A stretch of 64,000 bases of DNA, taken from the IMG/VR virus record IMGVR_UViG_3300043409_002109, positions 64,001-128,000 of that record. One strand, given 5' to 3'. Below the pieces are notes generated by a model. It had not been told where the DNA came from. It ran no database searches and saw nothing but the letters and a program-made list of their open reading frames with translations. The position numbers and the translations under genes are program-made. Below, in pieces: positions 1 through 64,000 of the stretch (its first letter is position 1; every line of letters begins with the position of its first letter). This DNA is from a virus.

Positions 1-533
1 TTGTAGCGGGTCCTGCCAATTATGTTAAGCTCACTGCAACATCTTTGTGGGTCGCGCCCTTCGGAACGGGGAATAGAGACAGAATTACATCAGTGTCTCT
101 TCCTTATCTCTATGGCTTCTTTGTCTCTGAGCAAACTAATTCTATTGTTGTTTCTGATTCCGGGGCAGAGTTAGTTCTTGGTACAGATTATCAGCTCTCT
201 TTTGATCGAGGTTCAACTTGGGTCTCGGTTCTGCCTTGGGGGGTAGCTACACTAGGCCAAGAGATGGCTGGTGATGTCTGGGTAAAGTTCCTTTCTCCTG
301 ACTATACTGAGCGCTACTCAGTGGAGTATCCTGTCTTGAAGAACCAATGGCTTGAGCAGACTAAGACTTTCAGGATGAAGAACTATCGGATTACGGTTGC
401 GCCAGAAAAGAAACACAACATATGTTCTCTTAGAAGCGTCTACGTTATCCGAGCGTCGAGCGAAAGCACTTATTACACTCCGGTTATACAGAATTATTCT
501 TTGAACCTGAGAGAGTTGAATGTCAATAAGTAA
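1..533 (+). CDS. Virion structural protein, 5'-partial (frame open from the window edge)
   Basis: Frame is open from nt 3 (VAGPANYVKLTATSLWVAPF...); C-terminal TPVIQNYSL strand resembles the ends of the next two ORFs. Confidence 0.55.
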   Translation, partial: VAGPANYVKLTATSLWVAPFGTGNRDRITSVSLPYLYGFFVSEQTNSIVVSDSGAELVLGTDYQLSFDRGSTWVSVLPWGVATLGQEMAGDVWVKFLSPDYTERYSVEYPVLKNQWLEQTKTFRMKNYRITVAPEKKHNICSLRSVYVIRASSESTYYTPVIQNYSLNLRELNVNK

Positions 534-3477
534 CATAAAGGAACGTCTGAACGATATTGAGATCGCGGGCTTTAAAGCTATACTTCCTCAATATGCATTC
601 CGTCGTCAGCTAGCCTCTACCGCTGAGGCCAGACAGCTGGCCGAGAGCGAAGCTATCGTTTGGATGGAGTCTCTTCTTGAGACCACGACTAGACCCCTGG
701 AAGTGAAGAAGGGCGATGCTCTCTTTGCACAAGACCTGGCTGCGGACTACTCAAGATACTCTAGCCTGAGCACCTTGCTAAGGGCTAACTTCCAGGCGCT
801 CGCTGATCTATATATTGAGTATGAGAACACTAAGAAGCTCAAACTTCTTGAACTGACCGCGAAATTGCGTAGAGTTCATCAAAAGAAATCTTCCTTGTCT
901 CTAGGTAATGAGGAATATAGATACTCTTTAGTTGACTCTTTCCTCAATCAGGATTGGCTTCTTTCGAAGTTTCTTTCCGGGAAGGTCTGCTCGGTCTCTC
1001 CTGAGCAAGGCATAGTAACTCTTCCGGTTTTGTCTCAGACTAATATCCGCATCAAAGGTGTAGTAATAGCTAGTGGCTCAAATGGCCGAGCAGGAAACTC
1101 AGATACGGAAGTTGATGTCAATGTAAGCCAGTCCCTCAATATGCTTGATGGGTCGGATGATAGCTGGTTCGAGTATGAAAGACTTGATACGGGCCCATGT
1201 GAACTCGTATTAAATTTTGAGCTTGAGTCTTCTCAGATAGTAAACTCTATGCAGCTTCTTGGGGCGAACCTTTCTGGACTTTCAAGCTTTGAAATAAAGG
1301 ATATACTTTTTTCTGATGTCGGATTGGATTCGATCAGTGTTAAAGATCTAGTTAATCAAGATCTCCCTCAGTCTTTTTGGACTTGTAATGGAATCTCTGC
1401 AGACGGGACATGGAATGTGGTCTTCCTTCCTGTAAGAGCCCGGACCATCTCCCTTAAGTTAAGCCAGAGGAGTTCAACTCAAATTGTTACCCTCTCCGCT
1501 GATAGCAGAGAGGTCACGCGAGATCGGTATGGTATTGGAATAAAGGAGATTAGAGTATTCCAAAACAAGTATGCGGGGAAGGGTGAGATAGGGAGTACTG
1601 CTCGGGAGTACCCGGCTGGGCTCTATACTGGAATAGCTGAAGCTGAAGTTCATCCACCTAGTCCAGACCTATACGATCTGAACTTTGAGTTTAGCTTGGA
1701 TCGAGGAAGCAGTTGGTCTTCACGACAGAATATAGACAAAGAAAGGTCTAAGACCTTTCTGCTAGATGGCCTTGGTGGAGACTATACTTGGAGAGCGAGC
1801 CTTGAGAGACAAGATGATAGCTTCCAGCACCTTGAGACTATGTTCCAGAAAGAGAAGGCCACCAAAGTAATTGAGAGCTTAGCTAAGACTTTCTCCAGAT
1901 TCAACTCCCCTATGAGTATTGCGCTTAAAGAAAAACCAGCTTTTGACAAAGTGTTTCTTCTTCAGCCTAAGATTGCTAGAAGAGGAGACCGGCTTTCAGC
2001 TACTCCTATCTCAAGAAACTTCGGGGTAACTTCTGCTATAGAGTCTCCAGTAGACTTCCTATCCATGGCAATAGATACAGAGTCATTCCATCTTTATATT
2101 AACGGTTCTGAGTACACCCAGACTGAAGACAATTCTACCATAGAGGCAGGTGAGTGGGCTTTCTCTGATGACTATAGGCAGATGCTTTTAGCCGAAGACC
2201 TCCCCATCAGTAGCCAGGTTAAGTTTGTTCTAGATCCAGAACTCATGTCTTTTAAAGAACGTTCCGATGGTTATTACCATCAGATGGAGTTCCTTTTTGA
2301 TCCGGATAAGAAGAATATCAAGATTACGTTCCTCTCGAAGGACGTGAAGAAGTTGAATAAGCTTCTTCCTCGGGACAAAAGAATCATCCCCCTGGGAGTT
2401 TCCTTTATCGAAAGTGAAAGTGTTGTGTTGACTTCTTCTGATGGGACGGCTCTCGCTTCTGTAGCGAGTAAGGACCTAGTTCTATCTGCAACAGACTTTT
2501 ATATCGACTGTATCAACGGGGTCCTTTACCTTGAGTCTGAATCAGCGAACGATCAGCATCGCATATCTCTTAGGCATCACACGCCAGTAGCTCTAAGCCC
2601 TGAAGACTACAGTGTTGTTTTTGAGAAGATGAAGCCTGTAGGTATCTTGATCCATCGCAATGCTTTTGAAGCAAAAGCCTATACCCAGACTACAGATAAT
2701 GTTACAGAAAAGACCATGGACCTTATCTCTGGTTCATACTCTGAGCGAGACTCTTTGTTCACTGGAACTATTGACGCTTTAACTCTGAACCAATTTCCTA
2801 TCATAGAAGGCAGCGTCTCTGTCGCTTCTGACTTCCTGGAGGACAGTTCTGTGCCAGAGGAAATTCCTTTTCTCGATGGCCACAGTGAGTTCCTTGGACT
2901 TATAGAGATGAAGAAGGAAACTACATCTGCTGCTGCTGCAGATGTCAATGATCTAGTCATATTCAACCTTGCTGCCGGAGCAACATGGTTCTCCGATTAC
3001 CCTGTTGTATTTGATAACACAACCCTCTTCAGTACTCTTGTAGCCACCTTAGGAGATGTAACGACCACTGGTGAGTACTTCGTAAGTACCAGCGGAGAGG
3101 TAACTCTCTTCTGCGCGGCGGGGATACCAGCTTCTACTTATAGCTACTTTTATAGAGACCCTTCTTTTAATCCAGATAGAAAATTTTCTGTTGACTATAA
3201 GAAGGGGCGGGTGTATTCCTTTGCTGCTATCAATAGTAGTTCTTCTATTTCTTATAAGGTTGCGACTTATATCGCATCTTATGATATAGCTTCTCAGATT
3301 GATGACTTCACTTATGATAGCAAAACTAATACGGTTTCCGTCCGGACAGAGAATCTAAAAGATTTTAATAGTTCTATCAAAGTGTTCTGGGAGAAAATAG
3401 ATAAAGCTCAGAATCTTGAACAACTAAGAGAGTTCTTCTCTCCTCTGTTAACTGCTATGAAGATAAGGTTTGCCTAA
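520..3477 (+). CDS. Large virion structural protein (baseplate/tail-associated, jumbo-phage type)
   Basis: 985 aa, N-terminal coiled coil then beta-rich S/T/D-rich domains; in the + strand structural cluster. Confidence 0.55.
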   Translation: MSISNIKERLNDIEIAGFKAILPQYAFRRQLASTAEARQLAESEAIVWMESLLETTTRPLEVKKGDALFAQDLAADYSRYSSLSTLLRANFQALADLYIEYENTKKLKLLELTAKLRRVHQKKSSLSLGNEEYRYSLVDSFLNQDWLLSKFLSGKVCSVSPEQGIVTLPVLSQTNIRIKGVVIASGSNGRAGNSDTEVDVNVSQSLNMLDGSDDSWFEYERLDTGPCELVLNFELESSQIVNSMQLLGANLSGLSSFEIKDILFSDVGLDSISVKDLVNQDLPQSFWTCNGISADGTWNVVFLPVRARTISLKLSQRSSTQIVTLSADSREVTRDRYGIGIKEIRVFQNKYAGKGEIGSTAREYPAGLYTGIAEAEVHPPSPDLYDLNFEFSLDRGSSWSSRQNIDKERSKTFLLDGLGGDYTWRASLERQDDSFQHLETMFQKEKATKVIESLAKTFSRFNSPMSIALKEKPAFDKVFLLQPKIARRGDRLSATPISRNFGVTSAIESPVDFLSMAIDTESFHLYINGSEYTQTEDNSTIEAGEWAFSDDYRQMLLAEDLPISSQVKFVLDPELMSFKERSDGYYHQMEFLFDPDKKNIKITFLSKDVKKLNKLLPRDKRIIPLGVSFIESESVVLTSSDGTALASVASKDLVLSATDFYIDCINGVLYLESESANDQHRISLRHHTPVALSPEDYSVVFEKMKPVGILIHRNAFEAKAYTQTTDNVTEKTMDLISGSYSERDSLFTGTIDALTLNQFPIIEGSVSVASDFLEDSSVPEEIPFLDGHSEFLGLIEMKKETTSAAAADVNDLVIFNLAAGATWFSDYPVVFDNTTLFSTLVATLGDVTTTGEYFVSTSGEVTLFCAAGIPASTYSYFYRDPSFNPDRKFSVDYKKGRVYSFAAINSSSSISYKVATYIASYDIASQIDDFTYDSKTNTVSVRTENLKDFNSSIKVFWEKIDKAQNLEQLREFFSPLLTAMKIRFA

Positions 3478-5490
3478 ATGAAGATATCGAAAGAGTACAG
3501 AGACGCTATAAAAAGGCGGATAGTAGTAGATTTCATAAAGGACCAGCAACGCTCGCCTACCCCGTCTGAGTTATTAGAGCTTTTAAATACAGCTTATAAA
3601 AAGTATGAGGCTATAGATGAGGTCGGTTTCTGTGGGTTCGATTTAGAAAGACCGAGTTATAGTGACAGTAGTTCTGCTGCTTTAGAGATGCTCAATAAAG
3701 AGACTATGGCTAGAGACCAGGAAGTGCTTCAGGCGCGATTAAAGAGCCTGTCTTCTTCTATGGAAGAGTCATTTCGCTCTTTCATCTCATCTATAAATAG
3801 AAACTATAAGTATCTAACCAAGATTGAAAGTCGGGTAGATTCTTTATTACTACTTAACGGGCAGAGTGATATCTTCCTCAATGGGATAGAAGAGACTTTT
3901 GACAATCATCAACATGTAGATTATGAACTGACAGATGCTACAGTCGCTGACGGCTATGTTACGATTGGGCGTGGCGGTTATCGCCTAGCAGATCTAACTA
4001 CCGCCAACCTAAAGCATATGGTTATTGCCCCTCAAGGTATTCTTTCTAAAAGGATTAGCTCTTCCATCGATAGCCTGATAGAGGATGATGGGAAGTTCTG
4101 GGAGTACATACTTTATACTGATTATGAGACAGGAAGAATCTCTCTCGTTCTTGAGATAGAGTTCCAAGAGCCTACGTATGTTTCTGATATCAGACTAGGT
4201 ATCGCACCGTCTTCTGTCTCGAAACAAATGACGGCAAATTTTTTTGCATCTTTAGATGGGAAAGTATTTAACCTTATAGGTGATCCTGAGTTACCTATAA
4301 CTCAACAGTCTTTTCTGTTGAATGTAGGGTTAGATGAAGTTAAGAAGCTTCAAATTCTCTTATCTAAGGATGCATTTGATACGAAGAGCGCTGATAATAA
4401 GCAGAATGTCTATACGTTCTCTTTAGATTCGCTTAAGCTGTATACAGACCCTTATAAGAACTTGGTCTCGACTGTTGTCTGCGGCCCTTATCCGGTAATA
4501 GACGCAGAAGATTCAGAAATCAATTTCACTAAAGCTAAGCTTTCTGCTTGTACTATAGAGCCAATCGGAACCTCTATAGATTTTTATTTATCAAATGACG
4601 GTGAGACCTGGACACATGCTTCTCACGATAATAGTTCTAGCAATCTAGTCTTGTTTGGAACTTCTGAAGTAGGCAACTCTATTGGCTATATAGACGGGGC
4701 AGTAACTGCTGGAGTCTTAGTCGAATCATCCGATGATGTTGAGGCGCTAGAGTTTGCTACAGAAGCACTTCTAAACGGCTATATTACTGGCTCGGCGGCA
4801 GCAGAGGTAGCAATTGAAACCATAGTCCTAAAGCGCAATATAAATACAGACTATGATTCTTCTACTGTGCTCTCAGCTGAACGAGGGTGGAAGCTTGATA
4901 CTAAGACTAACCGATACAGTACTACTATTTACATCGACGCCCTAGAGGGGAGGTCAATAGATTTTGGTCCGAAACCGGTTCTTATAAATGGTAGAGAGTG
5001 CACCGGATTAATCAAGCTGAATCAGGGGTACTCTGTTGTTGAAGTTTCTGATGCTAGTTTCGGGATAGTTATTGGAGGGCTGACTACACTAGCAGAGCTG
5101 AAGACTGCGGACCCCCTCTATCCATACAATCATAAACTCCTTATCTCTGGGTATGATTACCCAGGTTCTTTCTCAGAGGATAGGGTATATCTTGGAGCTG
5201 ACGAATTCTTCGCAACGAAGATGCGGTATATAGCTCCAGACTTTTTTGCTTTCATAGAGCCTACTGAAAAAAACTATTATGATGTTTTTACTCTGGAGGA
5301 TGTAGATGGTACACTCTATTTCAAAGTAAAAGTAAATAAAACTGATGCCTCTTGGTCTGAAGAACTTTTCAGCATGACCTGGCTAAGACAAACTACTAAT
5401 ACAAATCAATTATGGGTTAAGGCGCTATTGTCTACGGACAGTGTACAAAACTCTCCTAAGTTAGAATCTTTTTCTGTTCAAGTGATATAG
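3478..5490 (+). CDS. Virion structural protein, probable paralogue of 520..3477
   Basis: 670 aa with the same layout (coiled coil, FxN motif, W/FEY, C-terminal SPxL strand); TAA-ATG abutting junction. Confidence 0.55.
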   Translation: MKISKEYRDAIKRRIVVDFIKDQQRSPTPSELLELLNTAYKKYEAIDEVGFCGFDLERPSYSDSSSAALEMLNKETMARDQEVLQARLKSLSSSMEESFRSFISSINRNYKYLTKIESRVDSLLLLNGQSDIFLNGIEETFDNHQHVDYELTDATVADGYVTIGRGGYRLADLTTANLKHMVIAPQGILSKRISSSIDSLIEDDGKFWEYILYTDYETGRISLVLEIEFQEPTYVSDIRLGIAPSSVSKQMTANFFASLDGKVFNLIGDPELPITQQSFLLNVGLDEVKKLQILLSKDAFDTKSADNKQNVYTFSLDSLKLYTDPYKNLVSTVVCGPYPVIDAEDSEINFTKAKLSACTIEPIGTSIDFYLSNDGETWTHASHDNSSSNLVLFGTSEVGNSIGYIDGAVTAGVLVESSDDVEALEFATEALLNGYITGSAAAEVAIETIVLKRNINTDYDSSTVLSAERGWKLDTKTNRYSTTIYIDALEGRSIDFGPKPVLINGRECTGLIKLNQGYSVVEVSDASFGIVIGGLTTLAELKTADPLYPYNHKLLISGYDYPGSFSEDRVYLGADEFFATKMRYIAPDFFAFIEPTEKNYYDVFTLEDVDGTLYFKVKVNKTDASWSEELFSMTWLRQTTNTNQLWVKALLSTDSVQNSPKLESFSVQVI

Positions 5491-5499
5491 GTGATATAA

Positions 5500-6990
5500 A
5501 TGGCTATTCTTTCCGAGCAACTTCAGACTCTTGTGCAACGGGTAGGCGCGAATGCAGGAAAGCTTCGTACAGAGACTGAACGTGCCGCCTTTGTATCTAA
5601 TGTAAGAGCAGACTTATCTAATATCATCAGTATGTACAACGATATTATTACGCCTATTCTTTCTACTTTGCCTGAGGAAGTTCTAACTGCCGGGCTGAAT
5701 GGCGCGCATCTACCTACTTACTATGAAGCTACAGCAGCAGATTCTGCAGCCTTTTACTCTTCCAGCTTAGGAAGAGCCCTAACCGTAAAGGAGAGTATAG
5801 ACGTTTTAATATCAGAGATAAGTCGTATCGAGAATGAAATAGGTAGTATAGATGAGGCTGCAGTCTACGATGATTCGGCTTTAGTGTCTGCTGTTAATAC
5901 TCTAGAGCAGGATATAACTCAGTTAACAGAAGATATTATGGGAGCAAACTATACCCTAGATGGCGATGGAAGTCCTAATCTAAGCTATCCTCTTTCTCAG
6001 ATTGTTGATGCCCTCGGGGCTTTCTTTGCTGGTTACACTCCTACGGGGAACACTTATTCTGGATCTTATCCTGCTATTAGTTTCTCTGGAGGAACTCTTC
6101 AGGGGGCCTATACTGCTGGTACAACCGGAGCAGGGGACGTAGAGCTAGAGAATGCCAAGGGGCATATAGTAATAAAGGATGACCCCATTACCCCGATTGA
6201 AGTTTATCTAGAGTGGCAAGATGATGGAGCAGTTTCCTTAGGCGAGATCGGCGCAGATGGCATATATCTGAAGACTGACGCTGGAGCTTATAAGCTAACC
6301 AAGACTGCCGCAGCCCCAGCTGCAGCGGCGAATACTGGTGCGATCATTGTCATGGATGATGCTGTGACTAGTGATGCTGAGTTGCACTATCGGAATGACG
6401 AAGCGGCAGATGACCCTGCTCAGATAACTAGAGCTGGTCGAGTCAAAGAGCTTGAAATGGGATCTGAGTGGGTAACCCCAGTGGCAATGATCCAGACCTC
6501 TGCGCCTCCGACTCGTAATAATATTGTCTTAGGTGTAGCCCCTAACACTGATATGGAATATGCTGCTGTGCAGCTTCCTGATGCAGCCAACACCCTTCTC
6601 TACGTTACCACCTCCATGCCTGTCGATGAGGATGGATTAAATCCTGGTAGTGCTTTTATCCAAGTATTCTCTGCTCCGACTACGAACCCTGGGGCAGGAC
6701 CGTATACGTACGAATTAGTGTTACATGCTAATGACACTGGAACGTCTCCTATTGTTGCAGCAGGAGGTACGCTTATACCTACGGTATGGTCTTCTCTTGG
6801 AATAAGCGCGTCTCCGGCAATAGCTATGCCGGCTAATCTTAATCGACTAGACGAGCATCATTGGACTCTTCCACTCTCTGACATGGCAGGGGTACTCCCC
6901 CTTAAGATTGAGCGGAATACGGCTTCCGGCGGGGACACCTACGTAGGAACAGTTTCTATTATTGGAATGAAAATTACTTGGTATCGCTAA
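5500..6990 (+). CDS. Virion structural / fibre-like protein
   Basis: 496 aa, helical N-terminus then A/G/T-rich beta region. Confidence 0.5.
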   Translation: MAILSEQLQTLVQRVGANAGKLRTETERAAFVSNVRADLSNIISMYNDIITPILSTLPEEVLTAGLNGAHLPTYYEATAADSAAFYSSSLGRALTVKESIDVLISEISRIENEIGSIDEAAVYDDSALVSAVNTLEQDITQLTEDIMGANYTLDGDGSPNLSYPLSQIVDALGAFFAGYTPTGNTYSGSYPAISFSGGTLQGAYTAGTTGAGDVELENAKGHIVIKDDPITPIEVYLEWQDDGAVSLGEIGADGIYLKTDAGAYKLTKTAAAPAAAANTGAIIVMDDAVTSDAELHYRNDEAADDPAQITRAGRVKELEMGSEWVTPVAMIQTSAPPTRNNIVLGVAPNTDMEYAAVQLPDAANTLLYVTTSMPVDEDGLNPGSAFIQVFSAPTTNPGAGPYTYELVLHANDTGTSPIVAAGGTLIPTVWSSLGISASPAIAMPANLNRLDEHHWTLPLSDMAGVLPLKIERNTASGGDTYVGTVSIIGMKITWYR

Positions 6991-7755
6991 GTGTACAATT
7001 ATCTTCTGGGTAACCCTGAGGCTAATTGTCTTGTAGTTAAGAGAGGAGGAGGTCTGGGAGATTCTCTGATGTTAGAGTTCTCTATCGGCTTTCTCAGGCA
7101 GCAGTTTCCAGAGGCTAAGGTAACTGTAGCCTATGGTACGGAGAAAGAGGCCGCCTACTTCAGCGGGAGTCTTGCTGATTACCTGGACCCCAGAGATTTT
7201 GATAAAGTGGTTGACGTTAGCTCTTGCTCTGTGGCTTATGAGCGGCCGGGCTCCCTCATCAAGAACAGAATAGACATCTATAAGAATAGATTGTCGTGCC
7301 CTGGGATTCTTTATCCGCAGCTGAAGCAGAAAGAAACTGCTTGCCCCTCTGAATTTATCACTGTGCACTGTACTTCTGAAGATCCTAATCGCTCTTGGCC
7401 ATTATCTAATGTGGTTAATCTTAGCAAGGTCTTTTCTGACGAGCGGTTCAAAGTTCTGGATACGGGGTACTCTCTTGAAGAGGCCGCGTATTTGATAAAT
7501 AAATCTAAACTTTTTATTGGTGTCGATTCCCTGTTCATGCATATGGCTGGGATACTAGGGCGTCGCGCCATAGTACTCTTTGGACCTTCTGTTCCTTCTT
7601 CAAGGCTTGCATATTACCCTACCCATACACCTCTATATGATCCTTCCTGTCGGCATTGTTGGCATCAAGAATGCTTGCTAAAAAGAAGCTGTATGAATAG
7701 AATCCCTTTAGATACCGTTAGTGCTCAGCTTGAAAAGATTCTTGCTGAGATTTAA
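6991..7755 (+). CDS. Glycosyltransferase family 9 (heptosyltransferase-like)
   Basis: GGLGD, RSWP, IGVDSLFMHMA, VLFGPS and C-terminal CxxC..C..CM motifs typical of GT9. Confidence 0.85.
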   Translation: MYNYLLGNPEANCLVVKRGGGLGDSLMLEFSIGFLRQQFPEAKVTVAYGTEKEAAYFSGSLADYLDPRDFDKVVDVSSCSVAYERPGSLIKNRIDIYKNRLSCPGILYPQLKQKETACPSEFITVHCTSEDPNRSWPLSNVVNLSKVFSDERFKVLDTGYSLEEAAYLINKSKLFIGVDSLFMHMAGILGRRAIVLFGPSVPSSRLAYYPTHTPLYDPSCRHCWHQECLLKRSCMNRIPLDTVSAQLEKILAEI

Positions 7756-7773
7756 TTATCTTAAGGAGTTTTT

Positions 7774-8229
7774 ATGTCGGAGGGAAGTAAGTTATTAGAG
7801 CTGGAGATGGAGATGCTGGATATTACTCGCCGGCTGGATAGACTCTCGGGAGATTATTCTAATATGAGTTCTAGTCTCAAAACAATTCAAGATGATCTGG
7901 GCTTAGTGAAGGGAAATTTAAATAGATTCTTTGAACATGAGTGGCCGGCAGTAGACAAAGCTATTACTCAAACCAATAGACAGCTTGGAGATATGGCAGA
8001 AGCTGCTGTAGCTGAAAGAATAAAGGCCGCTGTTCATGCTGTTCAGCTAGTCTATGAGAGCAAAGAGCGGGAAAAGGAAAGTCTCTTCTTCAAGCAAGAG
8101 ATTGCAAAAAATAAAGCCGAGATGGAAAGGCAAAAGAATACCATAATCAAAATTGCTTTGATTGCACTTGCCAGTGGTGGTGCGGGATCGGCAGTAATAC
8201 AGGGGCTTAGCGCCTTATTAGGTGGATAA
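7774..8229 (+). CDS. Coiled-coil protein with C-terminal hydrophobic segment (possible holin/lysis accessory)
   Basis: AAGGAG RBS; heptad-rich; hydrophobic IIKIALIALASGGAGSAVI tail. Confidence 0.45.
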   Translation: MSEGSKLLELEMEMLDITRRLDRLSGDYSNMSSSLKTIQDDLGLVKGNLNRFFEHEWPAVDKAITQTNRQLGDMAEAAVAERIKAAVHAVQLVYESKEREKESLFFKQEIAKNKAEMERQKNTIIKIALIALASGGAGSAVIQGLSALLGG

Positions 8230-8457
8230 ATGGCAGTTACTGATAGTCAATACGCTTCTCTTCTATCTCGACTTACGAAGATAGAACGTGTTATGAATGA
8301 CCTAATCACTGCTCAAGGCAATCTCGTGTCAGCATTACAGGTCAATGAAGTATTCACTGTGCTTCAGCAAGAGATGGATTCACTTAGTTCTGATGTGGAG
8401 GCTCTAACTAGTCGAGTGGAGACCATCGAGAATGAGCCTTACGATGAGAATGGGTAG
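8230..8457 (+). CDS. Small coiled-coil protein
   Basis: 75 aa heptad pattern; last gene before the convergent hairpin. Confidence 0.6.
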   Translation: MAVTDSQYASLLSRLTKIERVMNDLITAQGNLVSALQVNEVFTVLQQEMDSLSSDVEALTSRVETIENEPYDENG

Positions 8458-8470
8458 GGCGGAAAAAGAG

Positions 8471-8492
8471 AAGGGCGCCGTGAGGCGCCCTT
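8471..8492. terminator. Probable bidirectional intrinsic terminator
   Basis: AAGGGCGCC-GTGA-GGCGCCCTT between convergent genes, flanked by A and T runs. Confidence 0.75.
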
Positions 8493-8511
8493 TAGCTTAG
8501 TAGCTTAAAGG

Positions 8512-8754
8512 CTACTCTTCCGGATTCCTGATAAAGGAAACAGCTGCTGGAAGTTTTGGGTTGGAAGCTTTGTATCTCTTCTCTACTGAACTCAATAGGG
8601 TTGGATTAGCCACTCTGCTTGCTGTCTCTAAGCTCGTAATTCGAGATTCGAGTTTAGATATTACACTTCTGAGAGTTTTGTTTTCTGCGTGGAGAACTTC
8701 TATCTCGGTAAAGATAGCATCTATATCTGCATCATTAACTGCGGTAGACGGCAT
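8512..8754 (-). CDS. Hypothetical coiled-coil protein
   Basis: Packed ORF in the - strand operon. Confidence 0.55.
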   Translation of the reverse strand: MPSTAVNDADIDAIFTEIEVLHAENKTLRSVISKLESRITSLETASRVANPTLLSSVEKRYKASNPKLPAAVSFIRNPEE

Positions 8755-9265
8755 ATTCGCCTTTGGCTCTGTAGTTAGGTAGGAATTCTACATAAGGCTC
8801 CCAGTCTGCGGACTCTATTCCAAAAGAGTTAGACTCATCAGTTGTTACGCTGATACCGGTTTTGGTGACATCTACTGCTACAACGTTGTTATGATCGAAG
8901 ATTATATCGGCAATTTTCTCAGCTAAGAAATATTTTCTAGCTGGATGTATCTGCCAGATAGGAGAACCGTCTGGGGTCGCATCGAAGTCTACAACCTTAG
9001 AGGTTCTAGTTTTCATTTTATGAGCTGGGTTTGCAAAGCCTACCCGTACTTCATTGAAGAAGCGGGTATGCCGAAGCCACGTATACACAGCCTCTACGAG
9101 GTGCTCTTTAGTCTGGATTGATCCAGTATCTTTCTTCATCATATCTCGACCGCCTGGGATCAGGAATTTCTGACGCCGTTTGGGAGAAGGTAATGTCTTC
9201 TTTACTAAGGCCTGCTGATGCTGTATGCCGGAGTCTTTGGCTATGTCGTGTTTAGTCGCTTCCAT
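8735..9265 (-). CDS. Hypothetical protein
   Basis: Packed ORF overlapping both neighbours. Confidence 0.6.
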   Translation of the reverse strand: MEATKHDIAKDSGIQHQQALVKKTLPSPKRRQKFLIPGGRDMMKKDTGSIQTKEHLVEAVYTWLRHTRFFNEVRVGFANPAHKMKTRTSKVVDFDATPDGSPIWQIHPARKYFLAEKIADIIFDHNNVVAVDVTKTGISVTTDESNSFGIESADWEPYVEFLPNYRAKGEYAVYRS

Positions 9266-9918
9266 AGTTCTTGTTGCTCTTGTCTTATGATGTGTTGAGG
9301 GTAGTGAGAGTACGTCATCATCTCTTCTCTGTTGTATCCTCTCTTGTACATTTCGAAGATATAACTGTTCCAGGATGACAAGCCTAGATTCTCTATGAGT
9401 AGTGTATCTACCTCAGAGTCTATCCACGGCTGTGTATACTCTTCTATATCCACCACAGGAACGTAGTCAACCTTAGAGTTGGTCTGGGTTATAAGATTCC
9501 TAATTTTATATCTATAAAGCGTTGCTACTACCTGTGCGCAGCACCTGGGGTTTAAAAATCCCATTTTAGCAATCCAGTATTTGGATCTAACTAATTCTAT
9601 TAATAACACTTCTAGTTCTTCTTTCAGGGTGCCACCGGAGTTATCTATCTGTTTAAGCCAATACTCTATTAGCCCTCTTGGTTCTCCTGCGGGCTCAAGG
9701 CTCATCAGAAGGAACTGAGTTTGATGTCGAGGAAAAGGCTGAGCTATTTCTAGCTCAGCCTTCCACTCTTCTAGCCATGGGTCACAAAGGAAAAGCATGT
9801 AAGACAAATCTTTTGCTTTGTCTTCTTTTAGTTTTGTCCATTCTTCCTGCAGGTCTAAATAAGAACCGTTAAGAGGAATGATCTTCTTCGGATACTTCCT
9901 TTGTAAATATTGATGCAT
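9241..9918 (-). CDS. Putative divergent sigma70-family / HTH transcription factor
   Basis: C-terminal LSSWNSYIFEMYKRGYNREEM...ELWKRL resembles sigma region 4; LKEELEVLLIEL...RYKIRNLI resembles region 2. Confidence 0.35.
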   Translation of the reverse strand: MHQYLQRKYPKKIIPLNGSYLDLQEEWTKLKEDKAKDLSYMLFLCDPWLEEWKAELEIAQPFPRHQTQFLLMSLEPAGEPRGLIEYWLKQIDNSGGTLKEELEVLLIELVRSKYWIAKMGFLNPRCCAQVVATLYRYKIRNLITQTNSKVDYVPVVDIEEYTQPWIDSEVDTLLIENLGLSSWNSYIFEMYKRGYNREEMMTYSHYPQHIIRQEQQELWKRLNTT

Positions 9919-10303
9919 CGAAACTCTTGGTATCTCCCTTTTCTAATCTAGAAGCTACATAGAGATTGAACAATACGATCCAATCTCTATATGGCATAGT
10001 CACTAACATTTCTTCTCGATCATCTTTAGTAATTACTACTAAAGAACGGTCCTGTAAAGAAGTTTTAATATCATGCTTACCTTGACGTATTGCTTCTTTA
10101 ATGTTGCAACGTATCTGGCGTTTGCATTCGATATGTATGTCCTCTAACAGGGGAGAGTAGACATCGGCGTTCTCAGAGCCACCGGCACGAGCTTGACCCA
10201 GCCCTCTTTTGAAGGGAATGTTTGTGTTTTCGGTTAATAGGTTGGCCACTTCTCTTTCGAAATTATGGCCTTTTAACCTTGCTCCTTTTCCTGGGGAAGC
10301 CAT
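9869..10303 (-). CDS. Holliday junction resolvase, Hjc-like PD-(D/E)XK
   Basis: KGxxFERE...ADV...IECKR motifs. Confidence 0.8.
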   Translation of the reverse strand: MASPGKGARLKGHNFEREVANLLTENTNIPFKRGLGQARAGGSENADVYSPLLEDIHIECKRQIRCNIKEAIRQGKHDIKTSLQDRSLVVITKDDREEMLVTMPYRDWIVLFNLYVASRLEKGDTKSFDASIFTKEVSEEDHSS

Positions 10304-10956
10304 TAGAAGCCTTCTAGTTTAATCTTAGGCTTCTTCTGGTATTCGAGAATATCATCAATGATATTTAGTTCCTTCGCTTCCTTGGCGCTAAAGAATATTG
10401 AAGTCTGACCAGCAAAGTATTTTGCCCAATTGGTTTTATTCATCTTGGTTCGCTTACGAATTATCTCATTCATAGTATCAAGGCCCCAGTTGTAGCACTT
10501 AACATGAGAATCTAATTCGACTACAGAGCTTATCTGAGTTTCAGAGATAGGCTCGTGATAGAAGAGGCGGGCACTAGGGAATGCCACTCTAATGTCGCCA
10601 GCCTGCATCAGGAGGAATCCTCCTGAATAAGCCATACCTTGTACTACCGTGATGATAGGACAGTCTACGGCGCGCAAGGTGTCGTAGATAGCTAGGGTTT
10701 GGACTACATCTCCACCGGGGCTGTTTATCATAACCTTAATCGGTGCACTGTCCTCAGCTGCTAGATATTCTATCTGAGAACATATGGCAGACCCTAAGGT
10801 AGGTTCTATCTCTCCTCCGATAAGTATAGTTCTTGTATTTGCGCCGAAGCCGGCGAGAGAGTGAGGAGTCCAAGAGTTAGCAGCACTATCGTGCTCTTCG
10901 TCCTCTTCTTCGGATTCCTCCTTGATATAAAAATTGTTCATTGTATTCAGTATCAT
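10303..10956 (-). CDS. clpP: ClpP-family peptidase subunit
   Basis: INSPGG, AIYD, GMAYSGG (catalytic Ser), FYHEP (His), FSAKEA...IIDDI. Confidence 0.9.
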   Translation of the reverse strand: MILNTMNNFYIKEESEEEDEEHDSAANSWTPHSLAGFGANTRTILIGGEIEPTLGSAICSQIEYLAAEDSAPIKVMINSPGGDVVQTLAIYDTLRAVDCPIITVVQGMAYSGGFLLMQAGDIRVAFPSARLFYHEPISETQISSVVELDSHVKCYNWGLDTMNEIIRKRTKMNKTNWAKYFAGQTSIFFSAKEAKELNIIDDILEYQKKPKIKLEGF

Positions 10957-11384
10957 TCGTCGTCCTCATTTGTAAGTATAAACTTTTTAAGTTTCTCAGC
11001 TGTAAGCTTTTTTGCTTCTTTATATGAGATGACTTTATAGATTAGACCTTGTTTAATTGCTGCTGTGTATTTATCGTGATCTCTCACTTTACCTTTAAGA
11101 AACTCTCTCTGAGCTTGTTCGAATTGAACATTGCCTCTGTTGGTAAAGCTGTAGTGTTGCGCACCATGTAACTCTAAGACTATCCCAAGATCTTCTATAT
11201 ACCAATCGAACCTATGTAGGTTGGTATGATACTCAGGGCAAATATCTTTTACTGGCACTTCCTGAAAGCATTTGAGTCTTGAAAAGAAGGGGTCTTTTGT
11301 AAAGATAACTCTCACTTCGTTATGGAAGTTAGAGTTGCCTTCGATTATTTGGAATTGGTTTTTCCATTTAGTTCGAGGGGGCAT
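10953..11384 (-). CDS. Vsr/DUF559-like endonuclease
   Basis: RFDWY...VLELHGAQHY...RDHDK motif. Confidence 0.7.
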   Translation of the reverse strand: MPPRTKWKNQFQIIEGNSNFHNEVRVIFTKDPFFSRLKCFQEVPVKDICPEYHTNLHRFDWYIEDLGIVLELHGAQHYSFTNRGNVQFEQAQREFLKGKVRDHDKYTAAIKQGLIYKVISYKEAKKLTAEKLKKFILTNEDDE

Positions 11385-11673
11385 TGGCTAACTTGAAGTC
11401 TCCAATTAGTAAGCACCCTCTATCTTTTAAAAATAGGTATAGGTCTTGCCATAACGCATCGTCTTCTATTTTCTTGAAGGCGCCTGGAGTATGTATATCA
11501 ATTTCCTCTATGTAGGTTTTGTTGTGTCTTAGTTTGTGAGTAAAGCATACGTATTCATTGAAGCCACGCTTAACAGTAGCTAAGTGGATCCAGGGACCTC
11601 CGCTAAAGGTATTGGTGGGAAGTTCTTGGCGCACGTCAGTTACTAGTATGAAGTCTGTTCCGAACGAATTCAT
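11368..11673 (-). CDS. Hypothetical protein
   Basis: Packed ORF. Confidence 0.6.
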   Translation of the reverse strand: MNSFGTDFILVTDVRQELPTNTFSGGPWIHLATVKRGFNEYVCFTHKLRHNKTYIEEIDIHTPGAFKKIEDDALWQDLYLFLKDRGCLLIGDFKLANAPSN

Positions 11674-12412
11674 CTTTTCTTCCTGGGAAGCAATTTGTTT
11701 TAAAGGGACACCTATATGAACAAGGTGTTATAGGGTAGTGATAACCAGACTCTAACGCCTGAACAAGAGAGTTCACTGAACTCAACTGCTCACCAGTATA
11801 AGAAGTATCTGAAACTTCTAATATGGTTACCTCACCTTTGTCTGCTATATGCATGACAAGAGCGGTGACAGTCGGGCGGGCCCAATGTTTGACCCCTAAC
11901 TGAGAGATCAACTGCATCTGCAAATGCAGAACAGGATCTGTCTCAGCTGAATGAAGGAGGCCATAGGGAGTGAAGAAAGGCAGAATCAATTCTTTGGTCT
12001 TCTTTCTTCTCATTAGACCTGAGATATGTAGGTCTATAGGGGTCTTGCTCACTTTCATTCTATGAGGAAGCGCGCCACTTACCGTGTAGAACTCTGTAGG
12101 GTCTAGTATTTTCCAGACCTTATTCAATGCGTAGGTACAGCATCTTAGTATCTCTTGGAGTTCAGTAGGAGTGTACTTCTCATCTATATTCTCTGCTACC
12201 CATATTCTTCTAAGAGCTTTCTGGAAGGTAATAGCAGGATTAGAAATCTCTTCTTTAATAGAGAAGGCCAACATGTATTCAACAGTTTTCCTTACTATAG
12301 ATTGAACTAAAGTCTCTTCGACTAAGCCCCCATAATGAAAGAACTGAGAACATTTTACGAATGCCCTCAGTTCCTGTTCTGTTAAGACTGAACCTAAAGT
12401 AATAGGTTGCAC
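11636..12412 (-). CDS. Degenerate Cas4/AddB-like PD-(D/E)XK protein with Fe-S-type Cys motif
   Basis: LRAFVKCSQFFHY at the N-terminus and CSYRCPFKTNC at the C-terminus; probable GTG start at 12412 just after the upstream stop. Confidence 0.5.
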   Translation of the reverse strand: MQPITLGSVLTEQELRAFVKCSQFFHYGGLVEETLVQSIVRKTVEYMLAFSIKEEISNPAITFQKALRRIWVAENIDEKYTPTELQEILRCCTYALNKVWKILDPTEFYTVSGALPHRMKVSKTPIDLHISGLMRRKKTKELILPFFTPYGLLHSAETDPVLHLQMQLISQLGVKHWARPTVTALVMHIADKGEVTILEVSDTSYTGEQLSSVNSLVQALESGYHYPITPCSYRCPFKTNCFPGRKDEFVRNRLHTSN

Positions 12413-12413
12413 T

Positions 12414-12737
12414 TTACCCCCAGGGGTTCTTCTTGGCTTTGACTTTCGTTTTCTCTTCAGCAAGGATTGTAGTGGCCACATGCTCATTAATGAATACCCT
12501 TTCAATGGGGTACTCTTTTTCTTGAGCTAGCTCTAGGTTCATATCTAGATATGGCTCTTCTCCTTTAATAGTTTTCTGTCTTACCTTGTAAGACAGAATG
12601 TTTCTACTCATGAGAACGCTTCTGAGTTTATCTCCCGAGAACTTGAGATGAGTTGGGCCAGTCTCAAGCCAATAAAATGTTTTATTTGCCCGGACCCATA
12701 TACCCCAGATCTTAGAAGGAGGTTGACTGCCAATCAT
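12414..12737 (-). CDS. Hypothetical protein
   Basis: Packed ORF, ATGA overlap. Confidence 0.55.
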   Translation of the reverse strand: MIGSQPPSKIWGIWVRANKTFYWLETGPTHLKFSGDKLRSVLMSRNILSYKVRQKTIKGEEPYLDMNLELAQEKEYPIERVFINEHVATTILAEEKTKVKAKKNPWG

Positions 12738-13255
12738 TTTTCACTCAGGATGATAAAGTCATCTGTTAAATTACTGTTAGAGATAGAGATAAATTCTGCT
12801 TCAAGATCGGCCAGAAGCCGATGAGGAGTTCCTCTTGGAATACACCAACCGACACCACAGCCTATCCTATACCTTGAGAATTTAGATTCAAGATACACTT
12901 CGAGTATAAGCACGCCTCTAGTCACTATCAACTGTAAATCAGTATCAGTATGCAATATTAATGGAGTCGTAGCCCCAGAAACAAACTTATTGAAAACGAT
13001 ATTGGTAGTGCCGGTGTTCTCAGCATAGAGAAGAGAGAACCCCTGGGGGCTCTCTTCGAAGATGGGAAGAATCTTACCAAGGAGGCGATGGCCTATAAAG
13101 TGAGTAGCCTTAACCCCAGGCGAACAAGAGGTGAGTGCGGACTCGTCTACTATATCGCTAGGATTAACCACCTCTATCCCCTCAATTAATAAAGAAGCAT
13201 CATTGAAGATGTCCTGAGAAGGAGTAAGATTTAGCATAAGAACATGCCCTGACAT
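12734..13255 (-). CDS. Cupin-fold protein
   Basis: GxxxxIPRGTPHRL cupin motif 2. Confidence 0.55.
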   Translation of the reverse strand: MSGHVLMLNLTPSQDIFNDASLLIEGIEVVNPSDIVDESALTSCSPGVKATHFIGHRLLGKILPIFEESPQGFSLLYAENTGTTNIVFNKFVSGATTPLILHTDTDLQLIVTRGVLILEVYLESKFSRYRIGCGVGWCIPRGTPHRLLADLEAEFISISNSNLTDDFIILSEK

Positions 13256-13587
13256 ATGAGACTACGATTACCAATTAGGGGTAACCGGTCGTTATCAGAG
13301 AAGAGAACAAAGGACTTGAAATCTGAAGTTGGCACACAGTCAGCAACTTTTCCGTCTCGCTCCAAGATATAGACATCTACTTCTCGCACTTCTATATAAC
13401 CAGCGACCTTCTTCTTTACCAAGGTTCTAGTTGGACTAGCAACCCAGACTTGATCTCCAACATATACGGTTCTGCCAAGAAAATCTTCGCATACCCATTG
13501 AGAGGTAGTGAAAAATTCATGATCTGTATGACCATCACTCATGTTCGTACTCACATATGATTTCGACATCGCGAATTTGGACATCAA
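13231..13587 (-). CDS. Hypothetical protein (true start probably ~13542)
   Basis: Packed ORF. Confidence 0.5.
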   Translation of the reverse strand: MMSKFAMSKSYVSTNMSDGHTDHEFFTTSQWVCEDFLGRTVYVGDQVWVASPTRTLVKKKVAGYIEVREVDVYILERDGKVADCVPTSDFKSFVLFSDNDRLPLIGNRSLICQGMFLC

Positions 13588-13720
13588 CGAGGTGGTCTAA
13601 GTTGTTACATTCTAGGCGCACAAGATCTCTAGCAAGGCCCAAGGCCTCACCTTCAGATTCAGCTTCTATAGTTACATCTCTATAGCCTATTACCTTGACA
13701 CTTATTTCAAAGGTTTTCAT
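13535..13720 (-). CDS. Small phage protein (DpnD/PcfM-like)
   Basis: MKTFEISV...VTIEAESEGEA pattern. Confidence 0.55.
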   Translation of the reverse strand: MKTFEISVKVIGYRDVTIEAESEGEALGLARDLVRLECNNLDHLVDVQIRDVEIICEYEHE

Positions 13721-14021
13721 CGTCTTCCTCTAAAGTTAAATCGCTTTCTCTTAATATATTCTGTATGTGTTGAGGCGCGGGCGTGTGCTCAAGTCCGTAG
13801 AAGTCAACGGAAAGTTGACCATCTTTCTTTTGTAAAGTGGGGACATAGCTATCTGCCGAGTGAATAGAAGATAGAAGCGTATTGTCGTAATTGATACGCT
13901 CTCTTTCGTAGACCCTTCGGAGTTCTGTAGCTAGTAGTTTCTCAGCTTCCTCTTCTGTCTCTGCTTTGATAGAGATGCGTCTCTCGTCCTTCCTCCAGCA
14001 TTCGAATGTGTATACGTTCAT
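13707..14021 (-). CDS. Hypothetical protein
   Basis: ISIKAETEEEA pattern like its neighbour. Confidence 0.55.
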   Translation of the reverse strand: MNVYTFECWRKDERRISIKAETEEEAEKLLATELRRVYERERINYDNTLLSSIHSADSYVPTLQKKDGQLSVDFYGLEHTPAPQHIQNILRESDLTLEEDDENL

Positions 14022-14305
14022 CCTTCAACTCCTTGGATCCAGTAGCCAAGTGCCATTAGGCGCGCTTGGTATCGCTCTTGGATTATCTTCTCTATGTTTA
14101 AGACCTTCTCTTCAGATAGAGTCTCGGGGGCATACGTTATGCCTTCTACATCTTCTCGGTAATCCCAGATACCACCTAGGGTATACTCTCCGTTATCATC
14201 TACCACTACCTCTAGAGCAAGCCCCAAGGGGTGTAAGAATAACCTGTTGAGTTCATGGAGGTAGCCTTCATTTCGGAACTCTTCGATATTAATATAATTT
14301 GGCAT
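14018..14305 (-). CDS. Conserved phage hypothetical protein
   Basis: GYLHELNRLFLHPLGLAL motif. Confidence 0.65.
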   Translation of the reverse strand: MPNYINIEEFRNEGYLHELNRLFLHPLGLALEVVVDDNGEYTLGGIWDYREDVEGITYAPETLSEEKVLNIEKIIQERYQARLMALGYWIQGVEG

Positions 14306-14306
14306 T

Positions 14307-14414
14307 TTATAAGCCTATCTTTATATCTCTGAGCATCGACCATAGTAGGGCTAGGCTAAAACCCGAGGCGACACCAACGAGAAAGCAAAGTGAGCCAATT
14401 AAAATATTAGTCAT
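14307..14414 (-). CDS. 35-aa membrane peptide (not in ORF track)
   Basis: MTNILIGSLCFLVGVASGFSLALLWSMLRDIKIGL; TAATG coupling to the upstream peptide. Confidence 0.55.
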   Translation of the reverse strand: MTNILIGSLCFLVGVASGFSLALLWSMLRDIKIGL

Positions 14415-14509
14415 TAGAAATCTCTACGAAAAAAGTAGTATAGAGCATAGAAGCCCAGGCCTATGGAAACACTCCCGGCGCAACAGAGCCCTGCTAAAAA
14501 TTCAAACAT
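14414..14509 (-). CDS. 31-aa membrane peptide (not in ORF track)
   Basis: MFEFLAGLCCAGSVSIGLGFYALYYFFRRDF; GGAG RBS upstream. Confidence 0.55.
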   Translation of the reverse strand: MFEFLAGLCCAGSVSIGLGFYALYYFFRRDF

Positions 14510-14744
14510 TTATTTTCTCCAACAGCCCTTGTATTAAAGGGGCTATAATAAGTTTACGTTGATGACGTGCTTGTTCAGGGGTCATCTCTTCTATCTCCTC
14601 TAAGGTAAAAGTGTTACTCAAAGAGAATTTATCTTTACCAAAGATGATCTTGCATGTGACTCGGATCTTATCTTTGTCTAGAGTCGGGTCAATATCTATC
14701 TGAGTAAAGGGGCTCATAAGATCCAAGAATTCAGATCTGTCCAT
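14502..14744 (-). CDS. Hypothetical protein
   Basis: Packed ORF with RBS. Confidence 0.55.
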   Translation of the reverse strand: MDRSEFLDLMSPFTQIDIDPTLDKDKIRVTCKIIFGKDKFSLSNTFTLEEIEEMTPEQARHQRKLIIAPLIQGLLEKINV

Positions 14745-14755
14745 TTTGTTTATCC

Positions 14756-15004
14756 TTATCCATCTTCTGGATCCTCTGGTAATGCTTCCGATCTGCGTCT
14801 GGCTAATTTTGCTATTTTTTGGAGTTGATAACTATGGGAAGCTAATCTCCCAATCGTATCTTCAATACTAGCCCTTCTGGGTTTGCTATCTTCCCACCAC
14901 TGAATTTCTGCTTCTACCGAAAGCACTAGCAGATCTAGCTCGGCGGCTAGAGATGTAAGACCATCTCTATTGCCTCTTTGATACCTAGTCAGAACAGGAT
15001 TCAT
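14756..15004 (-). CDS. Hypothetical protein
   Basis: GGAG RBS. Confidence 0.55.
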   Translation of the reverse strand: MNPVLTRYQRGNRDGLTSLAAELDLLVLSVEAEIQWWEDSKPRRASIEDTIGRLASHSYQLQKIAKLARRRSEALPEDPEDG

Positions 15005-15164
15005 AACGCTCTCCTAATTCCATTCGGCGAAGAATTTCCTCGTGTAAGTCAGAGAAAGATATACTGAGGTTATGGTTGCCCTCGAATGGGCAGTAGGTAT
15101 TACAAGAGACTTGTTCTTCTAGGTAGTCTAGGAGTTCTGTATTAGTTAAATCTTTTGGGCTCAT
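14985..15164 (-). CDS. 59-aa hypothetical protein (below ORF-track cutoff)
   Basis: MSPKDLTNTELLDYLEEQ... fills the gap, ATGA overlap with the upstream gene. Confidence 0.5.
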   Translation of the reverse strand: MSPKDLTNTELLDYLEEQVSCNTYCPFEGNHNLSISFSDLHEEILRRMELGERYESCSD

Positions 15165-15598
15165 TGTGAGTGCTCTATTCGATAATGATCTTTACAGATA
15201 TTGCAGATGTAATAATCACAACAATCATTAGAACAGCTTCCATTGTCTGTAGAATCAGGGTGTACCCAAATGCCAGGTTCACCTTTTGTATAGGGGCGCT
15301 CCTCTGTACAGATAAAGGCGCCACTTATTATGTCTAGGGTAGGAGTAATATCTGTTTCAGTGTTCATGTGGACCTTAAGAGGCTTGAATATTACTGCATC
15401 ATCTGGAAGCTCCTGAGCAAGAACATAAGGTCCACTGTTGGTAAACCACCGTGCCACAGGTTCATAGCCTGTACCGTCATCATATTTTTTGACTATGTAG
15501 AACATATGTCTTGCTTTGCTGTAAGCCTGAGTGCCTTCGAGGTGGCGCCTTGGATCCCTCAACTCTGAAACCTCGCACTTCATTTCGTTAAATTGCAT
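15161..15598 (-). CDS. Hypothetical protein, Cys-rich C-terminus
   Basis: CSNDCCDYYICNIC; packed. Confidence 0.55.
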   Translation of the reverse strand: MQFNEMKCEVSELRDPRRHLEGTQAYSKARHMFYIVKKYDDGTGYEPVARWFTNSGPYVLAQELPDDAVIFKPLKVHMNTETDITPTLDIISGAFICTEERPYTKGEPGIWVHPDSTDNGSCSNDCCDYYICNICKDHYRIEHSQ

Positions 15599-15888
15599 TA
15601 TGGTATCTCCGGCAATTCTAAATACCAGCTAGGAGGAAATAGAGTGTACCCATCATCAGAAGATATATCTGAAGCATAAAGCCATTGCCCCTCTCCGTTG
15701 GCTTCTTCATCCTGTTGCCAAGAACGCCAGCCCACTATAGCTTCGTCAATTGCTCTTGATCGCGCAAATACCACTACCTCACCCTCTAGGGGCTCGGTTT
15801 CTGTTATTCGTTTCCACATGTAATTTCCAAATAAAAAGTGTCTGGGGGGAGATCTACGCAGCCTTCCCCTGCAGGGTATGTTATCCAA
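15598..15888 (-). CDS. DUF551-like small phage protein
   Basis: WKRITETEP...SWYLELPEIP pattern; true start probably the internal Met. Confidence 0.45.
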   Translation of the reverse strand: MDNIPCRGRLRRSPPRHFLFGNYMWKRITETEPLEGEVVVFARSRAIDEAIVGWRSWQQDEEANGEGQWLYASDISSDDGYTLFPPSWYLELPEIP

Positions 15889-16034
15889 CGACGCCCGGGA
15901 GGTGTGTCTGTCACGGCTAAACGATAAAAAGCTTTAGCTGTCTCAGAGTAGGCTATAGTGTTCAAAGGGAGAGAAAGCATGATGCTCTCCTCATAAGCAC
16001 CATACCAATGTAAACTATTCTGATGAAAGGACAT
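15804..16034 (-). CDS. Hypothetical protein
   Basis: TGATG coupling. Confidence 0.5.
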   Translation of the reverse strand: MSFHQNSLHWYGAYEESIMLSLPLNTIAYSETAKAFYRLAVTDTPPGRRWITYPAGEGCVDLPPDTFYLEITCGNE

Positions 16035-16246
16035 CAGCCGCCACCATTAGGAGCCGAGACATCATGGAAGTGGTAGACTACGTTAGAGAAGGAGTTCGGG
16101 CCAAGTAGCTGATCTAGAAGATCGGCGGCCGGGAGAATAGGGTGAACTAAACAATTATGAACTGCACACCAGAAGTACCATGTGAAGTCGCGCGAGTTAC
16201 TCATAAAACACCATAACAAATAAAGAATCCACACCAAGAAAAACAT
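16034..16246 (-). CDS. Conserved small phage protein
   Basis: VHNCLVHP...FHD motif. Confidence 0.55.
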   Translation of the reverse strand: MFFLVWILYLLWCFMSNSRDFTWYFWCAVHNCLVHPILPAADLLDQLLGPNSFSNVVYHFHDVSAPNGGG

Positions 16247-16433
16247 CTATAATGTGAATGTGATTTAGGAAGAATCTTAGAAACATATTGAGGATAGAGA
16301 GATAAAGGCATCTCATGATCGTGGCCCCAACCACCAACTACAGCCCAACCTTTTGTGGGGTTGCCTATACCGCAAGAGGCTTCCCATGCACCGCCCTTGT
16401 TAGGGCCAAAGGCGTAGAGGAGTCTGTAATCAC

Positions 16434-16712
16434 TTAACATGGTTGCACTTCTTTTTCTAAATATATTTTCATAATATCAAGCAATTGGTTATAGTCCATT
16501 TCTGGAATAGCTTGTAGTTCTTTTACGAAGAACTGTTCATCACAGAAATCGCTAGAGAGATATTCGCTAATCACTTCGACTTCTTTAGGAGTTAGCATCT
16601 CTCTGAAATAGGAGACTACAATCACTTTCCTTGCGGTATCAAGACCAGGAACGACTACTCTAATTTTTGTTTTTGTAACTGTAATAGTATCTACGGAGTA
16701 TGGGTAACTCAT
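16434..16712 (-). CDS. Hypothetical protein (probable paralogue of 20146..20445)
   Basis: Shared E..F..EL.A....Y.Q.LD motif. Confidence 0.55.
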   Translation of the reverse strand: MSYPYSVDTITVTKTKIRVVVPGLDTARKVIVVSYFREMLTPKEVEVISEYLSSDFCDEQFFVKELQAIPEMDYNQLLDIMKIYLEKEVQPC

Positions 16713-17251
16713 ATTAATCCTTGTTCTTTATAGAATCTTTCAACTACTTCTATTTGCGCTTTGCAATCTGCTAAGGGATTATGCAGATTGGGATTCCTCG
16801 GGAAAGTTTTATCCTTTAAGAATTCTCTGATAGTTCGAATATCGCGCCATTCGCGGAATTTCCACGGAGGGGCTATGGAGAACTCTCTGTAAAGCCCGGT
16901 CATGATTGTCTCATCGAAGTTAGGTGAGTTCCCCCACCATATAGCTTGTTCCCAGCTTAGTCCAGAAGATGAACTGGCCATCCACTTTAGTTCCTTAAGA
17001 GCGGTCAAAGTTGGAAGACGCTCTTGGGGGTGCACCCAATGGGCTGCAGCTTCTGGCTTCTGAGTCATCCACCAGCGGATAGTATCAAAGTCCGCCTTCC
17101 GTTCTCGCTGATCCTCAGGGTCAAGTATCCATAGCATTTCCCATTGGGTTTCTTTTCCTGGTTTGAAGGCTACTACAGCAACAGAGACAACAGGGGCATT
17201 TGGCAACTGACCTAGTGTTTCTATATCTAACATAAAATGTTGTGTTGTCAT
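16709..17251 (-). CDS. DEDDh 3'-5' exonuclease (Rv2179c/Exo VIII-like)
   Basis: MLDIETLG, WGNSPNFD, RDIRT, HNPLADC. Confidence 0.88.
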   Translation of the reverse strand: MTTQHFMLDIETLGQLPNAPVVSVAVVAFKPGKETQWEMLWILDPEDQRERKADFDTIRWWMTQKPEAAAHWVHPQERLPTLTALKELKWMASSSSGLSWEQAIWWGNSPNFDETIMTGLYREFSIAPPWKFREWRDIRTIREFLKDKTFPRNPNLHNPLADCKAQIEVVERFYKEQGLI

Positions 17252-17505
17252 ATTATTGGTTCTTCTATTTTTATATGTTTTGTGTAATCAGGATGTTCGC
17301 TAAGCTTGTAATATCTTCTTGCATTTCTGAGTGGTTCTGTTGTGTACCAGAGTTCTCCTGCGCCGCCGCCCCTAATCACATGGAGGATCATCTTGAAAGA
17401 ATGAAAGCCCGCAACATTGTGTGTAGTAGCGAATGTGTCCTCACAGAGGATCCAGTAGTAGCCGGGAGATGTTGGTGGTCCTTCAATCCATTCTGAATTT
17501 TGCAA
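17248..17505 (-). CDS. Hypothetical protein
   Basis: PPTSPGYYW phage motif. Confidence 0.45.
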   Translation of the reverse strand: MQNSEWIEGPPTSPGYYWILCEDTFATTHNVAGFHSFKMILHVIRGGGAGELWYTTEPLRNARRYYKLSEHPDYTKHIKIEEPII

Positions 17506-18331
17506 TGAATTCCTCTTGTTCTCTTCTGTTAGAGATTTGACTAGCAGCGGCGCTCTCTACACAGTATTCCTCAGGAAAGGAGAGCATCAGCTTTAATGCG
17601 CTGTACTCACGGGCACTTAACACCACCCTATTCAATTGATAATCTCTAAATGCTTCCATAGATATAGGAAAGAGTTGGTTTAGTATCTGCTGAATAGCCT
17701 CAGCATAGACACGAATCTCTTGCTGAGCATGGCTATCAAGGCGCTGCTTTAGGAGCAACATCCAATCACCAAGATTAGCTGTTACAACGCCTTCTGTGTA
17801 CTGGCCCTGAGGGAGTACGGTGCGCGCCTGCTCTCTACAGACACCAAGCCCAAGAAGCTCCTGATAATCAAGTTGGGCGCGATGATTAGAAGATTCAACA
17901 GCAATGAAGGCGTCCTCTTCGGCAGCTTCACTCAATTTGCCAGAGCCAACCTGTTTGTTGCCAGAACCCTGCCCACGAATATCATCAGGAAGGATAGGCT
18001 GCCACTTCTCATCAGGCATAACTGAGTAACGACCACTCATCATATTCCAGGAAAATCTATCGTGCCTAATGAATTGTGCATGTACGAACAAGGGAAGTCT
18101 CAAATGAAACTTAACCTGAGCCATACTGAAGGGACTATAGTGTTCGTGGCGCATGAGGAATCTAATGAGATCGCGATCTTCAGACACCTTACGAGTACCC
18201 TTAGCATAGCTAACTCTTGCTGCCTGGCTAATTGATTCGTCAGTGCCCATAAAATCAATTATCTGGACGAATCCTGAGTTTAAAACTTCTACTTTTCTAT
18301 TCCACTCGGATGTGTTTCCAAGTTCTTTCAT
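17483..18331 (-). CDS. thyX: Flavin-dependent thymidylate synthase
   Basis: AARVSY, HYSPF, RHDRFSWNMMSGRY, EQARTVLP, HAQQEIR. Confidence 0.95.
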   Translation of the reverse strand: MKELGNTSEWNRKVEVLNSGFVQIIDFMGTDESISQAARVSYAKGTRKVSEDRDLIRFLMRHEHYSPFSMAQVKFHLRLPLFVHAQFIRHDRFSWNMMSGRYSVMPDEKWQPILPDDIRGQGSGNKQVGSGKLSEAAEEDAFIAVESSNHRAQLDYQELLGLGVCREQARTVLPQGQYTEGVVTANLGDWMLLLKQRLDSHAQQEIRVYAEAIQQILNQLFPISMEAFRDYQLNRVVLSAREYSALKLMLSFPEEYCVESAAASQISNRREQEEFIAKFRMD

Positions 18332-19064
18332 ATTTTATATCTCCTATACTGCTGATACTGATGTTATATTTGCGAGCCAATTCGGCAGAGCCACTACCAT
18401 TTTGCAGGGCTTTTTTGATCTCATAAGCTATTTCATTAGTGATCTTATGATTATGATGTTGTTCTCCAGATGGAGTGCCTATTTCTAAAGGGATGCCCCC
18501 GGTAATATCAGAGAAACTACGACCTCTAGCAATATCGCAAATAGTTGTTCTTGATACTTTATATTCCTTAGCAATATTTAACTCTCTTTCTCCAGCTTGA
18601 AGACGAGCATAGATAATGACAGCTTGCTCAGCGCTCAGATATGCACGCTTTTCTCTAGCTTGTAAGAGACCATTTTTGATACTTGTTCGATGCTCTATAG
18701 ATAGTTTTCTACCTTTAAGTCTTTCAGACTGGGCCACTCTTTGTTCCTCGGTCCATGACCTTCCAGGGCAGTCGGCGCCGGCTCCATTAATGTTATAACC
18801 AATTTTAGGATTCATAGTATCTAGGCGGGAGATCCACTCATGCTCTCTGAACCTCAAGATTTGGAAATCTTCTACCACTTCTAGAATCGAAAAACTAAAA
18901 GACCCACATCCATATTTATTCCATGCTCTTTGTAAGTGTGGATTCTGATGTGTTCCTTTTTTCAAATACCCTAAGTGGTCAGACCACCTTTTTGCAAGAG
19001 CGATAGTTGAACCGACATAAAGTTTTTGGTTGATATTACATTTGATAAGATAAATACATTGCAT
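18297..19064 (-). mobile_element. Free-standing GIY-YIG homing endonuclease with NUMOD/HTH DNA-binding repeats
   Basis: CIYLI...YVGS...RWSDH...HQNPHLQRAWNKYG; NUMOD3-like and C-terminal HTH repeats. Confidence 0.9.
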
Positions 19065-19097
19065 AGTCTACACCTTTGGATACTTTGGCAGTATACT

Positions 19098-19247
19098 CTA
19101 GTGCTTTTTGACTTGCAATACAAATCCATCGTTAAGAACTGGGATTGGTTTCTCAAGTTCGTCTATATCTATTTGCATTTGTTCTATCACTTTGTTTAAG
19201 TCCAAACCTTTGTAAATACCAATAGGCTGGGGTAGTTCACTTTCCAT
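19098..19247 (-). pseudogene. 49-aa ORF, probable orphaned thyX 5' end
   Basis: Ends ...KPIPVLNDGFVLQVKKH*, matching the ThyX N-terminal VEVLNSGFV. Confidence 0.55.
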
Positions 19248-19527
19248 GTTGTTTCACTGCTGAGGGAGGCCAAGGTAGATTATTCGTGGCAGCAAAGACC
19301 TTGAGCTTCTCTACGTGACGATAGACCTTAGTTGTGCCTGCGGCCATCACTTGTAAATAATGTGTGCGTGTGCGCTCGGTTTGTCGTTCTTCATAGATGT
19401 CCCAGACATTACGCCCGTTATACTTGATACGAAGTAAGCGCGCGTTCTCTCTACTGCAATTAAGAATCTGAGATAGTTCTTCATTCGTGTATTGGCTCAT
19501 CAAGCCAATGTAGTTTTGTTCATTCAT
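19237..19527 (-). CDS. HTH-like hypothetical protein
   Basis: TNEELSQILNCSRENAR. Confidence 0.5.
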   Translation of the reverse strand: MNEQNYIGLMSQYTNEELSQILNCSRENARLLRIKYNGRNVWDIYEERQTERTRTHYLQVMAAGTTKVYRHVEKLKVFAATNNLPWPPSAVKQHGK

Positions 19528-20149
19528 CTTCTTTCTCTATGTTGAAAGTTATATCTATTGTCTTGATCGGGGACAGTCGAATTGAGATTGGTACAACGCT
19601 ACCCATTTGATAGATGTTTTGTATTTCATACTGAGTAGTTTTCGGCCCCGCTGAAGGAGCATCTATTTGTGGGTTAACCCAATCTACAGTCTCTATATCG
19701 TTATCCAGGTCAGATATTTTAAAGGAAGGTATTGACACTGGTTCGATACTAAGTTGTTCTACTTTGGATGGGGATTGACCCTGGTATTCATCCCTCACTG
19801 TAGATATGCGATATTTGCTCAGAACGCCAATCTGGCCCATTTCGTAGATAGGAAGTTTTTCCCGAGTAACTTTGTAAGGCAGAGGATCATAAGAAGTGAT
19901 TTTTCCTGGTAATTTTTCCCAAGGAAGGTAAGTCCTTTTAGGCCTTGGTAGATCACTTTCAACTATGCGTTGCCAATCAATTGGTTTGCAATTATCTTTA
20001 TTGATTTTGCAGCCAAAGAAATCTAAATATTCTTTTGGTTTGTAGGTTGGAGTTTCGGGCGCCATTGTTATCAATAGCACAATGCCGATATCAAAATCTC
20101 TTTCTATTAATTCTTGTATATAGAAAGGTATATCTGAATAGGGGTTCAT
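19520..20149 (-). CDS. Hypothetical protein
   Basis: Packed ORF. Confidence 0.55.
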   Translation of the reverse strand: MNPYSDIPFYIQELIERDFDIGIVLLITMAPETPTYKPKEYLDFFGCKINKDNCKPIDWQRIVESDLPRPKRTYLPWEKLPGKITSYDPLPYKVTREKLPIYEMGQIGVLSKYRISTVRDEYQGQSPSKVEQLSIEPVSIPSFKISDLDNDIETVDWVNPQIDAPSAGPKTTQYEIQNIYQMGSVVPISIRLSPIKTIDITFNIEKEDE

Positions 20150-20445
20150 GAGGAGACTACTCCGCTTTTTACTTGAGCTAAAGAAATTGAGTATGAGCGC
20201 TCAACTTCATCAAGCATTTGGTAGTAAAAACTTCTTGTTAGCGCTTTCAGTTCAATAATGAATATCTCTTCTGTGTAATATTTTAGATTGGTATCTGAAT
20301 ATACTTTTAAGATGTTGATTCTTTGAAAATTCATTCGCTCTCTTAACTCGATAACGAGAGAACCTGTATTCAAGTCTATTCTTAGGTTTTTAACATTTGT
20401 AGGTAAGTATGCATCTGCTAAAACATATGCTTGTTCGGCGTTCAT
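20146..20445 (-). CDS. Hypothetical protein
   Basis: Probable paralogue of 16434..16712. Confidence 0.55.
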   Translation of the reverse strand: MNAEQAYVLADAYLPTNVKNLRIDLNTGSLVIELRERMNFQRINILKVYSDTNLKYYTEEIFIIELKALTRSFYYQMLDEVERSYSISLAQVKSGVVSS

Positions 20446-20684
20446 TGTTTTGTTACCACTATTGCGAATTGATATGGATCAGAATATCTGTCCCAGATTA
20501 TTCTAATTCGAGGACAAGGCGACACCATTCTAACGCTATATTTTTCAAATAAGTGATGGAGTTCTGTCTCAAGCATATCTCTGTGGTATTGAGTAGAGTT
20601 TTTACCCTCATACTTGCCAATGACCTGGTATGCTTCTTTTACATAAATATTCCATTGCTCTTCATATTCAGTCAGAGAGACCAT
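20442..20684 (-). CDS. Hypothetical protein
   Basis: GAGG RBS, ATGA overlap. Confidence 0.5.
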   Translation of the reverse strand: MVSLTEYEEQWNIYVKEAYQVIGKYEGKNSTQYHRDMLETELHHLFEKYSVRMVSPCPRIRIIWDRYSDPYQFAIVVTKQ

Positions 20685-20787
20685 AGGCTACCTCTGTCGC
20701 TTGCACTAAGACATAAAAATGATTGTTTAATTCGTTATTGTTCATATTTTTTCCATGTAAATAAGGCCCACGAATGGGCCAGTTAGT

Positions 20788-21021
20788 TTAAATTTCTACA
20801 GAGACTTGATAAGGTCTACCAGTTACTACACTGGGAATCTCAGCATCTTCTAGATGTTTTTCTATCTTGCGTCGTACCCATTCTATTTCTGACTGGATAC
20901 TTTCGAAGATATTTTGTTCATCTTTAACAGGATCTCCAGTGAGATCTGTTTCAGCTTCGATAGGTCTATCGATCTTTAGTTTGAATTCTATTTCTTTTGA
21001 AATGTATTTTGTGTTGTTCAT
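20788..21021 (-). CDS. Hypothetical protein
   Basis: ATGA overlap with the primase-helicase. Confidence 0.55.
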   Translation of the reverse strand: MNNTKYISKEIEFKLKIDRPIEAETDLTGDPVKDEQNIFESIQSEIEWVRRKIEKHLEDAEIPSVVTGRPYQVSVEI

Positions 21022-23501
21022 GCTTCAGCCTCTACATAGTAAAGTTCTTCTTGCTCTGCTTCGATCTCTTGCTCGGTATCAATCGCTATTCCGCTTTCTC
21101 TCCGTGCCTCATTCAGATCTTTCTCTATTAAAGTCACAGTTGAGGGATCGAGATCCATCATAATTTTATTCTCTGGGCTCTTGAAAGAAGTAATTTTGTT
21201 TTTACCGAAGACTAACATTAAGCGGGGGCAAAGAGTTTTAGTCTCTTTGTTCACCCAATGAATCGTAGCATCTTGGCCACGATCATTTAGATCGTTATAA
21301 ACATGAATAATAATGTTGGGTCGGTACATCATGGCTCTAGCGTCAGCGATATCATCGTTGACAGGCAATTTCATCTTGCTAGTGTCCATAGGCATGTTCT
21401 TTCTGTATTCAACAGTGGCGAACATTGCACAATGATATTTAGCAGTCATATTCTTTTGTGATGTCGCGATATTACGCATACGACTAGTTTGGTCTAGCCC
21501 AGGATAGTCGGCGTAGTTTGCTGTGTTATCGGCAACTACTAGGATCTTTCTATCAGGATATTTGGTTCGAGCATATTTCAGTTGTTTCTCTAGAGGAGTA
21601 AGCGTGTTGCCATCCTCAGAGTCAATCAGAATTAAACGCTCCTCGCCTAGGAGATGCCTAAAGATATCAGCTGCTCGCTGATACACTATCCAAGTCTCTT
21701 TACTCTTTATATTCCTGTAGGGGTTAGCGGCTTCACCGATAGTTAGCCTAGACTCTTCTGGCTGCCGAATCATATCTGCTATTGTAGTTATGATTCTTGG
21801 AGCTACCTGTGTGTAGGCATCATCAGTCCAGTGCATAATTACCATGGCGAAGAGATCGTGCATTGCTACATCGATTCCTAAAGATGTGGTAACTGCTGTC
21901 TTACCTGCGTTTGCGCGGCCACCAAAGTAAACTAAGTTACCATCAGTAGCGCTCATACCACCCGCTAAAGCGGCGCCAAACATTCTATAAAATCCGAATT
22001 GGAACTCTGAGAGATTCTTATCTGTAGCTGAAGTTGCCTTGATCTCTTCTAGTGCATCGAATCTACCTACCTGGTGATTTGCTCCCATGATAGTTTTTTC
22101 GTACTCTCTATTGATATCTTCAATGTCAGCTTCGTGTTGAGTCAAAGCCGAAAGAAGATTAGTAGGATCGGCGGAAACTGCTCTCATATATTTTTGAGCA
22201 GCGCCCTCTAAGCGCTCACGACGCTCTTGTTCCTTGCCATCACGTATAGCTGCTACGTCCTGAGTGATACTCTGATAGCTTATGCCCGTGAAGTCAGACA
22301 GTTGCTTCGTTAGAAGCTCTCTCCGTATCGCGCTTGTTTCGGCTGCTATAAGAGGAACCATACTGGAGCATACTTCGTCAGCTGCAGCTTTGTCTGAGAT
22401 GCGTCCGAGGACCCATTCAAACGCTGGCACCTTTTGAAGATCGGTAAATGGTTTACCAGTCTTCTCATTAGCAATGAGTTCGCTGGGATCTTTGGCCTCT
22501 GTGTCTCCAGGAATGACAACAGAGCAGCTTACTCCGGGGGCGAACTTAATTTCATTCATTAGAATGCGCTCAGTGGCCCCTGTGCCGGCTTCGTCCCAGT
22601 CTAGGCAGAAGTATGCCTGACGGATTCCAAGCATCTTCAGTAGAGCCAGGTGCTCACCGGTGAAGGCAGTGCCACAGACAGCTGCTACGTTAAAGATCCC
22701 GACTCTATGTAGTGCGGCCAAGTCTCCAGGGCCTTCTACAATATAGAGTCCATCTTTTTTCGCGCCAGCCTTAAGAGCAATATCGATACCTAATAGAATC
22801 TTCTTCTTTTCATAGATAGCTGATTCATGGGAGTTGATGTATTTCGGGCCGCTGTTTCCCAGATTACGGCTAATGAAACCGACAGGGCGTCCTCTATAGT
22901 CTTTGACTACGAAAGTTAATAGCTCAGAGTCTATGAATTTAGTTGTACTCGTTCGAATCATCATACTACTGATGATATCTGTCTGAGACCAACCTTGCTC
23001 TTGTAGTCTTGAGCTTAACTCTCCAGAGTCTATTGAGCCTATAGTAAGACGATCTCTAGACCATCCTCTTTCCTTGCAGTAAGCTGTACCCTCTTCTGAA
23101 GCGTGAGCTTCTAAGATGTTGCTAATGTCATTAGCTAGTTTTAAGAGCTTAGCTTTCTCTTTCTCAGCGGGGCTTATAGCGCCCATCTGCACTTCGAGCC
23201 CCATCTGCTCAGCTAATGCGGGGAGTGTTTCTGTTATAAACTCTGGCCCGCTTATAGGCAGGTTCTCGATAACAGAAGCGGCGCGAAAGATATCGAAATC
23301 TCCGCAGCCGCTCCAGCATCTAAAAGTCTGATAACCACTCTTCGGATTATATGAGCAGCTTGGAGTTTTATCTTCATGAGAGATGCAATGAAACTTTGCT
23401 TTAACATTACCTGCCTCTGCACCTAAATGTTTTTCTAAATAATTGGTTAACCGTGGGCGTAGCTCCGCCACAAGTTCATTTACGTTACTGATATATGACA
23501 T
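21018..23501 (-). CDS. DNA primase-helicase fusion (CHC2 Zn finger, DnaG TOPRIM, DnaB-like SF4 helicase)
   Basis: CISHEDKTPS..CWSGC; KYINS; VEGPGD..LDWDEAG; Walker A GGRANAGKT; KNK. Confidence 0.9.
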   Translation of the reverse strand: MSYISNVNELVAELRPRLTNYLEKHLGAEAGNVKAKFHCISHEDKTPSCSYNPKSGYQTFRCWSGCGDFDIFRAASVIENLPISGPEFITETLPALAEQMGLEVQMGAISPAEKEKAKLLKLANDISNILEAHASEEGTAYCKERGWSRDRLTIGSIDSGELSSRLQEQGWSQTDIISSMMIRTSTTKFIDSELLTFVVKDYRGRPVGFISRNLGNSGPKYINSHESAIYEKKKILLGIDIALKAGAKKDGLYIVEGPGDLAALHRVGIFNVAAVCGTAFTGEHLALLKMLGIRQAYFCLDWDEAGTGATERILMNEIKFAPGVSCSVVIPGDTEAKDPSELIANEKTGKPFTDLQKVPAFEWVLGRISDKAAADEVCSSMVPLIAAETSAIRRELLTKQLSDFTGISYQSITQDVAAIRDGKEQERRERLEGAAQKYMRAVSADPTNLLSALTQHEADIEDINREYEKTIMGANHQVGRFDALEEIKATSATDKNLSEFQFGFYRMFGAALAGGMSATDGNLVYFGGRANAGKTAVTTSLGIDVAMHDLFAMVIMHWTDDAYTQVAPRIITTIADMIRQPEESRLTIGEAANPYRNIKSKETWIVYQRAADIFRHLLGEERLILIDSEDGNTLTPLEKQLKYARTKYPDRKILVVADNTANYADYPGLDQTSRMRNIATSQKNMTAKYHCAMFATVEYRKNMPMDTSKMKLPVNDDIADARAMMYRPNIIIHVYNDLNDRGQDATIHWVNKETKTLCPRLMLVFGKNKITSFKSPENKIMMDLDPSTVTLIEKDLNEARRESGIAIDTEQEIEAEQEELYYVEAEA

Positions 23502-23510
23502 GTGTTTTCC

Positions 23511-24605
23511 TTACTTTAGATTCATATGATCTAGACTTTCTCTTCGACCTGCTGATGTTATCCGAATAAAGGTAACATTGTCCGGGTGTAAATCTGCTAA
23601 AGTGACGAGTCCTAGATATGAAATAGCACTCTGGACGCCCTCTCTATATCTCATTATAAGAGTTTCGACAGTCTCTCCATCCCAGTACATATCTTTTGAG
23701 CTGGCCCCTTCGGGGCACCAGCTCGCTTGGCCTTTATAGTCTTTCTGGAACTCGGCGCTAGCCTGACCTCTGTAGACCTTTTTGTAAACCTGAGGCATAG
23801 CCTCAGCCTGTGGACCGCATATAAGAAGGCCTCCTTGATAAGAGTTGTCAACTTCCCATCCTGGAGCTTCAAAGGTCTTTGAGAACTCATGGCCCATCAT
23901 AATACCCTTAGCCCCAGCGGCAAGATACTTTACAGCATCTCCAGAATTTTTAATGCCACCATCGGCAATCACAATAGCTTTTGGATTATGATTGGCTACA
24001 TTATATACAGCTTCAAGCTGTGGAACGCCAATACCAGTTACAATTCTAGTTGTGCAGGCGGCTCCAGAACCTATACCTACTCTAAGGTGAGTAGCTCCAC
24101 TATCGAAACAGTGTCTACCTGCGCTAGAGCTAGCTATAGATCCAGACATTATGCTTTTTATGAATGTAAGTTCTTTTCGTAAAAATCTAATAGCATTTAA
24201 GCCCAGAACAGAATGTCCGTGGGCTATGTCTATTGCGACGTTTACGAAGAAGTCTTTTTCATTCGAAACAGGAACTTCTTCTAGCTCTTTTATGAAGTCT
24301 TGAAGATGCTCAGGAGTCCCCCCGACTGCAAAGAAAGCTTCCGTAGAGTGAAAGTCTCGGAGACATCTTGCTCTTTCTTCCTTCGAGAGGAAGCGGCTTA
24401 CAACAGGGATTTCGTTTAGTTCAAGCATTCGCTTTGTAAGCCAATAACCTGTCACTCTATCCATAGGAGCAGAGTAAATAAAAGGATTCAATGTTGCGTC
24501 TCGCCTTGATGCGAGTATCCCCTTCTGGGGTACAAGCAGTACGTCATCGGCTGATAAGAGTGTGTCTTCGTTTCTAAGTAAGCTCTTCATAGTATCTCGT
24601 TCCAT
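23511..24605 (-). CDS. IMP dehydrogenase / GMP reductase family (no CBS domain)
   Basis: [43 protein letters not shown]. Confidence 0.92.
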
Positions 24606-24849
24606 TTATATTTGGTATGTCTTTAGCTCTTATTCCAATGTCGATCCATCCTCCTTCGCGAGGAAGAACTTCCATAACACAGGCTTGATATGGTTTTGAA
24701 CAGTAAATATTTTCAGTTTCTAAGAGTAGCTCTGTGTACTCTAGCATGACTGAACATGCTTCTGAAAAACTTAGATAAGGTCCATAGGTCTTCGTTATGG
24801 TATTTACTTCAGTTGTTGCTTCAACGTAAATTAAGAAAAATGTATCCAT
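24574..24849 (-). CDS. Hypothetical protein
   Basis: TAA-ATG junction. Confidence 0.5.
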   Translation of the reverse strand: MDTFFLIYVEATTEVNTITKTYGPYLSFSEACSVMLEYTELLLETENIYCSKPYQACVMEVLPREGGWIDIGIRAKDIPNINGTRYYEELT

Positions 24850-25914
24850 TTAAATCTCGTTTGGTGTTCCGTCTTTGTTGTAGCAAGTGTTTCTATGAGG
24901 ACACCATCCACAGTTGAAATCACCTTTAACAGGCAATTTCAATTCTACTTTAGGCTTTAAGTCCATAGACTCTCTTTCAAGATTTTCTTGCTCTCTCTCT
25001 CTTATTTTTTCTAATTGCGTTCGATCTGTTTTATTTAAGCTATCGAAAATTTCTGGCGAATCAAAATCTTCTCTTGTGTACTGAAGTTTAAAATCTCTAT
25101 TCGGGATTTCTTGTTTCATAACATAAGAAGCAATCACACTATATTGTTCCAAGATGCTGTTAATAGTAATTAGAGATTTAGTCCATTTAGTTTTAAGAGG
25201 ACTAACTCCTCTGTACCAAATATAGATTAAACCATCTTCATCTTCTTCAGTCCGAACCAAGTACTCTGCGTATTTGCCGCCACCACGATCTCCATAGACT
25301 AGTCTACTTGGGCCGTAAGCCTCATCATTGGATGCTACCCACCAGTGGTAGAGCGCAATCTGCATAAGGTTCTTGTCTCTTGGAGAGCCAAGTTGTCCTT
25401 TTCGATGGTCGGCGTCGGTTCCGATAACTTTGTCCGCTCCGTAGGAGTAGACTGATTTCGCCTCTACTATACTCAATTTGTTTGTTTCTATATCTATGAT
25501 AACAATGTCCTCTTTACCAGAGACATTATGGCTTTTAATATAGACAGGTACTTGAGTATAGACGAAGATTCCTGAATTCTTGCACTGTTCAATGAGGTAC
25601 TCTTCATAGAGTTCTCCCATTGCCCATATGAATCTCATATAATTCGAGACAGGAATTTCTTCCTCTTTTAAACGTTCAACTAATTCTTTTGATTTTTCAA
25701 ATCTGATTGGATCATATTTGTAGTTCTCTTTCAGAAGTCTGAAGAAAGCCTGTCTGCGACACTGCCCTACTACCTGTTCTTGACCATTCGTAGAAATAAT
25801 AGCAGTGGCCTCCGAGGGCCACTGCGTTGGTTCCTTGCTGTCGCCAGGGCGAGGGCGAGAAATATTATTTAAGATATGATCAAGGACAGCGAAATTACTG
25901 TCCTTGTGTGTCAT
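24850..25914 (-). CDS. Cas4-like PD-(D/E)XK exonuclease
   Basis: WPSE..CRRQ, SGKED, VEAKS, QIALY, C-terminal CGWCPHRNTC. Confidence 0.8.
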   Translation of the reverse strand: MTHKDSNFAVLDHILNNISRPRPGDSKEPTQWPSEATAIISTNGQEQVVGQCRRQAFFRLLKENYKYDPIRFEKSKELVERLKEEEIPVSNYMRFIWAMGELYEEYLIEQCKNSGIFVYTQVPVYIKSHNVSGKEDIVIIDIETNKLSIVEAKSVYSYGADKVIGTDADHRKGQLGSPRDKNLMQIALYHWWVASNDEAYGPSRLVYGDRGGGKYAEYLVRTEEDEDGLIYIWYRGVSPLKTKWTKSLITINSILEQYSVIASYVMKQEIPNRDFKLQYTREDFDSPEIFDSLNKTDRTQLEKIREREQENLERESMDLKPKVELKLPVKGDFNCGWCPHRNTCYNKDGTPNEI

Positions 25915-26191
25915 CTAAATTTACGCCCTTATTTTCCATCGCACTGCGAATACGGGAAACCTCTTCATCAATTTCTGCGGATCGTCGTTCGGCGAATTCT
26001 AAGAATTCATTTTCGAGATCTAAGACTATAAGAGGATTCCCCTCGGAATCTCTGGCGGCCTTAATTTTCTCAATTAAGTATTCCATATGAAGACCTAACT
26101 GGACTACATTCTGTCCCATATAATTCAGGCGCTGATCTAGCTTACCGAATGCTCCGATAAGCTGCTGGTCTGTTAACATTCTTTCTGACAT
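25895..26191 (-). CDS. Hypothetical protein
   Basis: GAGG RBS. Confidence 0.6.
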   Translation of the reverse strand: MSERMLTDQQLIGAFGKLDQRLNYMGQNVVQLGLHMEYLIEKIKAARDSEGNPLIVLDLENEFLEFAERRSAEIDEEVSRIRSAMENKGVNLDDTQGQ

Positions 26192-26227
26192 CTATTCCTC
26201 TTTTAATTTTAGCCTTTAGCGGCTTGT

Positions 26228-27328
26228 TTATATGACACTTTTCTTTGGCGGCATTACGTAGCCCAAGTACACAGGGCCGCTCTTATTGAAATCACAGTTG
26301 CCTTCTTCATCCTGGTAAACAACAGCATAACCATTAACGGCGCCACCGAAGAACTCCAGCTTTGGACTATGAGCATAAGTCATAAGTCCAGAAAGGCAAC
26401 CCTGTTCGATAAGAAGCTGCTGGGCATGAATCCCCTTGTAGAACTTATGTACATGGCCTATTACTACACAGTCAATAGCACCATGCTGATAGCGGCTATT
26501 AAAATAGTTAGCTACAGTCTGAACTGTAGCTCCCGGCTTTCCGCCACCACGACCATGAGGATGTGCGAAGATTGTTCTGCCTATCCGAAGGTACCAAGAC
26601 TCCCTCTGGTCATAGAAGACGTTAGAGAAGTCTTTCCGATCTACTAAGAGTCCTGTTTCATCTAGCATCTCGCCATTGGCAAGTCTAGCTAATAGGTCCG
26701 GGCGGAATATCTGAGAGGCCTCTTGTTCAAAACCTTCTCTGGCAAGAGCTTTCGCTGAGCGTACATCGTGGTTACCTGCTATGAGATAAACCTTAGGGAA
26801 TAGCTCGGCGCAAAGATTCACGAATTCAAAAGCTGCCTGGTACTCATGCAGGGCAGCAATTCTCTTGTGCTTCTCAAATGTACTGAACACATGGCCCTCA
26901 AAGATATCTCCATTGAGAACACAGATGTCAGCATCTTCATGAGCTTTAACAGCTTCCATTAGATAATCAACACGAGCATAAGGGAAATGAATATCACTTA
27001 AGGTGAGTATCTTTACGCCTGCACTAGTCGGGCGGCCTACGTTATAGTCTTCTGACTCGTCCTCATACTCTTTCTGAATAGCAGCTATCTTTCTAGCCCG
27101 CTCTGTTAGCGGGTTAATCGTTCTGTATTCTTTGAAAGTGACTGGATTTAAGGCTTCACGAGAAATCTTTTTGCGGATAGCCTCTTCTGTTCTTTCACAA
27201 GGAAAGCCAGGGAGGCCCTGATCGTGTCGTCGATTAATCTGCTCTGCGATCTCTCTTTGAGAATTTGTAGGAAGAAGTATTCTTAGGAGATGCTCTTCTT
27301 CAGGGCGCCATTTGAATGTTGTATTCAT
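26228..27328 (-). CDS. Calcineurin-like metallophosphoesterase with N-terminal Myb/HTH-like segment
   Basis: SDIH, LNGD, GNHD, HPH, GHVH. Confidence 0.85.
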   Translation of the reverse strand: MNTTFKWRPEEEHLLRILLPTNSQREIAEQINRRHDQGLPGFPCERTEEAIRKKISREALNPVTFKEYRTINPLTERARKIAAIQKEYEDESEDYNVGRPTSAGVKILTLSDIHFPYARVDYLMEAVKAHEDADICVLNGDIFEGHVFSTFEKHKRIAALHEYQAAFEFVNLCAELFPKVYLIAGNHDVRSAKALAREGFEQEASQIFRPDLLARLANGEMLDETGLLVDRKDFSNVFYDQRESWYLRIGRTIFAHPHGRGGGKPGATVQTVANYFNSRYQHGAIDCVVIGHVHKFYKGIHAQQLLIEQGCLSGLMTYAHSPKLEFFGGAVNGYAVVYQDEEGNCDFNKSGPVYLGYVMPPKKSVI

Positions 27329-27330
27329 TA

Positions 27331-29493
27331 TTAACCTTTATATATGTCTATAGTATCTGCAAATATTTCAATGATTGGAGCTTCTTGAGAAACTTTACCT
27401 GAGACTTTTATTAAATCTTTTACCTCTGGTAGTGCTCGGTATTTAATAATTTGAGCATAACTTCTAGGGAATAGAATTATCTTTGCAGTTGCTGTGCCAT
27501 CGCCTATTTCTAGAATAGCCATAGGTTGGCCTTTTTTTGTTTTCATATCTCTTACTTCTATTACCATTCCGCAAACCACTGCGTTAACACCTTCAAAGAC
27601 GTTAACTAAAGCTTCTGCTTCGGAGTAGATCATTCGTGCAGGGTGTCTCCCTAAGAAGCACCCTATGTATTCTTGTTGAATCATCATTTGATGTAAGGTG
27701 ATAGGTATTTTACTATGTCTCTCTAGGGTTGGCATAGTAGGAAACTCTTTTTCTTTTAAGCTAACTTTCTTTCGAAGGTTTGAAGTTGTTTCTAAGAACT
27801 CTAACTCTTCTGCTGTAAGTTCTCTATCCTTCTTTCTTGCCTCTATCTTTTTAAGTTCAGTTCGGCGCGCGATCAAGGGCTCCAGTTCAAGATTCTCTTT
27901 TTCTCTGATTTTAATCTCTGCTTTTCTTTCATAAAATTCTTGGAGTTCTGTTTTGAAATCATAGAGTTTATGCATTTGAGCAAGTAGGTCTTGTCTGAGG
28001 TAGCCCATAGTATCGAAGGCTCCTGCATTCACTAGAGATTCAAAGACTTTGGTATTTATTTTCTGGGTATTTACTCTTTCAATGAAATCGTTAATATCTT
28101 TAAAAGGGAGTTTACCTCTAGCTGATATGATTGCTTGAGAAGCGGTCTTACCGCAAGAACGGATACCGTTCAACCCAAAATATATTTCTCCCTCGGCCAC
28201 AATATGAAAGCCAAGGTAAGATTTCTGTACTGAGGGCGGTGAGATTCTAATTCCTAATTCTCTTGCTTCAATAATATATTCAGGAGCTTTGGCGGCCCAA
28301 TCTTTAGGCATCATATCTTCTGATCTTACGCTCATTAAAGAGCAAAAGAATTCAGTAGGATAGTTCGCTTTAAAGTAGGCACAGAGGTAGGAAACGTAAC
28401 TGTAGGCTACGGCATGTGATTTGTTAAATAAATATTCTCCGCACCCAAGAATAATTGCCCAGAGATAATCTATCTGATGATCGTTGAGCCCATATCTTTG
28501 ACAACCTTTTTTAAAGGGCTCTGTTATAGTGGCGAGGTATTTGAGATCTTTCTTCCCTATCGCTCTTCTGGCTAAATCGGAATCAACTAGGTCTAGCCCT
28601 GCTATTTCTACGAACAATAGCATGAGCTGTTCTTGGTAGACCAATACATTCCTTGTGTCTTTCCAAAGGGTTTGAATCGCTTCAGGTATTTCGGGATCAG
28701 GATCATTGTTTAGATACCTATCTAGGAATCCTGCTGATGATGGCCCAGGCCGAACAAGTGATGTTATATCACTCAGCTCTCCTATACTTTTAGGCTGAGC
28801 TTGCAATGAGGCGCGTTTGATAGAAGCTGATTCTTCGAACTGGAACACTCCAGTCAAGTGACCATCAGCAAATAATTTATAAGCTTTTGGATCTCCGTCA
28901 GGAACAGTATAAATATCGTATACCTTATTGTGTCGCTCGCGTATAAGTTTCACACATCTCTTTAGGATATCTAAGTTCTTGATAACCAGGAAGTCGAATT
29001 TAATGAGACCTTGAGCTTCGGTATCTCCCATTTCAAACTGAGTTATTCTTTCATAGTCTTTATTTCTCCAGACAGGAACGTGATTCGCTATAGGAGTATT
29101 GTTTATCACCATGCCAGCCGCGTGAACCCCATAGTTAGATACCATACCTTCTAACTGGTAACAGAAATCATGCCAATCTTTATATTTGCCGATAGTGAGT
29201 TCAGGTTGCTCTGGGTAATTTTTGTCTGGATTACCTTCTATGATTTCTTTGAATGTGGCTTCTTTCCCGAATAAGGGTGGCGGTATTTTTCCCAGGATTG
29301 TTTGCATGAGACTATAATGGGTCTCTCTCTCAGCAGGGTTCTCTGGCTCGGTTAGTTTGAAGTAGCGGCGCGTTAAGCTCTTAGTCCCGAATGTTCCTTG
29401 AGTACCTATGTTAGCTACATTGTCGCGGCCCCACTCTTCTACTATCCATTCTAGGACTTTCTCTCGACCTTCTCCATCAAAGTCCATGTCAAT
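27331..29493 (-). CDS. dnaE: DNA polymerase III alpha, catalytic part, exon 2 (palm/thumb/fingers/HhH/OB)
   Basis: IDMDF, HAAG, GLIKFDFL, GVFQFE, RPGP, YQEQ, FNKSHA.AY, C-terminal OB fold. Confidence 0.93.
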   Translation of the reverse strand: MDMDFDGEGREKVLEWIVEEWGRDNVANIGTQGTFGTKSLTRRYFKLTEPENPAERETHYSLMQTILGKIPPPLFGKEATFKEIIEGNPDKNYPEQPELTIGKYKDWHDFCYQLEGMVSNYGVHAAGMVINNTPIANHVPVWRNKDYERITQFEMGDTEAQGLIKFDFLVIKNLDILKRCVKLIRERHNKVYDIYTVPDGDPKAYKLFADGHLTGVFQFEESASIKRASLQAQPKSIGELSDITSLVRPGPSSAGFLDRYLNNDPDPEIPEAIQTLWKDTRNVLVYQEQLMLLFVEIAGLDLVDSDLARRAIGKKDLKYLATITEPFKKGCQRYGLNDHQIDYLWAIILGCGEYLFNKSHAVAYSYVSYLCAYFKANYPTEFFCSLMSVRSEDMMPKDWAAKAPEYIIEARELGIRISPPSVQKSYLGFHIVAEGEIYFGLNGIRSCGKTASQAIISARGKLPFKDINDFIERVNTQKINTKVFESLVNAGAFDTMGYLRQDLLAQMHKLYDFKTELQEFYERKAEIKIREKENLELEPLIARRTELKKIEARKKDRELTAEELEFLETTSNLRKKVSLKEKEFPTMPTLERHSKIPITLHQMMIQQEYIGCFLGRHPARMIYSEAEALVNVFEGVNAVVCGMVIEVRDMKTKKGQPMAILEIGDGTATAKIILFPRSYAQIIKYRALPEVKDLIKVSGKVSQEAPIIEIFADTIDIYKG

Positions 29494-29781
29494 CGTTGTG
29501 TTTGGATAGATCGTTATTCTATCACTCTGTATATTTCTATACAGACCAGACTATATCATCACCCTTTTCAGGGTGTCACACACTTCGACCTCACTTAAGG
29601 CCTACTCCCGCTCCCGGGATAGTCGTTGAACCTTCAAGAATATTTCTATTCAAGCTCGGCTGCTGATTGCCCAATCCTGAAGATTATTACTCGGTGAGTA
29701 CTTCAGGCTCTAAGGGGTTTCCAGCAATTCGTGTAATTTTTCGAATATCCTTTTCGGATATAAGGGACTGTGCATATCGCA
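29494..29781 (-). ncRNA. Group I self-splicing intron (IA-like, 288 nt, no ORF) in dnaE
   Basis: P AAUUGCUGGAAA, Q GCAAUCAGCAG, R UUCAACGACUA, S GAUGAUAUAGUC; P3 UUACAC/GUGUGA; 5' exon ends in U with a U.G pair in P1; terminal G; splicing restores SPPD-IDMDF. Confidence 0.93.
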
Positions 29782-30033
29782 ATCCGGAGGACTTCCGCCA
29801 GTACTCTCTGATCGTTCCTTTTTTAGATCAATAGAATCTGTTAATCCGCTTGTATATAGCAATAAGCTATTGTAAGGATTAGCTTTAAAGAATTTATTTT
29901 CTTTAATGCATTTAAGGATGAATTCTAGATCACTATCTTTTGCTTTCTCTAACTCGAAAGACAAGAAATCTAAATCTACTTCATCTATTCGCTCTGTATA
30001 AAGACACTCTTTAACCTGTTGTCTTAGGTTCAT
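29782..30033 (-). CDS. dnaE: DNA polymerase III alpha, catalytic part, exon 1 (84 codons ending ...GGSPPD)
   Basis: GGAG RBS upstream; joins exon 2 in frame once the intron is removed. Confidence 0.85.
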
Positions 30034-30124
30034 TTAATACTCCGTGACCGGGTTGTTAACTTGCAGAAACTGCAAATTTAATTGATAATTCTTTTAGAAG
30101 ACCGGGCTTGATGCCCATTACCTT

Positions 30125-30550
30125 ATGGATGAGAACATGGCTACTTATACTTCTGTTGCAAAAGTGCACCCTAGTTCGGCGCGGGTACTTTCAATTGCTG
30201 ATGTTAGCGACGGCGATCGAATTGACTTTATTGAGGCCTTAGGTCGCCCAGCCAGAAAGGTCCAGTTCTACATGACTGATGCCGCTGATGAGGTAGGGTA
30301 CACTCTTAACTCATTAAAGAAACTACGCACTGGACGTGAACACGAGATAGTTCTGTCTCAAGCAGAGCGATTCTTTGGAACCTACAACACAGAAGTTGTT
30401 GAGGTATGGTCAGGGGCAGCCTCCTTTCCGAGCCTTACTAGCACTGGCGCAACTACCTTAGAAACTGCTGATGGTATTTCTATTCACAGTATTCAGATTG
30501 ATTCCTTGACTCTTTCTGTTGGAACTACAATTTCAATCGTGGTGTGGTAA
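30125..30550 (+). CDS. Probable virion structural protein
   Basis: Beta-rich, upstream of the Gly-rich fibre gene. Confidence 0.5.
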   Translation: MDENMATYTSVAKVHPSSARVLSIADVSDGDRIDFIEALGRPARKVQFYMTDAADEVGYTLNSLKKLRTGREHEIVLSQAERFFGTYNTEVVEVWSGAASFPSLTSTGATTLETADGISIHSIQIDSLTLSVGTTISIVVW

Positions 30551-31506
30551 TGCCAGGGCCTATGTCTTTGAGTACGCTGCTTCGTAGTCAAATATCAACA
30601 GTATCTAATACTGTTGATACGTTAGCTGTTGATGCTGCTGAGATTATTGTAAATGACCCCTATGCTTGGGGGACCGGAGCAGATGGTAATATCTCATTAG
30701 ATGGTATAACTACTGTTACTATTGGTGGGGTAAGTCATGCACCGTCAGGAAGCACTTATACTTTGACTCGGCCTTTGAACGCTAGAGTGCTTACTATTAG
30801 CAATGGTGTAGCTTTAAATTCTTCAGGCTTCTTAGTCCATTGTTGGGAATTAGCAGGTACCGGTACTATAAAAGATCGAGGAGCTAATGCCTCTGGCGGT
30901 ACAGCGGGGATGGGTCTTACTGCGAGTGGGACGACTCAAAGAACTTCTGGTAACGGTGGGGCTGGGGTATCTTCACCTGGCGCTGGTCAAGCGGGTTCAG
31001 CAATCACTAGCGCCCTTGGTGGTGGAGGAATGTCTGGAGGCACCGCAGGTGCTAACCCTGGTGGTGGAGGGGGCTCTCCAACTGTGCCTACTGCAGCTGT
31101 AGGGTTTCCTTCTTCTTCGATCTCTACTTGGGCGTTTCTAAAAGGTGTCAATGGTACTGCTTACGCAGGTGGTTCCGGTGGTGGTTCAGGGGCTATCGCT
31201 GTTGGCGCCTCTGGAACTTCTGGTGGCGGTGGTGGCGGTGGTGGGGTGATAGGTGTATTCGCACGGAAATCAGTAAGTACCATTACGATTAACGTCGGTG
31301 GGGGTAACGGGGGGAATGGGACTTCCAGCAGTGGTCAGGTCGGTGGTGGCGGTGGTGGTGGCGGTGGGTATGTTCTTTGCGTATACAAGGATGGCGCAGC
31401 TCCCACCATTACTGTGGGTGGCGGTACCGCTGGCTCTGCTGCTGGAGGCGCGAGCGCTGCTTCGAACGGTTCTTCTGGCAGCAGCACTGTAATACAGATG
31501 TCTTAG
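30544..31506 (+). CDS. Glycine-rich tail fibre / adhesin-like protein
   Basis: WGTGADG then poly-Gly runs (GGGGGGGG) typical of polyglycine-II fibre domains. Confidence 0.7.
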   Translation: MVMPGPMSLSTLLRSQISTVSNTVDTLAVDAAEIIVNDPYAWGTGADGNISLDGITTVTIGGVSHAPSGSTYTLTRPLNARVLTISNGVALNSSGFLVHCWELAGTGTIKDRGANASGGTAGMGLTASGTTQRTSGNGGAGVSSPGAGQAGSAITSALGGGGMSGGTAGANPGGGGGSPTVPTAAVGFPSSSISTWAFLKGVNGTAYAGGSGGGSGAIAVGASGTSGGGGGGGGVIGVFARKSVSTITINVGGGNGGNGTSSSGQVGGGGGGGGGYVLCVYKDGAAPTITVGGGTAGSAAGGASAASNGSSGSSTVIQMS

Positions 31507-31535
31507 GCTGGCAGCCTATCCCCCTTATTCAGTCG

Positions 31536-32546
31536 TTATGAGGCTGCTTTAAGCATTAGTCCGTCTGCTACTGCTGATGTATCCGTGCTTATGCAATGGT
31601 ATAGATCCGTAGCGCCGCTACGGATTGTCTTACCGCTCTGGAAGGACCCCGAGGGATAGATTCCGCGCAACATTCCCATCCGGGAACCGTTAGGCGATAC
31701 AGATCCGGAGTTGCGGTGGAAGGCCATAAGGTCCCCTACGAACATCCCGGCTGGAGTCGTGGTAGCTGCCACTGCAGTGCCTGCCTGCATCGTGTGCTTC
31801 CGGCCACCCGTGTATAGGGTGGAGGTCCCCGGTTGCCACACCATCCCGTGACAGGCTCCAGCTGTGGTGCCGTGGCCAAAAGGGGCTTGTGTAGCATTCG
31901 AATTGAGCCACGCATTAGTCATGATCCCGCTTCCACCCGTAGCCCACATTCCGTAGAGTCGATCGTCTGTCTCCGCGTCAAGCCCCCCGCTTGCAGCGTT
32001 CGTCTGATGAGGCTCCACAATCGCCCCAGAGGATAACCACGCTTGTTGGGTCACGGTTGTCCCGATAAGCTGGAGGAAGATCACCTCCTCCGAGATATAG
32101 GCTCGTACCTTGGCAGTGGTACTATTCCAAGTGGTGCCCGCAGCTCTCCAGTATCCGGAGTTGGTACCGCTCGTGAAGGGTTGAGCGTTTGCCCAGTCGT
32201 TCCACGCCCCGCGATTCTTAACGATTCCCATCAGCAAGTTAGAAGCCGTGAAGGTATCCGGGGATGCCATAGTAGGAGCAGGCGCCCCACTGTCCCCAGC
32301 CCAAATAAGACCGGGTGATAGACCCATGCCCGTTCCTCCTGGAGGAGTAGCATAAACAGCTTTAGTAACAGCTACGACCTGTCGATTCCAGGACCAGGTA
32401 TGAGTGGCTGCAAGTGCCGTTGCCCGGTAATCGTTGGCCGCTGAACAGGCGGTGTATATAGCGTCCAGGAGACCTTGAATGTCTGAGGAAGCGGGAGAGA
32501 CATCGGCCATTCTATAGAATGTAAGAGATGATAGAGGGAGTGCCAT
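31536..32546 (-). CDS. Probable fibre-associated virion protein
   Basis: A/G/T/S-rich, GC-rich DNA, coupled to the fibre gene. Confidence 0.5.
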   Translation of the reverse strand: MALPLSSLTFYRMADVSPASSDIQGLLDAIYTACSAANDYRATALAATHTWSWNRQVVAVTKAVYATPPGGTGMGLSPGLIWAGDSGAPAPTMASPDTFTASNLLMGIVKNRGAWNDWANAQPFTSGTNSGYWRAAGTTWNSTTAKVRAYISEEVIFLQLIGTTVTQQAWLSSGAIVEPHQTNAASGGLDAETDDRLYGMWATGGSGIMTNAWLNSNATQAPFGHGTTAGACHGMVWQPGTSTLYTGGRKHTMQAGTAVAATTTPAGMFVGDLMAFHRNSGSVSPNGSRMGMLRGIYPSGSFQSGKTIRSGATDLYHCISTDTSAVADGLMLKAAS

Positions 32547-34210
32547 TAGACGAGAGCCCCTGTGGTAGCGGCCGATCCGTTAAATCCGGTGGCCAGTTCT
32601 GGTATTAGGACGGCTGCGATTGCCATCATGAGGAATGTCCCGACGATTGTGCTTCCAACTCGTTTAAGCACCTGACCGTCCGAGACGGCACCCATTGTAA
32701 GGCTAGTAGGGCCTGAAGTTTCTCGGATTCCTCGCACATCAGGATTGGGATAGGTACCGCCCAATTGCCCACCGGCTGCGCCGGTAGGTGTCCGGCTGTC
32801 ACTCAGACGTGAATCATCACCAGCAGCAACCGTTCCTGCAGTAGTTCCAACATTCAATATCGCCGCCCCACCAAGTCCAAGTGTAGTGCGGGCCGTTGAT
32901 GCGTCAGCATCATCAATCAGTGAAAGTCCGTATGCTGTAGGGGTAGTACCATTAACCCGAGTCACCGTAGCAGCTGGCCAATCACCTGTAATATCACCTG
33001 TCGATGTTTTGGATAAGGCTGCGATAGTCCCTAGTGTGGGAAGCCCAGAAAGATCTGAATAGGCTCCGGTTGCTGCGACTGTAGCGAGTCCAAGATTCGT
33101 ACGAGCCCCTGCCGCTGTACTGCTTCCAGTGCCACCATCTGCTACTGCTACGTCGGTGCCGCCAGGCCGATAGCCGGCATCGGCGTAGGTCTTGGTCGCC
33201 TTCTGCGTGGCTAGCTTAGCGTCTGAGTCGGCAGCGAGAGTACCGTCCGTGTCTACAGTGACAGATACTCCACCGATCTTGGCTACCCCGGGATTTGGAT
33301 AAGTTCCAGATAGGTCTCCAGCAGCAGCTCCTGTTGGTGCACGCGAATCAGTAAAGCGTGAATCATCGCCGGCCGCCACAGTGCCTACAGTGGTTCCAAC
33401 ATTTAGCACGGCTGCTCCTCCAAGCCCAAGATTGGTCCGTGCAGTGGATGCACTTGCGAGGTCGGAGAGGTTGGAGGCTTTCTGCGCTGCGCCTGTAATC
33501 CGGGAGTCATCTCCTGCTGCGACCGTACCAGCGGTTGTCCCTACGTTAAGGACGGAAGCCCCGCCAAGACCGAGATTCGTTCTTGCGTCAGCAGCGCTAC
33601 TAGCCCCAGTACCGCCATCTGCTATGGCTACATCTGTTGAGCCTGGGGCGTAGTAGTCTGTACCGGCGGCGGCGGCCGATAGAATGCCAGCCGCAGCCTT
33701 AACAACCGTAGCTGTAAGACTGGACCTCTTAATAAGTTTGCCAGTTGTCCCATCAAAGATGGAAACTTCAGAATCGACAGAAGAGGAGGGGCCGACAACA
33801 TCTCCACTTCCGCCCCCGCCCCCACCTGTGGCGTTTAAGGTTGTACCACTCATAGAGAGATTAGTCCCAAGAGTTATTTCTTGTGCTACTCCGCTACCTC
33901 CACCCGCCCCTCTTCCGAGAAGTCTCTCTGCAGTAAGAGAAGTTATGGCCCCTATAGAGTGAGTGTGAGAAGCTGGAGTCTGAGGATCTGCTAAAACCCC
34001 AGATAAGCCAGTTACATCAATTTCATCGGCTCCGCCGTTTTGATGTGACGTTTTATGAGCTGCAGCTGTTGCAGCAGTAGAGATGGCAGGGATGCCATCT
34101 GCGTCAAAATAAAGATAACCCTCTTCGTCAGACCCTATCTTTTTATATTCTATTAGAGAATTCTTATAGGGAGGCGAGGTCCGTGCAGTGCTAACTTTTT
34201 GGCGGCGCAT
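32546..34210 (-). CDS. Tail fibre protein with internal repeats
   Basis: Repeated ARTxLGLG..LNVGTTxGTVAAGDDSR, VADGGTG and GxLxGTYPNP units. Confidence 0.8.
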   Translation of the reverse strand: MRRQKVSTARTSPPYKNSLIEYKKIGSDEEGYLYFDADGIPAISTAATAAAHKTSHQNGGADEIDVTGLSGVLADPQTPASHTHSIGAITSLTAERLLGRGAGGGSGVAQEITLGTNLSMSGTTLNATGGGGGGSGDVVGPSSSVDSEVSIFDGTTGKLIKRSSLTATVVKAAAGILSAAAAGTDYYAPGSTDVAIADGGTGASSAADARTNLGLGGASVLNVGTTAGTVAAGDDSRITGAAQKASNLSDLASASTARTNLGLGGAAVLNVGTTVGTVAAGDDSRFTDSRAPTGAAAGDLSGTYPNPGVAKIGGVSVTVDTDGTLAADSDAKLATQKATKTYADAGYRPGGTDVAVADGGTGSSTAAGARTNLGLATVAATGAYSDLSGLPTLGTIAALSKTSTGDITGDWPAATVTRVNGTTPTAYGLSLIDDADASTARTTLGLGGAAILNVGTTAGTVAAGDDSRLSDSRTPTGAAGGQLGGTYPNPDVRGIRETSGPTSLTMGAVSDGQVLKRVGSTIVGTFLMMAIAAVLIPELATGFNGSAATTGALV

Positions 34211-34540
34211 TTAGGACTCGTACTCTATCTGAACTGTAGCTTGAGTGGCGACAGAGCCTTTAACGGCAACGTAAAAGGTACCACGCTTGGGATCTGAGCC
34301 CTTAGCTTCTGCGTAAATATTTTCTTCGCTGTCTAAGGGTGATGTAGTTAGGGCATATTCCAAAGGAATATCTAGATCTGATGAGGCCGAAGACGTTTCT
34401 CTGAAAGATACAGCTACGTTTCCAGGATCGTCTAAGATCGCACGTACTCGTTTTATTTGTATTTTTTTAGGTAGAATTATTTCCTCTACTGTCCAAGTAG
34501 CACCATCTACAGATACTGTAAAGCGTTTACGTGCAATCAT
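34211..34540 (-). CDS. Small beta-rich probable structural protein
   Basis: TAA-ATG junction with the fibre gene. Confidence 0.5.
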   Translation of the reverse strand: MIARKRFTVSVDGATWTVEEIILPKKIQIKRVRAILDDPGNVAVSFRETSSASSDLDIPLEYALTTSPLDSEENIYAEAKGSDPKRGTFYVAVKGSVATQATVQIEYES

Positions 34541-34547
34541 CTTGTTC

Positions 34548-35807
34548 CTAACTTTGAAGCATTTCTTCTGTAAAGATTAGTGGTGTCGCAGCGCGACCTA
34601 TATTTAGAAATCTACTAAATAACAAATTGTATTTTATAGGATCTACATGCGTTATGCCAAGTGCATAACATACGAGACTTCCTGCGGCTGAGCCTCGGCC
34701 TGGTCCACTTACTACATCTAATTCATCTTTAGCGTAATTAATAAACCTACTTACAATCAGGATATAATCTGAGAAACCCATTTTTTTAATTGCTTTTAAT
34801 TCTAGTGTTAGTCTTTCTCGATATTCTAGAGGAGGTTTTTCTCCAAATCTTTCTGTAAGTTTTTGCTTAGAAAGTTTGGCTAAATATTCCCAGCTAGTAC
34901 ATTCTAAAGGCAATGGATATTTGGGGTAGTGGTTGGCTGTATCTTTGAAGTAGCTCTTATCATCTATCATATTGGCAATATGAATTGTATTTTGTAAAGC
35001 CTCCATTGGAATTCCCTGCTCTTGGGCGCGCAACATCATCCACTCTGGAGAACCAACATGTACATCTATTTCTCCAAAAGTAAATCTCTTAGGATTATAC
35101 ATCGTATCATTAGTTTGCATACACAATGCCTGTTCATGCAAGGACTTATGTTCTGGGTGAGTATAGTGCGCGTCGTTAGTAAGAATCAAGGGAAGATTTT
35201 TTTTAGCAGCAATTTCCATAAGACCTTTATTCAAAGCCTGCTGCTCCTCATCCCTATGGAGCTGTAGCTCAATAAAGAATCGATCCTTGAAGATATCGCA
35301 GTGACCATCGATGAGGCGCTCCGCTTCATCTCTACGGTTAAGGAGAATGAGTTTACTGAATGCGCTTCCGAGACAGGCTGTAGTTGCGATGATGCCTTCG
35401 TTGTGCTCCTTGAGAAGAGCGTCATCGGCCCTTGGCTTGTAGAACATCCCTGAGGTATAGGCGTTGGAGCTGATGGCCATAAGGTTTTTCCAACCCACAG
35501 CATTTTGAGCTAATAGAACTAAATGATAGTACTTCTCCCCCATGGCATCTACTTCGCGGATAGAACGATCTTGGACGGTATAGTAAGCCTCTAAACCTAG
35601 GATAGGTTTTATACCAGTCTTCTTGCATTCTTTATAGAATTTGTATGAGCCTGCGAGGTTACCATGATCAGTGATGGCACAGCTTCTCATTCCCATTTCT
35701 TTAATCTGAGAAGGGAGTTGGTGTATCCGATTAATCCCGTCTAATGTGGAGGTCTCGAAATGGCAATGAAGATGACAGAAAGAATCTGTATTATCTGAAG
35801 TAGTCAT
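34548..35807 (-). CDS. dnaE: DNA polymerase III alpha, N-terminal part (PHP domain to GRGSAAGS/LLFxRFLN)
   Basis: HLHCH..S.LDG, AITDHGN, GIKPILGLE, TNDAHY, GPGRGSAAGSLV, LLFSRFLN then stop. Confidence 0.92.
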   Translation of the reverse strand: MTTSDNTDSFCHLHCHFETSTLDGINRIHQLPSQIKEMGMRSCAITDHGNLAGSYKFYKECKKTGIKPILGLEAYYTVQDRSIREVDAMGEKYYHLVLLAQNAVGWKNLMAISSNAYTSGMFYKPRADDALLKEHNEGIIATTACLGSAFSKLILLNRRDEAERLIDGHCDIFKDRFFIELQLHRDEEQQALNKGLMEIAAKKNLPLILTNDAHYTHPEHKSLHEQALCMQTNDTMYNPKRFTFGEIDVHVGSPEWMMLRAQEQGIPMEALQNTIHIANMIDDKSYFKDTANHYPKYPLPLECTSWEYLAKLSKQKLTERFGEKPPLEYRERLTLELKAIKKMGFSDYILIVSRFINYAKDELDVVSGPGRGSAAGSLVCYALGITHVDPIKYNLLFSRFLNIGRAATPLIFTEEMLQS

Positions 35808-35810
35808 GAT

Positions 35811-36077
35811 TTACCAACAAACCCATAAATTGAAGTCGCGAGGATATCCAGCATCAATGAGCCTCTGCGCTAGATCTATTTCTTCTTCACTAAAGATATT
35901 TTTATTATCTAATGTGAATCCTGGAGAAACAGATGTCATTTCGCCGTTGCTATTCTCATCACTTACTAACAAAATTAATTCTTGTTCAGTCCAGCCACGG
36001 CCGCGAAGATCGTTTTGGAATTCACTCCAATTAAAGTAGGAAATTCTATGTATTTTAATAGGTGCTTTTGTTTTCAT
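35811..36077 (-). CDS. Hypothetical protein (tandem paralogue 1)
   Basis: SYFN..E...GWTE..NG.MT...GYP..FN.W. Confidence 0.6.
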   Translation of the reverse strand: MKTKAPIKIHRISYFNWSEFQNDLRGRGWTEQELILLVSDENSNGEMTSVSPGFTLDNKNIFSEEEIDLAQRLIDAGYPRDFNLWVCW

Positions 36078-36136
36078 TTTGGTATTTACTCCTTACCAAG
36101 GGGTTTATGAAGAGGACTAGTCCTCCATATGATCCT

Positions 36137-36415
36137 TTAGAAAATCCAAATGTTGAAGTGACTAGGATATCCCCCAGCCATCAATTTTTGGTCTAACGGA
36201 TCTTCGCTATTTGAGTCAAAACTATAAGTAGTCATAGTTCCATTAGGAATTTTGGGGTTGATTAAAGTATCAACTTCAAGTTCAGTCCATCCTGTATGCA
36301 GTAAGTGAATTTTTAGTTCAGTAGAATTATAATAAGATAAACTCCGTACAGGGACTGTTGGTATTGAATTGTACTCTGGGAATAAATTAAGTTGCTCTGG
36401 CATAGTTGTATCCAT
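36137..36415 (-). CDS. Hypothetical protein (tandem paralogue 2)
   Basis: Same motif as 35811..36077. Confidence 0.6.
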   Translation of the reverse strand: MDTTMPEQLNLFPEYNSIPTVPVRSLSYYNSTELKIHLLHTGWTELEVDTLINPKIPNGTMTTYSFDSNSEDPLDQKLMAGGYPSHFNIWIF

Positions 36416-36824
36416 GTAGTTTCATTAATTGAGTACGTAGTACATCAGCACGCATCTCGCGCGCGTCGTAACACTCAAGCTCAGCCACCACCTGATTGAT
36501 CCAATCTTCTTGTATCTGGTGAAGATCTCTCTTTATCTCAGGGGCAGGAGGTGTTGGTGTCGAGACTGGTGCGGAGGAGAAGTCTCTGGCATCATAAAAT
36601 AGCGGTGCATATTTTTTTATCCAACTCTCAGACATGTCTAGGGGATCAAGAAGAGATCCCGGATCCTTGCCCGTCTCACTGCTGAATGTTCCGACATGGA
36701 AATTGTTTATCTTTGGAAATTTTACTGTAATCATGTTATCTCTTTCTCTTTGGAAGGTTTTAAAGTCTTTCCCATATATTTCTTCGGCTATCATTTTGAG
36801 TGCTGCGTAATCATCGTTATGCAT
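36387..36824 (-). CDS. Hypothetical protein
   Basis: Packed ORF. Confidence 0.55.
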   Translation of the reverse strand: MHNDDYAALKMIAEEIYGKDFKTFQRERDNMITVKFPKINNFHVGTFSSETGKDPGSLLDPLDMSESWIKKYAPLFYDARDFSSAPVSTPTPPAPEIKRDLHQIQEDWINQVVAELECYDAREMRADVLRTQLMKLHGYNYARAT

Positions 36825-37059
36825 TTGGATCCCAGACTGTTAGCACTTTAGTGCAGCCTTTGCAGAATGAACCTAGATGTTGGGTCGGAACTGTAGAACT
36901 AATCTTTGGAACGTCGTAGAAGAAACTTATACAATAATATCTTTCACATCTAATACATTTGCCATGATTGTTAAGAATAGTTCGCTTGTCATTACAGATT
37001 TCTAAAAGCAATTTACCTGTAATAGAACACTTTATGTGTCTAGCTATGCTGGAGGACAA
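36817..37059 (-). CDS. Small Cys-rich (Zn-finger-like) protein
   Basis: CxxC pairs. Confidence 0.45.
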   Translation of the reverse strand: MSSSIARHIKCSITGKLLLEICNDKRTILNNHGKCIRCERYYCISFFYDVPKISSTVPTQHLGSFCKGCTKVLTVWDPNA

Positions 37060-38071
37060 GATCTTTTAATACCTGAAGCTCGTCTGGATGGGTTCTATAC
37101 CATGTAAAACAAGCTTCTTTGCCTTTCGGCATATCTAAAGAAGGGGCTATCCATTCTTCTTTTTCTAGGTCTAGTCGGATTTTGGATTGACCCGCACTAT
37201 GGCGAATGAATCCTAAGGTACGTGCCATCTCCAAAGCTTCAGCAACAGGATCTGTTCCTCGGCCATAGTAGAATGTGAACTCGACACCATCTTTTATACT
37301 GTGTGGTTTCCCACACTTATTCTTCTTTACCTTCACATGCATGATGAAGGCGCCGGGGTTATCAGTACAAGGTTTAGACTTAAGAACTTCTAGTCTTACT
37401 GAAGAAAAATATGGAAGAGCATTGCCACCCGGCGAGGTACGGGGGTCGCCATATGTGACTCCCGGCTTATAAGTTATATGATTAATAAATACATAAGTCG
37501 TATTTGTCTCTTCACTAATCTTTGAGATTTGCCTCATGGCCCAGTGCATCATCTTGGATACACCACCGACAAGGCTTTCTCCTGCCTCCTTCTGTATCTC
37601 GGCAGCCGCTTGCATTGCACCAACCGAGTCAAGCAAGACGAAGCCTATCTTTCCTGTCTTGGGCAAGTCTATTGCAATCTGAAGTGCCTCTTCAGCGCTT
37701 GTGGGACGTACATGTAATACCTTCTCGGTATTAATACCAAAGCCCTGCATAAACTCTTCAGTGATCGTCTGCTCTAGATCGATGATAAGATCAATTAGAT
37801 CTGAATCACTTGGTCGAGATGCCTGATCGTTGGCTAGTATCTGTAAGGCCAGGGAGGTTTTTCCACTGCTGGGCTCTCCTAGGATTTCGGTTACACGCCT
37901 ACTAGGTATGCCTCCTATGCCTAGAGCTGCATCTAATGCATCTGAGCCGGTAGGGATACCTGGTGGAGCAGAGAAAGCTTCTTCACTGAAGACACTCTTT
38001 TCAAACTTCTTGTTTACTTGCGCGATCATGGCATCCACTTCTGGGATGCCAGTTATCTTTTTATTTGCCAT
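37040..38071 (-). CDS. recA: RecA/UvsX recombinase
   Basis: PTGS..LD.ALGIGG.P, GEPSSGKT, LDSVGA, PGGNAL.Y.SSVRL, KNK. Confidence 0.95.
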   Translation of the reverse strand: MANKKITGIPEVDAMIAQVNKKFEKSVFSEEAFSAPPGIPTGSDALDAALGIGGIPSRRVTEILGEPSSGKTSLALQILANDQASRPSDSDLIDLIIDLEQTITEEFMQGFGINTEKVLHVRPTSAEEALQIAIDLPKTGKIGFVLLDSVGAMQAAAEIQKEAGESLVGGVSKMMHWAMRQISKISEETNTTYVFINHITYKPGVTYGDPRTSPGGNALPYFSSVRLEVLKSKPCTDNPGAFIMHVKVKKNKCGKPHSIKDGVEFTFYYGRGTDPVAEALEMARTLGFIRHSAGQSKIRLDLEKEEWIAPSLDMPKGKEACFTWYRTHPDELQVLKDLVLQHS

Positions 38072-38075
38072 GGTT

Positions 38076-38753
38076 TTATCCTAATTTACTTTCATCTAAG
38101 GTATACGTGCCGTCCGCTGAGGTGTTGAGAGGTTGCTGAAGATTAGCGTAGGCAGTACCTATGTAATACCAGATCGTATTCCAACATGCATCAGTGGGTG
38201 CAGCTTGCACAAGGCGAGCTATAGCCATTTCTTGATTTGTGGGAACTCCACCATATAGATCTGCACAAGCTCCTTTACTTTTGTGGTCTAATAAATACAT
38301 TTCACATACTAGTGCGCGAAGATCAATAAACTTTACCTCTTCAGAAGGTCTACTTTCAATAGGTAAATTCAGTTGTCTATGGACACTACGTTCAGCTTGG
38401 TCTTCTAGTCTGCAATAATCTGGAATATATTTTTTGAGACCTGCAGGGATATCAGCCATATAGATCTCGTGAAAATCATGCATAGAAGAATAGCCAGGTG
38501 TTAACGGACTAGAGATTTTCTTAGTTTCCCAAAGGTGATGAAAAGCCAATCTACTGCACAGAGCAAGGTGTCGGACAAGAACCCAGTCTAGGTGCCCAAC
38601 ATACCTGCGGATATTACTTGAAGCTACCCTCACGTCCTCTATGGCAAAAGGGAGGCTATCCAGGTCATCATAAAATACATGTTGACCTGTAAAAGTTGTC
38701 ATATCAGGGTGTCTGGTCATTCCGTTTTCTTCCTCGTCTACTCGGCGAATCAA
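38076..38753 (-). CDS. HD-domain 5'-deoxynucleotidase (YfdR/YfbR-like)
   Basis: TFTG, NIRRYVGH, MHDFHE.Y..DIP..LK; start probably 38720. Confidence 0.75.
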   Translation of the reverse strand: MIRRVDEEENGMTRHPDMTTFTGQHVFYDDLDSLPFAIEDVRVASSNIRRYVGHLDWVLVRHLALCSRLAFHHLWETKKISSPLTPGYSSMHDFHEIYMADIPAGLKKYIPDYCRLEDQAERSVHRQLNLPIESRPSEEVKFIDLRALVCEMYLLDHKSKGACADLYGGVPTNQEMAIARLVQAAPTDACWNTIWYYIGTAYANLQQPLNTSADGTYTLDESKLG

Positions 38754-38982
38754 CTGGAAGGAGATTATCCAACCGTTGTTCTTGTGCGTTGAGTAGTAAT
38801 TCTAATGTTGTTATTCTTTCGGTCAGACTATTGTTTCTTGCTATGAGTTCTAATTGATCTGTGGCCTTCGGGGCCGCTAACTCTAGTCTGACTACATTAA
38901 TCAGATAATGCAGCTGAGCCGAAGGCAACATATCGTCTCTGATATATCTACATAGGTGATTAAATGCTTCTGTTCCTGTCAT
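38704..38982 (-). CDS. Hypothetical coiled-coil protein
   Basis: GAGG RBS. Confidence 0.55.
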   Translation of the reverse strand: MTGTEAFNHLCRYIRDDMLPSAQLHYLINVVRLELAAPKATDQLELIARNNSLTERITTLELLLNAQEQRLDNLLPVDSPSRRGRKRNDQTP

Positions 38983-39242
38983 AGTTTTCCTCTTAATAGT
39001 TCTGCTGCTTCTGTGTAGGGTGCTTTAGGAATCTCATCACATACAAGAAGAGTGTGAGGTGCTTTAGCAGAGGTCTCTATTTTAGAGCTATCAGTAATAT
39101 GAAGATCTGTGTATTTGATCTTCACTCGTTTTTCTGTTAAGCCTTCTACGATACCCATGATCCATTTGAATCCTCGGTATTTAGTTTGCACTGAGAGTAC
39201 ATAGCTACCAACCTGGATTTCATTACCAATCATATCTGTCAT
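38979..39242 (-). CDS. Small SH3-like phage protein
   Basis: DMIGNEIQVGSYV motif. Confidence 0.55.
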   Translation of the reverse strand: MTDMIGNEIQVGSYVLSVQTKYRGFKWIMGIVEGLTEKRVKIKYTDLHITDSSKIETSAKAPHTLLVCDEIPKAPYTEAAELLRGKL

Positions 39243-39619
39243 GGTTTCACCTTGAAGGGTCGGTCATCCCTTTCTTGATTTGTGCGTTCGTATTCCAATA
39301 AGAAGGTAAGGTTGCACATAGCATGAGCAAGGTGAGATAAGCCTGATTCAGGATCAGTATTTTCTCCTTGGTACCATGCCTGGATGTGTCTCATGGCAGA
39401 TGCATAGCATCTGCTCCAAGCCATTCCCCCGTCATTTCTCCAGTTCGAATCACCATATTTGGCGGCACCTCCGGATAGAACAGCAACAAGATCTTCTATT
39501 GCTTTAGGAGGTAGTAGGTCGTATCTAAGTTTTCCTTTATCTGCTCTTCCTGCTTTGCCAGTCGGATCAACTACCATAAGATCGCTTAGTTGAGCACGGT
39601 CTATATTCCATTCTTTCAT
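39239..39619 (-). CDS. dATP/dGTP diphosphohydrolase-domain protein (DUF5664)
   Basis: KLRYDLLP, GAAKYG..NW, A.RH..AW..GE..DPESGL.HLAHA. Confidence 0.85.
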   Translation of the reverse strand: MKEWNIDRAQLSDLMVVDPTGKAGRADKGKLRYDLLPPKAIEDLVAVLSGGAAKYGDSNWRNDGGMAWSRCYASAMRHIQAWYQGENTDPESGLSHLAHAMCNLTFLLEYERTNQERDDRPFKVKP

Positions 39620-40227
39620 TTCTGATATCTCTTTAAGGTATTGGTATCTTGATTCCAGGTAGCGAAATTAACTCTACCTTCTACGATGGCGTCTCTGATG
39701 CGCCGCTGAGTCTTGTTCAGATCAGCTTCTCCAGTCTTAATATCGAGGAAAAGCACTTCATCTATATGGTCTTGGGTGCCATCCTTGATGGCAGTGCTAC
39801 CTGCGAAGATTAAATAGTCTACTGGATTCCCTAGATGGTTATAATCCCTGGGATTAAATTCCATTTGAAAGGGAGCGAAATGCTCAGCAGTAAAACCTTT
39901 CTGTACTTGTTTAGACTTTGCAATTGCCTCAGTCCGAATACGTTCTGATTCTTTGGCAATAAATAAGGAGGCGCTTGTATGAGCTTCCTGTGTTGCTGTA
40001 GCAAGCTGGAGTTGTAGTTCTCTCCTTTGTTTAAGGAGATCGTTTTTTGTTAATTCTATTTCTGTAAGAAGTGCTGTTTTAGAACTGAGAAGAGCTTGAT
40101 CGGCTTTGAGTTTAGCTTCCAAAAGATCAATCCGCTCCTTTCTTTTTCGTAGATGATCAGAAGTTGCTGCTGCATGGAATAGAAGTAAAAGGACGAGCCC
40201 AGCTAGGATGCTACTTAAGATTATCAT
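39616..40227 (-). CDS. Membrane-anchored endonuclease related to archaeal Holliday junction resolvase (Endonuc_Holl-like)
   Basis: N-terminal hydrophobic helix, coiled coil, E..AP, LG.PVDY..F, DIKTG...Q.RIRDA. Confidence 0.75.
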   Translation of the reverse strand: MIILSSILAGLVLLLLFHAAATSDHLRKRKERIDLLEAKLKADQALLSSKTALLTEIELTKNDLLKQRRELQLQLATATQEAHTSASLFIAKESERIRTEAIAKSKQVQKGFTAEHFAPFQMEFNPRDYNHLGNPVDYLIFAGSTAIKDGTQDHIDEVLFLDIKTGEADLNKTQRRIRDAIVEGRVNFATWNQDTNTLKRYQK

Positions 40228-40846
40228 TTATAACTAATGTCTCATAGAGAAGCTCAGAGAATTCTTTGCGGGATTTTGCGGAGATCTTCATTTCAAGGAA
40301 GTCCCATATGATATTAAGAATCGCTTCTACGAATTCTCTTTGACCTTGAGCTGTTTTTTTATTTACATAGATAACTCGTTCATCGAAATCTATTTGATGT
40401 CCATCTTTCTCTTGGTGTTCAGTGTACCAAGGAGTAGATTTTATTGTGATGATTGGTGGTATTTTAATCAAAATTTCCTTTTCCTCTGGTTTCCAATGTT
40501 CAAGAGAGGATTCCCTTAAGTATCTATGCAAGCCGGGGATATCTGTTCTGTCTCTGTCTGTAGCTATCTTTAAGAAGCCCTCCAGATCTACAGGTAGGTT
40601 ATCATCATCGACGAATTCACCAACGATATAGTCTGGATCAAAGAACATATCTGCTGAGTCCATAAAGGCCTCTAATAGATAGCGCCTATCCCTATGAGCT
40701 GGATGTTGAAGGCGCACATAATCGAGCATTGCTTGCCAAAGAACCTTTTCAGCTAGCAACTGGTAATCATCTCTTAGAGTTTCATCTAATTCTAAATCAT
40801 TATCCTTCATCATCGTCATCATCTGATGGTTCATGAATGTTTTCAT
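40211..40846 (-). CDS. Hypothetical protein
   Basis: Packed ORF. Confidence 0.55.
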   Translation of the reverse strand: MKTFMNHQMMTMMKDNDLELDETLRDDYQLLAEKVLWQAMLDYVRLQHPAHRDRRYLLEAFMDSADMFFDPDYIVGEFVDDDNLPVDLEGFLKIATDRDRTDIPGLHRYLRESSLEHWKPEEKEILIKIPPIITIKSTPWYTEHQEKDGHQIDFDERVIYVNKKTAQGQREFVEAILNIIWDFLEMKISAKSRKEFSELLYETLVINDNLK

Positions 40847-41063
40847 CCAACCAAGCTTCAGTAGACATCCCTAGAAGAAGAGATAGGAATGCTTCTCCGT
40901 TGGGAGTCTCCTTTAGAGCGCAAAACAGATCCATCAGTTCATTCGCATCTTCTGGAATAAGGTCTAATTGATTTTGTACGTCATCGACAAAGAGCACTGC
41001 GAAATCTGCTTCTCTGCCTCTGAACACTCTAAATATTTGTTCGTTACGTCTAGCGCTTCTCAT
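40800..41063 (-). CDS. Hypothetical acidic-tail protein
   Basis: Packed ORF. Confidence 0.55.
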   Translation of the reverse strand: MRSARRNEQIFRVFRGREADFAVLFVDDVQNQLDLIPEDANELMDLFCALKETPNGEAFLSLLLGMSTEAWLDENIHEPSDDDDDEG

Positions 41064-41180
41064 TGATTCTCTCTATTAAGATCTTTATATTTTTCTTTAT
41101 CTTAGATTGCTTGGTTTTAGAATTCTTAAGTGCCAAAGCTCTTAGGAATATTTCTGTAATTTCTTTAGAAGAAGACATGG

Positions 41181-41744
41181 TTACTCTCTCAGTTTGAGTT
41201 CTAAGTGCATTAAGAACCCTAGTTGCTCTAATGTCTTACGTATTTCAATAAGTGTATCTTTTTGATCCTTGAAGAAATCTTTAGCAATTTTAGAAGCTGT
41301 TTTCATATAGCCTATGTCTAAACAGGTGTCAGCCATTTGAGATATGACAGAACTTGCAGGACGACGAGCTTTATTTGTTTCGTATCTCTTTACAAGAGCT
41401 GTTGTAATATCAGCTTTTTTCACTTGGCTTCCCTCTGTCAGGGCAGTAAGCATAGAGTTGGCACGAGAATAAAGAACGTGAGCAGTTTGAAGTTTTCTTA
41501 GAAGTTCAATATATATTGAGCGTAAGTCGTCAGGGCTAGGGTCCTTCGGAATACGAATAGATAAATCAATTCCCCATTCTTGTAAAGTCTTATCGTAAAA
41601 TTTATAGCTCTCTATGAAATTTTGTGTTGCCGCTGAATGTTGTTCAGCAGAAGCTAATACCTCTGAGATCAAATCTTCTGGAGTATATCTGTCTGTTTCA
41701 ATGGTTTCATTGTCATCTTCTTCTTCGTCTTGATCTAATCTCAT
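41181..41744 (-). CDS. Helical hypothetical protein (possibly UvsY-like)
   Basis: All-helical pattern; recombination neighbourhood. Confidence 0.45.
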   Translation of the reverse strand: MRLDQDEEEDDNETIETDRYTPEDLISEVLASAEQHSAATQNFIESYKFYDKTLQEWGIDLSIRIPKDPSPDDLRSIYIELLRKLQTAHVLYSRANSMLTALTEGSQVKKADITTALVKRYETNKARRPASSVISQMADTCLDIGYMKTASKIAKDFFKDQKDTLIEIRKTLEQLGFLMHLELKLRE

Positions 41745-41767
41745 TTATTTTCCTATGATTGAAATGA

Positions 41768-41794
41768 AGAGGGGGAGGCTATGCCTCCCCCTCT
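41768..41794. terminator. Intergenic 12-bp triloop hairpin
   Basis: AGAGGGGGAGGC-TAT-GCCTCCCCCTCT downstream of spoVG. Confidence 0.6.
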
Positions 41795-41811
41795 ATTAAG
41801 CTAGAAGTAGT

Positions 41812-42225
41812 TTACCACTCATCGCTTATTGGGTCTGTCTTCCGTGGAGCGCTTGGGCGGCCGCCAGAAGGGTTGCTACGACTGGCCTGGGCTGAGCCCC
41901 CTGCACTAGTATTGGATGGCCGCTTGGCACCTATACCGCGCTTATACTCTTCGAGTATAGCGGCGCTAATCGCCTCCTCTACAGGACCGCGGCGATTATC
42001 ATCGCCCTTGTCTTCTAGATAGTTCACGTCATTGAAGTACTTCTCAGCACCTTCCTTATCCACTCCCTTATGGGAGGGAGGAGTCACGAAGACGCCGTTG
42101 CGACCATCAAAGATCTTATAGCCTTCTATGGCAATAACATCATTAATGATTAGAGTAGCAAAGGCCTTTAGGCTGTTGCTGGAGCTGATGGTCCGCACTT
42201 TGGCGGTGAAGTTTAAATTACTCAT
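41812..42225 (-). CDS. spoVG: SpoVG-family nucleic-acid-binding protein with SSB-like tail
   Basis: LKAFA.L......I.G.KI.DGRNG.FV.PPS.K...Y.D...AILEEY; flexible tail ending SDEW. Confidence 0.85.
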   Translation of the reverse strand: MSNLNFTAKVRTISSSNSLKAFATLIINDVIAIEGYKIFDGRNGVFVTPPSHKGVDKEGAEKYFNDVNYLEDKGDDNRRGPVEEAISAAILEEYKRGIGAKRPSNTSAGGSAQASRSNPSGGRPSAPRKTDPISDEW

Positions 42226-42412
42226 TATTTTCCTTACTTTGATTTTTCATATAATGATCCCTAGCTAGTCCCCAGGCTATATCATCTAGTGTATCGTTAT
42301 ATTTTTTTATGATTAAATTTGTGCCGCTTGTAGCGGCTTGATAAGTAACTCTACGTGTTGCCGGGAACCGTAGGGCTAACTCTAGGAGTCTTGCCATGTT
42401 CATCAGTAGCAT
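42218..42412 (-). CDS. Hypothetical protein
   Basis: Packed ORF. Confidence 0.45.
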   Translation of the reverse strand: MLLMNMARLLELALRFPATRRVTYQAATSGTNLIIKKYNDTLDDIAWGLARDHYMKNQSKENNE

Positions 42413-42662
42413 TTGTTGTAACCTTGTTCTGGGTTAAGAATATTTTATAGAAGTATCCTAGGTCTAAAGCCATTAAGGCTAATTCATAGGAACTGCATTT
42501 ACTCAGTATTCTCTTCTCTTCTAGGTAGTCGATAAAAGTTCTAACGAGTTCCTCATGAGGAATGCGTTGATCTTTCATACTTCTTTCTACTAATTGTTTT
42601 ACTAACTCTGAAGAGTCAAGGGTTACGTTACCTTGAGAAGTTTCGACAACCCATTGGATCAT
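42351..42662 (-). CDS. Hypothetical protein
   Basis: ATGA overlap. Confidence 0.55.
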   Translation of the reverse strand: MIQWVVETSQGNVTLDSSELVKQLVERSMKDQRIPHEELVRTFIDYLEEKRILSKCSSYELALMALDLGYFYKIFLTQNKVTTNATDEHGKTPRVSPTVPGNT

Positions 42663-43165
42663 GACTTTAATCGCACCTGGAGCTTAAGGATAAGCTCTCG
42701 CAACTCGTCTATCTCTGCAAATAACTCTTCGTTGTCATCTTCCCATCCGACTAGGTAAGGAGCCATGCTCATTAAGGTCTGACGAAGGACACGCCACTCG
42801 CCATCTGTTAAAGAGACTTTTACCTCACGTCTGTTGTCGCCCTTACCTTCTCCAAGACTTAGAAAATAACCTGACTCTTGGCCTGGATTAACTCTAAGCT
42901 TCTTGGGGGTATCTTCAGACTGGTGAAAGATATCTACGGTATCGCCATTAAAGATATTTGTTATATCTGTGAATGATATTGCGAATGTAATCTTTTTGCT
43001 CCAGTCCCAGGAGAGGTCTCGGCCAGTGCCGGTACCGGGTGCTGCTTCTAAAAGAACTGCCCCCTCCTTCTCTAGAAAACCTTTCTCATTTAGCCGGGGT
43101 GGAATCAGTCTAAGCTGTGCAGCTCCACCCTTTTTGTAGAATTTTAATGTACCTTTTCTTGACAT
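42659..43165 (-). CDS. Whirly-like ssDNA-binding protein
   Basis: FYKKGGAA (cf. YKGKAAL), G.VLLE.AP, WDW..K.TF..S.TDI, FH, GYFLSL, EW.VL...PYL.GW. Confidence 0.7.
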   Translation of the reverse strand: MSRKGTLKFYKKGGAAQLRLIPPRLNEKGFLEKEGAVLLEAAPGTGTGRDLSWDWSKKITFAISFTDITNIFNGDTVDIFHQSEDTPKKLRVNPGQESGYFLSLGEGKGDNRREVKVSLTDGEWRVLRQTLMSMAPYLVGWEDDNEELFAEIDELRELILKLQVRLKS

Positions 43166-43167
43166 TC

Positions 43168-43425
43168 TTACTCTTTTAGTTGTGCAATCCAATCTAGCAT
43201 TATTAGTCCTTGTAAGGCCATGCTGTTTCCAATTGTTTCGCCGTTAGTTGTTCGGTCTTTCATAACAATATGAAAGACATTGTGTTTATCCACCGATCTA
43301 GTGTCAGGAGGAACTCCGATTTCCTCGAAGCCCTCAAGCACTAGAAGGTTGGCTATTAAAGATATTTTATCAGAAATAGAGAGACCATACAACTGTTCTC
43401 TCATAATTTCTATTTTATTTGTCAT
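43168..43425 (-). CDS. Hypothetical protein
   Basis: Packed ORF. Confidence 0.55.
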   Translation of the reverse strand: MTNKIEIMREQLYGLSISDKISLIANLLVLEGFEEIGVPPDTRSVDKHNVFHIVMKDRTTNGETIGNSMALQGLIMLDWIAQLKE

Positions 43426-44281
43426 ACTCTTTGCGCGTCCATAAATGTATCTCAGTTGCTAGTTGACAGATAGCAGACCTGTACTGAGTCTTTAATTCTA
43501 CTATAGAAGAGATAGGGGACTCCAAGAATGGGGTGCTATCAGCTATGGTGTATAGTCCAGTCTGGTTCAGGGGTACTTTGATATCTATCTGGTTCAGATC
43601 ACCTAGCGCAATGAATTTTGAGTTCTCACCCATTCTGGATAGTAGGGTATTCATCTCTGGCCAAGTAGTGTTTTGAGCTTCATCTATTAGGAAGGTGCAG
43701 TTCTCATAAGTGCATCCTCGGGTCAACTCTAATGGGATGAACTCAAGGTCTTTGTTATCTATCATTTGTTTAAGGTAGTTATCTGCTTTATTTCCTAGGA
43801 TCTTTTTAAGAACAATTTCGAAGGAAGCGAGGTATGGCGCATACTTCTCTTCGAACGACCCTGGCACAGCACCGAATGCTTTGCCTTGGCCCACCATTAT
43901 GGCGGGCTTACATAGAATAATCTTCTTCTTCTGGCTAAGGTATTGATCAAATGCATAAGATAAAGCTAATGAAGACTTGCCGGTGCCTGCAGCGCCAAGC
44001 GCTATATTCACTAAGATGGTTTCGTTGAGAAGGGCCTCAGCAAAAGCAGATTGATGAGCGTCCCGCGTAGTGATGCTCCCTAGCTTATACGTCCCGCCAG
44101 CGAGAACAAACTCGCCGTTACCAAGATGACGAGCAAAAGCTGTATGTTTTTCATTCATTTCAGAGCGAAAAATTACACAAGAGTTTACTGGTATATAAAC
44201 TGTCTCTATGCAGATGCGACGTTTGTCGTACAAGCTTTCAACGAAATAGGAAGGAACAAGAATTTCTTTTACGCAATGCAT
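43415..44281 (-). CDS. phoH: PhoH-family ATPase
   Basis: GAAGTGKS, G..PGS..EK, RGCT, IDEAQN, SRMGENSK, GD..QID. Confidence 0.92.
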   Translation of the reverse strand: MHCVKEILVPSYFVESLYDKRRICIETVYIPVNSCVIFRSEMNEKHTAFARHLGNGEFVLAGGTYKLGSITTRDAHQSAFAEALLNETILVNIALGAAGTGKSSLALSYAFDQYLSQKKKIILCKPAIMVGQGKAFGAVPGSFEEKYAPYLASFEIVLKKILGNKADNYLKQMIDNKDLEFIPLELTRGCTYENCTFLIDEAQNTTWPEMNTLLSRMGENSKFIALGDLNQIDIKVPLNQTGLYTIADSTPFLESPISSIVELKTQYRSAICQLATEIHLWTRKEYDK

Positions 44282-44426
44282 TTAATAACTTTCCTATAGT
44301 TAATGGAAGCAATCATTACTTTCCATAGCTATAGAGTAACAGAAGGAACTTTTATTTGTCATCGTTTTTAGATTAAAACACTTGACTCGGCACAGCGACA
44401 TCAAAATGTTAATAAAAAAGAATATT

Positions 44427-44451
44427 AATAGAGAAGCGAAGCTTCTCTATT
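44427..44451. terminator. 11-bp hairpin with GAA triloop
   Basis: AATAGAGAAGC-GAA-GCTTCTCTATT; T-run follows shortly on the - strand. Confidence 0.5.
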
Positions 44452-44683
44452 CCGGACTCTGGCAATCTAAATTTTCATAATCAGGTATTAATATATCTCC
44501 ATAAGATTCTATATTTTCTAATTTTATTAATGGAGAAATTGCTATTCCATTTTCGTAATTGTTTTCTACGAAACTGTCAACATCAAAAATTCCTGGGGGG
44601 ACGTAAAGGATTCTACAACCTTTTAATTCTGTATAAGTTTCTCCGTCACTTAAAACTACTACTAACATACTATTAGTTTCCAT
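44447..44683 (-). CDS. Hypothetical protein
   Basis: AAGGA RBS. Confidence 0.55.
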   Translation of the reverse strand: METNSMLVVVLSDGETYTELKGCRILYVPPGIFDVDSFVENNYENGIAISPLIKLENIESYGDILIPDYENLDCQSPE

Positions 44684-44705
44684 TCTTTAATCCTTCGTTA
44701 TTTAA

Positions 44706-44731
44706 ATGATGACGCCCAAAGGCGTCATCAT
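44706..44731 (-). terminator. Hairpin closing the Ubl operon
   Basis: ATGATGACGCC-CAAA-GGCGTCATCAT, 11 nt after the Ubl stop. Confidence 0.6.
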
Positions 44732-44742
44732 CTTGTTCTATT

Positions 44743-45003
44743 TTAGAACTTGGTACAGTAATGCAGTGCGCCTTTGACCACGCCTGTGGCGCTTACGAGG
44801 TCTCCTGCGTAAACCTGCTCACTATCCCAACGATTCTTATCTACGGTCTGGCCGTTGACAGCAATCTCGTTGTTAATGGAGCAGTCGGCATTATAAACTT
44901 CACGCGCACGGTCAAGCACACGACGAAGGGTTACTACGCTTTCACCCGGGAAATCTAGCTGCTTCTGGCCGTTGCCAGGAAGACGAAGAAATTCTACTTT
45001 CAT
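44743..45003 (-). CDS. Ubiquitin-like beta-grasp protein (ThiS/MoaD-like) with C-terminal extension
   Basis: MKVEFL..., TL..VL, IAVNG, V..GD.V.....VKG-ALHYCTKF; directly after E1. Confidence 0.8.
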   Translation of the reverse strand: MKVEFLRLPGNGQKQLDFPGESVVTLRRVLDRAREVYNADCSINNEIAVNGQTVDKNRWDSEQVYAGDLVSATGVVKGALHYCTKF

Positions 45004-45005
45004 TT

Positions 45006-45755
45006 TTAATTCTCTGATTGTTCTGTTGTTGAAGCACGACACAAAGATCGTACAGTAAGATTGGGAGCAAAGTGGAACATAGTCCTACGACGGTCTAGCA
45101 TGTTCCAAGGTTCACCAGTAGAGTCTTGAATCATTCGATCACACATCTGATGGACCAGGAAAGATACTGTGTTGAATACTAGGGTACTACATATCTTACG
45201 ATTGCATGGACCTTCTGGTGTTTCAGCATCATTCCCTAAGCTGTTAAGCCAAACGTCTACTTGCTCACTATCTAGATTATCTAGAAGATTTACTTGGCCG
45301 AAGTCAAATCCAAGCCTTGTCTCGAAAACTCCAAGAATCTGAGGATTCATCCGGAAGACTTCAGCGACTGCTCGTCTAGAGTCAAAAGAATCTGTAGCCA
45401 GAACTAAAGGTCCGCCTTCTGCAATAGTCGATTCTTTCGAAAAGAATTCTGCATGAGTAGTTACATCTATTTCTGGATTGAATCTGCGGAGTACATGTGC
45501 AAGTGCATCTACCTTTTGCAGGCCTATGTGTTCAACATCATAGGCCTGATTGGGAAGATTGTGTGGCTCGACCTGATCACGATCCCAAAGATCGAAACGA
45601 GTAAAGCCCATTCGAGCTGCTAAGAGAGCAGCATTGCTGCCAACAGCCCCACAGCCTACAACAATAACTCTGCATTCAGCTAAAGCAGGATTAAACCAAG
45701 AAGAATGTCTTTGAAAACTAACCTTCTTCTCAAATTCAACGGGCGCTTGCGTCAT
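45006..45755 (-). CDS. E1-like ThiF/MoeB adenylyltransferase
   Basis: GCGAVG, DRDQVEPHNLPNQ, KVDAL, ATDS..SR, candidate catalytic Cys in EGPCNRK. Confidence 0.92.
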   Translation of the reverse strand: MTQAPVEFEKKVSFQRHSSWFNPALAECRVIVVGCGAVGSNAALLAARMGFTRFDLWDRDQVEPHNLPNQAYDVEHIGLQKVDALAHVLRRFNPEIDVTTHAEFFSKESTIAEGGPLVLATDSFDSRRAVAEVFRMNPQILGVFETRLGFDFGQVNLLDNLDSEQVDVWLNSLGNDAETPEGPCNRKICSTLVFNTVSFLVHQMCDRMIQDSTGEPWNMLDRRRTMFHFAPNLTVRSLCRASTTEQSEN

Positions 45756-47052
45756 TTTCTTTCCTGGACTTTTTATTCTTATTCTTATTCTTATTCTCGT
45801 AAGCGTTAACGTTCTTGAGGAAAAGCTTCATCCATTCATTGTCTAGCTCTTTAGCAATTCCTGGCATTCTCTCAGAAAGTTTATAACCAAAAGCAATTTC
45901 AGCAGCAGCAACAAAGAGATCTGCACCAAAGGTGTCTTGCCCTATAGCAAGCTGTCTAAAATCTTCTCTAGCATCTTTATAAGGAGCCATAGAATCAGCG
46001 TTCACCTTAAAAGCATAGAGAGTTGGAACATCATTCTTGTCTTCTTCGAATAGAAGAGCACTCATAATTTTCCAACAGTACTTAGCTTCTAACGAGTCTG
46101 GATCCCCAAAATACTGATCCATTTCTTTCATGAACCTCGCAGTAGGAACTTCACTAGCTTGAAGTGTCTTAGCGTTTGTAATAGCTTCTGCACATTCAGA
46201 AAGAGTTGGGTAACTTGGTGCGACCCAAGAAAGAATAAATCCATCTTTAATCGAAGTGTTCTGGCCAGTCTGTTTCGTCGTAGAGTCCTGGGACTTTCCA
46301 CCAGTGTGGGTTTGCCCCTGCACAGGAAAATTTTTAGTGCCATTACTATTATTGCTACCTCCTGTATAAGCAGTAGAGGTATGAACTCTTGTCTTAATTC
46401 TTTCTTTCAGGAGGGTGTCAATTTTCGCAAAGTCGAATCCATCGGAGATATGAAAGGTGGCATTTTGTACCTCGGCCCCCAAAACCGGATCGTAAAGACG
46501 ACAAAAGTATTCATCTTTCTGATTAAGGATTACCATCATAACAGGCTGAGAAGGATTATCTTCTGTGATTTTACGAGCAATCCAATCTTTCCACTGCTCA
46601 TTATCAGTACCGCTTGGATTACAAGCCATCTGGACGTGAGAGTGACACCAGACTGCCATACGAGAACAGTCTAGGTTGAATGCTTCTAGAGCTTCATCTC
46701 TGGGGGGGATTCTATTGCCCTCTTCATCCACTGGAGGAACCAAAGTCCCTTCAGTGTTACGAACCATCAGGCCATGACGCTCGCGAAGCTCGAATGCAAG
46801 CTTCAAAAGCATGTTCCCGTCAGTCTCGACTGTTTGTCCAGTAACAGTTTGTTCTGGAATTAGAATATCAGAAATGAAATAGTGAATCATCTTATTCTTA
46901 TGATCGACTTCTCTATCTATCATATGAAACCACTGACATTCTTGTGCGTTACACTTAGCAGTTAGATACCTTGCCTGCTCTAGTGCAAATCGATCCCAGG
47001 TTATCTGGTATCGATACCGTGTACTAAGCAGTTCCGGTGTTGTTGCTTTCAT
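45736..47052 (-). CDS. JAB/MPN+ metallo-isopeptidase (DUB-like) with C-terminal extension
   Basis: N-terminal catalytic E (AQECQW) and WCHSHVQMACNPSGTD = HxH-x7-S-x2-D JAMM motif. Confidence 0.88.
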   Translation of the reverse strand: MKATTPELLSTRYRYQITWDRFALEQARYLTAKCNAQECQWFHMIDREVDHKNKMIHYFISDILIPEQTVTGQTVETDGNMLLKLAFELRERHGLMVRNTEGTLVPPVDEEGNRIPPRDEALEAFNLDCSRMAVWCHSHVQMACNPSGTDNEQWKDWIARKITEDNPSQPVMMVILNQKDEYFCRLYDPVLGAEVQNATFHISDGFDFAKIDTLLKERIKTRVHTSTAYTGGSNNSNGTKNFPVQGQTHTGGKSQDSTTKQTGQNTSIKDGFILSWVAPSYPTLSECAEAITNAKTLQASEVPTARFMKEMDQYFGDPDSLEAKYCWKIMSALLFEEDKNDVPTLYAFKVNADSMAPYKDAREDFRQLAIGQDTFGADLFVAAAEIAFGYKLSERMPGIAKELDNEWMKLFLKNVNAYENKNKNKNKKSRKENDASAR

Positions 47053-49513
47053 TATTTTCCTGTTGTTCGTTTAGAACTTTTTCAATTTTTGCAGTTTGAT
47101 TCACAAGAATACCTTCGTATTTTGTATAGCCTTTTCGAAGAATACTACCCATTCTTTTCTCTACTTCTGCATTTGCATTTTCTGGAGTTGAAACTACAGT
47201 TATAGTTTTTCCACCTGAAGAAGGAATGATCCAATTAAAGCCTTGCTTTATCATTGATCCGAATCGAATGACTACATCAGGCAAACCATCAGTATATTTT
47301 ATCTGATAGTAAAGATGATTGGTATCATTTGTACTATTAACATAATTGAAAGTTTTTTCTTCAAAAGAATAACTATGAATTAATGTTGGGATTTCAGATA
47401 CTTCTGGAAAGTAAGTGTATTCTTTTCCCCAATGATCGGCTGGATCTGCATTACTTACCCAGCTATTCAATGTTAAGAGAATCAAGTTCAAGTCTTCATT
47501 CTGAAAGCATTGCCATAATGCAGTAGTAGCTTCTCCTGCACAAACTCTAGCTGAATGAGTAAACATAGAACTAATACTTGAATAATCTATTGGATTAATT
47601 ATTAATGCAGCTGTATGTGGATGCAATTTAATTGTTCTTAATGCATTCTTATCAACATTTCTCTCTTCTGGACGAACGCCAAAGATTGTATATTTTTCCG
47701 CAGGAAATAATTCAATAGTTGGGCTATCTCCTGGAACAACCATAGAGACTTTGAAAAGGTATGGACCTCCGACTCTAGAGCCCCACTTAGTTTCCCACTC
47801 TGGGTCTCTTGCTCCTACTCTAATCTTATTAGGCCGAATTGTCCTAGCAATAACTTGATGAAGGAACCAGTTGCTGTTCAAAGAGCATTCTTTATTTTTA
47901 GAAACACTTTCAATTGCACCAGAGACTTTATTCTTATAAAGAACATCAAGAACTATCCAGTTCTGGCGTAACCAAATCTGTTGAATATTAGGTAAGGTTT
48001 CAATACCCAATTCTTTAAGAATATCATCTTGTGAAACTGCAGATTTTAGAGCTAATTCATTCAGAATATCAAAATCTTTTTTAACTTGATCTAATTTTTT
48101 CTGCTGAGCATCTAAAGTATTATTCCAATTTTTAATTTCTTGTTCTTTAGCTAAGAGTATTCTTTTTAGCTCCTTTAATTGATCTACGTTAGCCTGTCTA
48201 ATCGCAAGTATTTGATTGCGTTTAGACTGATGCTGCTTGTATATAGATTCAAATTCAAGAACATTTTTCTCTTTATTCTGGGCAGCATTTAAATTTCTTT
48301 TAAAATTTCTACCAGATTCTGTTCTTACTAGAAGTTTAGAAAAATTCATATTTTGCCAAGATTCACTTGGTAATATTTTTTTTTCTAAAAGAATATTCTC
48401 ATATTTTGACTGTATTTTTAGAGTGGAATTAATTTTTTCTAAGGTAGTATACCAAGATTTACCTAAGGTATTTATTTGATTAGGAAAAAATCTTTTAACT
48501 TCTTTATATCTCTCAACCAAAATAGGATGATTTTCTAAAGATGTTCTTTGTCTAGCTAAATCTTTGACTAAGATATCTAGAGCCTCGGTTAAAATAAGAT
48601 TTTCTTTCTTATCGAGGTCTGAATAAGAAGTATTAAAATGGATTAGCTGAGTTATAGAGACTTCTTCATAGGTCCCTGAAGAAGGATTTATTACTAAAAC
48701 GTTTCTTCGTATTGGGATGAACATACCAGGCTGATAATTTCCTAACGCTATCTTCTCGTTTGAAAATTCAACTTCATTTTTAGAATTAGACTTTACAAGT
48801 AAGACATTAGTTCTATGTGACGGGCCACAATTGTTTATTAGTTCTTTGAGATATTCTTTAGGAAGTAAACTGATAGGTCCATCTTCGTCTACCCAGCCTT
48901 GATATAACCCTATTTTTAACCTACGATTTTCAGCATTAAGATTTAAATTTTTATTATTAACTCTTTTTGTTGTCCAAGTATTAGGAAGTATGAAGCTCAT
49001 ATCTATTTGAGGTTCAACTAGATCGGGATATATCTCTTTAATAGAAGGTGGAATAAGATTATATTCATCGAATACTAAAGGAGTCACATATATTGTATCA
49101 GGATATGGCTGATAAGCAGATAGCTTTTGATCTGGATCCTTAGTATAAGATGAAATAGGATCATCTTCTTCTGACTGTTGTACTATCCAAAAGATACTTG
49201 AAGAACTTGAATTCTGCTTTAATTTTATATTCGACAACGAATATCTTGATCTTAAATATTCGAGATTATCTACTTTTGGGCTGCCACTAGGCTTTAGTAA
49301 TATATCTTCACTTAAAGATATAAATTTATTTTCACTTAGATTAAGTGTATATCTGGCAAGACTTTTAATTATTGGATCAAAGTCTTCATTAAAAGGATGT
49401 CCAGATCTTGTAGCGTTTGCCTGCAGTAAAGAAGGGAAAGCTAAAACAAATCGAGAAGAATGGAGCGGGCGGGATCCAAGACTAGGAAGCGCATGACGAG
49501 AAGTAGAATACAT
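47024..49513 (-). CDS. Large coiled-coil protein with E2/UBC-like domain and C-terminal WGR-like domain
   Basis: GGPYLFKV..P...PTI.L, LHPH, RVCAG, LNLILLTL.SW..NADP.D mirror the UBC fold; YYQI...V.IRFG...A..E..K.....KGY mirrors WGR. Confidence 0.7.
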   Translation of the reverse strand: MYSTSRHALPSLGSRPLHSSRFVLAFPSLLQANATRSGHPFNEDFDPIIKSLARYTLNLSENKFISLSEDILLKPSGSPKVDNLEYLRSRYSLSNIKLKQNSSSSSIFWIVQQSEEDDPISSYTKDPDQKLSAYQPYPDTIYVTPLVFDEYNLIPPSIKEIYPDLVEPQIDMSFILPNTWTTKRVNNKNLNLNAENRRLKIGLYQGWVDEDGPISLLPKEYLKELINNCGPSHRTNVLLVKSNSKNEVEFSNEKIALGNYQPGMFIPIRRNVLVINPSSGTYEEVSITQLIHFNTSYSDLDKKENLILTEALDILVKDLARQRTSLENHPILVERYKEVKRFFPNQINTLGKSWYTTLEKINSTLKIQSKYENILLEKKILPSESWQNMNFSKLLVRTESGRNFKRNLNAAQNKEKNVLEFESIYKQHQSKRNQILAIRQANVDQLKELKRILLAKEQEIKNWNNTLDAQQKKLDQVKKDFDILNELALKSAVSQDDILKELGIETLPNIQQIWLRQNWIVLDVLYKNKVSGAIESVSKNKECSLNSNWFLHQVIARTIRPNKIRVGARDPEWETKWGSRVGGPYLFKVSMVVPGDSPTIELFPAEKYTIFGVRPEERNVDKNALRTIKLHPHTAALIINPIDYSSISSMFTHSARVCAGEATTALWQCFQNEDLNLILLTLNSWVSNADPADHWGKEYTYFPEVSEIPTLIHSYSFEEKTFNYVNSTNDTNHLYYQIKYTDGLPDVVIRFGSMIKQGFNWIIPSSGGKTITVVSTPENANAEVEKRMGSILRKGYTKYEGILVNQTAKIEKVLNEQQENNESNNTGTA

Positions 49514-50028
49514 TATATTTCAAATCCTTTTAATATTATTTGTTCATCTATATTTTCGTCGATAGCATTAACTAAGAATTTGAATTGATTTTCACTGATC
49601 TTTACGTCAGGTAGAATCTCATAATTTTTTAGTAATAGCTGGATATTAGGTTCAAGTTCGCCTTGAGCTTTATATTTTAGTATCAATAGTGTTGGGTGAG
49701 GCCGAAGAGAGCTTAACTCTATTAAGAATTTCTTTCTTAGAGTTTCACGATGCGAAGGAGTTATATTATTTTGAAATAATATTTTAATTCTTTGATAAAA
49801 ATTCTTAGTTAATCCAGCCATAGCTTTTTTTCTTTGAGTTTCGTTCCACGTCTTTGTGGCTCTTGTGCTAGGATAATTTTTAGGTATAGAGAGAGAAAAC
49901 TTCTCCCTCTTTCCATATTTAAATTCTGGTAAAGTTTTATCTGGTATTAAATAAAAATTCTTGTAATCGTCATCCGTATTTTCAGTCGGTGTTATTGGAA
50001 CAAACTGAATCAATTGATTAAGACGCAT
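49513..50028 (-). CDS. Hypothetical protein coupled to the E2 gene
   Basis: TAATG overlap. Confidence 0.55.
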   Translation of the reverse strand: MRLNQLIQFVPITPTENTDDDYKNFYLIPDKTLPEFKYGKREKFSLSIPKNYPSTRATKTWNETQRKKAMAGLTKNFYQRIKILFQNNITPSHRETLRKKFLIELSSLRPHPTLLILKYKAQGELEPNIQLLLKNYEILPDVKISENQFKFLVNAIDENIDEQIILKGFEI

Positions 50029-50653
50029 CTTTTTCCACGGCTATAAGGGCGATGACATACAATCCAACATTGGGCGCTATGTCATCAATAAATATTTGAG
50101 GATGTTTAATCATAGGTAGTAGCTCTTTGGGTAAAACTAGACATCCTATTTCAGTTAGGATTCTTTTAGTATCTAAGAGAATATCTATGATTTTTTCAAT
50201 CTCTTCATTTTTAGATTGAAGAGTTATTTCTAACTTGTAACGAATCTTATGATATTCGATCCAGAGTTTATTAAAAGTAGATACAAGATTATATTCGTAA
50301 TCAGAGAGTAATCGAAGTACTTCTGATTGAATATGAATCTTTAGCGAGTTAAGATTAGGGATTCGATTTGTATTACGTAAACGTACTTGTACTAATCCAT
50401 TAATATAATAATTTGCTTCTATTTCAATTCCGCAACTTTTTAAGTTTATTATCTCACTAGGAGATAATCGATTATATTCATTTCTTTCTAGGAATGTTGC
50501 AGGAGATCCAGCGAATGCTAAACTTAAGCATTCTTGTGGATCCAACCTCAAAGAAATGTTGTTACTCTGGCCCTTTGTTATCAGAAGATTCGTATTTCTC
50601 ACTATCCAAGGGATAGAGTTCATTTTGAATCTCCATGATAAAAGATGGAGCAT
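50018..50653 (-). CDS. Hypothetical protein
   Basis: Packed ORF. Confidence 0.5.
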   Translation of the reverse strand: MLHLLSWRFKMNSIPWIVRNTNLLITKGQSNNISLRLDPQECLSLAFAGSPATFLERNEYNRLSPSEIINLKSCGIEIEANYYINGLVQVRLRNTNRIPNLNSLKIHIQSEVLRLLSDYEYNLVSTFNKLWIEYHKIRYKLEITLQSKNEEIEKIIDILLDTKRILTEIGCLVLPKELLPMIKHPQIFIDDIAPNVGLYVIALIAVEKDAS

Positions 50654-50804
50654 CTTTTATGTCATAGACTAATAAAGGAAAGCCACACTCTTCACACAAT
50701 AGTCTTTCTGGTAGAATTTCTAATGCTTGAGCATAACCGCAGTTATCTAGATCTATACAATAAACTTGATATAACATCTTTTGACCTAACCAGCAGGGCG
50801 GCAT
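50562..50804 (-). CDS. Small Zn-ribbon protein
   Basis: C.....C ... CEECG; start probably the internal Met. Confidence 0.45.
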   Translation of the reverse strand: MPPCWLGQKMLYQVYCIDLDNCGYAQALEILPERLLCEECGFPLLVYDIKDAPSFIMEIQNELYPLDSEKYESSDNKGPE

Positions 50805-50828
50805 AGCCGCCCAACAGAGACAAAATCT

Positions 50829-51023
50829 TTAATCTTCATAACGGGTAGGAGTATCCATCCGAAGGATGGCGCGAGTAAGATAAGTATTATTTACTCCCTC
50901 TGCTCGAAGAGCGCGTCTAGCGTTGCGTGCTTCATCACGAGTAGACCAACGGCTATGCACCTTGGTGGTACTGGTCCAGACTGTGTATATGTAGAGCGGA
51001 ATAGTGTTCATTTCGATAATCAT
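50829..51023 (-). CDS. Small basic hypothetical protein
   Basis: AAGGA RBS, followed by a hairpin. Confidence 0.5.
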   Translation of the reverse strand: MIIEMNTIPLYIYTVWTSTTKVHSRWSTRDEARNARRALRAEGVNNTYLTRAILRMDTPTRYED

Positions 51024-51031
51024 TTGTTCCT

Positions 51032-52768
51032 TTATCTACAGAAACCTATAGAAGGTTTATGTAGAATATTTTGTTTGAAAACTGTATCAATAAATTCTTT
51101 ATTGATAGTTTGATTTGTTTTTTCATAAGCGTAGATGTTTGTAGCAGCTACTCTTAAGAGTCTTCGGACGCGCTGTTCGATCTGTCGAACTTGTTTTATT
51201 TTGGCAAGCTCAGAGAAAGCTTCGTCGGTCCATTCAATTGGTAATGTTTTAATATTGTAGTCAAGAACTATCTTGGGCAGAAGATAATCATTTAAGATTT
51301 TATGACGTTCTTCATATTCATATTCTCTAAATCGAATGAACTCTAATCTGTCTTTAAGAGCTTCAGGTATTCTATCTTCATAGTTTACTGTAGCAACGAA
51401 TAGAATCTTGCTAAGATCTACCTCTAACTCTATATAGCGATCGATAAATTCTTTATTTTGAGAGTTATCTAATGCGCTTAAAAGAGCTGATGCGGCTGAA
51501 CCTCTATGAGTATCAAGTTTATCTAGTTCATCCAAGAGTATACAAGGATTCATTGATCCAGCATTGCAAAGAGCATTGATAATTCTTCCGCATTTACTAC
51601 TGATGTATGTTCTTCTGTGACCTACTATATCGGCTTCATCACCGATACCTCCTAAGCTGACGGTCTGGAAGGACCGTCCAGAAGCTTCTGCTAAGGTCCT
51701 AGCTATACTGGATTTACCTGTTCCTGGAGGTCCAGATAAGCAGATAATAGCTCCTGAACTATTACCTTTAATCTTTTCTATGCACATATGTTCAATCAGA
51801 TAATCTTTTACATCATCTAGACCATAGTGGCTTCTGTTAAGATCTTCTCTTAATGCTTTTAGAGAGAAATCTCTTTCTGAACTTTTGCCCCATGGGATTT
51901 TGAATACCCAGCTAAGATAATCTTTTAGCATAGATGCTTCGGTTGAATTTCCTGGCATCGAATCTAATCTACTTATTTCCTCAGAAATTTTTGGGCGATG
52001 CATCTCTGGGAAAGCTGTTATATCCAATCTTTCTTTATAAGAAAGATTCTTAGAAGAAGATGTATTACGCTCTTGTTTCTCTATCTTAGAATTAGTAGCA
52101 GGTGATTTCTTTTTGTGTTTTCTTTCCATAACAAGATCACTAATTTGAGTAGTGGTCATAAGCCATCTTTCTAAATTAGATTCTTCTTGAAGATACTTAA
52201 TTCTAGATTCTTTTTCAGAGAAAACATAATCTGCCATATAATCCATACGACGGAATAAGTTTACTTCTTCTGTTAAGAGATTACATAAAGTCTGTTCAAA
52301 TATATCAGAGTTTTTAGAGATGACTTTAGATAGAGCTTCAATATCTGCATAGATACCATGTTCATCATCTTCTAACTCTTCTATATAAAATTGAGTAGTA
52401 CAATAGATTCTAGAGAGTCCATCAGTATCTATATCTAAAATAACATCTTCAGTAACGAATGCGCGTCCTTCAATTTTAATTGTATATAAAGACATCTCAT
52501 CATTGATATCTTCAGGCTCTGTTATAGAGCCTAATAATCCTATGTCATATACATTATCTAGATACTCTCCAAGATCTTCCATCATTAGAGATGTGTCTCT
52601 AGTTTTGGGTATAGCAAAGAGAATGCGACGTTTAATTTGATCTCTTCCTAAAGAAAATTCTACAGGAGAAAAATACTTTAGACGTTCATTCGAAATTAAT
52701 AAGTGAATTACTTGTCCAGGGATAGGTATGTCATCATTTAATTCTAATACGTAAACGGGATAGTTCAT
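51032..52768 (-). CDS. Lon-type AAA+ ATPase lacking the protease domain (LonN + AAA), ending in IGF
   Basis: HYGL..VK, GPPGTGKS, SLGG..DE.DI.GHRRTY, LLDELDK, DR.E; stops at 578 aa with KPSIGFCR and no Lon_C. Confidence 0.9.
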   Translation of the reverse strand: MNYPVYVLELNDDIPIPGQVIHLLISNERLKYFSPVEFSLGRDQIKRRILFAIPKTRDTSLMMEDLGEYLDNVYDIGLLGSITEPEDINDEMSLYTIKIEGRAFVTEDVILDIDTDGLSRIYCTTQFYIEELEDDEHGIYADIEALSKVISKNSDIFEQTLCNLLTEEVNLFRRMDYMADYVFSEKESRIKYLQEESNLERWLMTTTQISDLVMERKHKKKSPATNSKIEKQERNTSSSKNLSYKERLDITAFPEMHRPKISEEISRLDSMPGNSTEASMLKDYLSWVFKIPWGKSSERDFSLKALREDLNRSHYGLDDVKDYLIEHMCIEKIKGNSSGAIICLSGPPGTGKSSIARTLAEASGRSFQTVSLGGIGDEADIVGHRRTYISSKCGRIINALCNAGSMNPCILLDELDKLDTHRGSAASALLSALDNSQNKEFIDRYIELEVDLSKILFVATVNYEDRIPEALKDRLEFIRFREYEYEERHKILNDYLLPKIVLDYNIKTLPIEWTDEAFSELAKIKQVRQIEQRVRRLLRVAATNIYAYEKTNQTINKEFIDTVFKQNILHKPSIGFCR

Positions 52769-52781
52769 TGTTTTCCTAATA

Positions 52782-52806
52782 CAAGAGGCGCCTTAGGCGC
52801 CTCTTG
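52782..52806. terminator. Intergenic 11-bp triloop hairpin
   Basis: CAAGAGGCGCC-TTA-GGCGCCTCTTG. Confidence 0.55.
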
Positions 52807-52818
52807 CTATCTCTGAAA

Positions 52819-53097
52819 TTATTTTTCAGGAAGTCTATTTAAAGTTTTTGACCATATAGTTTGAAGATCATTTTCTAATTCAGTTATTTTTTCTTCTAAG
52901 TATTCAATTCTAGAATCTTTTTCAGCAAGAATGTATTTAGTTATTGCTTTTTCTTGTTGTAATAGTAATTCGGCAGGATGAAGTGGCCAAGCTTTATTTC
53001 TAATATAGAAAGATATTGTTTGTACTAGAAAATATACTACGAATCCAAGCTGATAAAGACCTAGACAACAAAGAAAATTAATTGCTATTGTCTGCAT
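52819..53097 (-). CDS. Membrane-anchored coiled-coil protein
   Basis: N-terminal hydrophobic helix plus heptads. Confidence 0.55.
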   Translation of the reverse strand: MQTIAINFLCCLGLYQLGFVVYFLVQTISFYIRNKAWPLHPAELLLQQEKAITKYILAEKDSRIEYLEEKITELENDLQTIWSKTLNRLPEK

Positions 53098-53410
53098 TAA
53101 TAATCTCTGAGTCTATTGATTCTACTTCTATTTTCTTTAAAGTAGTTTCTCTGTTTTTCTTTTCTTTAATTAGTTGTTTAGGTGTTTTAAGATTTAGTAA
53201 TTCATTTTCTAAATCTTGTAAGCGCCTAATTAAAATAGAGCGTTCATTTTCTAGGGCATAAATCTTAGCATTAGCTGTTTTTACTTTACGCTCTAATTCT
53301 ATTATGGTCGTCATTATGGATCCAAATGATGTTGTTTTGTAAGCCATAAGATTCCATTTCTTTTTGGGAAACTTTATAAGCTTGTAGAGGAAGTCCACTA
53401 TAATATTCAC
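53078..53410 (-). CDS. Coiled-coil protein
   Basis: GGAG RBS with GTG start. Confidence 0.55.
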   Translation of the reverse strand: MNIIVDFLYKLIKFPKKKWNLMAYKTTSFGSIMTTIIELERKVKTANAKIYALENERSILIRRLQDLENELLNLKTPKQLIKEKKNRETTLKKIEVESIDSEIINADNSN

Positions 53411-53565
53411 ATCTTTCTCCTAGCAGGATACCTTGTGAATTAATTATTGGAGTCATGATTGGGTAATAAAATCCTTTAGCACCTTTTAACGAGGTATAAA
53501 AGGATTCAATTGAAAAAAAGGTATAGAAAGATTGAGCTAAAGCGAATTCCAAAGGCATGTTATTC

Positions 53566-53925
53566 CTATGTTAACAAATGGATAAAATATAACAAGAAGA
53601 TTAAATGTAAAGTTTGATCAAGAGCTTGTATTAAAATTACTTTATTAAAATTCTGATCTATTCTGGCACGTTGAATTTCCCAAGAGGAAAGTGAATCTGA
53701 AAGTATGTGAAACATAGTTATAAGTATAGTATAGTCAATGATATTAAGAAAATTAAAATTGACTACAGGATACAAAGTTAAACCTGTAACAAGAGTCAAT
53801 GTATAAATCATATGATGTTTAAACATTTCAGAATGTTTCCACCATTTATCTTTAAGCATTATGTTTGTTTGGAATAAAAAGTCTCCAATTAAATGAAGAA
53901 TTAGAAGGTATGATATCAGCTGCAT
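53566..53925 (-). CDS. DUF3307-family membrane protein
   Basis: HLIGDFLFQ, H...Y, H...D, DQ..H. Confidence 0.8.
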   Translation of the reverse strand: MQLISYLLILHLIGDFLFQTNIMLKDKWWKHSEMFKHHMIYTLTLVTGLTLYPVVNFNFLNIIDYTILITMFHILSDSLSSWEIQRARIDQNFNKVILIQALDQTLHLIFLLYFIHLLT

Positions 53926-53978
53926 ATGGTGATCTTTAAAGAATATTATTATTTAGAGATTAAATAAGATTCGTATAT

Positions 53979-54009
53979 TATAGAGATACTCCTAAGGAGT
54001 ATCTCTATA
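53979..54009. terminator. 14-bp triloop hairpin
   Basis: TATAGAGATACTCC-TAA-GGAGTATCTCTATA. Confidence 0.55.
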
Positions 54010-54012
54010 TAT

Positions 54013-54339
54013 TTAATAACTAGCTGATTCGGTAAGTATTGGAAAATCTTCGAAGATGTTTTTAACTAAATTTCTAATACTTTCATTTGTAGAGTCGCTT
54101 CTATCGATTTCTAAGTAAATTCTTTGTAGAGAATTTAGAGAAACCTGTAAGATACCCGCTAGTCGGCTGTCAGTAGCGCCATGGCCGTCTGCGATATAAC
54201 CAAGTCTATTCATTAGGATTCCAAGAATATCACATGGTTGGTAATTATAATCCCATACTCTAAACTTCAGACTTGATTTGGCTTTGACATCGAACTCATC
54301 GAAAAGACCGAGAAAGGTAATACGTGCTAGATTGCTCAT
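54013..54339 (-). CDS. Hypothetical protein
   Basis: AGGA RBS, flanked by hairpins. Confidence 0.6.
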   Translation of the reverse strand: MSNLARITFLGLFDEFDVKAKSSLKFRVWDYNYQPCDILGILMNRLGYIADGHGATDSRLAGILQVSLNSLQRIYLEIDRSDSTNESIRNLVKNIFEDFPILTESASY

Positions 54340-54985
54340 TAAATTTTCCTATTAATTGTTATATGTATAGTAAGGAGTATGCCGGTAAGGGCATACTCCT
54401 AAATATCTTTCTATTTTTTCCATAAGATGAAACTTATAGTATGCGATAGTTTTGATACTGCCAACAAATTAGGCTGATCTTTATTGCATAGAAACATATT
54501 ATATTTTGCTGATTGGTTTCACGCCTTAGCTCGCAAAGAATCTAAGTGAGTACGTTCTTTTCACGTATGCTAGTAGTTAATGTCTAGACTGACAGACTTT
54601 TTATCGAGTAATCTATTATCTTTTAAGTTTTTGTCTTTATATTTATATTTAAATTGATGTTTATTGATATTGTTTTCGATTCAGACAGATATTACTATCC
54701 TCTATATCTACTATCGCACGTATAACAACTTTTTAGATTTTTTCTATTGATTACTAACTTATATTTTCGAAGACAACCTCTATCTAGCAATTTTTTGGAT
54801 TCAATTTCATCTCTTAATCTTTGACTCATTTATTTATTACGTAGAAAATCATTTCTATAGGCAACAAATCATTATTGGCAGATCCCTTTAATGCAATTGT
54901 TGTTTGATCCTATAGTCTACATAACAAATTTATTTATCTCGGAGAGGTTTACTTTCTCTTCTTCGGGTGCCAGCTCGCCAAAGCG

Positions 54986-55008
54986 AAAGGGCGCCATAGG
55001 CGCCCCCC
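54986..55008 (-). terminator. Intrinsic terminator
   Basis: GGGCGCC-TAT-GGCGCCC followed by TTTCGCTTT on the - strand. Confidence 0.65.
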
Positions 55009-55016
55009 ACAAAGAC

Positions 55017-55298
55017 TTATAGTGTACGATTAGAGTCAGGTTTAAAACCTTTAAAATTCCCCCAAGGCCATAGAACTTGTAAGAGTTTAACTCTATGTTC
55101 GTGGTTACCTTTACTCGCTACAAATGCTAAGGCAGTTACATCAAAAGGAGTTTCAAATTTTGTAACATACCAATTTATAACTTGTTTCTCTGTATCAGTC
55201 ATAACTATTTTGATATCTCTTGCCTGCATAGAGAAATCAATTTTTATTCCTGAAGAGATTATTTGATGAGGAGAAGGAAAGTCGAAGATATCAAGCAT
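55017..55298 (-). CDS. Hypothetical protein
   Basis: Packed ORF. Confidence 0.55.
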   Translation of the reverse strand: MLDIFDFPSPHQIISSGIKIDFSMQARDIKIVMTDTEKQVINWYVTKFETPFDVTALAFVASKGNHEHRVKLLQVLWPWGNFKGFKPDSNRTL

Positions 55299-55599
55299 GA
55301 GAATTCCTTTCAGGAATTATTAAATAAGAATTTTTATCTTCTGCTGGGTGTGGATCTAACAGATGATATCTGCTGTTACTTTCAGTTACGAGAACTCTCC
55401 CCTCTCTATATCTAATAGGTGAGGTAGTCGTAATTCTAATGTGACTTAAAAGTTGTCCATATTCTGTTAAGACTTGGCCGCTTAAATAGAATTCATCTTT
55501 ATTAAATTTCACTAAACGCCATGTGGTGATAGTTCTATCTCGACTACCTGTTTCATGAGTAACAATAGTGTTGAAGTGTGGTTCCATTATGTTATTCAT
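55291..55599 (-). CDS. Conserved small phage protein
   Basis: L.G.V...I.TTSPI....V.T..SRY.L..P motif. Confidence 0.55.
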   Translation of the reverse strand: MNNIMEPHFNTIVTHETGSRDRTITTWRLVKFNKDEFYLSGQVLTEYGQLLSHIRITTTSPIRYREGRVLVTESNSRYHLLDPHPAEDKNSYLIIPERNSHA

Positions 55600-56021
55600 G
55601 ATATTAGCTCTAAGATTTTAGTTTTTAAGTTAGGGAAAAGATTTTCTGGCAAGTCATCGGCATTAAACCATTCCCATCTTTCACATTTATGTGGCTCCAT
55701 TAGCTTAACATTTTGTTTTAGTTTAGGATCTAAATCCATAAAATAATAACAAGTTATACAAGCAATGTTTAAGTCTGAGTGTTGTTCAATTGTAGCTTCT
55801 AAACTATATAGCTCTGATTGAGATACTTTTAATCCAACTTCTTCAAGAAGTTCTCGCTGACAAGTTTCTTTTAAATCAGTGTCTGTACGATCGACCCAAC
55901 CACCTGGGGCTGACCAAAGCCCAGCTGCATGGGCTCCTTTACGGAGTCCTAAGAGGACCTGATCTTCGTCGTCTATCACTATTATAGCGACACCAACACC
56001 AACGTCATTTGGTCTGGGCAT
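55596..56021 (-). CDS. Nudix hydrolase (MutT/NUDT15-like)
   Basis: PGG...RELLEEVG Nudix box; EPHKCE.W.W. Confidence 0.9.
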   Translation of the reverse strand: MPRPNDVGVGVAIIVIDDEDQVLLGLRKGAHAAGLWSAPGGWVDRTDTDLKETCQRELLEEVGLKVSQSELYSLEATIEQHSDLNIACITCYYFMDLDPKLKQNVKLMEPHKCERWEWFNADDLPENLFPNLKTKILELIS

Positions 56022-56055
56022 AATATATTCCTTGGAGTTTCATAATCCGGACCAA

Positions 56056-56076
56056 CAGGGGGCCATAGGCCCCCTG
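56056..56076. terminator. Triloop hairpin downstream of nrdJ
   Basis: CAGGGGGCC-ATA-GGCCCCCTG. Confidence 0.55.
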
Positions 56077-56096
56077 ACTAACAAAGCATTGTTAGG

Positions 56097-57947
56097 TTAA
56101 ATCAGGCAGGCTCCGCCTGCACATGAAGCTTCGCCAACTAAAGAGGTATCATCATCTAATTCTATGATTCTAGTAAAGTCTAGGTTGTCGGGGAGTCGCG
56201 CATTCATTTCTGAGTATTGTTCTTCAGTAATACTTTCGAAAGGAGCTTGTCTATAAGTTCCTCCATCAAAAGGTAATACTGAGATACCAGCATAGTTATT
56301 ACGATTATCCCACATCCAAGAGCCTACTTCTTCCCATTCATTATCACGAACAGATACAGTTACTGAGATACTATGAGTGTTGTCTCCTCTATTATGTCCT
56401 GGATATACCCATTCATTATAGAATTTCTTTACTCGCTCTAAGAGATCAAGAGCTGATTCAGTATCTCTGGTAATAGCATTATCAGGTGCTTCACAAGGTA
56501 TAGTTAAGATAGCTTGGAGGTCGGGTTTTTCCAGATCATCTTCAAGGAATTCACCAAGATACTTTTGAAAGAACTTATAGATTGCTTCGTGTTTACCAAC
56601 ACGAATGCGACGAATCCACCAGAAATCATGCCAAGAATGAATGCCAGAGCTAGAACCTAACACTACCGAAGTGGTACCGTCAGGCTTTTGAAGAGTGCAT
56701 CGAGCAGCTTGGTTAATACCGAGAAGTTCTGCGAAATATTTATTGGTCTCAACAACTTTTTCAGCAGCCTCTCTATGATTTAGGGCCAAGAATTCATCTG
56801 TGGCTACGCCAGTGCTTCCTACTCCAATTAGTGCATCTTTTTCAGTAGCTTCTTTCCAGCAAGGACGAAGATAATGAAAATCAGTATAGGTGGCTTGTAA
56901 TGTGCCTATGAAGGCTGCGGCCCAAGCAGCCTTGTTATACTGTTCTTGAGTAGTAATAACACTAGCATTAATAGTAGTAAGATTGCAGAAGGAGAATGGT
57001 TCCAATCTGGCTTCAACACAGGGATTTGATCTGGATCTACCCGGATTAGTCCAGAACAGTCCTGGTTCGCCAGACTTGCTATCCTTTAGCCATTGAAAAT
57101 ATTTCTTGAAATCTGCTTCAGTAAATGAATCTCTGAAGGCGACCATGCTGTTGTTTGCGCGCCCAAGATAAGGACGCTCAACCCACCACTCGCCATGTTT
57201 GCAAGTAGCCATGAGTTCGTCATCTTTATCAAAGAAGGCAATCATGGCAGCTCGGCGGATGCCACCAGATAGTACGGCATCTGCCATAAGGCACATGATT
57301 GAATGCACTTCCAGAGAGTTTAGCTGACGGCCTATAGCAGCATTGAGAATGCGTTTGATGAAATTCAATGCAGCCCGCAAGGGGGCTGCACCGGGGGCTC
57401 TACCACCAGAAGTGATTAAGCGTTCACCTTTATGGCGGATACCACTATAATCATACTGAGGGAGCGCATTCCCGAAGAAGAATGCTTTAAATAGCATACG
57501 AACTGACTCTGCCCAGCCCATAATAGAATCTTCTATTACATATTTCTGAGAGAGTGCAGGCTTAACTACTGAAGGTAGTTGACTAATGTTTTCATGTTCA
57601 ACTGAATAACCTACTCCTGTTCCGCCTAAAAGCATGAACATGGTTTCAGAGAAACATCTGTAGTTATCACAAGGTAGATAGCTGCAGTTATTGATTCTGC
57701 TATTGTTAGCAGCGATAGCAGCACCAGCAAATTGAGCACTTCTCATACTGGGAAGTACTTTCTTTTGGTAAACTAATTCATATGCTTCGTTGATTGTGTC
57801 TTCTAAATGAGGAAATTTATCTAGATGCATCTGTTTATTGCGATCTATAATTTCTGAATAGACTTCACGTCGCTTTAAATTATCTAAATACCGGGCATAT
57901 TTTGAATGCACCGTAGCCTCACTAAGTATAGCCATACCTTTATTCAT
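56097..57947 (-). CDS. nrdJ: Class II (B12-dependent) ribonucleotide reductase, monomeric type
   Basis: LPSMR, NNC, GTGVGYS, GGIRRAA, NPCVE, FCNL, KPDGT, C-terminal CAGGAC. Confidence 0.93.
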   Translation of the reverse strand: MNKGMAILSEATVHSKYARYLDNLKRREVYSEIIDRNKQMHLDKFPHLEDTINEAYELVYQKKVLPSMRSAQFAGAAIAANNSRINNCSYLPCDNYRCFSETMFMLLGGTGVGYSVEHENISQLPSVVKPALSQKYVIEDSIMGWAESVRMLFKAFFFGNALPQYDYSGIRHKGERLITSGGRAPGAAPLRAALNFIKRILNAAIGRQLNSLEVHSIMCLMADAVLSGGIRRAAMIAFFDKDDELMATCKHGEWWVERPYLGRANNSMVAFRDSFTEADFKKYFQWLKDSKSGEPGLFWTNPGRSRSNPCVEARLEPFSFCNLTTINASVITTQEQYNKAAWAAAFIGTLQATYTDFHYLRPCWKEATEKDALIGVGSTGVATDEFLALNHREAAEKVVETNKYFAELLGINQAARCTLQKPDGTTSVVLGSSSGIHSWHDFWWIRRIRVGKHEAIYKFFQKYLGEFLEDDLEKPDLQAILTIPCEAPDNAITRDTESALDLLERVKKFYNEWVYPGHNRGDNTHSISVTVSVRDNEWEEVGSWMWDNRNNYAGISVLPFDGGTYRQAPFESITEEQYSEMNARLPDNLDFTRIIELDDDTSLVGEASCAGGACLI

Positions 57948-57980
57948 TTGCTCACCTCTATCTGGGGGTAGCTTTTGATT

Positions 57981-58493
57981 CTACTTCTTAGCATCTGAAC
58001 TGCCAACACAACCGTCTTGTCGTGCGCTTGACACTAAATATCTTTCCCATTCATCTGGACTAAGCTGCTGAAACTGATTGAATGTAGTTGTGATTAGTAA
58101 CTGAAAGGGAAGCTTATCACCAAAAGTAAAGTAGTGTGGAGCAGCTTCATCATTAAGATGTACGCAATTAACGAAGATCATACCTGTGTAACCTGCGTCA
58201 ATGCATCCCGCTCTTACCTTTAAGTTAGTTTTAGTAATGGAACTACGTTCTATAACTAATCCAACACGATCTTTTTGTAAGGCTATATGTAATCCTGTAG
58301 GAAGTAATATTCTTCCTCTGCCACTATCTGGATCTCTTATGGGCCAAACTTCTTGATTAGGCCCGGTATAATATAAATCAAGACAAGCACTCTCTCCACC
58401 ATAAGCGGGACCATAGGAGTCAGGATTTATCTTGTTGATTCTAAGTGCTTCTTTTAATTGTTCTGTTACGAATATGAGTGTTGGACTTGACAT
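57981..58493 (-). CDS. dut: Trimeric dUTPase
   Basis: A.LDL, PTG, RSS, G.ID.GY.G, QL, R..G..GSS motifs 1-5; start at MSSPT. Confidence 0.88.
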   Translation of the reverse strand: MSSPTLIFVTEQLKEALRINKINPDSYGPAYGGESACLDLYYTGPNQEVWPIRDPDSGRGRILLPTGLHIALQKDRVGLVIERSSITKTNLKVRAGCIDAGYTGMIFVNCVHLNDEAAPHYFTFGDKLPFQLLITTTFNQFQQLSPDEWERYLVSSARQDGCVGSSDAKK

Positions 58494-58593
58494 TGTTCTT
58501 CTTTGTTTGTAGATTGATGTTGGTCGCGCGATCTCTAGGGTATAGAGCAACATACTGTTGAGCGCGAATAGTATAATTACTATGGAGTTTAAT

Positions 58594-59259
58594 ATGAGTG
58601 AATATGCAGGCGTAGCTGAAGGTTGGATTAAAGAACGGTTTCTTCGTCAGCGTCGATTTATCCCTGACTTAACTGTTGGAGCAGAATCTTCAGACACAAT
58701 TTCTGTTGCTGTACAGCTTCGTACATTCGAAGCTTCTGGTAATGAGTATGTAGATGCAGACTCTTCTATCGCATGTCTTTGTACCCTTATCAATAGCAAG
58801 GGCGAGGATGTCGGGGCTGGTAAACTTCGTACTGCTGTTGTAGCAGGCGGAGCCGCTGGTAACATAACAGTAACTGGTATTGCTACATTAGATGAGCTTG
58901 TCAGTGTAATCCACTGTACTGCTGGTGGTGCTGTTGATGGTGATTTCGCTGATTTAACTTCTCAGTTTACAATTTCAGCTGCTAACACTATCAATAACAC
59001 TGCTGGTACCAACACGACTGGTAACAAACTTATTGTTATTTACCGTGATCGTGCCGAGTTCCATCTCGCTGAGAGTGGTGCAGGAACTGCCGTAACTGGT
59101 ACAACCCGTGGGTCCTTACTCGTTACTTCTAGTGCTGCAGGTGCCTTCACAATTGACGTGAAGGATGTTGTAGGTGCTTCTGGGGCTACCCTCTATCTTA
59201 AGATAGAGCCCCTTAACGTACCTGGTTATCCAGCTTATACAGCAGTAACTTTTAACTAA
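58594..59259 (+). CDS. Isolated + strand probable virion (decoration/fibre-like) protein
   Basis: GGAG RBS with TATAAT upstream; A/G/T-rich beta protein; own terminator. Confidence 0.55.
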   Translation: MSEYAGVAEGWIKERFLRQRRFIPDLTVGAESSDTISVAVQLRTFEASGNEYVDADSSIACLCTLINSKGEDVGAGKLRTAVVAGGAAGNITVTGIATLDELVSVIHCTAGGAVDGDFADLTSQFTISAANTINNTAGTNTTGNKLIVIYRDRAEFHLAESGAGTAVTGTTRGSLLVTSSAAGAFTIDVKDVVGASGATLYLKIEPLNVPGYPAYTAVTFN

Positions 59260-59277
59260 TACTTAGTTAAGTTATTC

Positions 59278-59305
59278 CAATGGGCGGCCTTCGGGCCGCC
59301 CATTG
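59278..59305. terminator. Probable bidirectional terminator with UUCG tetraloop
   Basis: CAATGGGCGGCC-TTCG-GGCCGCCCATTG between convergent genes. Confidence 0.75.
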
Positions 59306-59309
59306 TCGT

Positions 59310-59543
59310 TTAGTCTTCAAGATTAATAATAGACAAGAATTCATCTGGAAAATATTCTTCGAGAAGGTTAGAAATACTATGCTTGAGGGTGAAGCTCGAA
59401 GAGGCACATCCTTTACAAGCTCCTAGCATTCGAATGTAAACGAAACCATTGCTCGTTTCTACGAGTTCTATGTAGCCGCCATCTTGTTCGACCATAGGAT
59501 TTATTTCTTCTAAGAAGATTTCTTGGAGTACGAGGAGGGTCAT
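59310..59543 (-). CDS. NifU/NfuA C-terminal Fe-S carrier domain
   Basis: INP....DGG.IELV...V...M.GAC.GC.SS..TLK. Confidence 0.9.
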   Translation of the reverse strand: MTLLVLQEIFLEEINPMVEQDGGYIELVETSNGFVYIRMLGACKGCASSSFTLKHSISNLLEEYFPDEFLSIINLED

Positions 59544-59753
59544 TTAGCTCTCACGAGGGTTAAGTTCGAGTACTTCACCAATGCAAATGATATAGCCTAA
59601 GCAATCACAGGCCTGACAATCTTCTTTTTGGTGCTCATTTCGATTGCAGAATAGCGTTCTTGAAAGACCGCTATAGCAAGAGTTTGTATGATAGTGGGTT
59701 TTGTATCCTCTATGCATACAAGCACCACATGGTACTTTAATTTTAGCTATCAT
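59544..59753 (-). CDS. Small Zn-finger protein
   Basis: CGAC.H.G ... CQAC...G. Confidence 0.5.
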   Translation of the reverse strand: MIAKIKVPCGACMHRGYKTHYHTNSCYSGLSRTLFCNRNEHQKEDCQACDCLGYIICIGEVLELNPRES

Positions 59754-59854
59754 TTATATTCCTTGAGAACCTAAATCCCAAATAAGACATGTATAGAGAA
59801 TTAGGAATAATATTCCTAAACCTATTTCTCCTGTGTAATCATGATTATCCATAG

Positions 59855-60310
59855 TTATAAGTCGTAGATATGGATAGCACGATTATTGAAAACATTTTCT
59901 ATAATTTCTTCAATAAGCTTCCAATCACCACCTGCTCTTCCGGCACCAATTCTTCCACTTGCTACTATTTCTTCATCAAGTATTTTCCAAATGCTTAAAC
60001 GATCTTTAAGCGCTTGAAGACTTGTATCTAAAGCATAGTAATCGAGATGACATTTATCTAATCCATATCGATATTGAGTATAGAGATTAACAAGAATCCG
60101 ATTGTCTTTTAAAGCATGAGTATAGGAAGTAGTACCTAATTTTCCTAAGTCTCCTTTTGGAGTCTGAAGATCTGCTCGATAAGCTTCCGGATATCGCTCG
60201 CGCATTTCTTTGGCTAAGCCTGAATTCATGGTGCAAAAACAATTAGCACCATGGAAGATTACTTTAGCTTGAGAGTCAAAGACATTACCTCTGACATATT
60301 TAATTGGCAT
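59855..60310 (-). CDS. Macrodomain protein (Poa1p-like ADP-ribose processing)
   Basis: G.VF, HGANC..TM.SGLA, NLYTQ, RIGAG.AGGDW. Confidence 0.88.
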   Translation of the reverse strand: MPIKYVRGNVFDSQAKVIFHGANCFCTMNSGLAKEMRERYPEAYRADLQTPKGDLGKLGTTSYTHALKDNRILVNLYTQYRYGLDKCHLDYYALDTSLQALKDRLSIWKILDEEIVASGRIGAGRAGGDWKLIEEIIENVFNNRAIHIYDL

Positions 60311-60402
60311 TTTAGAATCTCATTTTTCAGTTTTTGGAATTAATAGGAAGTGCTTTTGTCGAAAATTGAAATTTATAAAATTCTAATTCCTTAATTCGCG
60401 AA

Positions 60403-61185
60403 TCATATAGGAAACTTGTGAGGACTAAAGATAGAGGGGCAATAAGAAACAGGATTCTTCACAGAGAGACTTCTTATAGGCGCCCCCTCTTCTAGAATCA
60501 AAGCAGTTAAGGCCCCACCATGAACACAACCAGTATCCAAGCCAATAGCATAAGGAAAGATACGAGGTCCCATAGAATTCAGAAAAGGCTGATGACCAAA
60601 GATTACTGTACCATATCTACCTTCGTATATCTCCGCCCAGTAAGTATCATATTGAGTAATACTATGTATATCTTTAACAGATTTTCCTGTTGGAGTAATG
60701 TATCTGGTACGTAAAATTTTCTCTAAAGATTTTCTAGGAGTGCTCGAAAGTTGGAAAAGATCTTTAATTAGGAGTTCGTCCTTTAGATCTATATGTTCAG
60801 GCGCGATACCTCCATGAACACACATGTATTTTTGATCATTTATTATAAATGAATAATAAAGGTATCCTTCTAATAACCAATCTATGTCTTCTCGGGTTAA
60901 GCCTTCCTTTTCGAAGTCTTCTACCCATGTCATGAGTCTACGCTCTTCTTCGGTCTTTATGTACCACCTGTAATGCTTATCTTCATGATTAGCAAATATG
61001 AATTTAACATTACAGTTCAGGTTTTTTAAGATCTGAATAATTTGATGGCCGTATCCATTCCTCTTATGGAATAAATCACCGAGACTAATAAAAGTATCTT
61101 CTTGAGTTAATTCTAATGTCTTAAGAAGGATCTGTAATGTTTCTATACATCCATGAATATCACCTATACAAATTGTTCTTCCCAT
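60403..61185 (-). CDS. Ser/Thr phosphatase / ApaH-like metallophosphoesterase
   Basis: IGDIHG, LGDL, NHE, VHGG, FGH, LDTGCV.GG.LTA. Confidence 0.88.
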   Translation of the reverse strand: MGRTICIGDIHGCIETLQILLKTLELTQEDTFISLGDLFHKRNGYGHQIIQILKNLNCNVKFIFANHEDKHYRWYIKTEEERRLMTWVEDFEKEGLTREDIDWLLEGYLYYSFIINDQKYMCVHGGIAPEHIDLKDELLIKDLFQLSSTPRKSLEKILRTRYITPTGKSVKDIHSITQYDTYWAEIYEGRYGTVIFGHQPFLNSMGPRIFPYAIGLDTGCVHGGALTALILEEGAPIRSLSVKNPVSYCPSIFSPHKFPI

Positions 61186-61187
61186 AA

Positions 61188-61706
61188 TTATTCCTCTATA
61201 GTATGAGAAATAATACCGTATTTACTTAGTTCTCTTTCATTATTCTCTTGAAGAGTCTTATGTTCTATAACAATGTCATTAACTAAATGTATTACTTTTA
61301 GTTCTATTAATTCAATAAGATCATTAAAGTAACCTTGGCTAGCATTTTGGAATTGAATCCATTCTTCAGGAGATAAATAATTGGTTTTACGATGAATCCC
61401 TCTTACATTAAGAAGAAATGTTAACATCATTTCTTTACCAATATCTTGACAAGCTCCGGGGATATATTCTTCAAGAACAATTAAACATTTTGGCATACCA
61501 TCTTGTTCAATAATCTTCCAGATATCTGTTTTATGCTCTTCTAACAATTGTAGATCATTAATTATATGAGCAACTCTATTAGTTTCTTGATGAAGGATTT
61601 CTGCTAGCTCTTTTAGAGAGTATTTTTTCTCTTTGATTATTAGGAATCCTAATAAATGAAAGAAGTTTGATAGTAGTTGTCGAATATTCATTGGTTTATT
61701 CCTCAC
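61188..61706 (-). CDS. Hypothetical protein
   Basis: Packed ORF. Confidence 0.55.
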   Translation of the reverse strand: MRNKPMNIRQLLSNFFHLLGFLIIKEKKYSLKELAEILHQETNRVAHIINDLQLLEEHKTDIWKIIEQDGMPKCLIVLEEYIPGACQDIGKEMMLTFLLNVRGIHRKTNYLSPEEWIQFQNASQGYFNDLIELIELKVIHLVNDIVIEHKTLQENNERELSKYGIISHTIEE

Positions 61707-61709
61707 AGC

Positions 61710-61734
61710 GAAGGGGAGCCATAGGCTCCCCTTC
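61710..61734. terminator. Triloop hairpin downstream of NAMPT
   Basis: GAAGGGGAGCC-ATA-GGCTCCCCTTC. Confidence 0.55.
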
Positions 61735-61750
61735 TTGTGGTACTGATAGT

Positions 61751-63247
61751 TTACTTATTTAAAGTTTCTTGAACAGTCATTAGTTTTTCTTTCATTTCTG
61801 GAGAAAGAACTTCGTTGAACCGACTACATTCTTTCCAACTCATGCGTGCATGAGTACGTACTAGGTTGAAGTAGTCAAACTGATAGTCTACTGGACCTTG
61901 ATCCCAGATGACTTCAAGAAGATCATCTAGTGTTTCAAGGTAAGGGAAAACCATCAAGTTAGCTTTATTAAGATCATGGCTTTCATAACAAACAGAGAAA
62001 TTGCCAGGCAGACTGATTTTAGTTACGTCACTTGATGGACGCTTCATAATGGGTTTTACAGTACCATCTTGAAGTTCTATTTCACATGCCTTGATAGCAG
62101 CCTTTAAGGTGTCCCTATTCTGTTTCTGAAGTAGTCCGCCACCCATACCATAGGCAACACACTGAGCGCTATAGCCAGCTCTGTAAACAGCATCTGCGAT
62201 GGTTCCTATATCTTGCAATTCAAGACCATCACCTTGGATAAGACCAGCGCCATTGATAACTCGGTAACCCAAAGAGTTTTTGGTGCTGCCAAATGCCTTT
62301 TCAAGATAGAATAATCCATCTAGCACTGCCTGCTGGGGGTCTCCCGAATCAGGTCGTACTACAAAGAACTGGTTCTTTGCGCGGCAAGGCTCAACAATAA
62401 GAGGAAGAATTTCTTTAAGAAATCTATGATAATCATAAGAATCAGCAACCACAGAAAGGATAGCACCCTCAGGAGACTTCTCAATAAGATTGAGAATAGC
62501 TTTGAGTTCGGAATCCCAAGTGGTCATAACAGAATGCTCTGTGGCAATGACAGACTGACCGATAGGAACCCCAGCATTCCACTTGGTAGCAAGCCAGCCT
62601 GCAGTCATGGTATCTGTGCCTTCAAAGAACAATAAATGGCCAATACCTGTAACCATAGCAGTCTCAGCGGAACTCGTGCCGCGACTGCCGAAGTCATGGA
62701 ACCTACTATCAAGTAGAAAGTGAGAGTCAGGATCTACAGTCTTTTCAAAGTAGAACTCAAGACAATCACGGACTAAGGCACTCTTAGTAGCAGTACATGA
62801 AGGCGACCATAGCCGCATTAGACGAGATTCCAAGAATGTAACTAATCCCTGATAGGGCGCTTTGGCAGAAATGACAAAGCAAGGTATGCCTGGGTGTACG
62901 CACTGTCCTTCTCGAAGAGATCGGATTGTGACAGGCCAATACCCATTGTTCTCTTCAATTACCTTAATAAACAGATCACGAGGATATTGATACTGTGTAC
63001 CAGCCACACCATGATGGGCCAAGTATTCATCAGCTTCGTAAATATCTTCCATTGTAATGGGGACACTCAAGAAGGATTCGTACATCCATCTCATACCGAA
63101 GAAGACAATTCTACTATCTTCTATGGGGAGTGTATTACCTCTGAACGTGAAATAAGCATTAATTCTTTGAATATCTGGAGAATATTCTTCAGGATGACCC
63201 ATTTTGTAAGAATCAGCATCTAATAGTGTTGGAATATGTATATTCAT
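61751..63247 (-). CDS. nadV: Nicotinamide phosphoribosyltransferase
   Basis: DSYK.GH, HDFG.RG, F.GTD, ATEHS, SVV.DSYD, RPDSGDP, IQGDG, GMGG.LLQK.NRDT. Confidence 0.93.
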   Translation of the reverse strand: MNIHIPTLLDADSYKMGHPEEYSPDIQRINAYFTFRGNTLPIEDSRIVFFGMRWMYESFLSVPITMEDIYEADEYLAHHGVAGTQYQYPRDLFIKVIEENNGYWPVTIRSLREGQCVHPGIPCFVISAKAPYQGLVTFLESRLMRLWSPSCTATKSALVRDCLEFYFEKTVDPDSHFLLDSRFHDFGSRGTSSAETAMVTGIGHLLFFEGTDTMTAGWLATKWNAGVPIGQSVIATEHSVMTTWDSELKAILNLIEKSPEGAILSVVADSYDYHRFLKEILPLIVEPCRAKNQFFVVRPDSGDPQQAVLDGLFYLEKAFGSTKNSLGYRVINGAGLIQGDGLELQDIGTIADAVYRAGYSAQCVAYGMGGGLLQKQNRDTLKAAIKACEIELQDGTVKPIMKRPSSDVTKISLPGNFSVCYESHDLNKANLMVFPYLETLDDLLEVIWDQGPVDYQFDYFNLVRTHARMSWKECSRFNEVLSPEMKEKLMTVQETLNK

Positions 63248-63289
63248 TTTAACCTCTTTATGAGTTTTGTTACGATTGCGAGCTTATGC

Positions 63290-64000
63290 TCAGGTTCGAA
63301 GACACATTTCAGCTATAATTGAACTGTGATCTTCGAAGATTATCTCAGACATATTGCCTAAGATTTCGTTTAGCGGAATGAATTTGCTCTTAGCAGCATC
63401 ATCATCAGCACGATGAGTAACTTCTAGAACATCAGGGATGCGCCACAAGTAACCTTCTGTGATTGTACGACCTCGTTGACTCCGCAAAGGATGATCAAAA
63501 GATCGTACTTGCTGGATCCATGCTGAATCCATTGGTACTCGGGTTGTTCCATTCTTTGTATGTCTGAAGATCTCAATATGAGTCTCTTCTTGAAGTTCAC
63601 GTTCAGCTGCTGCTCTTTTGGTTTCATTAACATTCAAGAACCCACCTGGTAGCGCCCAGAGGCCCATACCAGGACGATGGCGGCGCTGAATCATAAGTAC
63701 CATTCCACGCCATAGCACTATGTTATCTACCGTTTGAAAAATAGGAGGATAGGGCAAAACCCGATATGGCTCTTGATAGTTCTGTTCAAATTTATACTCT
63801 TTGCGTAGCCAATCAGCTTTAGTATCTAGAATCCAGAAATTGAGATAATTATTAACCCCAGGAGAACAATCTGGATAGGTCTGATTAAGAGGGCCAGTAA
63901 GAAGTTCTTTGCGTACATCAGTGGCGTTATAGATTTTAGTCCCTAGTTCAACGGGACTAATCTCTATACGATTCCATTGAGGGAATATCTTAAGATAATA
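63290..64000 (-). CDS. Bifunctional NMN adenylyltransferase / Nudix ADP-ribose pyrophosphatase (5'-partial)
   Basis: Frame open to the window edge: YYLKIFPQW...NATDVR...PYPPIFQTVD, then Nudix box GGF..RELQEET, FEDH. Confidence 0.88.
   Translation of the reverse strand, partial: YYLKIFPQWNRIEISPVELGTKIYNATDVRKELLTGPLNQTYPDCSPGVNNYLNFWILDTKADWLRKEYKFEQNYQEPYRVLPYPPIFQTVDNIVLWRGMVLMIQRRHRPGMGLWALPGGFLNVNETKRAAAERELQEETHIEIFRHTKNGTTRVPMDSAWIQQVRSFDHPLRSQRGRTITEGYLWRIPDVLEVTHRADDDAAKSKFIPLNEILGNMSEIIFEDHSSIIAEMCLRT

What the first reader, a model, noticed from the sequence alone, without database searches (positions are those of the whole stretch)
44743..49513. Complete phage-encoded ubiquitin-like conjugation operon (E2 - JAB - E1 - Ubl)
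Seen: four overlapping or adjacent - strand genes closed by a hairpin at 44706-44731. (i) An 829-aa protein whose C-terminal part follows the UBC/E2 pattern in order: GGPYLFKV..P...PTIEL, IKLHPH, ARVCAG (candidate catalytic Cys near 47541), LNLILLTLNSWVSNADPAD. (ii) A JAMM isopeptidase with E...HSH-x7-S-x2-D intact. (iii) An E1/ThiF with intact nucleotide-binding motifs and a candidate thioester Cys (EGPC). (iv) An 86-aa beta-grasp Ubl. No thiamine, molybdopterin or cysteine sulfur-transfer genes are nearby. Established: E1+E2+JAB+Ubl is the layout of bacterial ubiquitination systems such as Bil/Bub, and Bil acts as host anti-phage defence. Inference: here the phage carries its own protein-conjugation pathway inside a core early/replication region. 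It may tag host or defence proteins, exclude competing phages, or remove host Ubl marks. To my knowledge such a phage-borne pathway is not functionally characterised.
Basis: partly seen in the sequence, partly recalled or inferred. Interest (0 to 1): 0.95.

Follow-up and report, generated by a model that had tools for sequence, protein, structure and literature searches.

The report
Phage-encoded ubiquitin-like protein-tagging gene set
An uncultured 150-kb phage and its relatives keep, among their replication genes, what looks like a complete ubiquitin-style protein-tagging kit (tag precursor, trimming protease, activating enzyme, and a new transfer-enzyme-like domain in a giant protein), a kind of system so far characterised only as a bacterial defence against phages.

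Summary
Four translationally coupled minus-strand genes at 44743-49513 sit in a complete 150-kb phage record.

- **E1:** a solid ThiF-type enzyme (Pfam 8e-25). Cys184 is invariant across six phage E1s.
- **JAB:** the full JAMM motif is kept down to 33% identity.
- **Ubl:** the 86-aa protein ends in an invariant "VKG" plus a variable tail. Relatives encode di- and tri-Ubl precursors like polyubiquitin, so the protease must mature it.
- **829-aa protein:** no sequence model calls it an E2. A confident AlphaFold model of residues 540-715 (pLDDT 94.5) resembles only UBC-superfamily folds, but weakly (Z ≤ 4.0). His-Pro-His and Cys658 are (near-)invariant across 56-71 relatives.
- **WGR domain:** follows the core at residues 717-803 (Z 9.8).

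The order core-JAB-E1-Ubl is the same in 7 of 7 related phage loci, though these form one deep lineage. The phage has no sulfur-relay genes.

Best reading (confidence 0.55): a phage-owned Ubl conjugation pathway whose target is unknown. It is not a member of Bil, because its E1 is a minimal single-domain enzyme.

No paper I could search describes it. Earlier unchecked notes of this scan report similar cassettes on other phage DNA (T4-like, crAss-like, retron-linked).

Verdict: new variant of a known kind.

The parts
47024..49513 (-). 829-aa multidomain protein: unknown N-terminal region, coiled-coil-like middle, UBC-like core, C-terminal WGR domain
   Evidence: ORF. Six homologs at 44-60% identity. 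241 relatives at E<=1e-3 in the profile search, most sharing only the core. Coiled-coil Pfam families in relatives and coiled-coil PDB hits. The N-terminal ~400 aa stay unexplained.
47369..47896 (-). E2/UBC-like core domain (residues 540-715) with near-invariant His631, invariant Pro632 and His633, and invariant Cys658 (codon 47542-47540), the candidate thioester site
   Evidence: AlphaFold model pLDDT 94.5, pTM 0.87. In VIA-align against 48,161 chains only 68 reach Z>=2; ranks 1-20 are all E2 enzymes, best 1yrv Z 4.0, rmsd 4.4 A, 110 aligned. On the second look all 46 listed entries are UBC superfamily. Invariant residues. No Pfam or PADLOC E2 model hits.
47105..47365 (-). WGR domain (residues ~717-803)
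   Evidence: Fold search: 2ra8 Z 9.8 (rmsd 2.2 A, 71 aligned); PARP1 WGR Z 7.5 and 7.3; PARP3 WGR Z 7.2. Foldseek 2ra8 probability 1.00. Pfam WGR is below threshold at 15.3 bits against 22. Pfam WGR in 4 of 56 relatives, best 8e-12.
45736..47052 (-). 438-aa JAB/JAMM metallopeptidase (N-terminal ~220 aa) with a low-complexity linker and an unknown C-terminal domain; predicted pro-Ubl maturase and deconjugase
   Evidence: Prok-JAB 0.0018-0.006, below threshold. PADLOC JAB 4.7e-4. E67, H137, S138, H139, S147 and D150 are invariant at 33% identity. A homolog sits next to the E1 in 7 of 7 loci.
45006..45755 (-). 249-aa minimal ThiF-type E1 (one adenylation domain); candidate thioester Cys184 (codon 45206-45204)
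   Evidence: Pfam ThiF 8.1e-25, 87.8 bits. PADLOC Cap2 'E1-E2' models to 4e-18. PDB sequence hits include TcdA, UBA5, MccB, SAE2, MoeB and Cap2. G34, G36, G39, D58, K81, D122, R127 and C184 are invariant across six phage E1s down to 19% identity; C189 is not conserved.
44743..45003 (-). 86-aa pro-Ubl: ThiS/MoaD-like beta-grasp ending in invariant ...VKG (Gly78 codon 44772-44770) followed by an 8-aa tail, ALHYCTKF
   Evidence: Pfam ThiS 0.012. The family profile hits E. coli ThiS 1f0z at E 0.34. The VKG end is invariant in 12 units from 6 loci, with variable tails or tandem repeats.
44706..44731 (.). Perfect 11-bp hairpin 12 nt after the Ubl stop; a possible operon-end or RNA-stability element
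   Evidence: There is no U-run on the minus strand.
49513..50804 (-). Three co-oriented, overlapping upstream genes (171 aa, 211 aa, and an 80-aa C-x5-C...C-x2-C zinc-ribbon protein) that may belong to the module
   Evidence: Overlaps. The same genes occur in L002. A zinc-ribbon ORF lies upstream of the core gene in all 7 loci: BLAST groups four of them, and I matched the window, L002 and L013 copies by eye on the Cys pattern. No family hits. Their role is untested.
51032..52768 (-). Protease-less Lon-like AAA+ ATPase, a frequent upstream neighbour of the module
   Evidence: Pfam AAA 2e-20 and phrog_15585 3.8e-91. A homolog lies 1.3-2.2 kb upstream of the core gene in G001 and G002 and also in L002. 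It is absent from G003 and G005.

Best explanation
The cluster is a phage-owned ubiquitin-like protein conjugation pathway. The proposed steps are as follows. (1) The genes are expressed as one translationally coupled operon inside the replication block. (2) The JAMM peptidase cuts the 86-aa pro-Ubl after Gly78, removing ALHYCTKF. In relatives it would cut di- and tri-Ubl polyproteins into units. (3) The minimal ThiF-type E1, presumably a homodimer like MoeB, ThiF or UBA5, adenylates Gly78 and takes the Ubl onto Cys184 of its crossover loop. (4) The Ubl passes to Cys658 of the UBC-like domain in the 829-aa protein. That protein's large N-terminal and coiled-coil arm and its WGR domain choose the target, so it would act as an E2/E3 hybrid. 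The WGR domain points to proteins on nucleic acid. (5) The same JAMM enzyme can reverse the mark. What is shown: gene order, domain identities, conserved catalytic residues, precursor architecture, absence of a sulfur relay. What is inferred: every chemical step, the target and the biological purpose. The most likely purposes are remodelling or marking host or phage DNA-associated proteins during replication, or tagging proteins for the phage's own Lon-like AAA+/ClpP machinery.
For: The E1 is a ThiF member with the adenylation residues and an invariant Cys184. The JAMM set is intact and conserved. The Ubl end ...VKG is invariant in 12 units, followed by N, NR, longer tails or the next repeat. 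L006 has a di-Ubl and L012/L015 a tri-Ubl, so endoproteolytic maturation to a C-terminal Gly is required. There is precedent: BilA homologs have 2-9-aa overhangs after the Gly (Hör preprint), and the BilC DUB removes Ala98 of E. aridi BilA (PMC10557695). The core domain models at pLDDT 94.5, and its only PDB neighbours are E2, UEV, RWD and bacterial E2 folds. Its rmsd of 3.4-4.4 A over 99-110 residues matches the range reported for the validated bacterial E2 BilB against UBE2D2 (3.2 A over 99). P632, H633 and C658 are invariant and H631 nearly so. The atlas's nearest clusters are small viral proteins, one with Prok-E2_D in 11% of members. Core-JAB-E1-Ubl is contiguous and co-oriented in 7 of 7 loci, kept while the core protein diverges to ~15-20% identity. 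The phage has no rhodanese or cysteine desulfurase. A real thi operon looks quite different.
Against: No sequence model recognises the core as an E2, and Foldseek finds nothing significant. VIA Z is at most 4.0, which the tool warns may reflect only a common arrangement. I could not obtain a residue-level superposition, so the equivalence of Cys658 to the E2 catalytic Cys rests on order and motif logic. The HPH-to-Cys spacing is 24 residues, against ~8 in canonical E2s. All six phage E1s replace the Arg of the NLxRQ motif (NLPNQ here), so adenylation competence is not assured. The seven syntenic loci are one lineage that shares a long block, so the co-occurrence is inherited and not independent evidence of coupling. 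The Ubl fold was not modelled, and its ThiS signal is below threshold.
Confidence: 0.55

Rival explanations
1. E2-independent Ubl system, like archaeal SAMP/UbaA/JAMM1 or Thermus TtuB/TtuC. The E1, JAB and Ubl work as proposed, but the E1 conjugates directly. The UBC-like domain of the 829-aa protein would then be a non-catalytic adaptor (UEV- or RWD-like), a scaffold, or the main substrate.
For: The minimal single-domain E1 is the type used in E2-less systems. The core's structural similarity to E2s is weak (Z at most 4.0), and the same lists include non-catalytic UEV and RWD folds. No E2 sequence model matches.
Against: An invariant Cys preceded by a conserved His-Pro-His flap across 56-71 very divergent relatives is what a catalytic E2 would show, not a UEV or RWD adaptor. 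UEVs typically lack the Cys (general knowledge). The core gene is retained next to JAB and E1 in all 7 loci.
Confidence: 0.2
2. Same chemistry but a defence purpose. The cassette would be a phage-carried Bil-like system that tags the virion proteins of competing phages (superinfection exclusion), as host Bil does to tail fibres.
For: Bil systems conjugate a Ubl to the phage central tail fibre (Hör preprint abstract). The E1 hits PADLOC defence models. Phages do carry defence systems (general knowledge).
Against: The cassette is not in a variable island. It sits at a fixed place in the conserved replication block (Zn-ribbon ... PhoH-Whirly) in all 7 related phages, which fits a core lifecycle function. 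The architecture differs from Bil: minimal E1, giant E2-like protein, and WGR or Hc1-like DNA-linked neighbours.
Confidence: 0.12
3. Sulfur-carrier system. The E1 adenylates the small beta-grasp protein to make a thiocarboxylate for a cofactor, tRNA or DNA thio-modification. The JAB only trims the precursor, as Mec+ does for CysO.
For: The Ubl's only sequence signals are ThiS-like. The E1 is MoeB/ThiF-sized, with the Cys at the ThiF/MoeB crossover-loop position (plus general knowledge).
Against: The complete phage has no rhodanese, cysteine desulfurase or thi/moa partner genes; compare the real thi operon in L017. The Ubl ends in a single Gly with tails, and occurs as tandem di- and tri-Ubl polyproteins and as 2-3 paralogs per genome. 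That layout is typical of protein modifiers. A conserved UBC-like Cys protein always accompanies it.
Confidence: 0.05
4. The E1-like enzyme is not a Ubl activator at all. It would work on a peptide or nucleotide substrate (MccB-, PaaA- or TcdA-like), and the neighbouring genes would be unrelated.
For: The best PDB sequence hits include TcdA and MccB. The canonical Arg of NLxRQ is replaced.
Against: The gene is translationally coupled to a beta-grasp protein with an invariant Gly end and to a JAMM peptidase in every locus. The match to those PDB proteins covers only the shared Rossmann half.
Confidence: 0.03

Closest known systems
Bil (BilABCD, 'bacterial ISG15-like') anti-phage ubiquitination systems (Hör et al. 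preprint 10.1101/2023.09.04.556158; Chambers et al. preprint PMC10557695)
   Same: The same four roles appear in one operon: Ubl, E1, E2 and a JAB-family DUB. The Ubl is made with residues after the reactive Gly that the DUB must remove. The E2 is a divergent UBC fold that superposes on eukaryotic E2s at ~3-4 A over ~100 residues, and it has a conserved His near the Cys.
   Different: This cassette is encoded by a phage, in its conserved replication block, not in a bacterial defence island. The E1 is one 249-aa adenylation domain, whereas BilD has IAD + AAD + a mobile CYS domain. The E2-like domain belongs to a family unknown to Pfam and PADLOC and sits at residues 540-715 of an 829-aa protein (up to 1115 aa in relatives) with a coiled coil and, here, a WGR domain. 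The Ubl is a single ThiS-like beta-grasp, or tandem copies of it cut into units, not the fused two-domain BilA. The JAB carries an extra C-terminal domain.
Type II CBASS Cap2 (E2-E1 fusion) / Cap3 (JAB)
   Same: These give the E1's best hits among defence models (PADLOC 'E1-E2', 4e-18; PDB Cap2 7tsx/7to3). A JAB partner and thioester-based conjugation are shared.
   Different: There is no E1-E2 fusion. No CD-NTase substrate is recognised in the cluster. A dedicated Ubl is present instead of a CD-NTase C-terminus.
Bub pathways (Ye et al. preprint PMC11601596)
   Same: Bub is a bacterial E1/E2/Ubl set in which the Ubl is released from a fusion precursor by a peptidase. BubB appears among the weak structural neighbours of the core (9eav, Z 2.3).
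   Different: Bub works through oxyester (Ser) intermediates, its E1 lacks a catalytic Cys, and it uses a serine protease (abstract). Here both the E1 and the E2-like domain keep invariant Cys residues, and the peptidase is a JAMM metalloenzyme.
Lambda/T1 tail-assembly TAPI (Ubl) + TAPK (JAB + NlpC/P60) (Iyer, Burroughs and Aravind 2006, PMC1779556)
   Same: This is the only previously described phage Ubl + JAB pairing I found. The predicted JAB cleavage is at the C-terminal Gly of the Ubl.
   Different: It has no E1 and no E2, lies in the tail module, and is not a conjugation system.
Eukaryotic polyubiquitin precursors
   Same: Head-to-tail Ubl repeats, each ending in the reactive Gly, with a short C-terminal cap on the last unit. 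Relatives L006 (2 units) and L012/L015 (3 units) show this.
   Different: The unit is ThiS-like, not ubiquitin, and ends in Lys-Gly rather than Gly-Gly. The window's own gene is a single unit with an 8-aa tail.

Membership tests
ThiF/MoeB/E1 adenylating superfamily (PF00899) | Match to the family model above its curated cut-off, with the GxGxxG nucleotide loop and the Mg/ATP Asp and Lys | tested here: met
   87.8 bits against a 28.1-bit cut-off, E 8.1e-25. G34, G36, G39, D58, K81 and D122 are invariant in six phage E1s.
ThiF/MoeB/E1 adenylating superfamily (PF00899) | Arg of the (S)NLxRQ ATP-binding motif | tested here: not met
   The motif reads NLPNQ. It aligns to NTNRQ of TcdA. The Arg position is N or G in all six phage E1s. 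This is a clade-wide deviation, not a lesion in one gene.
JAMM/MPN+ metallopeptidases (Prok-JAB PF14464) | Catalytic motif E...H-x-H-x7-S-x2-D | tested here: met
   E67, H137, H139, S147 and D150 are present and invariant in L002 and L006.
JAMM/MPN+ metallopeptidases (Prok-JAB PF14464) | Match to the family model above its curated cut-off | tested here: not met
   16.9-18.6 bits against a cut-off of 25. PADLOC JAB 4.7e-4.
UBC/E2 superfamily | UBC alpha/beta fold | tested here: inconclusive
   Model pLDDT 94.5. All of ranks 1-20 among 48,161 chains, and all 46 listed entries on the second look, are UBC superfamily. However Z is only 2.0-4.0, with rmsd 3.1-5.3 A over 69-110 residues. Foldseek finds nothing significant. 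The evidence leans towards membership of the fold.
UBC/E2 superfamily | Match to an E2 sequence model (UQ_con or Prok-E2_A-E; PADLOC E2) | tested here: not met
   No hit for the protein, the isolated domain, 56 long relatives or 10 short relatives. PF14460 finds nothing in the whole phage at E<=10.
UBC/E2 superfamily | Catalytic Cys after an HPN-type flap, at the structurally equivalent position | not testable with these tools
   HPH (631-633) and Cys658 occur in the right order and are (near-)invariant. The spacing is 24 residues, and the fold tools return no residue-level superposition.
Bil (BilABCD) | E1 with inactive + active adenylation domains and a mobile CYS domain | tested here: not met
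   The E1 is 249 aa with one adenylation domain. The BilD architecture is described in PMC10557695.
Bil (BilABCD) | Ubl with a reactive C-terminal Gly, pre-processed by the JAB DUB | tested here: inconclusive
   The invariant VKG plus tails or tandem repeats imply processing. Cleavage itself is untested.
Bil (BilABCD) | Bacterial anti-phage defence locus | tested here: not met
   The cassette lies in a complete phage genome, at a fixed position in the replication block of 7 related phages.
WGR domain (PF05406) | WGR fold | tested here: met
   2ra8 Z 9.8 (rmsd 2.2 A, 71 aligned); PARP1 and PARP3 WGR Z 7.0-7.5. Pfam is below threshold at 15.3 against 22 bits.
ThiS/MoaD sulfur-carrier pathways | Sulfur donor and acceptor partners (rhodanese, cysteine desulfurase, ThiG/ThiH/MoaE) in the operon or genome | tested here: not met
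   No PF00581 or PF00266 anywhere in the phage at E<=0.1, and none among the neighbours. The contrast is the thi operon in L017. MoaE and ThiG were not searched genome-wide.
Type II CBASS (Cap2/Cap3) | E2-E1 fusion protein next to a CD-NTase | tested here: not met
   The E1 and the E2-like domain are separate genes with the JAB between them. No CD-NTase family hit among the neighbours.

The most novel reading that the evidence does not exclude
A deep lineage of large marine phages runs its own ubiquitin-like system as part of its core replication programme. The system would have polyubiquitin-style precursor genes, a previously unrecognised giant E2/E3-hybrid family (241 relatives, none named) and DNA-linked accessory parts (WGR, Hc1-like histone). 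It would feed tagged proteins to the phage's own protease-less Lon AAA+ unfoldase and ClpP, making a virus-encoded 'ubiquitin-proteasome-like' pathway in bacteria.
Probability: 0.12. Interest if true: 0.92.

Novelty: new variant of a known kind. Interest (0 to 1): 0.72.

Why it matters
In bacteria, Ubl conjugation with E1, E2 and a DUB has been shown experimentally only as host immunity against phages (Bil, CBASS Cap2/3, probably Bub). A phage that keeps its own full kit in its replication block would reverse that picture. Viruses of bacteria, like those of eukaryotes, would be using ubiquitin-type tagging for their own ends.

The cassette also offers three concrete things to study:
- A new E2-like family. 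It has 241 metagenomic relatives, all of the twelve proteins I looked up are unnamed, and it is invisible to Pfam and PADLOC.
- The smallest E1 paired with an E2-like partner, which bears on how E1-to-E2 transfer evolved.
- Natural polyubiquitin-like precursor genes outside eukaryotes.

The parts are small and soluble-looking, so the pathway can be tested directly in E. coli.

Public phage genomes carry related genes annotated only as 'thiamine biosynthesis protein' or 'hypothetical' (crAss-like phages with JAMM + E1; Xanthomonas jumbo phages with an HPH...C protein + E1). Those annotations are probably misleading.

Tried and rejected
- **Sequence searches for an E2.** Pfam, PADLOC and PHROGs on the full protein, the isolated core, 56 long relatives and 10 short relatives found no E2 model. 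PF14460 found nothing in the whole phage. PDB phmmer on the 829-aa protein gave only a chance-level galactosyltransferase hit.
- **Foldseek against the PDB.** Neither model gave a significant hit for the core. The WGR domain filled the first VIA list, so I had to model the core alone.
- **Family profile against PDB sequences.** The coiled-coil region swamped the result, so it was uninformative.
- **Profile-profile test against a genuine bacterial E2.** I could reach only one probable Cap2-like ORF on an E. coli plasmid. hhalign gave probability 0.2%, which is uninformative. I had no way to fetch a set of annotated E2s.
- **Xanthomonas phage PhiXhv-12 892-aa protein next to ThiF.** BLAST was not significant, hhalign gave 12% probability although the motifs line up, and my core HMM found no hit. 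I keep it as a lead only. Its 70-aa and 243-aa neighbours do not match the Ubl or JAB.
- **Close relatives in IMG/VR.** None found with the protein or the close alignment. The diverse alignment was too variable for the tool. P0021 found nothing.
- **The look-up of encoding contigs.** Synteny could therefore be checked in only 7 loci, not across all 241 relatives.
- **N-terminal 400 residues.** The atlas gave no usable lead.
- **Phage megablast.** No near relative in INPHARED.
- **Structure caps.** Both AlphaFold jobs went on the E2 question, so the Ubl, the JAB and its C-terminal domain, the E1 and any complex were not modelled.

Full report
**What is there.** The window is bases 64001-128000 of a 150,205-bp IMG/VR virus record that CheckV rates 100% complete. 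Earlier notes of this scan describe it as a marine contractile-tailed phage. On the minus strand, four genes run 829 aa (47024-49513), 438 aa (45736-47052), 249 aa (45006-45755) and an 86-aa protein (ATG at 45003 to 44743). Successive genes overlap by 29 and 20 nt, and the last starts 2 nt after the E1 stop. The 171-aa and 211-aa genes upstream also overlap, so the coupled unit is longer than the finding. A perfect 11-bp hairpin follows the last stop codon but has no U-run on the coding strand.

**E1.** The 249-aa protein matches Pfam ThiF at 8.1e-25 (87.8 bits; cut-off 28.1) and PADLOC Cap2 'E1-E2' models down to 4e-18. PDB sequence hits span TcdA, UBA5, MccB, SAE2, MoeB, ThiF and Cap2. I aligned it with five other phage E1s down to 19% identity: one metagenome relative, one distant IMG/VR relative, a Xanthomonas jumbo phage and two crAss-like phages. 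The nucleotide loop, D58, K81, D122, R127 and Cys184 are invariant, while Cys189 is not. Cys184 is therefore the candidate thioester residue. One caveat is that the Arg of the NLxRQ motif is N or G in all six.

**JAB.** The Pfam and PADLOC scores are below threshold. The catalytic set E67...H137-S-H139-x7-S147-x2-D150 is complete, and it is invariant in homologs at 63% and 33% identity. A low-complexity linker and a ~170-aa domain of unknown function follow.

**Ubl.** The sequence signal is weak: Pfam ThiS 0.012, and a family profile hits E. coli ThiS at E 0.34. The family context is what decides the matter. Twelve units from six loci all end in the invariant [A/S]-T-x-x-V-K-G, followed by N, NR, a longer unrelated tail, or the next repeat. 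L006 encodes a di-Ubl and L012/L015 a tri-Ubl, and several genomes carry two or three Ubl genes. This is a polyubiquitin-style precursor layout, and it requires an endopeptidase to expose the C-terminal Gly. In the window the tail is ALHYCTKF. The precedent is direct. Hör et al. note 2-9-aa overhangs after the Gly in 12 BilA homologs. Chambers et al. show that the BilC DUB removes Ala98 to expose Gly97.

**The 829-aa protein.** No sequence library recognises any part of it. It has six homologs at 44-60% identity in the C-terminal part, and a profile search found 241 relatives (E<=1e-3). Most share only profile positions ~558-715. Across 56-71 relatives at ~15-30% identity the invariant or near-invariant residues are P561, G583, P584, H631, P632, H633, C658, G660, W685, D693, W695, G696 and F702.

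AlphaFold with this alignment gives pLDDT 92 for residues 540-829 and 94.5 for residues 540-715 alone. Residues 717-803 are a WGR domain (2ra8 Z 9.8; PARP1 and PARP3 WGR Z 7.0-7.5).

For the core alone, Foldseek finds nothing. An exhaustive VIA-align pass over 48,161 chains finds only 68 with Z>=2. Ranks 1-20 are all E2 enzymes, with 1yrv best at Z 4.0, rmsd 4.4 A over 110 residues. Most of the rest are UEV or RWD folds, the CdnG-E2 or BubB. On a second pass, all 46 listed entries belong to the UBC superfamily. These Z-scores are low, and the tool warns about that. What carries weight is that nothing else appears in the lists. The validated bacterial E2 BilB is just as far from UBE2D2 (3.2 A over 99 residues).

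The order of elements fits the UBC plan: a beta-meander, then T-I-K-L-H-P-H, then an insert, then C-x-G-E-A, then helices ending in N-A-D-P-x-D. The flap-to-Cys spacing is 24 residues rather than ~8. From memory and unverified: some eukaryotic E2s also read HPH instead of HPN. The atlas's nearest clusters are small viral proteins, one with Prok-E2_D in 11% of members, which I treat as a lead only. I could not obtain a residue-level superposition.

**Conservation of the module.** One metagenome locus (L002) and five IMG/VR records (G001-G005) carry core, JAB, E1 and Ubl(s) contiguous, co-oriented and in the same order. Clustering all ORFs shows that the seven loci share a much longer block: Zn-ribbon ... 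core-JAB-E1-(Hc1-like)-Ubl-PhoH-Whirly and beyond. They are therefore one deep lineage, and the linkage is inherited rather than repeatedly assembled. It has nevertheless survived divergence to ~15-20% identity in the core protein. G001 and G004 are near-duplicates.

A protease-less Lon-like AAA+ lies 1.3-2.2 kb upstream in four loci, is absent from two, and cannot be assessed in one. The phage's ClpP is at window ~10342-10839.

Beyond the lineage, crAss-like phages have a JAMM-motif ORF immediately upstream of their E1. Xanthomonas phage PhiXhv-12 has an 892-aa protein with HPH...C-L-G next to a 'thiamine biosynthesis protein'. I treat both as leads.

**Alternatives.** A sulfur-carrier role is unlikely. 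The complete phage has no rhodanese or cysteine desulfurase, a real thi operon looks quite different, and tandem Ubl polyproteins fit a protein modifier. An E2-less system remains possible if the UBC-like domain is an adaptor, but an invariant Cys argues against that. A Bil-like defence carried by the phage would use the same chemistry. The fixed position in the replication block argues for a core function.

**Comparison with known systems.** The cassette works like Bil, with the same four roles, pro-Ubl trimming and a divergent UBC. It is not a member, because its E1 lacks the IAD and CYS domains, its E2-like family is new, and its context is viral. It differs from Cap2/3 in having no fusion and no CD-NTase. 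It differs from Bub, which uses oxyester chemistry and a serine protease, and from lambda TAPI/TAPK, which has no E1 or E2.

**Literature and earlier notes.** The Aravind-lab jumbo-phage survey does not mention such systems, and seven full-text searches found no description. The nearest is a report of E1-like genes in Asgard viruses. Earlier unchecked notes of this scan report similar phage cassettes on other DNA: T4-like, crAss001-like and retron-linked.

Noticed in passing
L006:12781-13287; L012:12002-12640; L015:3165-3803: Natural di-Ubl and tri-Ubl polyprotein genes in related phages. Each ~70-aa unit ends in FATGSVKG and is joined to the next by 1-4 residues. L014 has three separate Ubl paralogs with different tails, one Gly/Pro-rich.
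   Followed up: partly
window 50565-50804 (-); L002:8740-8955; L006:6787-7005; L012:6715-6924; L013:8457-8690; L014:4619-4894: A small (70-92 aa) C-x5-C...C-x2-C zinc-ribbon protein lies upstream of the core gene in all seven loci, directly adjacent in four. It has no family hit. It could be a fifth component, for example an E3-like adaptor, but this is untested.
   Followed up: partly
L006:12156-12344; L012:11014-11211; L014:9643-9828; L015:4594-4791: [quoted passage not shown] The window and L002 lack it but have a WGR domain on the E2-like protein. Both features point to nucleic-acid-associated targets.
   Followed up: partly
L006:5940-6806; L012:5900-6715; L013:9671-10546; L014:3838-4656: A 272-292-aa family upstream of the Zn-ribbon has a G-[SG]...D-x-D pattern that recalls pol-beta-type nucleotidyltransferases. 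It has no Pfam hit, and its relation to the window's 211-aa and 171-aa genes is unknown.
   Followed up: no
window 51032-52768 (-) and ~10342-10839 (-): The protease-less Lon-like AAA+ travels with the Ubl module in 4 of 6 assessable loci, and the phage has its own ClpP ~34 kb away. This raises the untested idea of tag-directed proteolysis.
   Followed up: partly
L004:2583-3794 and L005:2910-3929 (crAss-like phages PQ006092.1, PP511520.1): The ORF directly upstream of the annotated 'E1 enzyme family' or 'ThiF family' gene carries an intact JAMM motif (HSH-x7-S-x2-D). It is annotated as hypothetical.
   Followed up: partly
L003:1241-3919 (Xanthomonas phage PhiXhv-12, PV764601.1): An 892-aa hypothetical protein next to a ThiF annotated 'thiamine biosynthesis protein' has G-x-Y, HPH, C-L-G and D...W motifs that line up with the core family (hhalign E 0.0023 but probability 12%). 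It is a possible distant member in a cultured jumbo phage.
   Followed up: partly
window 45739-46260 (-): The C-terminal ~170 residues of the JAB protein form a conserved domain (48% identity across the whole protein to its L002 homolog) with no family hit. Its length varies among relatives (JAB proteins of 245-451 aa).
   Followed up: no
L016 (E. coli IncC plasmid CP042646.1, 23148-31438): A Cap2-like E1 region appears split over overlapping ORFs, next to a Cap3-like JAB (Prok-JAB 1.6e-8). It is largely unannotated in the PLSDB gene table and may be a frameshifted CBASS.
   Followed up: no

Follow-up and report, generated by a model that had tools for sequence, protein, structure and literature searches.

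The stretch of DNA analyzed here (the window, 64,000 nucleotides) covers positions 64,001 to 128,000 of the IMG/VR virus record IMGVR_UViG_3300043409_002109. The source virus is a 150,205-bp record that is rated 100% complete. The minus strand of the window carries a gene for a protease-less LonA-type AAA+ protein (P0001, hereafter the Lon motor), which is followed by four small or medium-sized genes and by a Ubl operon, and a gene for a ClpP-like peptidase is found at a distant position of the same strand. The features of the locus, together with the evidence on which each of them is based, are the following.

51032..52768, minus strand: gene of the Lon motor, 578 aa (ORF, translation, TIGR00763, PDB and Foldseek matches)
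52106..52768, minus strand: Lon N-terminal domain, composed of a beta-rich lobe (residues 1-124) and a helical region (residues 138-221) (AF2 secondary structure, Foldseek)
51080..51871, minus strand: AAA+ module, residues 300-563 (Pfam PF00004, E 2e-20)
51710-51733, minus strand: Walker A motif GPPGTGKS, residues 346-353 (sequence motif)
51605-51622, minus strand: pore-loop region GHRRTY, residues 383-388 (sequence motif)
51521-51538, minus strand: Walker B motif LLDELD, residues 411-416 (sequence motif)
Residues 472-476, minus strand: KDRLE, with the arginine finger (sequence motif)
51035..51079, minus strand: flexible C-terminal tail, residues 564-578 (pLDDT 51-67 and no secondary structure in the AF2 model)
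51041-51049, minus strand: IGF codons (G575 and F576 invariant in the 17-member alignment A1)
49513..51023, minus strand: four genes of 64, 80, 211 and 171 aa that separate the Lon motor from the Ubl operon (ORFs)
44743..49513, minus strand: Ubl operon, downstream of the motor (order conserved after every family member examined)
47024-49513, minus strand: putative E2-like protein, 829 aa (the E2 name was given in the earlier note)
45736-47052, minus strand: JAB-like protein, 438 aa (weak Prok-JAB match; invariant HSH...S..D block in alignment A4)
45006-45755, minus strand: ThiF/E1 (ThiF, E 8e-25)
44743-45042, minus strand: candidate Ubl
10303..10956, minus strand: divergent ClpP-like serine peptidase, 217 aa (PF00574, 108 bits against a cut-off of 20.2)

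An earlier note on this DNA, made from the sequence alone, had described the protein as a Lon N-domain joined to a complete AAA+ module, and this description holds, since the motifs are located at the places listed above and both the AF2 model and Foldseek give a LonA fold. PF00004 (AAA) was the single Pfam domain detected on the Lon motor, and PF02190 is recorded on its relatives P0011, P0014 and P0021. The best sequence matches in the PDB were B. subtilis LonA and human LONP1 (E 1e-71 to 1e-57). The AF2 model, which was built on 17 relatives, has a mean pLDDT of 83 and a disordered linker at residues 221-241, and its top Foldseek matches are full-length LonA chains that align over approximately 600 columns, with the N-domain included. 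The Walker A and Walker B motifs, the pore-loop region, the sensors and the arginine finger are all invariant in alignment A1.

The same note had reported the absence of the Ser-Lys protease domain and of a Lon_C gene downstream. The NCBIfam model TIGR00763 (lon) matches the motor with an E value of 2.4e-100 and a score of 337 bits, which is below the curated cut-off of 608; the match is confined to model positions 254-573 of 795, and the protease part is thus absent. The absence extends to the whole virus: when the complete genome (150,205 bp) was searched with the Lon_C model (PF05362), nothing matched at E<=1, and the same search matched all of the 14 control genomes. A ClpX-type AAA_2 gene and SspB were also searched for in the 150,205-bp genome, and neither of them was found.

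According to the ORF translation, the protein ends at residue 578 with KPSIGFCR, exactly as the earlier note had read it. In the AF2 model this tail is disordered and is not packed on the monomer. The conservation of the tail was analyzed in a family delimited by three criteria: a match to the Walker A pattern, the absence of the Lon_C catalytic motif and a length of 480-660 aa. These criteria gave 64 proteins, five of which were set aside as cut-off fragments of ordinary Lon still running into the protease domain. The motif [IVLMF]-G-[FY] was found within the last 14 residues of all the remaining 59 protease-less members, and it occurs in 0.75% of shuffled tails; the IGF tail is not a chance occurrence. 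The first position of the motif is I in 38, V in 14 and L in 5 of the 59 members, the third position is F in 57 and Y in 2, and the motif is separated from the C-terminus by 0-8 residues. As it is kept even in pairs of members that are 30-35% identical, the conservation of IGF among homologues, which the earlier note had proposed as a point to be checked, can be followed down to about 30% identity. The linker ahead of the motif is basic and varies in both length and sequence, with K or R accounting for 46-51% of the residues at positions -3 and -2, in comparison with a background of 13%. A similar basic context is seen in the ClpX genes located beside bacterial lon genes in the fetched loci, whose IGF loops read RR.G[RK][QK]G[VI]GF.

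The alignment with canonical LonA suggests where the tail comes from. IGF aligns on k[IV]G[VM], with which the first strand of Lon_C begins (...[IV]G[VM]VxGLAWT...), that is, on the first residues of the protease domain, which indicates that the gene was truncated just inside this domain. Judged from the aligned sequences, the third of the leftover residues has changed to Phe, and all three have remained invariant since then; ancestry from the protease domain would explain part of the presence of IGF and not its invariance. The tolerance of 0-8 trailing residues suggests that the motif is read as an internal peptide, in the manner of the ClpX loop, and not as a free C-terminus. In established Lon structures, the junction between the AAA+ module and the protease domain leads to the exit face of LonA, and by homology to this junction the tail would be placed at the substrate-exit face.

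A protein that stops at a domain boundary, with a tail homologous to the first Lon_C residues, could also be a functionless, decaying or truncated remnant of lon. We regard this as extremely improbable, since decay is at odds with a family whose 50%-identity clusters number in the dozens and are uniform in length, and in which the ATPase residues and the terminal motif are invariant. Moreover, in one relative an HNH endonuclease gene splits the motor gene at the pore loop, and both halves have remained open and conserved.

The distribution of the family was analyzed in several collections. Two very large protein collections contain the protease-less family as proteins of approximately 510-660 aa that are 30-72% identical over their full length, and it is these that form the dozens of 50%-identity clusters, uniformly 510-660 aa long. 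The family is confined to phages, and its gene belongs to the core of a single uncultured lineage of marine phages. Neither a family member nor a DNA match was found in the INPHARED phage database. When bacteria were scanned with one genome for each species, 79 ordinary lon loci and no bacterial member of the family were obtained; the Lon_C catalytic motif was detected by a regular expression in 55 of these loci, and the rest were read as full-length or cut Lon. The bacterial scan additionally gave one MAG contig, which corresponds to the phage gene P0014. Protease-less Lon motors are also present in giant-virus contigs, where they end in hydrophobic-Tyr-X tails. In the phylogenetic tree, which was built without three rows (two from phages and one from Lon) that did not match the Walker A pattern used for cutting, the giant-virus and phage protease-less groups are each monophyletic. 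The split that groups them has a support of only 62/87, so that the tree leaves undecided whether the protease domain was lost once or twice.

Lon is the textbook example of a motor that has its protease fused to it. The Lon motor shares with LonA (E. coli Lon, B. subtilis LonA, PDB 3m6a, and human LONP1; TIGR00763; MEROPS S16) the N-domain, the long helical region and the AAA+ module with GHRRTY, and LonA proteins are 35-41% identical to it over the AAA+ part. Unlike LonA, which has the Ser-Lys protease domain, the motor extends for only 3-5 residues into the segment that corresponds to strand 1 of this domain. It is LonA by descent, yet it lacks the defining protease domain and should not be filed as endopeptidase La.

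In other respects the motor resembles ClpX, ClpA and ClpC. These are hexameric AAA+ translocases (a hexamer is likewise predicted for the motor) that have no peptidase of their own and that carry an [LIV]-G-[FL] motif on a flexible basic segment. ClpX, ClpA and ClpC dock on ClpP by means of this tripeptide, which is inserted in hydrophobic clefts. The differences are that the motor belongs to the Lon clade of AAA+ proteins and that its binding to ClpP is only predicted; that its motif is located on a C-terminal tail, whereas in ClpX, ClpA and ClpC it belongs to a loop in the large subdomain of the AAA+ module; and that the zinc-binding domain or Clp N-domain of the Clp unfoldases is absent from the motor. 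The placement of the presumed docking peptide on a C-terminal tail behind the AAA+ lid domain follows the same logic as in PAN, Rpt, Mpa and Cdc48, with their HbYX or GQYL tails. The receptor of these proteins is the 20S proteasome, whereas the presumed receptor of the motor is ClpP; the motif is different as well, and it tolerates trailing residues, so that a free carboxylate is not required. To our knowledge, all the ClpP partners established so far come from the Clp/Hsp100 lineage (ClpX, ClpA, ClpC and their relatives), and our full-text literature searches found no paper describing a protease-less Lon with a ClpP-type docking tail.

The only other AAA protein of the 150,205-bp genome is a classical AAA ATPase of 306 aa that ends with LIIGMKK. 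It was considered as a partner of ClpP and was rejected, since its close homologues have acidic tails that lack the motif.

The earlier note had also proposed that the motor and a ClpP encoded in the window form a hybrid protease. The part of the proposal that concerns the motor stands, since the protease domain is missing and IGF is conserved; the pairing with the phage's own ClpP-like protein is weakened by the loss of its catalytic Asp and by the changed and variable residues of its pocket. The gene at 10303..10956 is indeed a PF00574 gene, and the only one in the 150,205-bp genome, but its product is a divergent one. The NCBIfam ClpP models reach at best 79-102 bits, against cut-offs of 228-309, and a ClpP-related head-maturation model reaches 60 bits, against a cut-off of 120. 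In comparison with solved ClpP structures, Ser (GMAYSGG) and His (FYHEP) of the catalytic site are kept, and the position of the Asp is occupied by Ser. Ten relatives that form a subfamily with this protein share an N-terminal W-x-P, and all of them lack the catalytic Asp, with Ser or Thr in its place. The positions of the IGF pocket, which we take to correspond to E. coli ClpP L48, F49, Y60, Y62, F82, I90, M92, F112 and L114, are occupied by E, Y, K, M, A, V, Q, V and F, respectively, and they vary within the subfamily (alignment A3).

Docking of the motor on this ClpP-like protein, which would give an all-phage Lon-motor/ClpP-like protease, is in our opinion unlikely. It would be consistent with the presence of the divergent gene in this genome and in most of the related records, with the retention of the catalytic Ser and His and of a full-length ClpP fold signature, and with the preference for ClpP models over the head-maturation model (102 against 60 bits). 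Some 60 kb separate the gene from the terminase, and its site, at the distal end of the non-structural arm, is unusual for a head-maturation protease, which argues mildly against such a role. However, the pocket positions are changed and variable in the subfamily, whereas IGF is invariant, and the catalytic Asp has been lost. Furthermore, the best PHROG matches of the protein are head-maturation protease families, its gene is 40 kb away from that of the motor, and the divergent type is not demonstrable in the clade that has a canonical ClpP. A complex of three copies of the ClpP-like protein with motor residues 484-578 was also predicted, with alignments and with no controls; the score was 0.00 and counts neither for nor against binding.

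The canonical pocket of ClpP is conserved across bacteria. The combination of an invariant IGF with a variable pocket in the ClpP-like subfamily favours a canonical ClpP as the receptor, and such a ClpP is found close to the motor in some of the related phages. In the loci L053, L055 and L061, whose motors are 33-37% identical to the one described here, a ClpP gene is located 4.5-10 kb upstream of the motor gene, on the same strand, among thyX and ssb. The ClpP of L053 and L055 is canonical: in the alignment its pocket is intact, the Ser-His-Asp triad is complete and the N-terminus is of the axial-loop type; of the L061 gene, the locus contains no more than a cut end. In the IMG/VR record G006, which represents the same phage as L055, the copy of this ClpP scores 266 bits. 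No other AAA+ gene was called in the 21-kb loci L053, L055 and L061. A PF00574 gene is present in eight of the nine IMG/VR records that hold the family, the exception being a fragment that is 29% complete. The phage described here and most of its relatives carry only the divergent ClpP-like gene. Canonical viral ClpP of the type found in relatives such as L055 also occurs in phage records that have no match to the family, including a complete genome of 524 kb.

The organization of the neighbouring genes was then compared among the family loci. As the earlier note had read it, the motor gene lies 1.5 kb upstream of the E2-like gene on the same strand, and the ORF positions agree. In all readable loci, the motor gene is followed by 1.5-5 kb of variable small genes, the E2-like gene, the JAB-like gene and ThiF/E1, and further downstream by a gene for a protein of 71-86 aa and by PhoH, Whirly and SpoVG. 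The E2-like proteins of these loci are 730-940 aa long. The 64-, 211- and 171-aa proteins encoded between the motor and the operon are kept in the relative L051, and neither a Pfam nor an NCBIfam match was obtained for the 211- and 171-aa proteins. In more distant relatives this slot is variable, and in many of them it is occupied by Gad2-like genes and by oppositely oriented Trypsin_2 genes. In the genome described here, the Trypsin_2 gene is located at 140.5 kb; in relatives it adjoins the motor gene. The Trypsin_2 protease was considered as a partner that would bind the C-terminal peptide and was judged unlikely, since these proteins have only 211-253 aa and carry no PDZ family annotation, and since the motif is frequently followed by further residues.

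A scan for consensus terminators gave no minus-strand site between the Lon gene and the E2-like gene. The single minus-strand terminator-like site (44923-44900) is located inside the candidate Ubl gene, and the palindromic hairpins (53979-54009 and 44706-44731) received their scores on the plus strand. The motor gene and the Ubl operon may be co-transcribed. When viral contigs were scanned with the JAB protein (alignment A4), only loci that also have the motor upstream were obtained, and the scans with the family-specific sub-alignment A2 and with A4 recovered only the same syntenic lineage. This synteny is directly established, as are the architecture of the motor and its conservation.

The co-occurrence across related phages, which had been suggested as a further check, can be confirmed as far as the pattern is concerned: the Ubl operon always accompanies the motor, and a ClpP-family gene is present in the records that are at least 79% complete. 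The pattern that would have spoken against the idea, namely homologues that are common in genomes free of ClpP or Ubl genes, was not observed in the related loci and records. The co-occurrence nevertheless carries little independent weight. Because all the loci come from one syntenic phage lineage, neither that of the motor and the Ubl operon nor that of the motor and ClpP constitutes independent evidence. A possible functional link of the motor to Ubl-tagged substrates is suggested only by the adjacency of the genes.

The same neighbourhood is an argument for a different function, that of a remodeller or segregase that works without a peptidase, similarly to Cdc48, for example on Ubl conjugates, the tail serving to stabilise the hexamer or to bind another phage protein. 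The linkage between the motor and the block of E2-like, JAB and E1 genes is tight and universal, and the stretch free of scored minus-strand terminators mentioned above would fit such a function. The protease ring of Lon contributes to hexamer assembly, and a truncated Lon needs compensation for the lost ring; besides, classical AAA+ motors often work without a peptidase. We consider this function possible, although less likely than not. It leaves unexplained why the tail has the exact ClpP-docking tripeptide with basic flanks, and the tail is unstructured and not packed on the monomer in the AF2 model. In addition, no candidate partner is conserved directly beside the gene, since the intervening genes differ across the family.

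To the docking of the IGF tail on a canonical ClpP, which in this phage would be that of the host (host ClpP is assumed), we assign an even chance. An invariant tripeptide carried by a variable, flexible tether that leaves an intact translocase, presumably on its exit side, has the look of a docking peptide, and its basic flanks and its tolerance of trailing residues also agree with the motif by which ClpX, ClpA and ClpC bind ClpP. The motor would accordingly be an active hexameric unfoldase, derived from LonA, in which a docking tail takes the place of the protease ring. The Lon N-domain would pick the substrates and the AAA+ ring would translocate them, with the basic flexible tails leaving the ring where the Lon protease domain once began. 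The [IVL]-G-F of these tails would be inserted in the hydrophobic clefts of the ClpP ring, and the unfolded chains would be passed to a canonical ClpP, which would be that of the host here and a phage-borne one in one related clade. The parts of this mechanism that we infer are that the tail docks on ClpP, which ClpP is used and what the substrates are.

The motor may represent a new, testable kind of ClpP partner. If the proposed docking is true, AAA+ motors and peptidase chambers would be recombinable in nature, a new class of ClpP activators would be added to those known, and phages would gain a direct route for redirecting host proteolysis. Its fixed site upstream of a phage Ubl operon makes the question of whether Ubl tags of the bacterial world ever feed a protease directly testable. 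A broader scheme, to which we give a low probability, is a self-contained phage pathway in which the Ubl operon tags the substrates, the Lon N-domain reads the tag and IGF couples the motor to ClpP, and in which the tails of giant-virus Lon motors point to a general strategy of swappable tails. If this scheme were true, the targets of tagging and degradation could be host defence proteins or phage proteins, and the pathway, made from Lon and ClpP parts, would amount to a viral counterpart, in the bacterial world, of the ubiquitin-proteasome system. The hydrophobic-Tyr-X tails of the giant viruses would then belong to a general viral strategy for hijacking host peptidases.

In many relatives, the gene directly 3' of that for the Lon motor (in the studied genome, the protease-less LonA-type AAA+ protein) belongs to the Gad2 family (PF26128), whose name is taken from an anti-Gabija protein, and this gene is followed on the opposite strand by a Trypsin_2 protease gene. 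Unlike in these relatives, the Trypsin_2 gene of the studied genome lies away from the Lon motor. The genes located in the loci of relatives (L053, L055, L061 and L076) and in the genome are:

L053, 12687-13772: Gad2 gene
L055, 11718-12596: Gad2 gene
L061, 11770-12663: Gad2 gene
L076, 8540-9385: Gad2 gene
Genome, 140508-140924: Trypsin_2 gene

In another relative (L063, 9251-11892, from the 192.5-kb IMG/VR record G002), the homologous gene for the Lon motor is divided into two halves at the pore loop. The N-terminal half is a 376-aa ORF ending in ...AEFRG, the C-terminal half is a 198-aa ORF that starts with MHRRTY... and ends in ...RKIIGFRK, and a gene for a 246-aa HNH endonuclease is located between them. 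The proteins P0006, P0007 and P0192 look like comparable halves.

Three further features were located within the window:

10303-10956, (-): ClpP-like gene of a distinct phage subfamily, with relatives in alignment A3
27331-29487: 718-aa DnaE-like ORF, with the group I intron match immediately upstream
29527-29852, (-): group I intron match (Rfam RF00028, 86.8 bits, E 9.5e-21)

The alignment of the ClpP-like subfamily shows an acidic N-terminal extension, a lysine-rich C-terminus and an invariant W-x-P...G...R motif; Ser and His are kept and the catalytic Asp is lost. The group I intron match adjoins a 4-kb stretch (window 30-34 kb) with a G+C content of 51-55%, whereas that of the genome is about 40%. 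An intron may play a part in a possible split of the DnaE gene.

Lon-like proteins that lack the protease form a second group in viruses, found in IMG/VR giant-virus contigs (L008-L023 and L026), many of which are GVMAG bins. The ORFs around the match positions are ~680-830 aa long, the match to the NCBIfam lon model TIGR00763 spans positions ~10-612 of 795, and the Lon_C protease domain is absent from these proteins, which are monophyletic and placed on a long branch in the tree. Almost all of them have a hydrophobic-Tyr/Phe-X C-terminus (…AMYC, …GMYN, …SMYV, …HLYL, …SMFI), which is similar to the HbYX tail through which proteasomal ATPases dock on the 20S proteasome.

The studied genome encodes a second AAA+ protein just beyond the window:

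L166, 1213-2133, (-), genome 128.8-129.7 kb: 306-aa AAA+ protein

This protein belongs to the PAN/FtsH/Cdc48-like classical clade and has a poly-Glu tail with the end LIIGMKK; the tails of its close homologues are acidic and lack the C-terminal [IVLMF]G[FY] motif of the Lon motor family. Distantly related to the 306-aa protein is another family, made up of small metagenomic ATPases of the classical AAA type (P0319-P0343, ~335 aa). Like the Lon motors, these proteins end in such a motif, here K-[LIVFY]-G-F at the C-terminus or close to it (…SKLGF, …KKIGFSN, …TNIGF). Stand-alone AAA motors thus repeatedly have [LIV]GF in their C-terminal tails.
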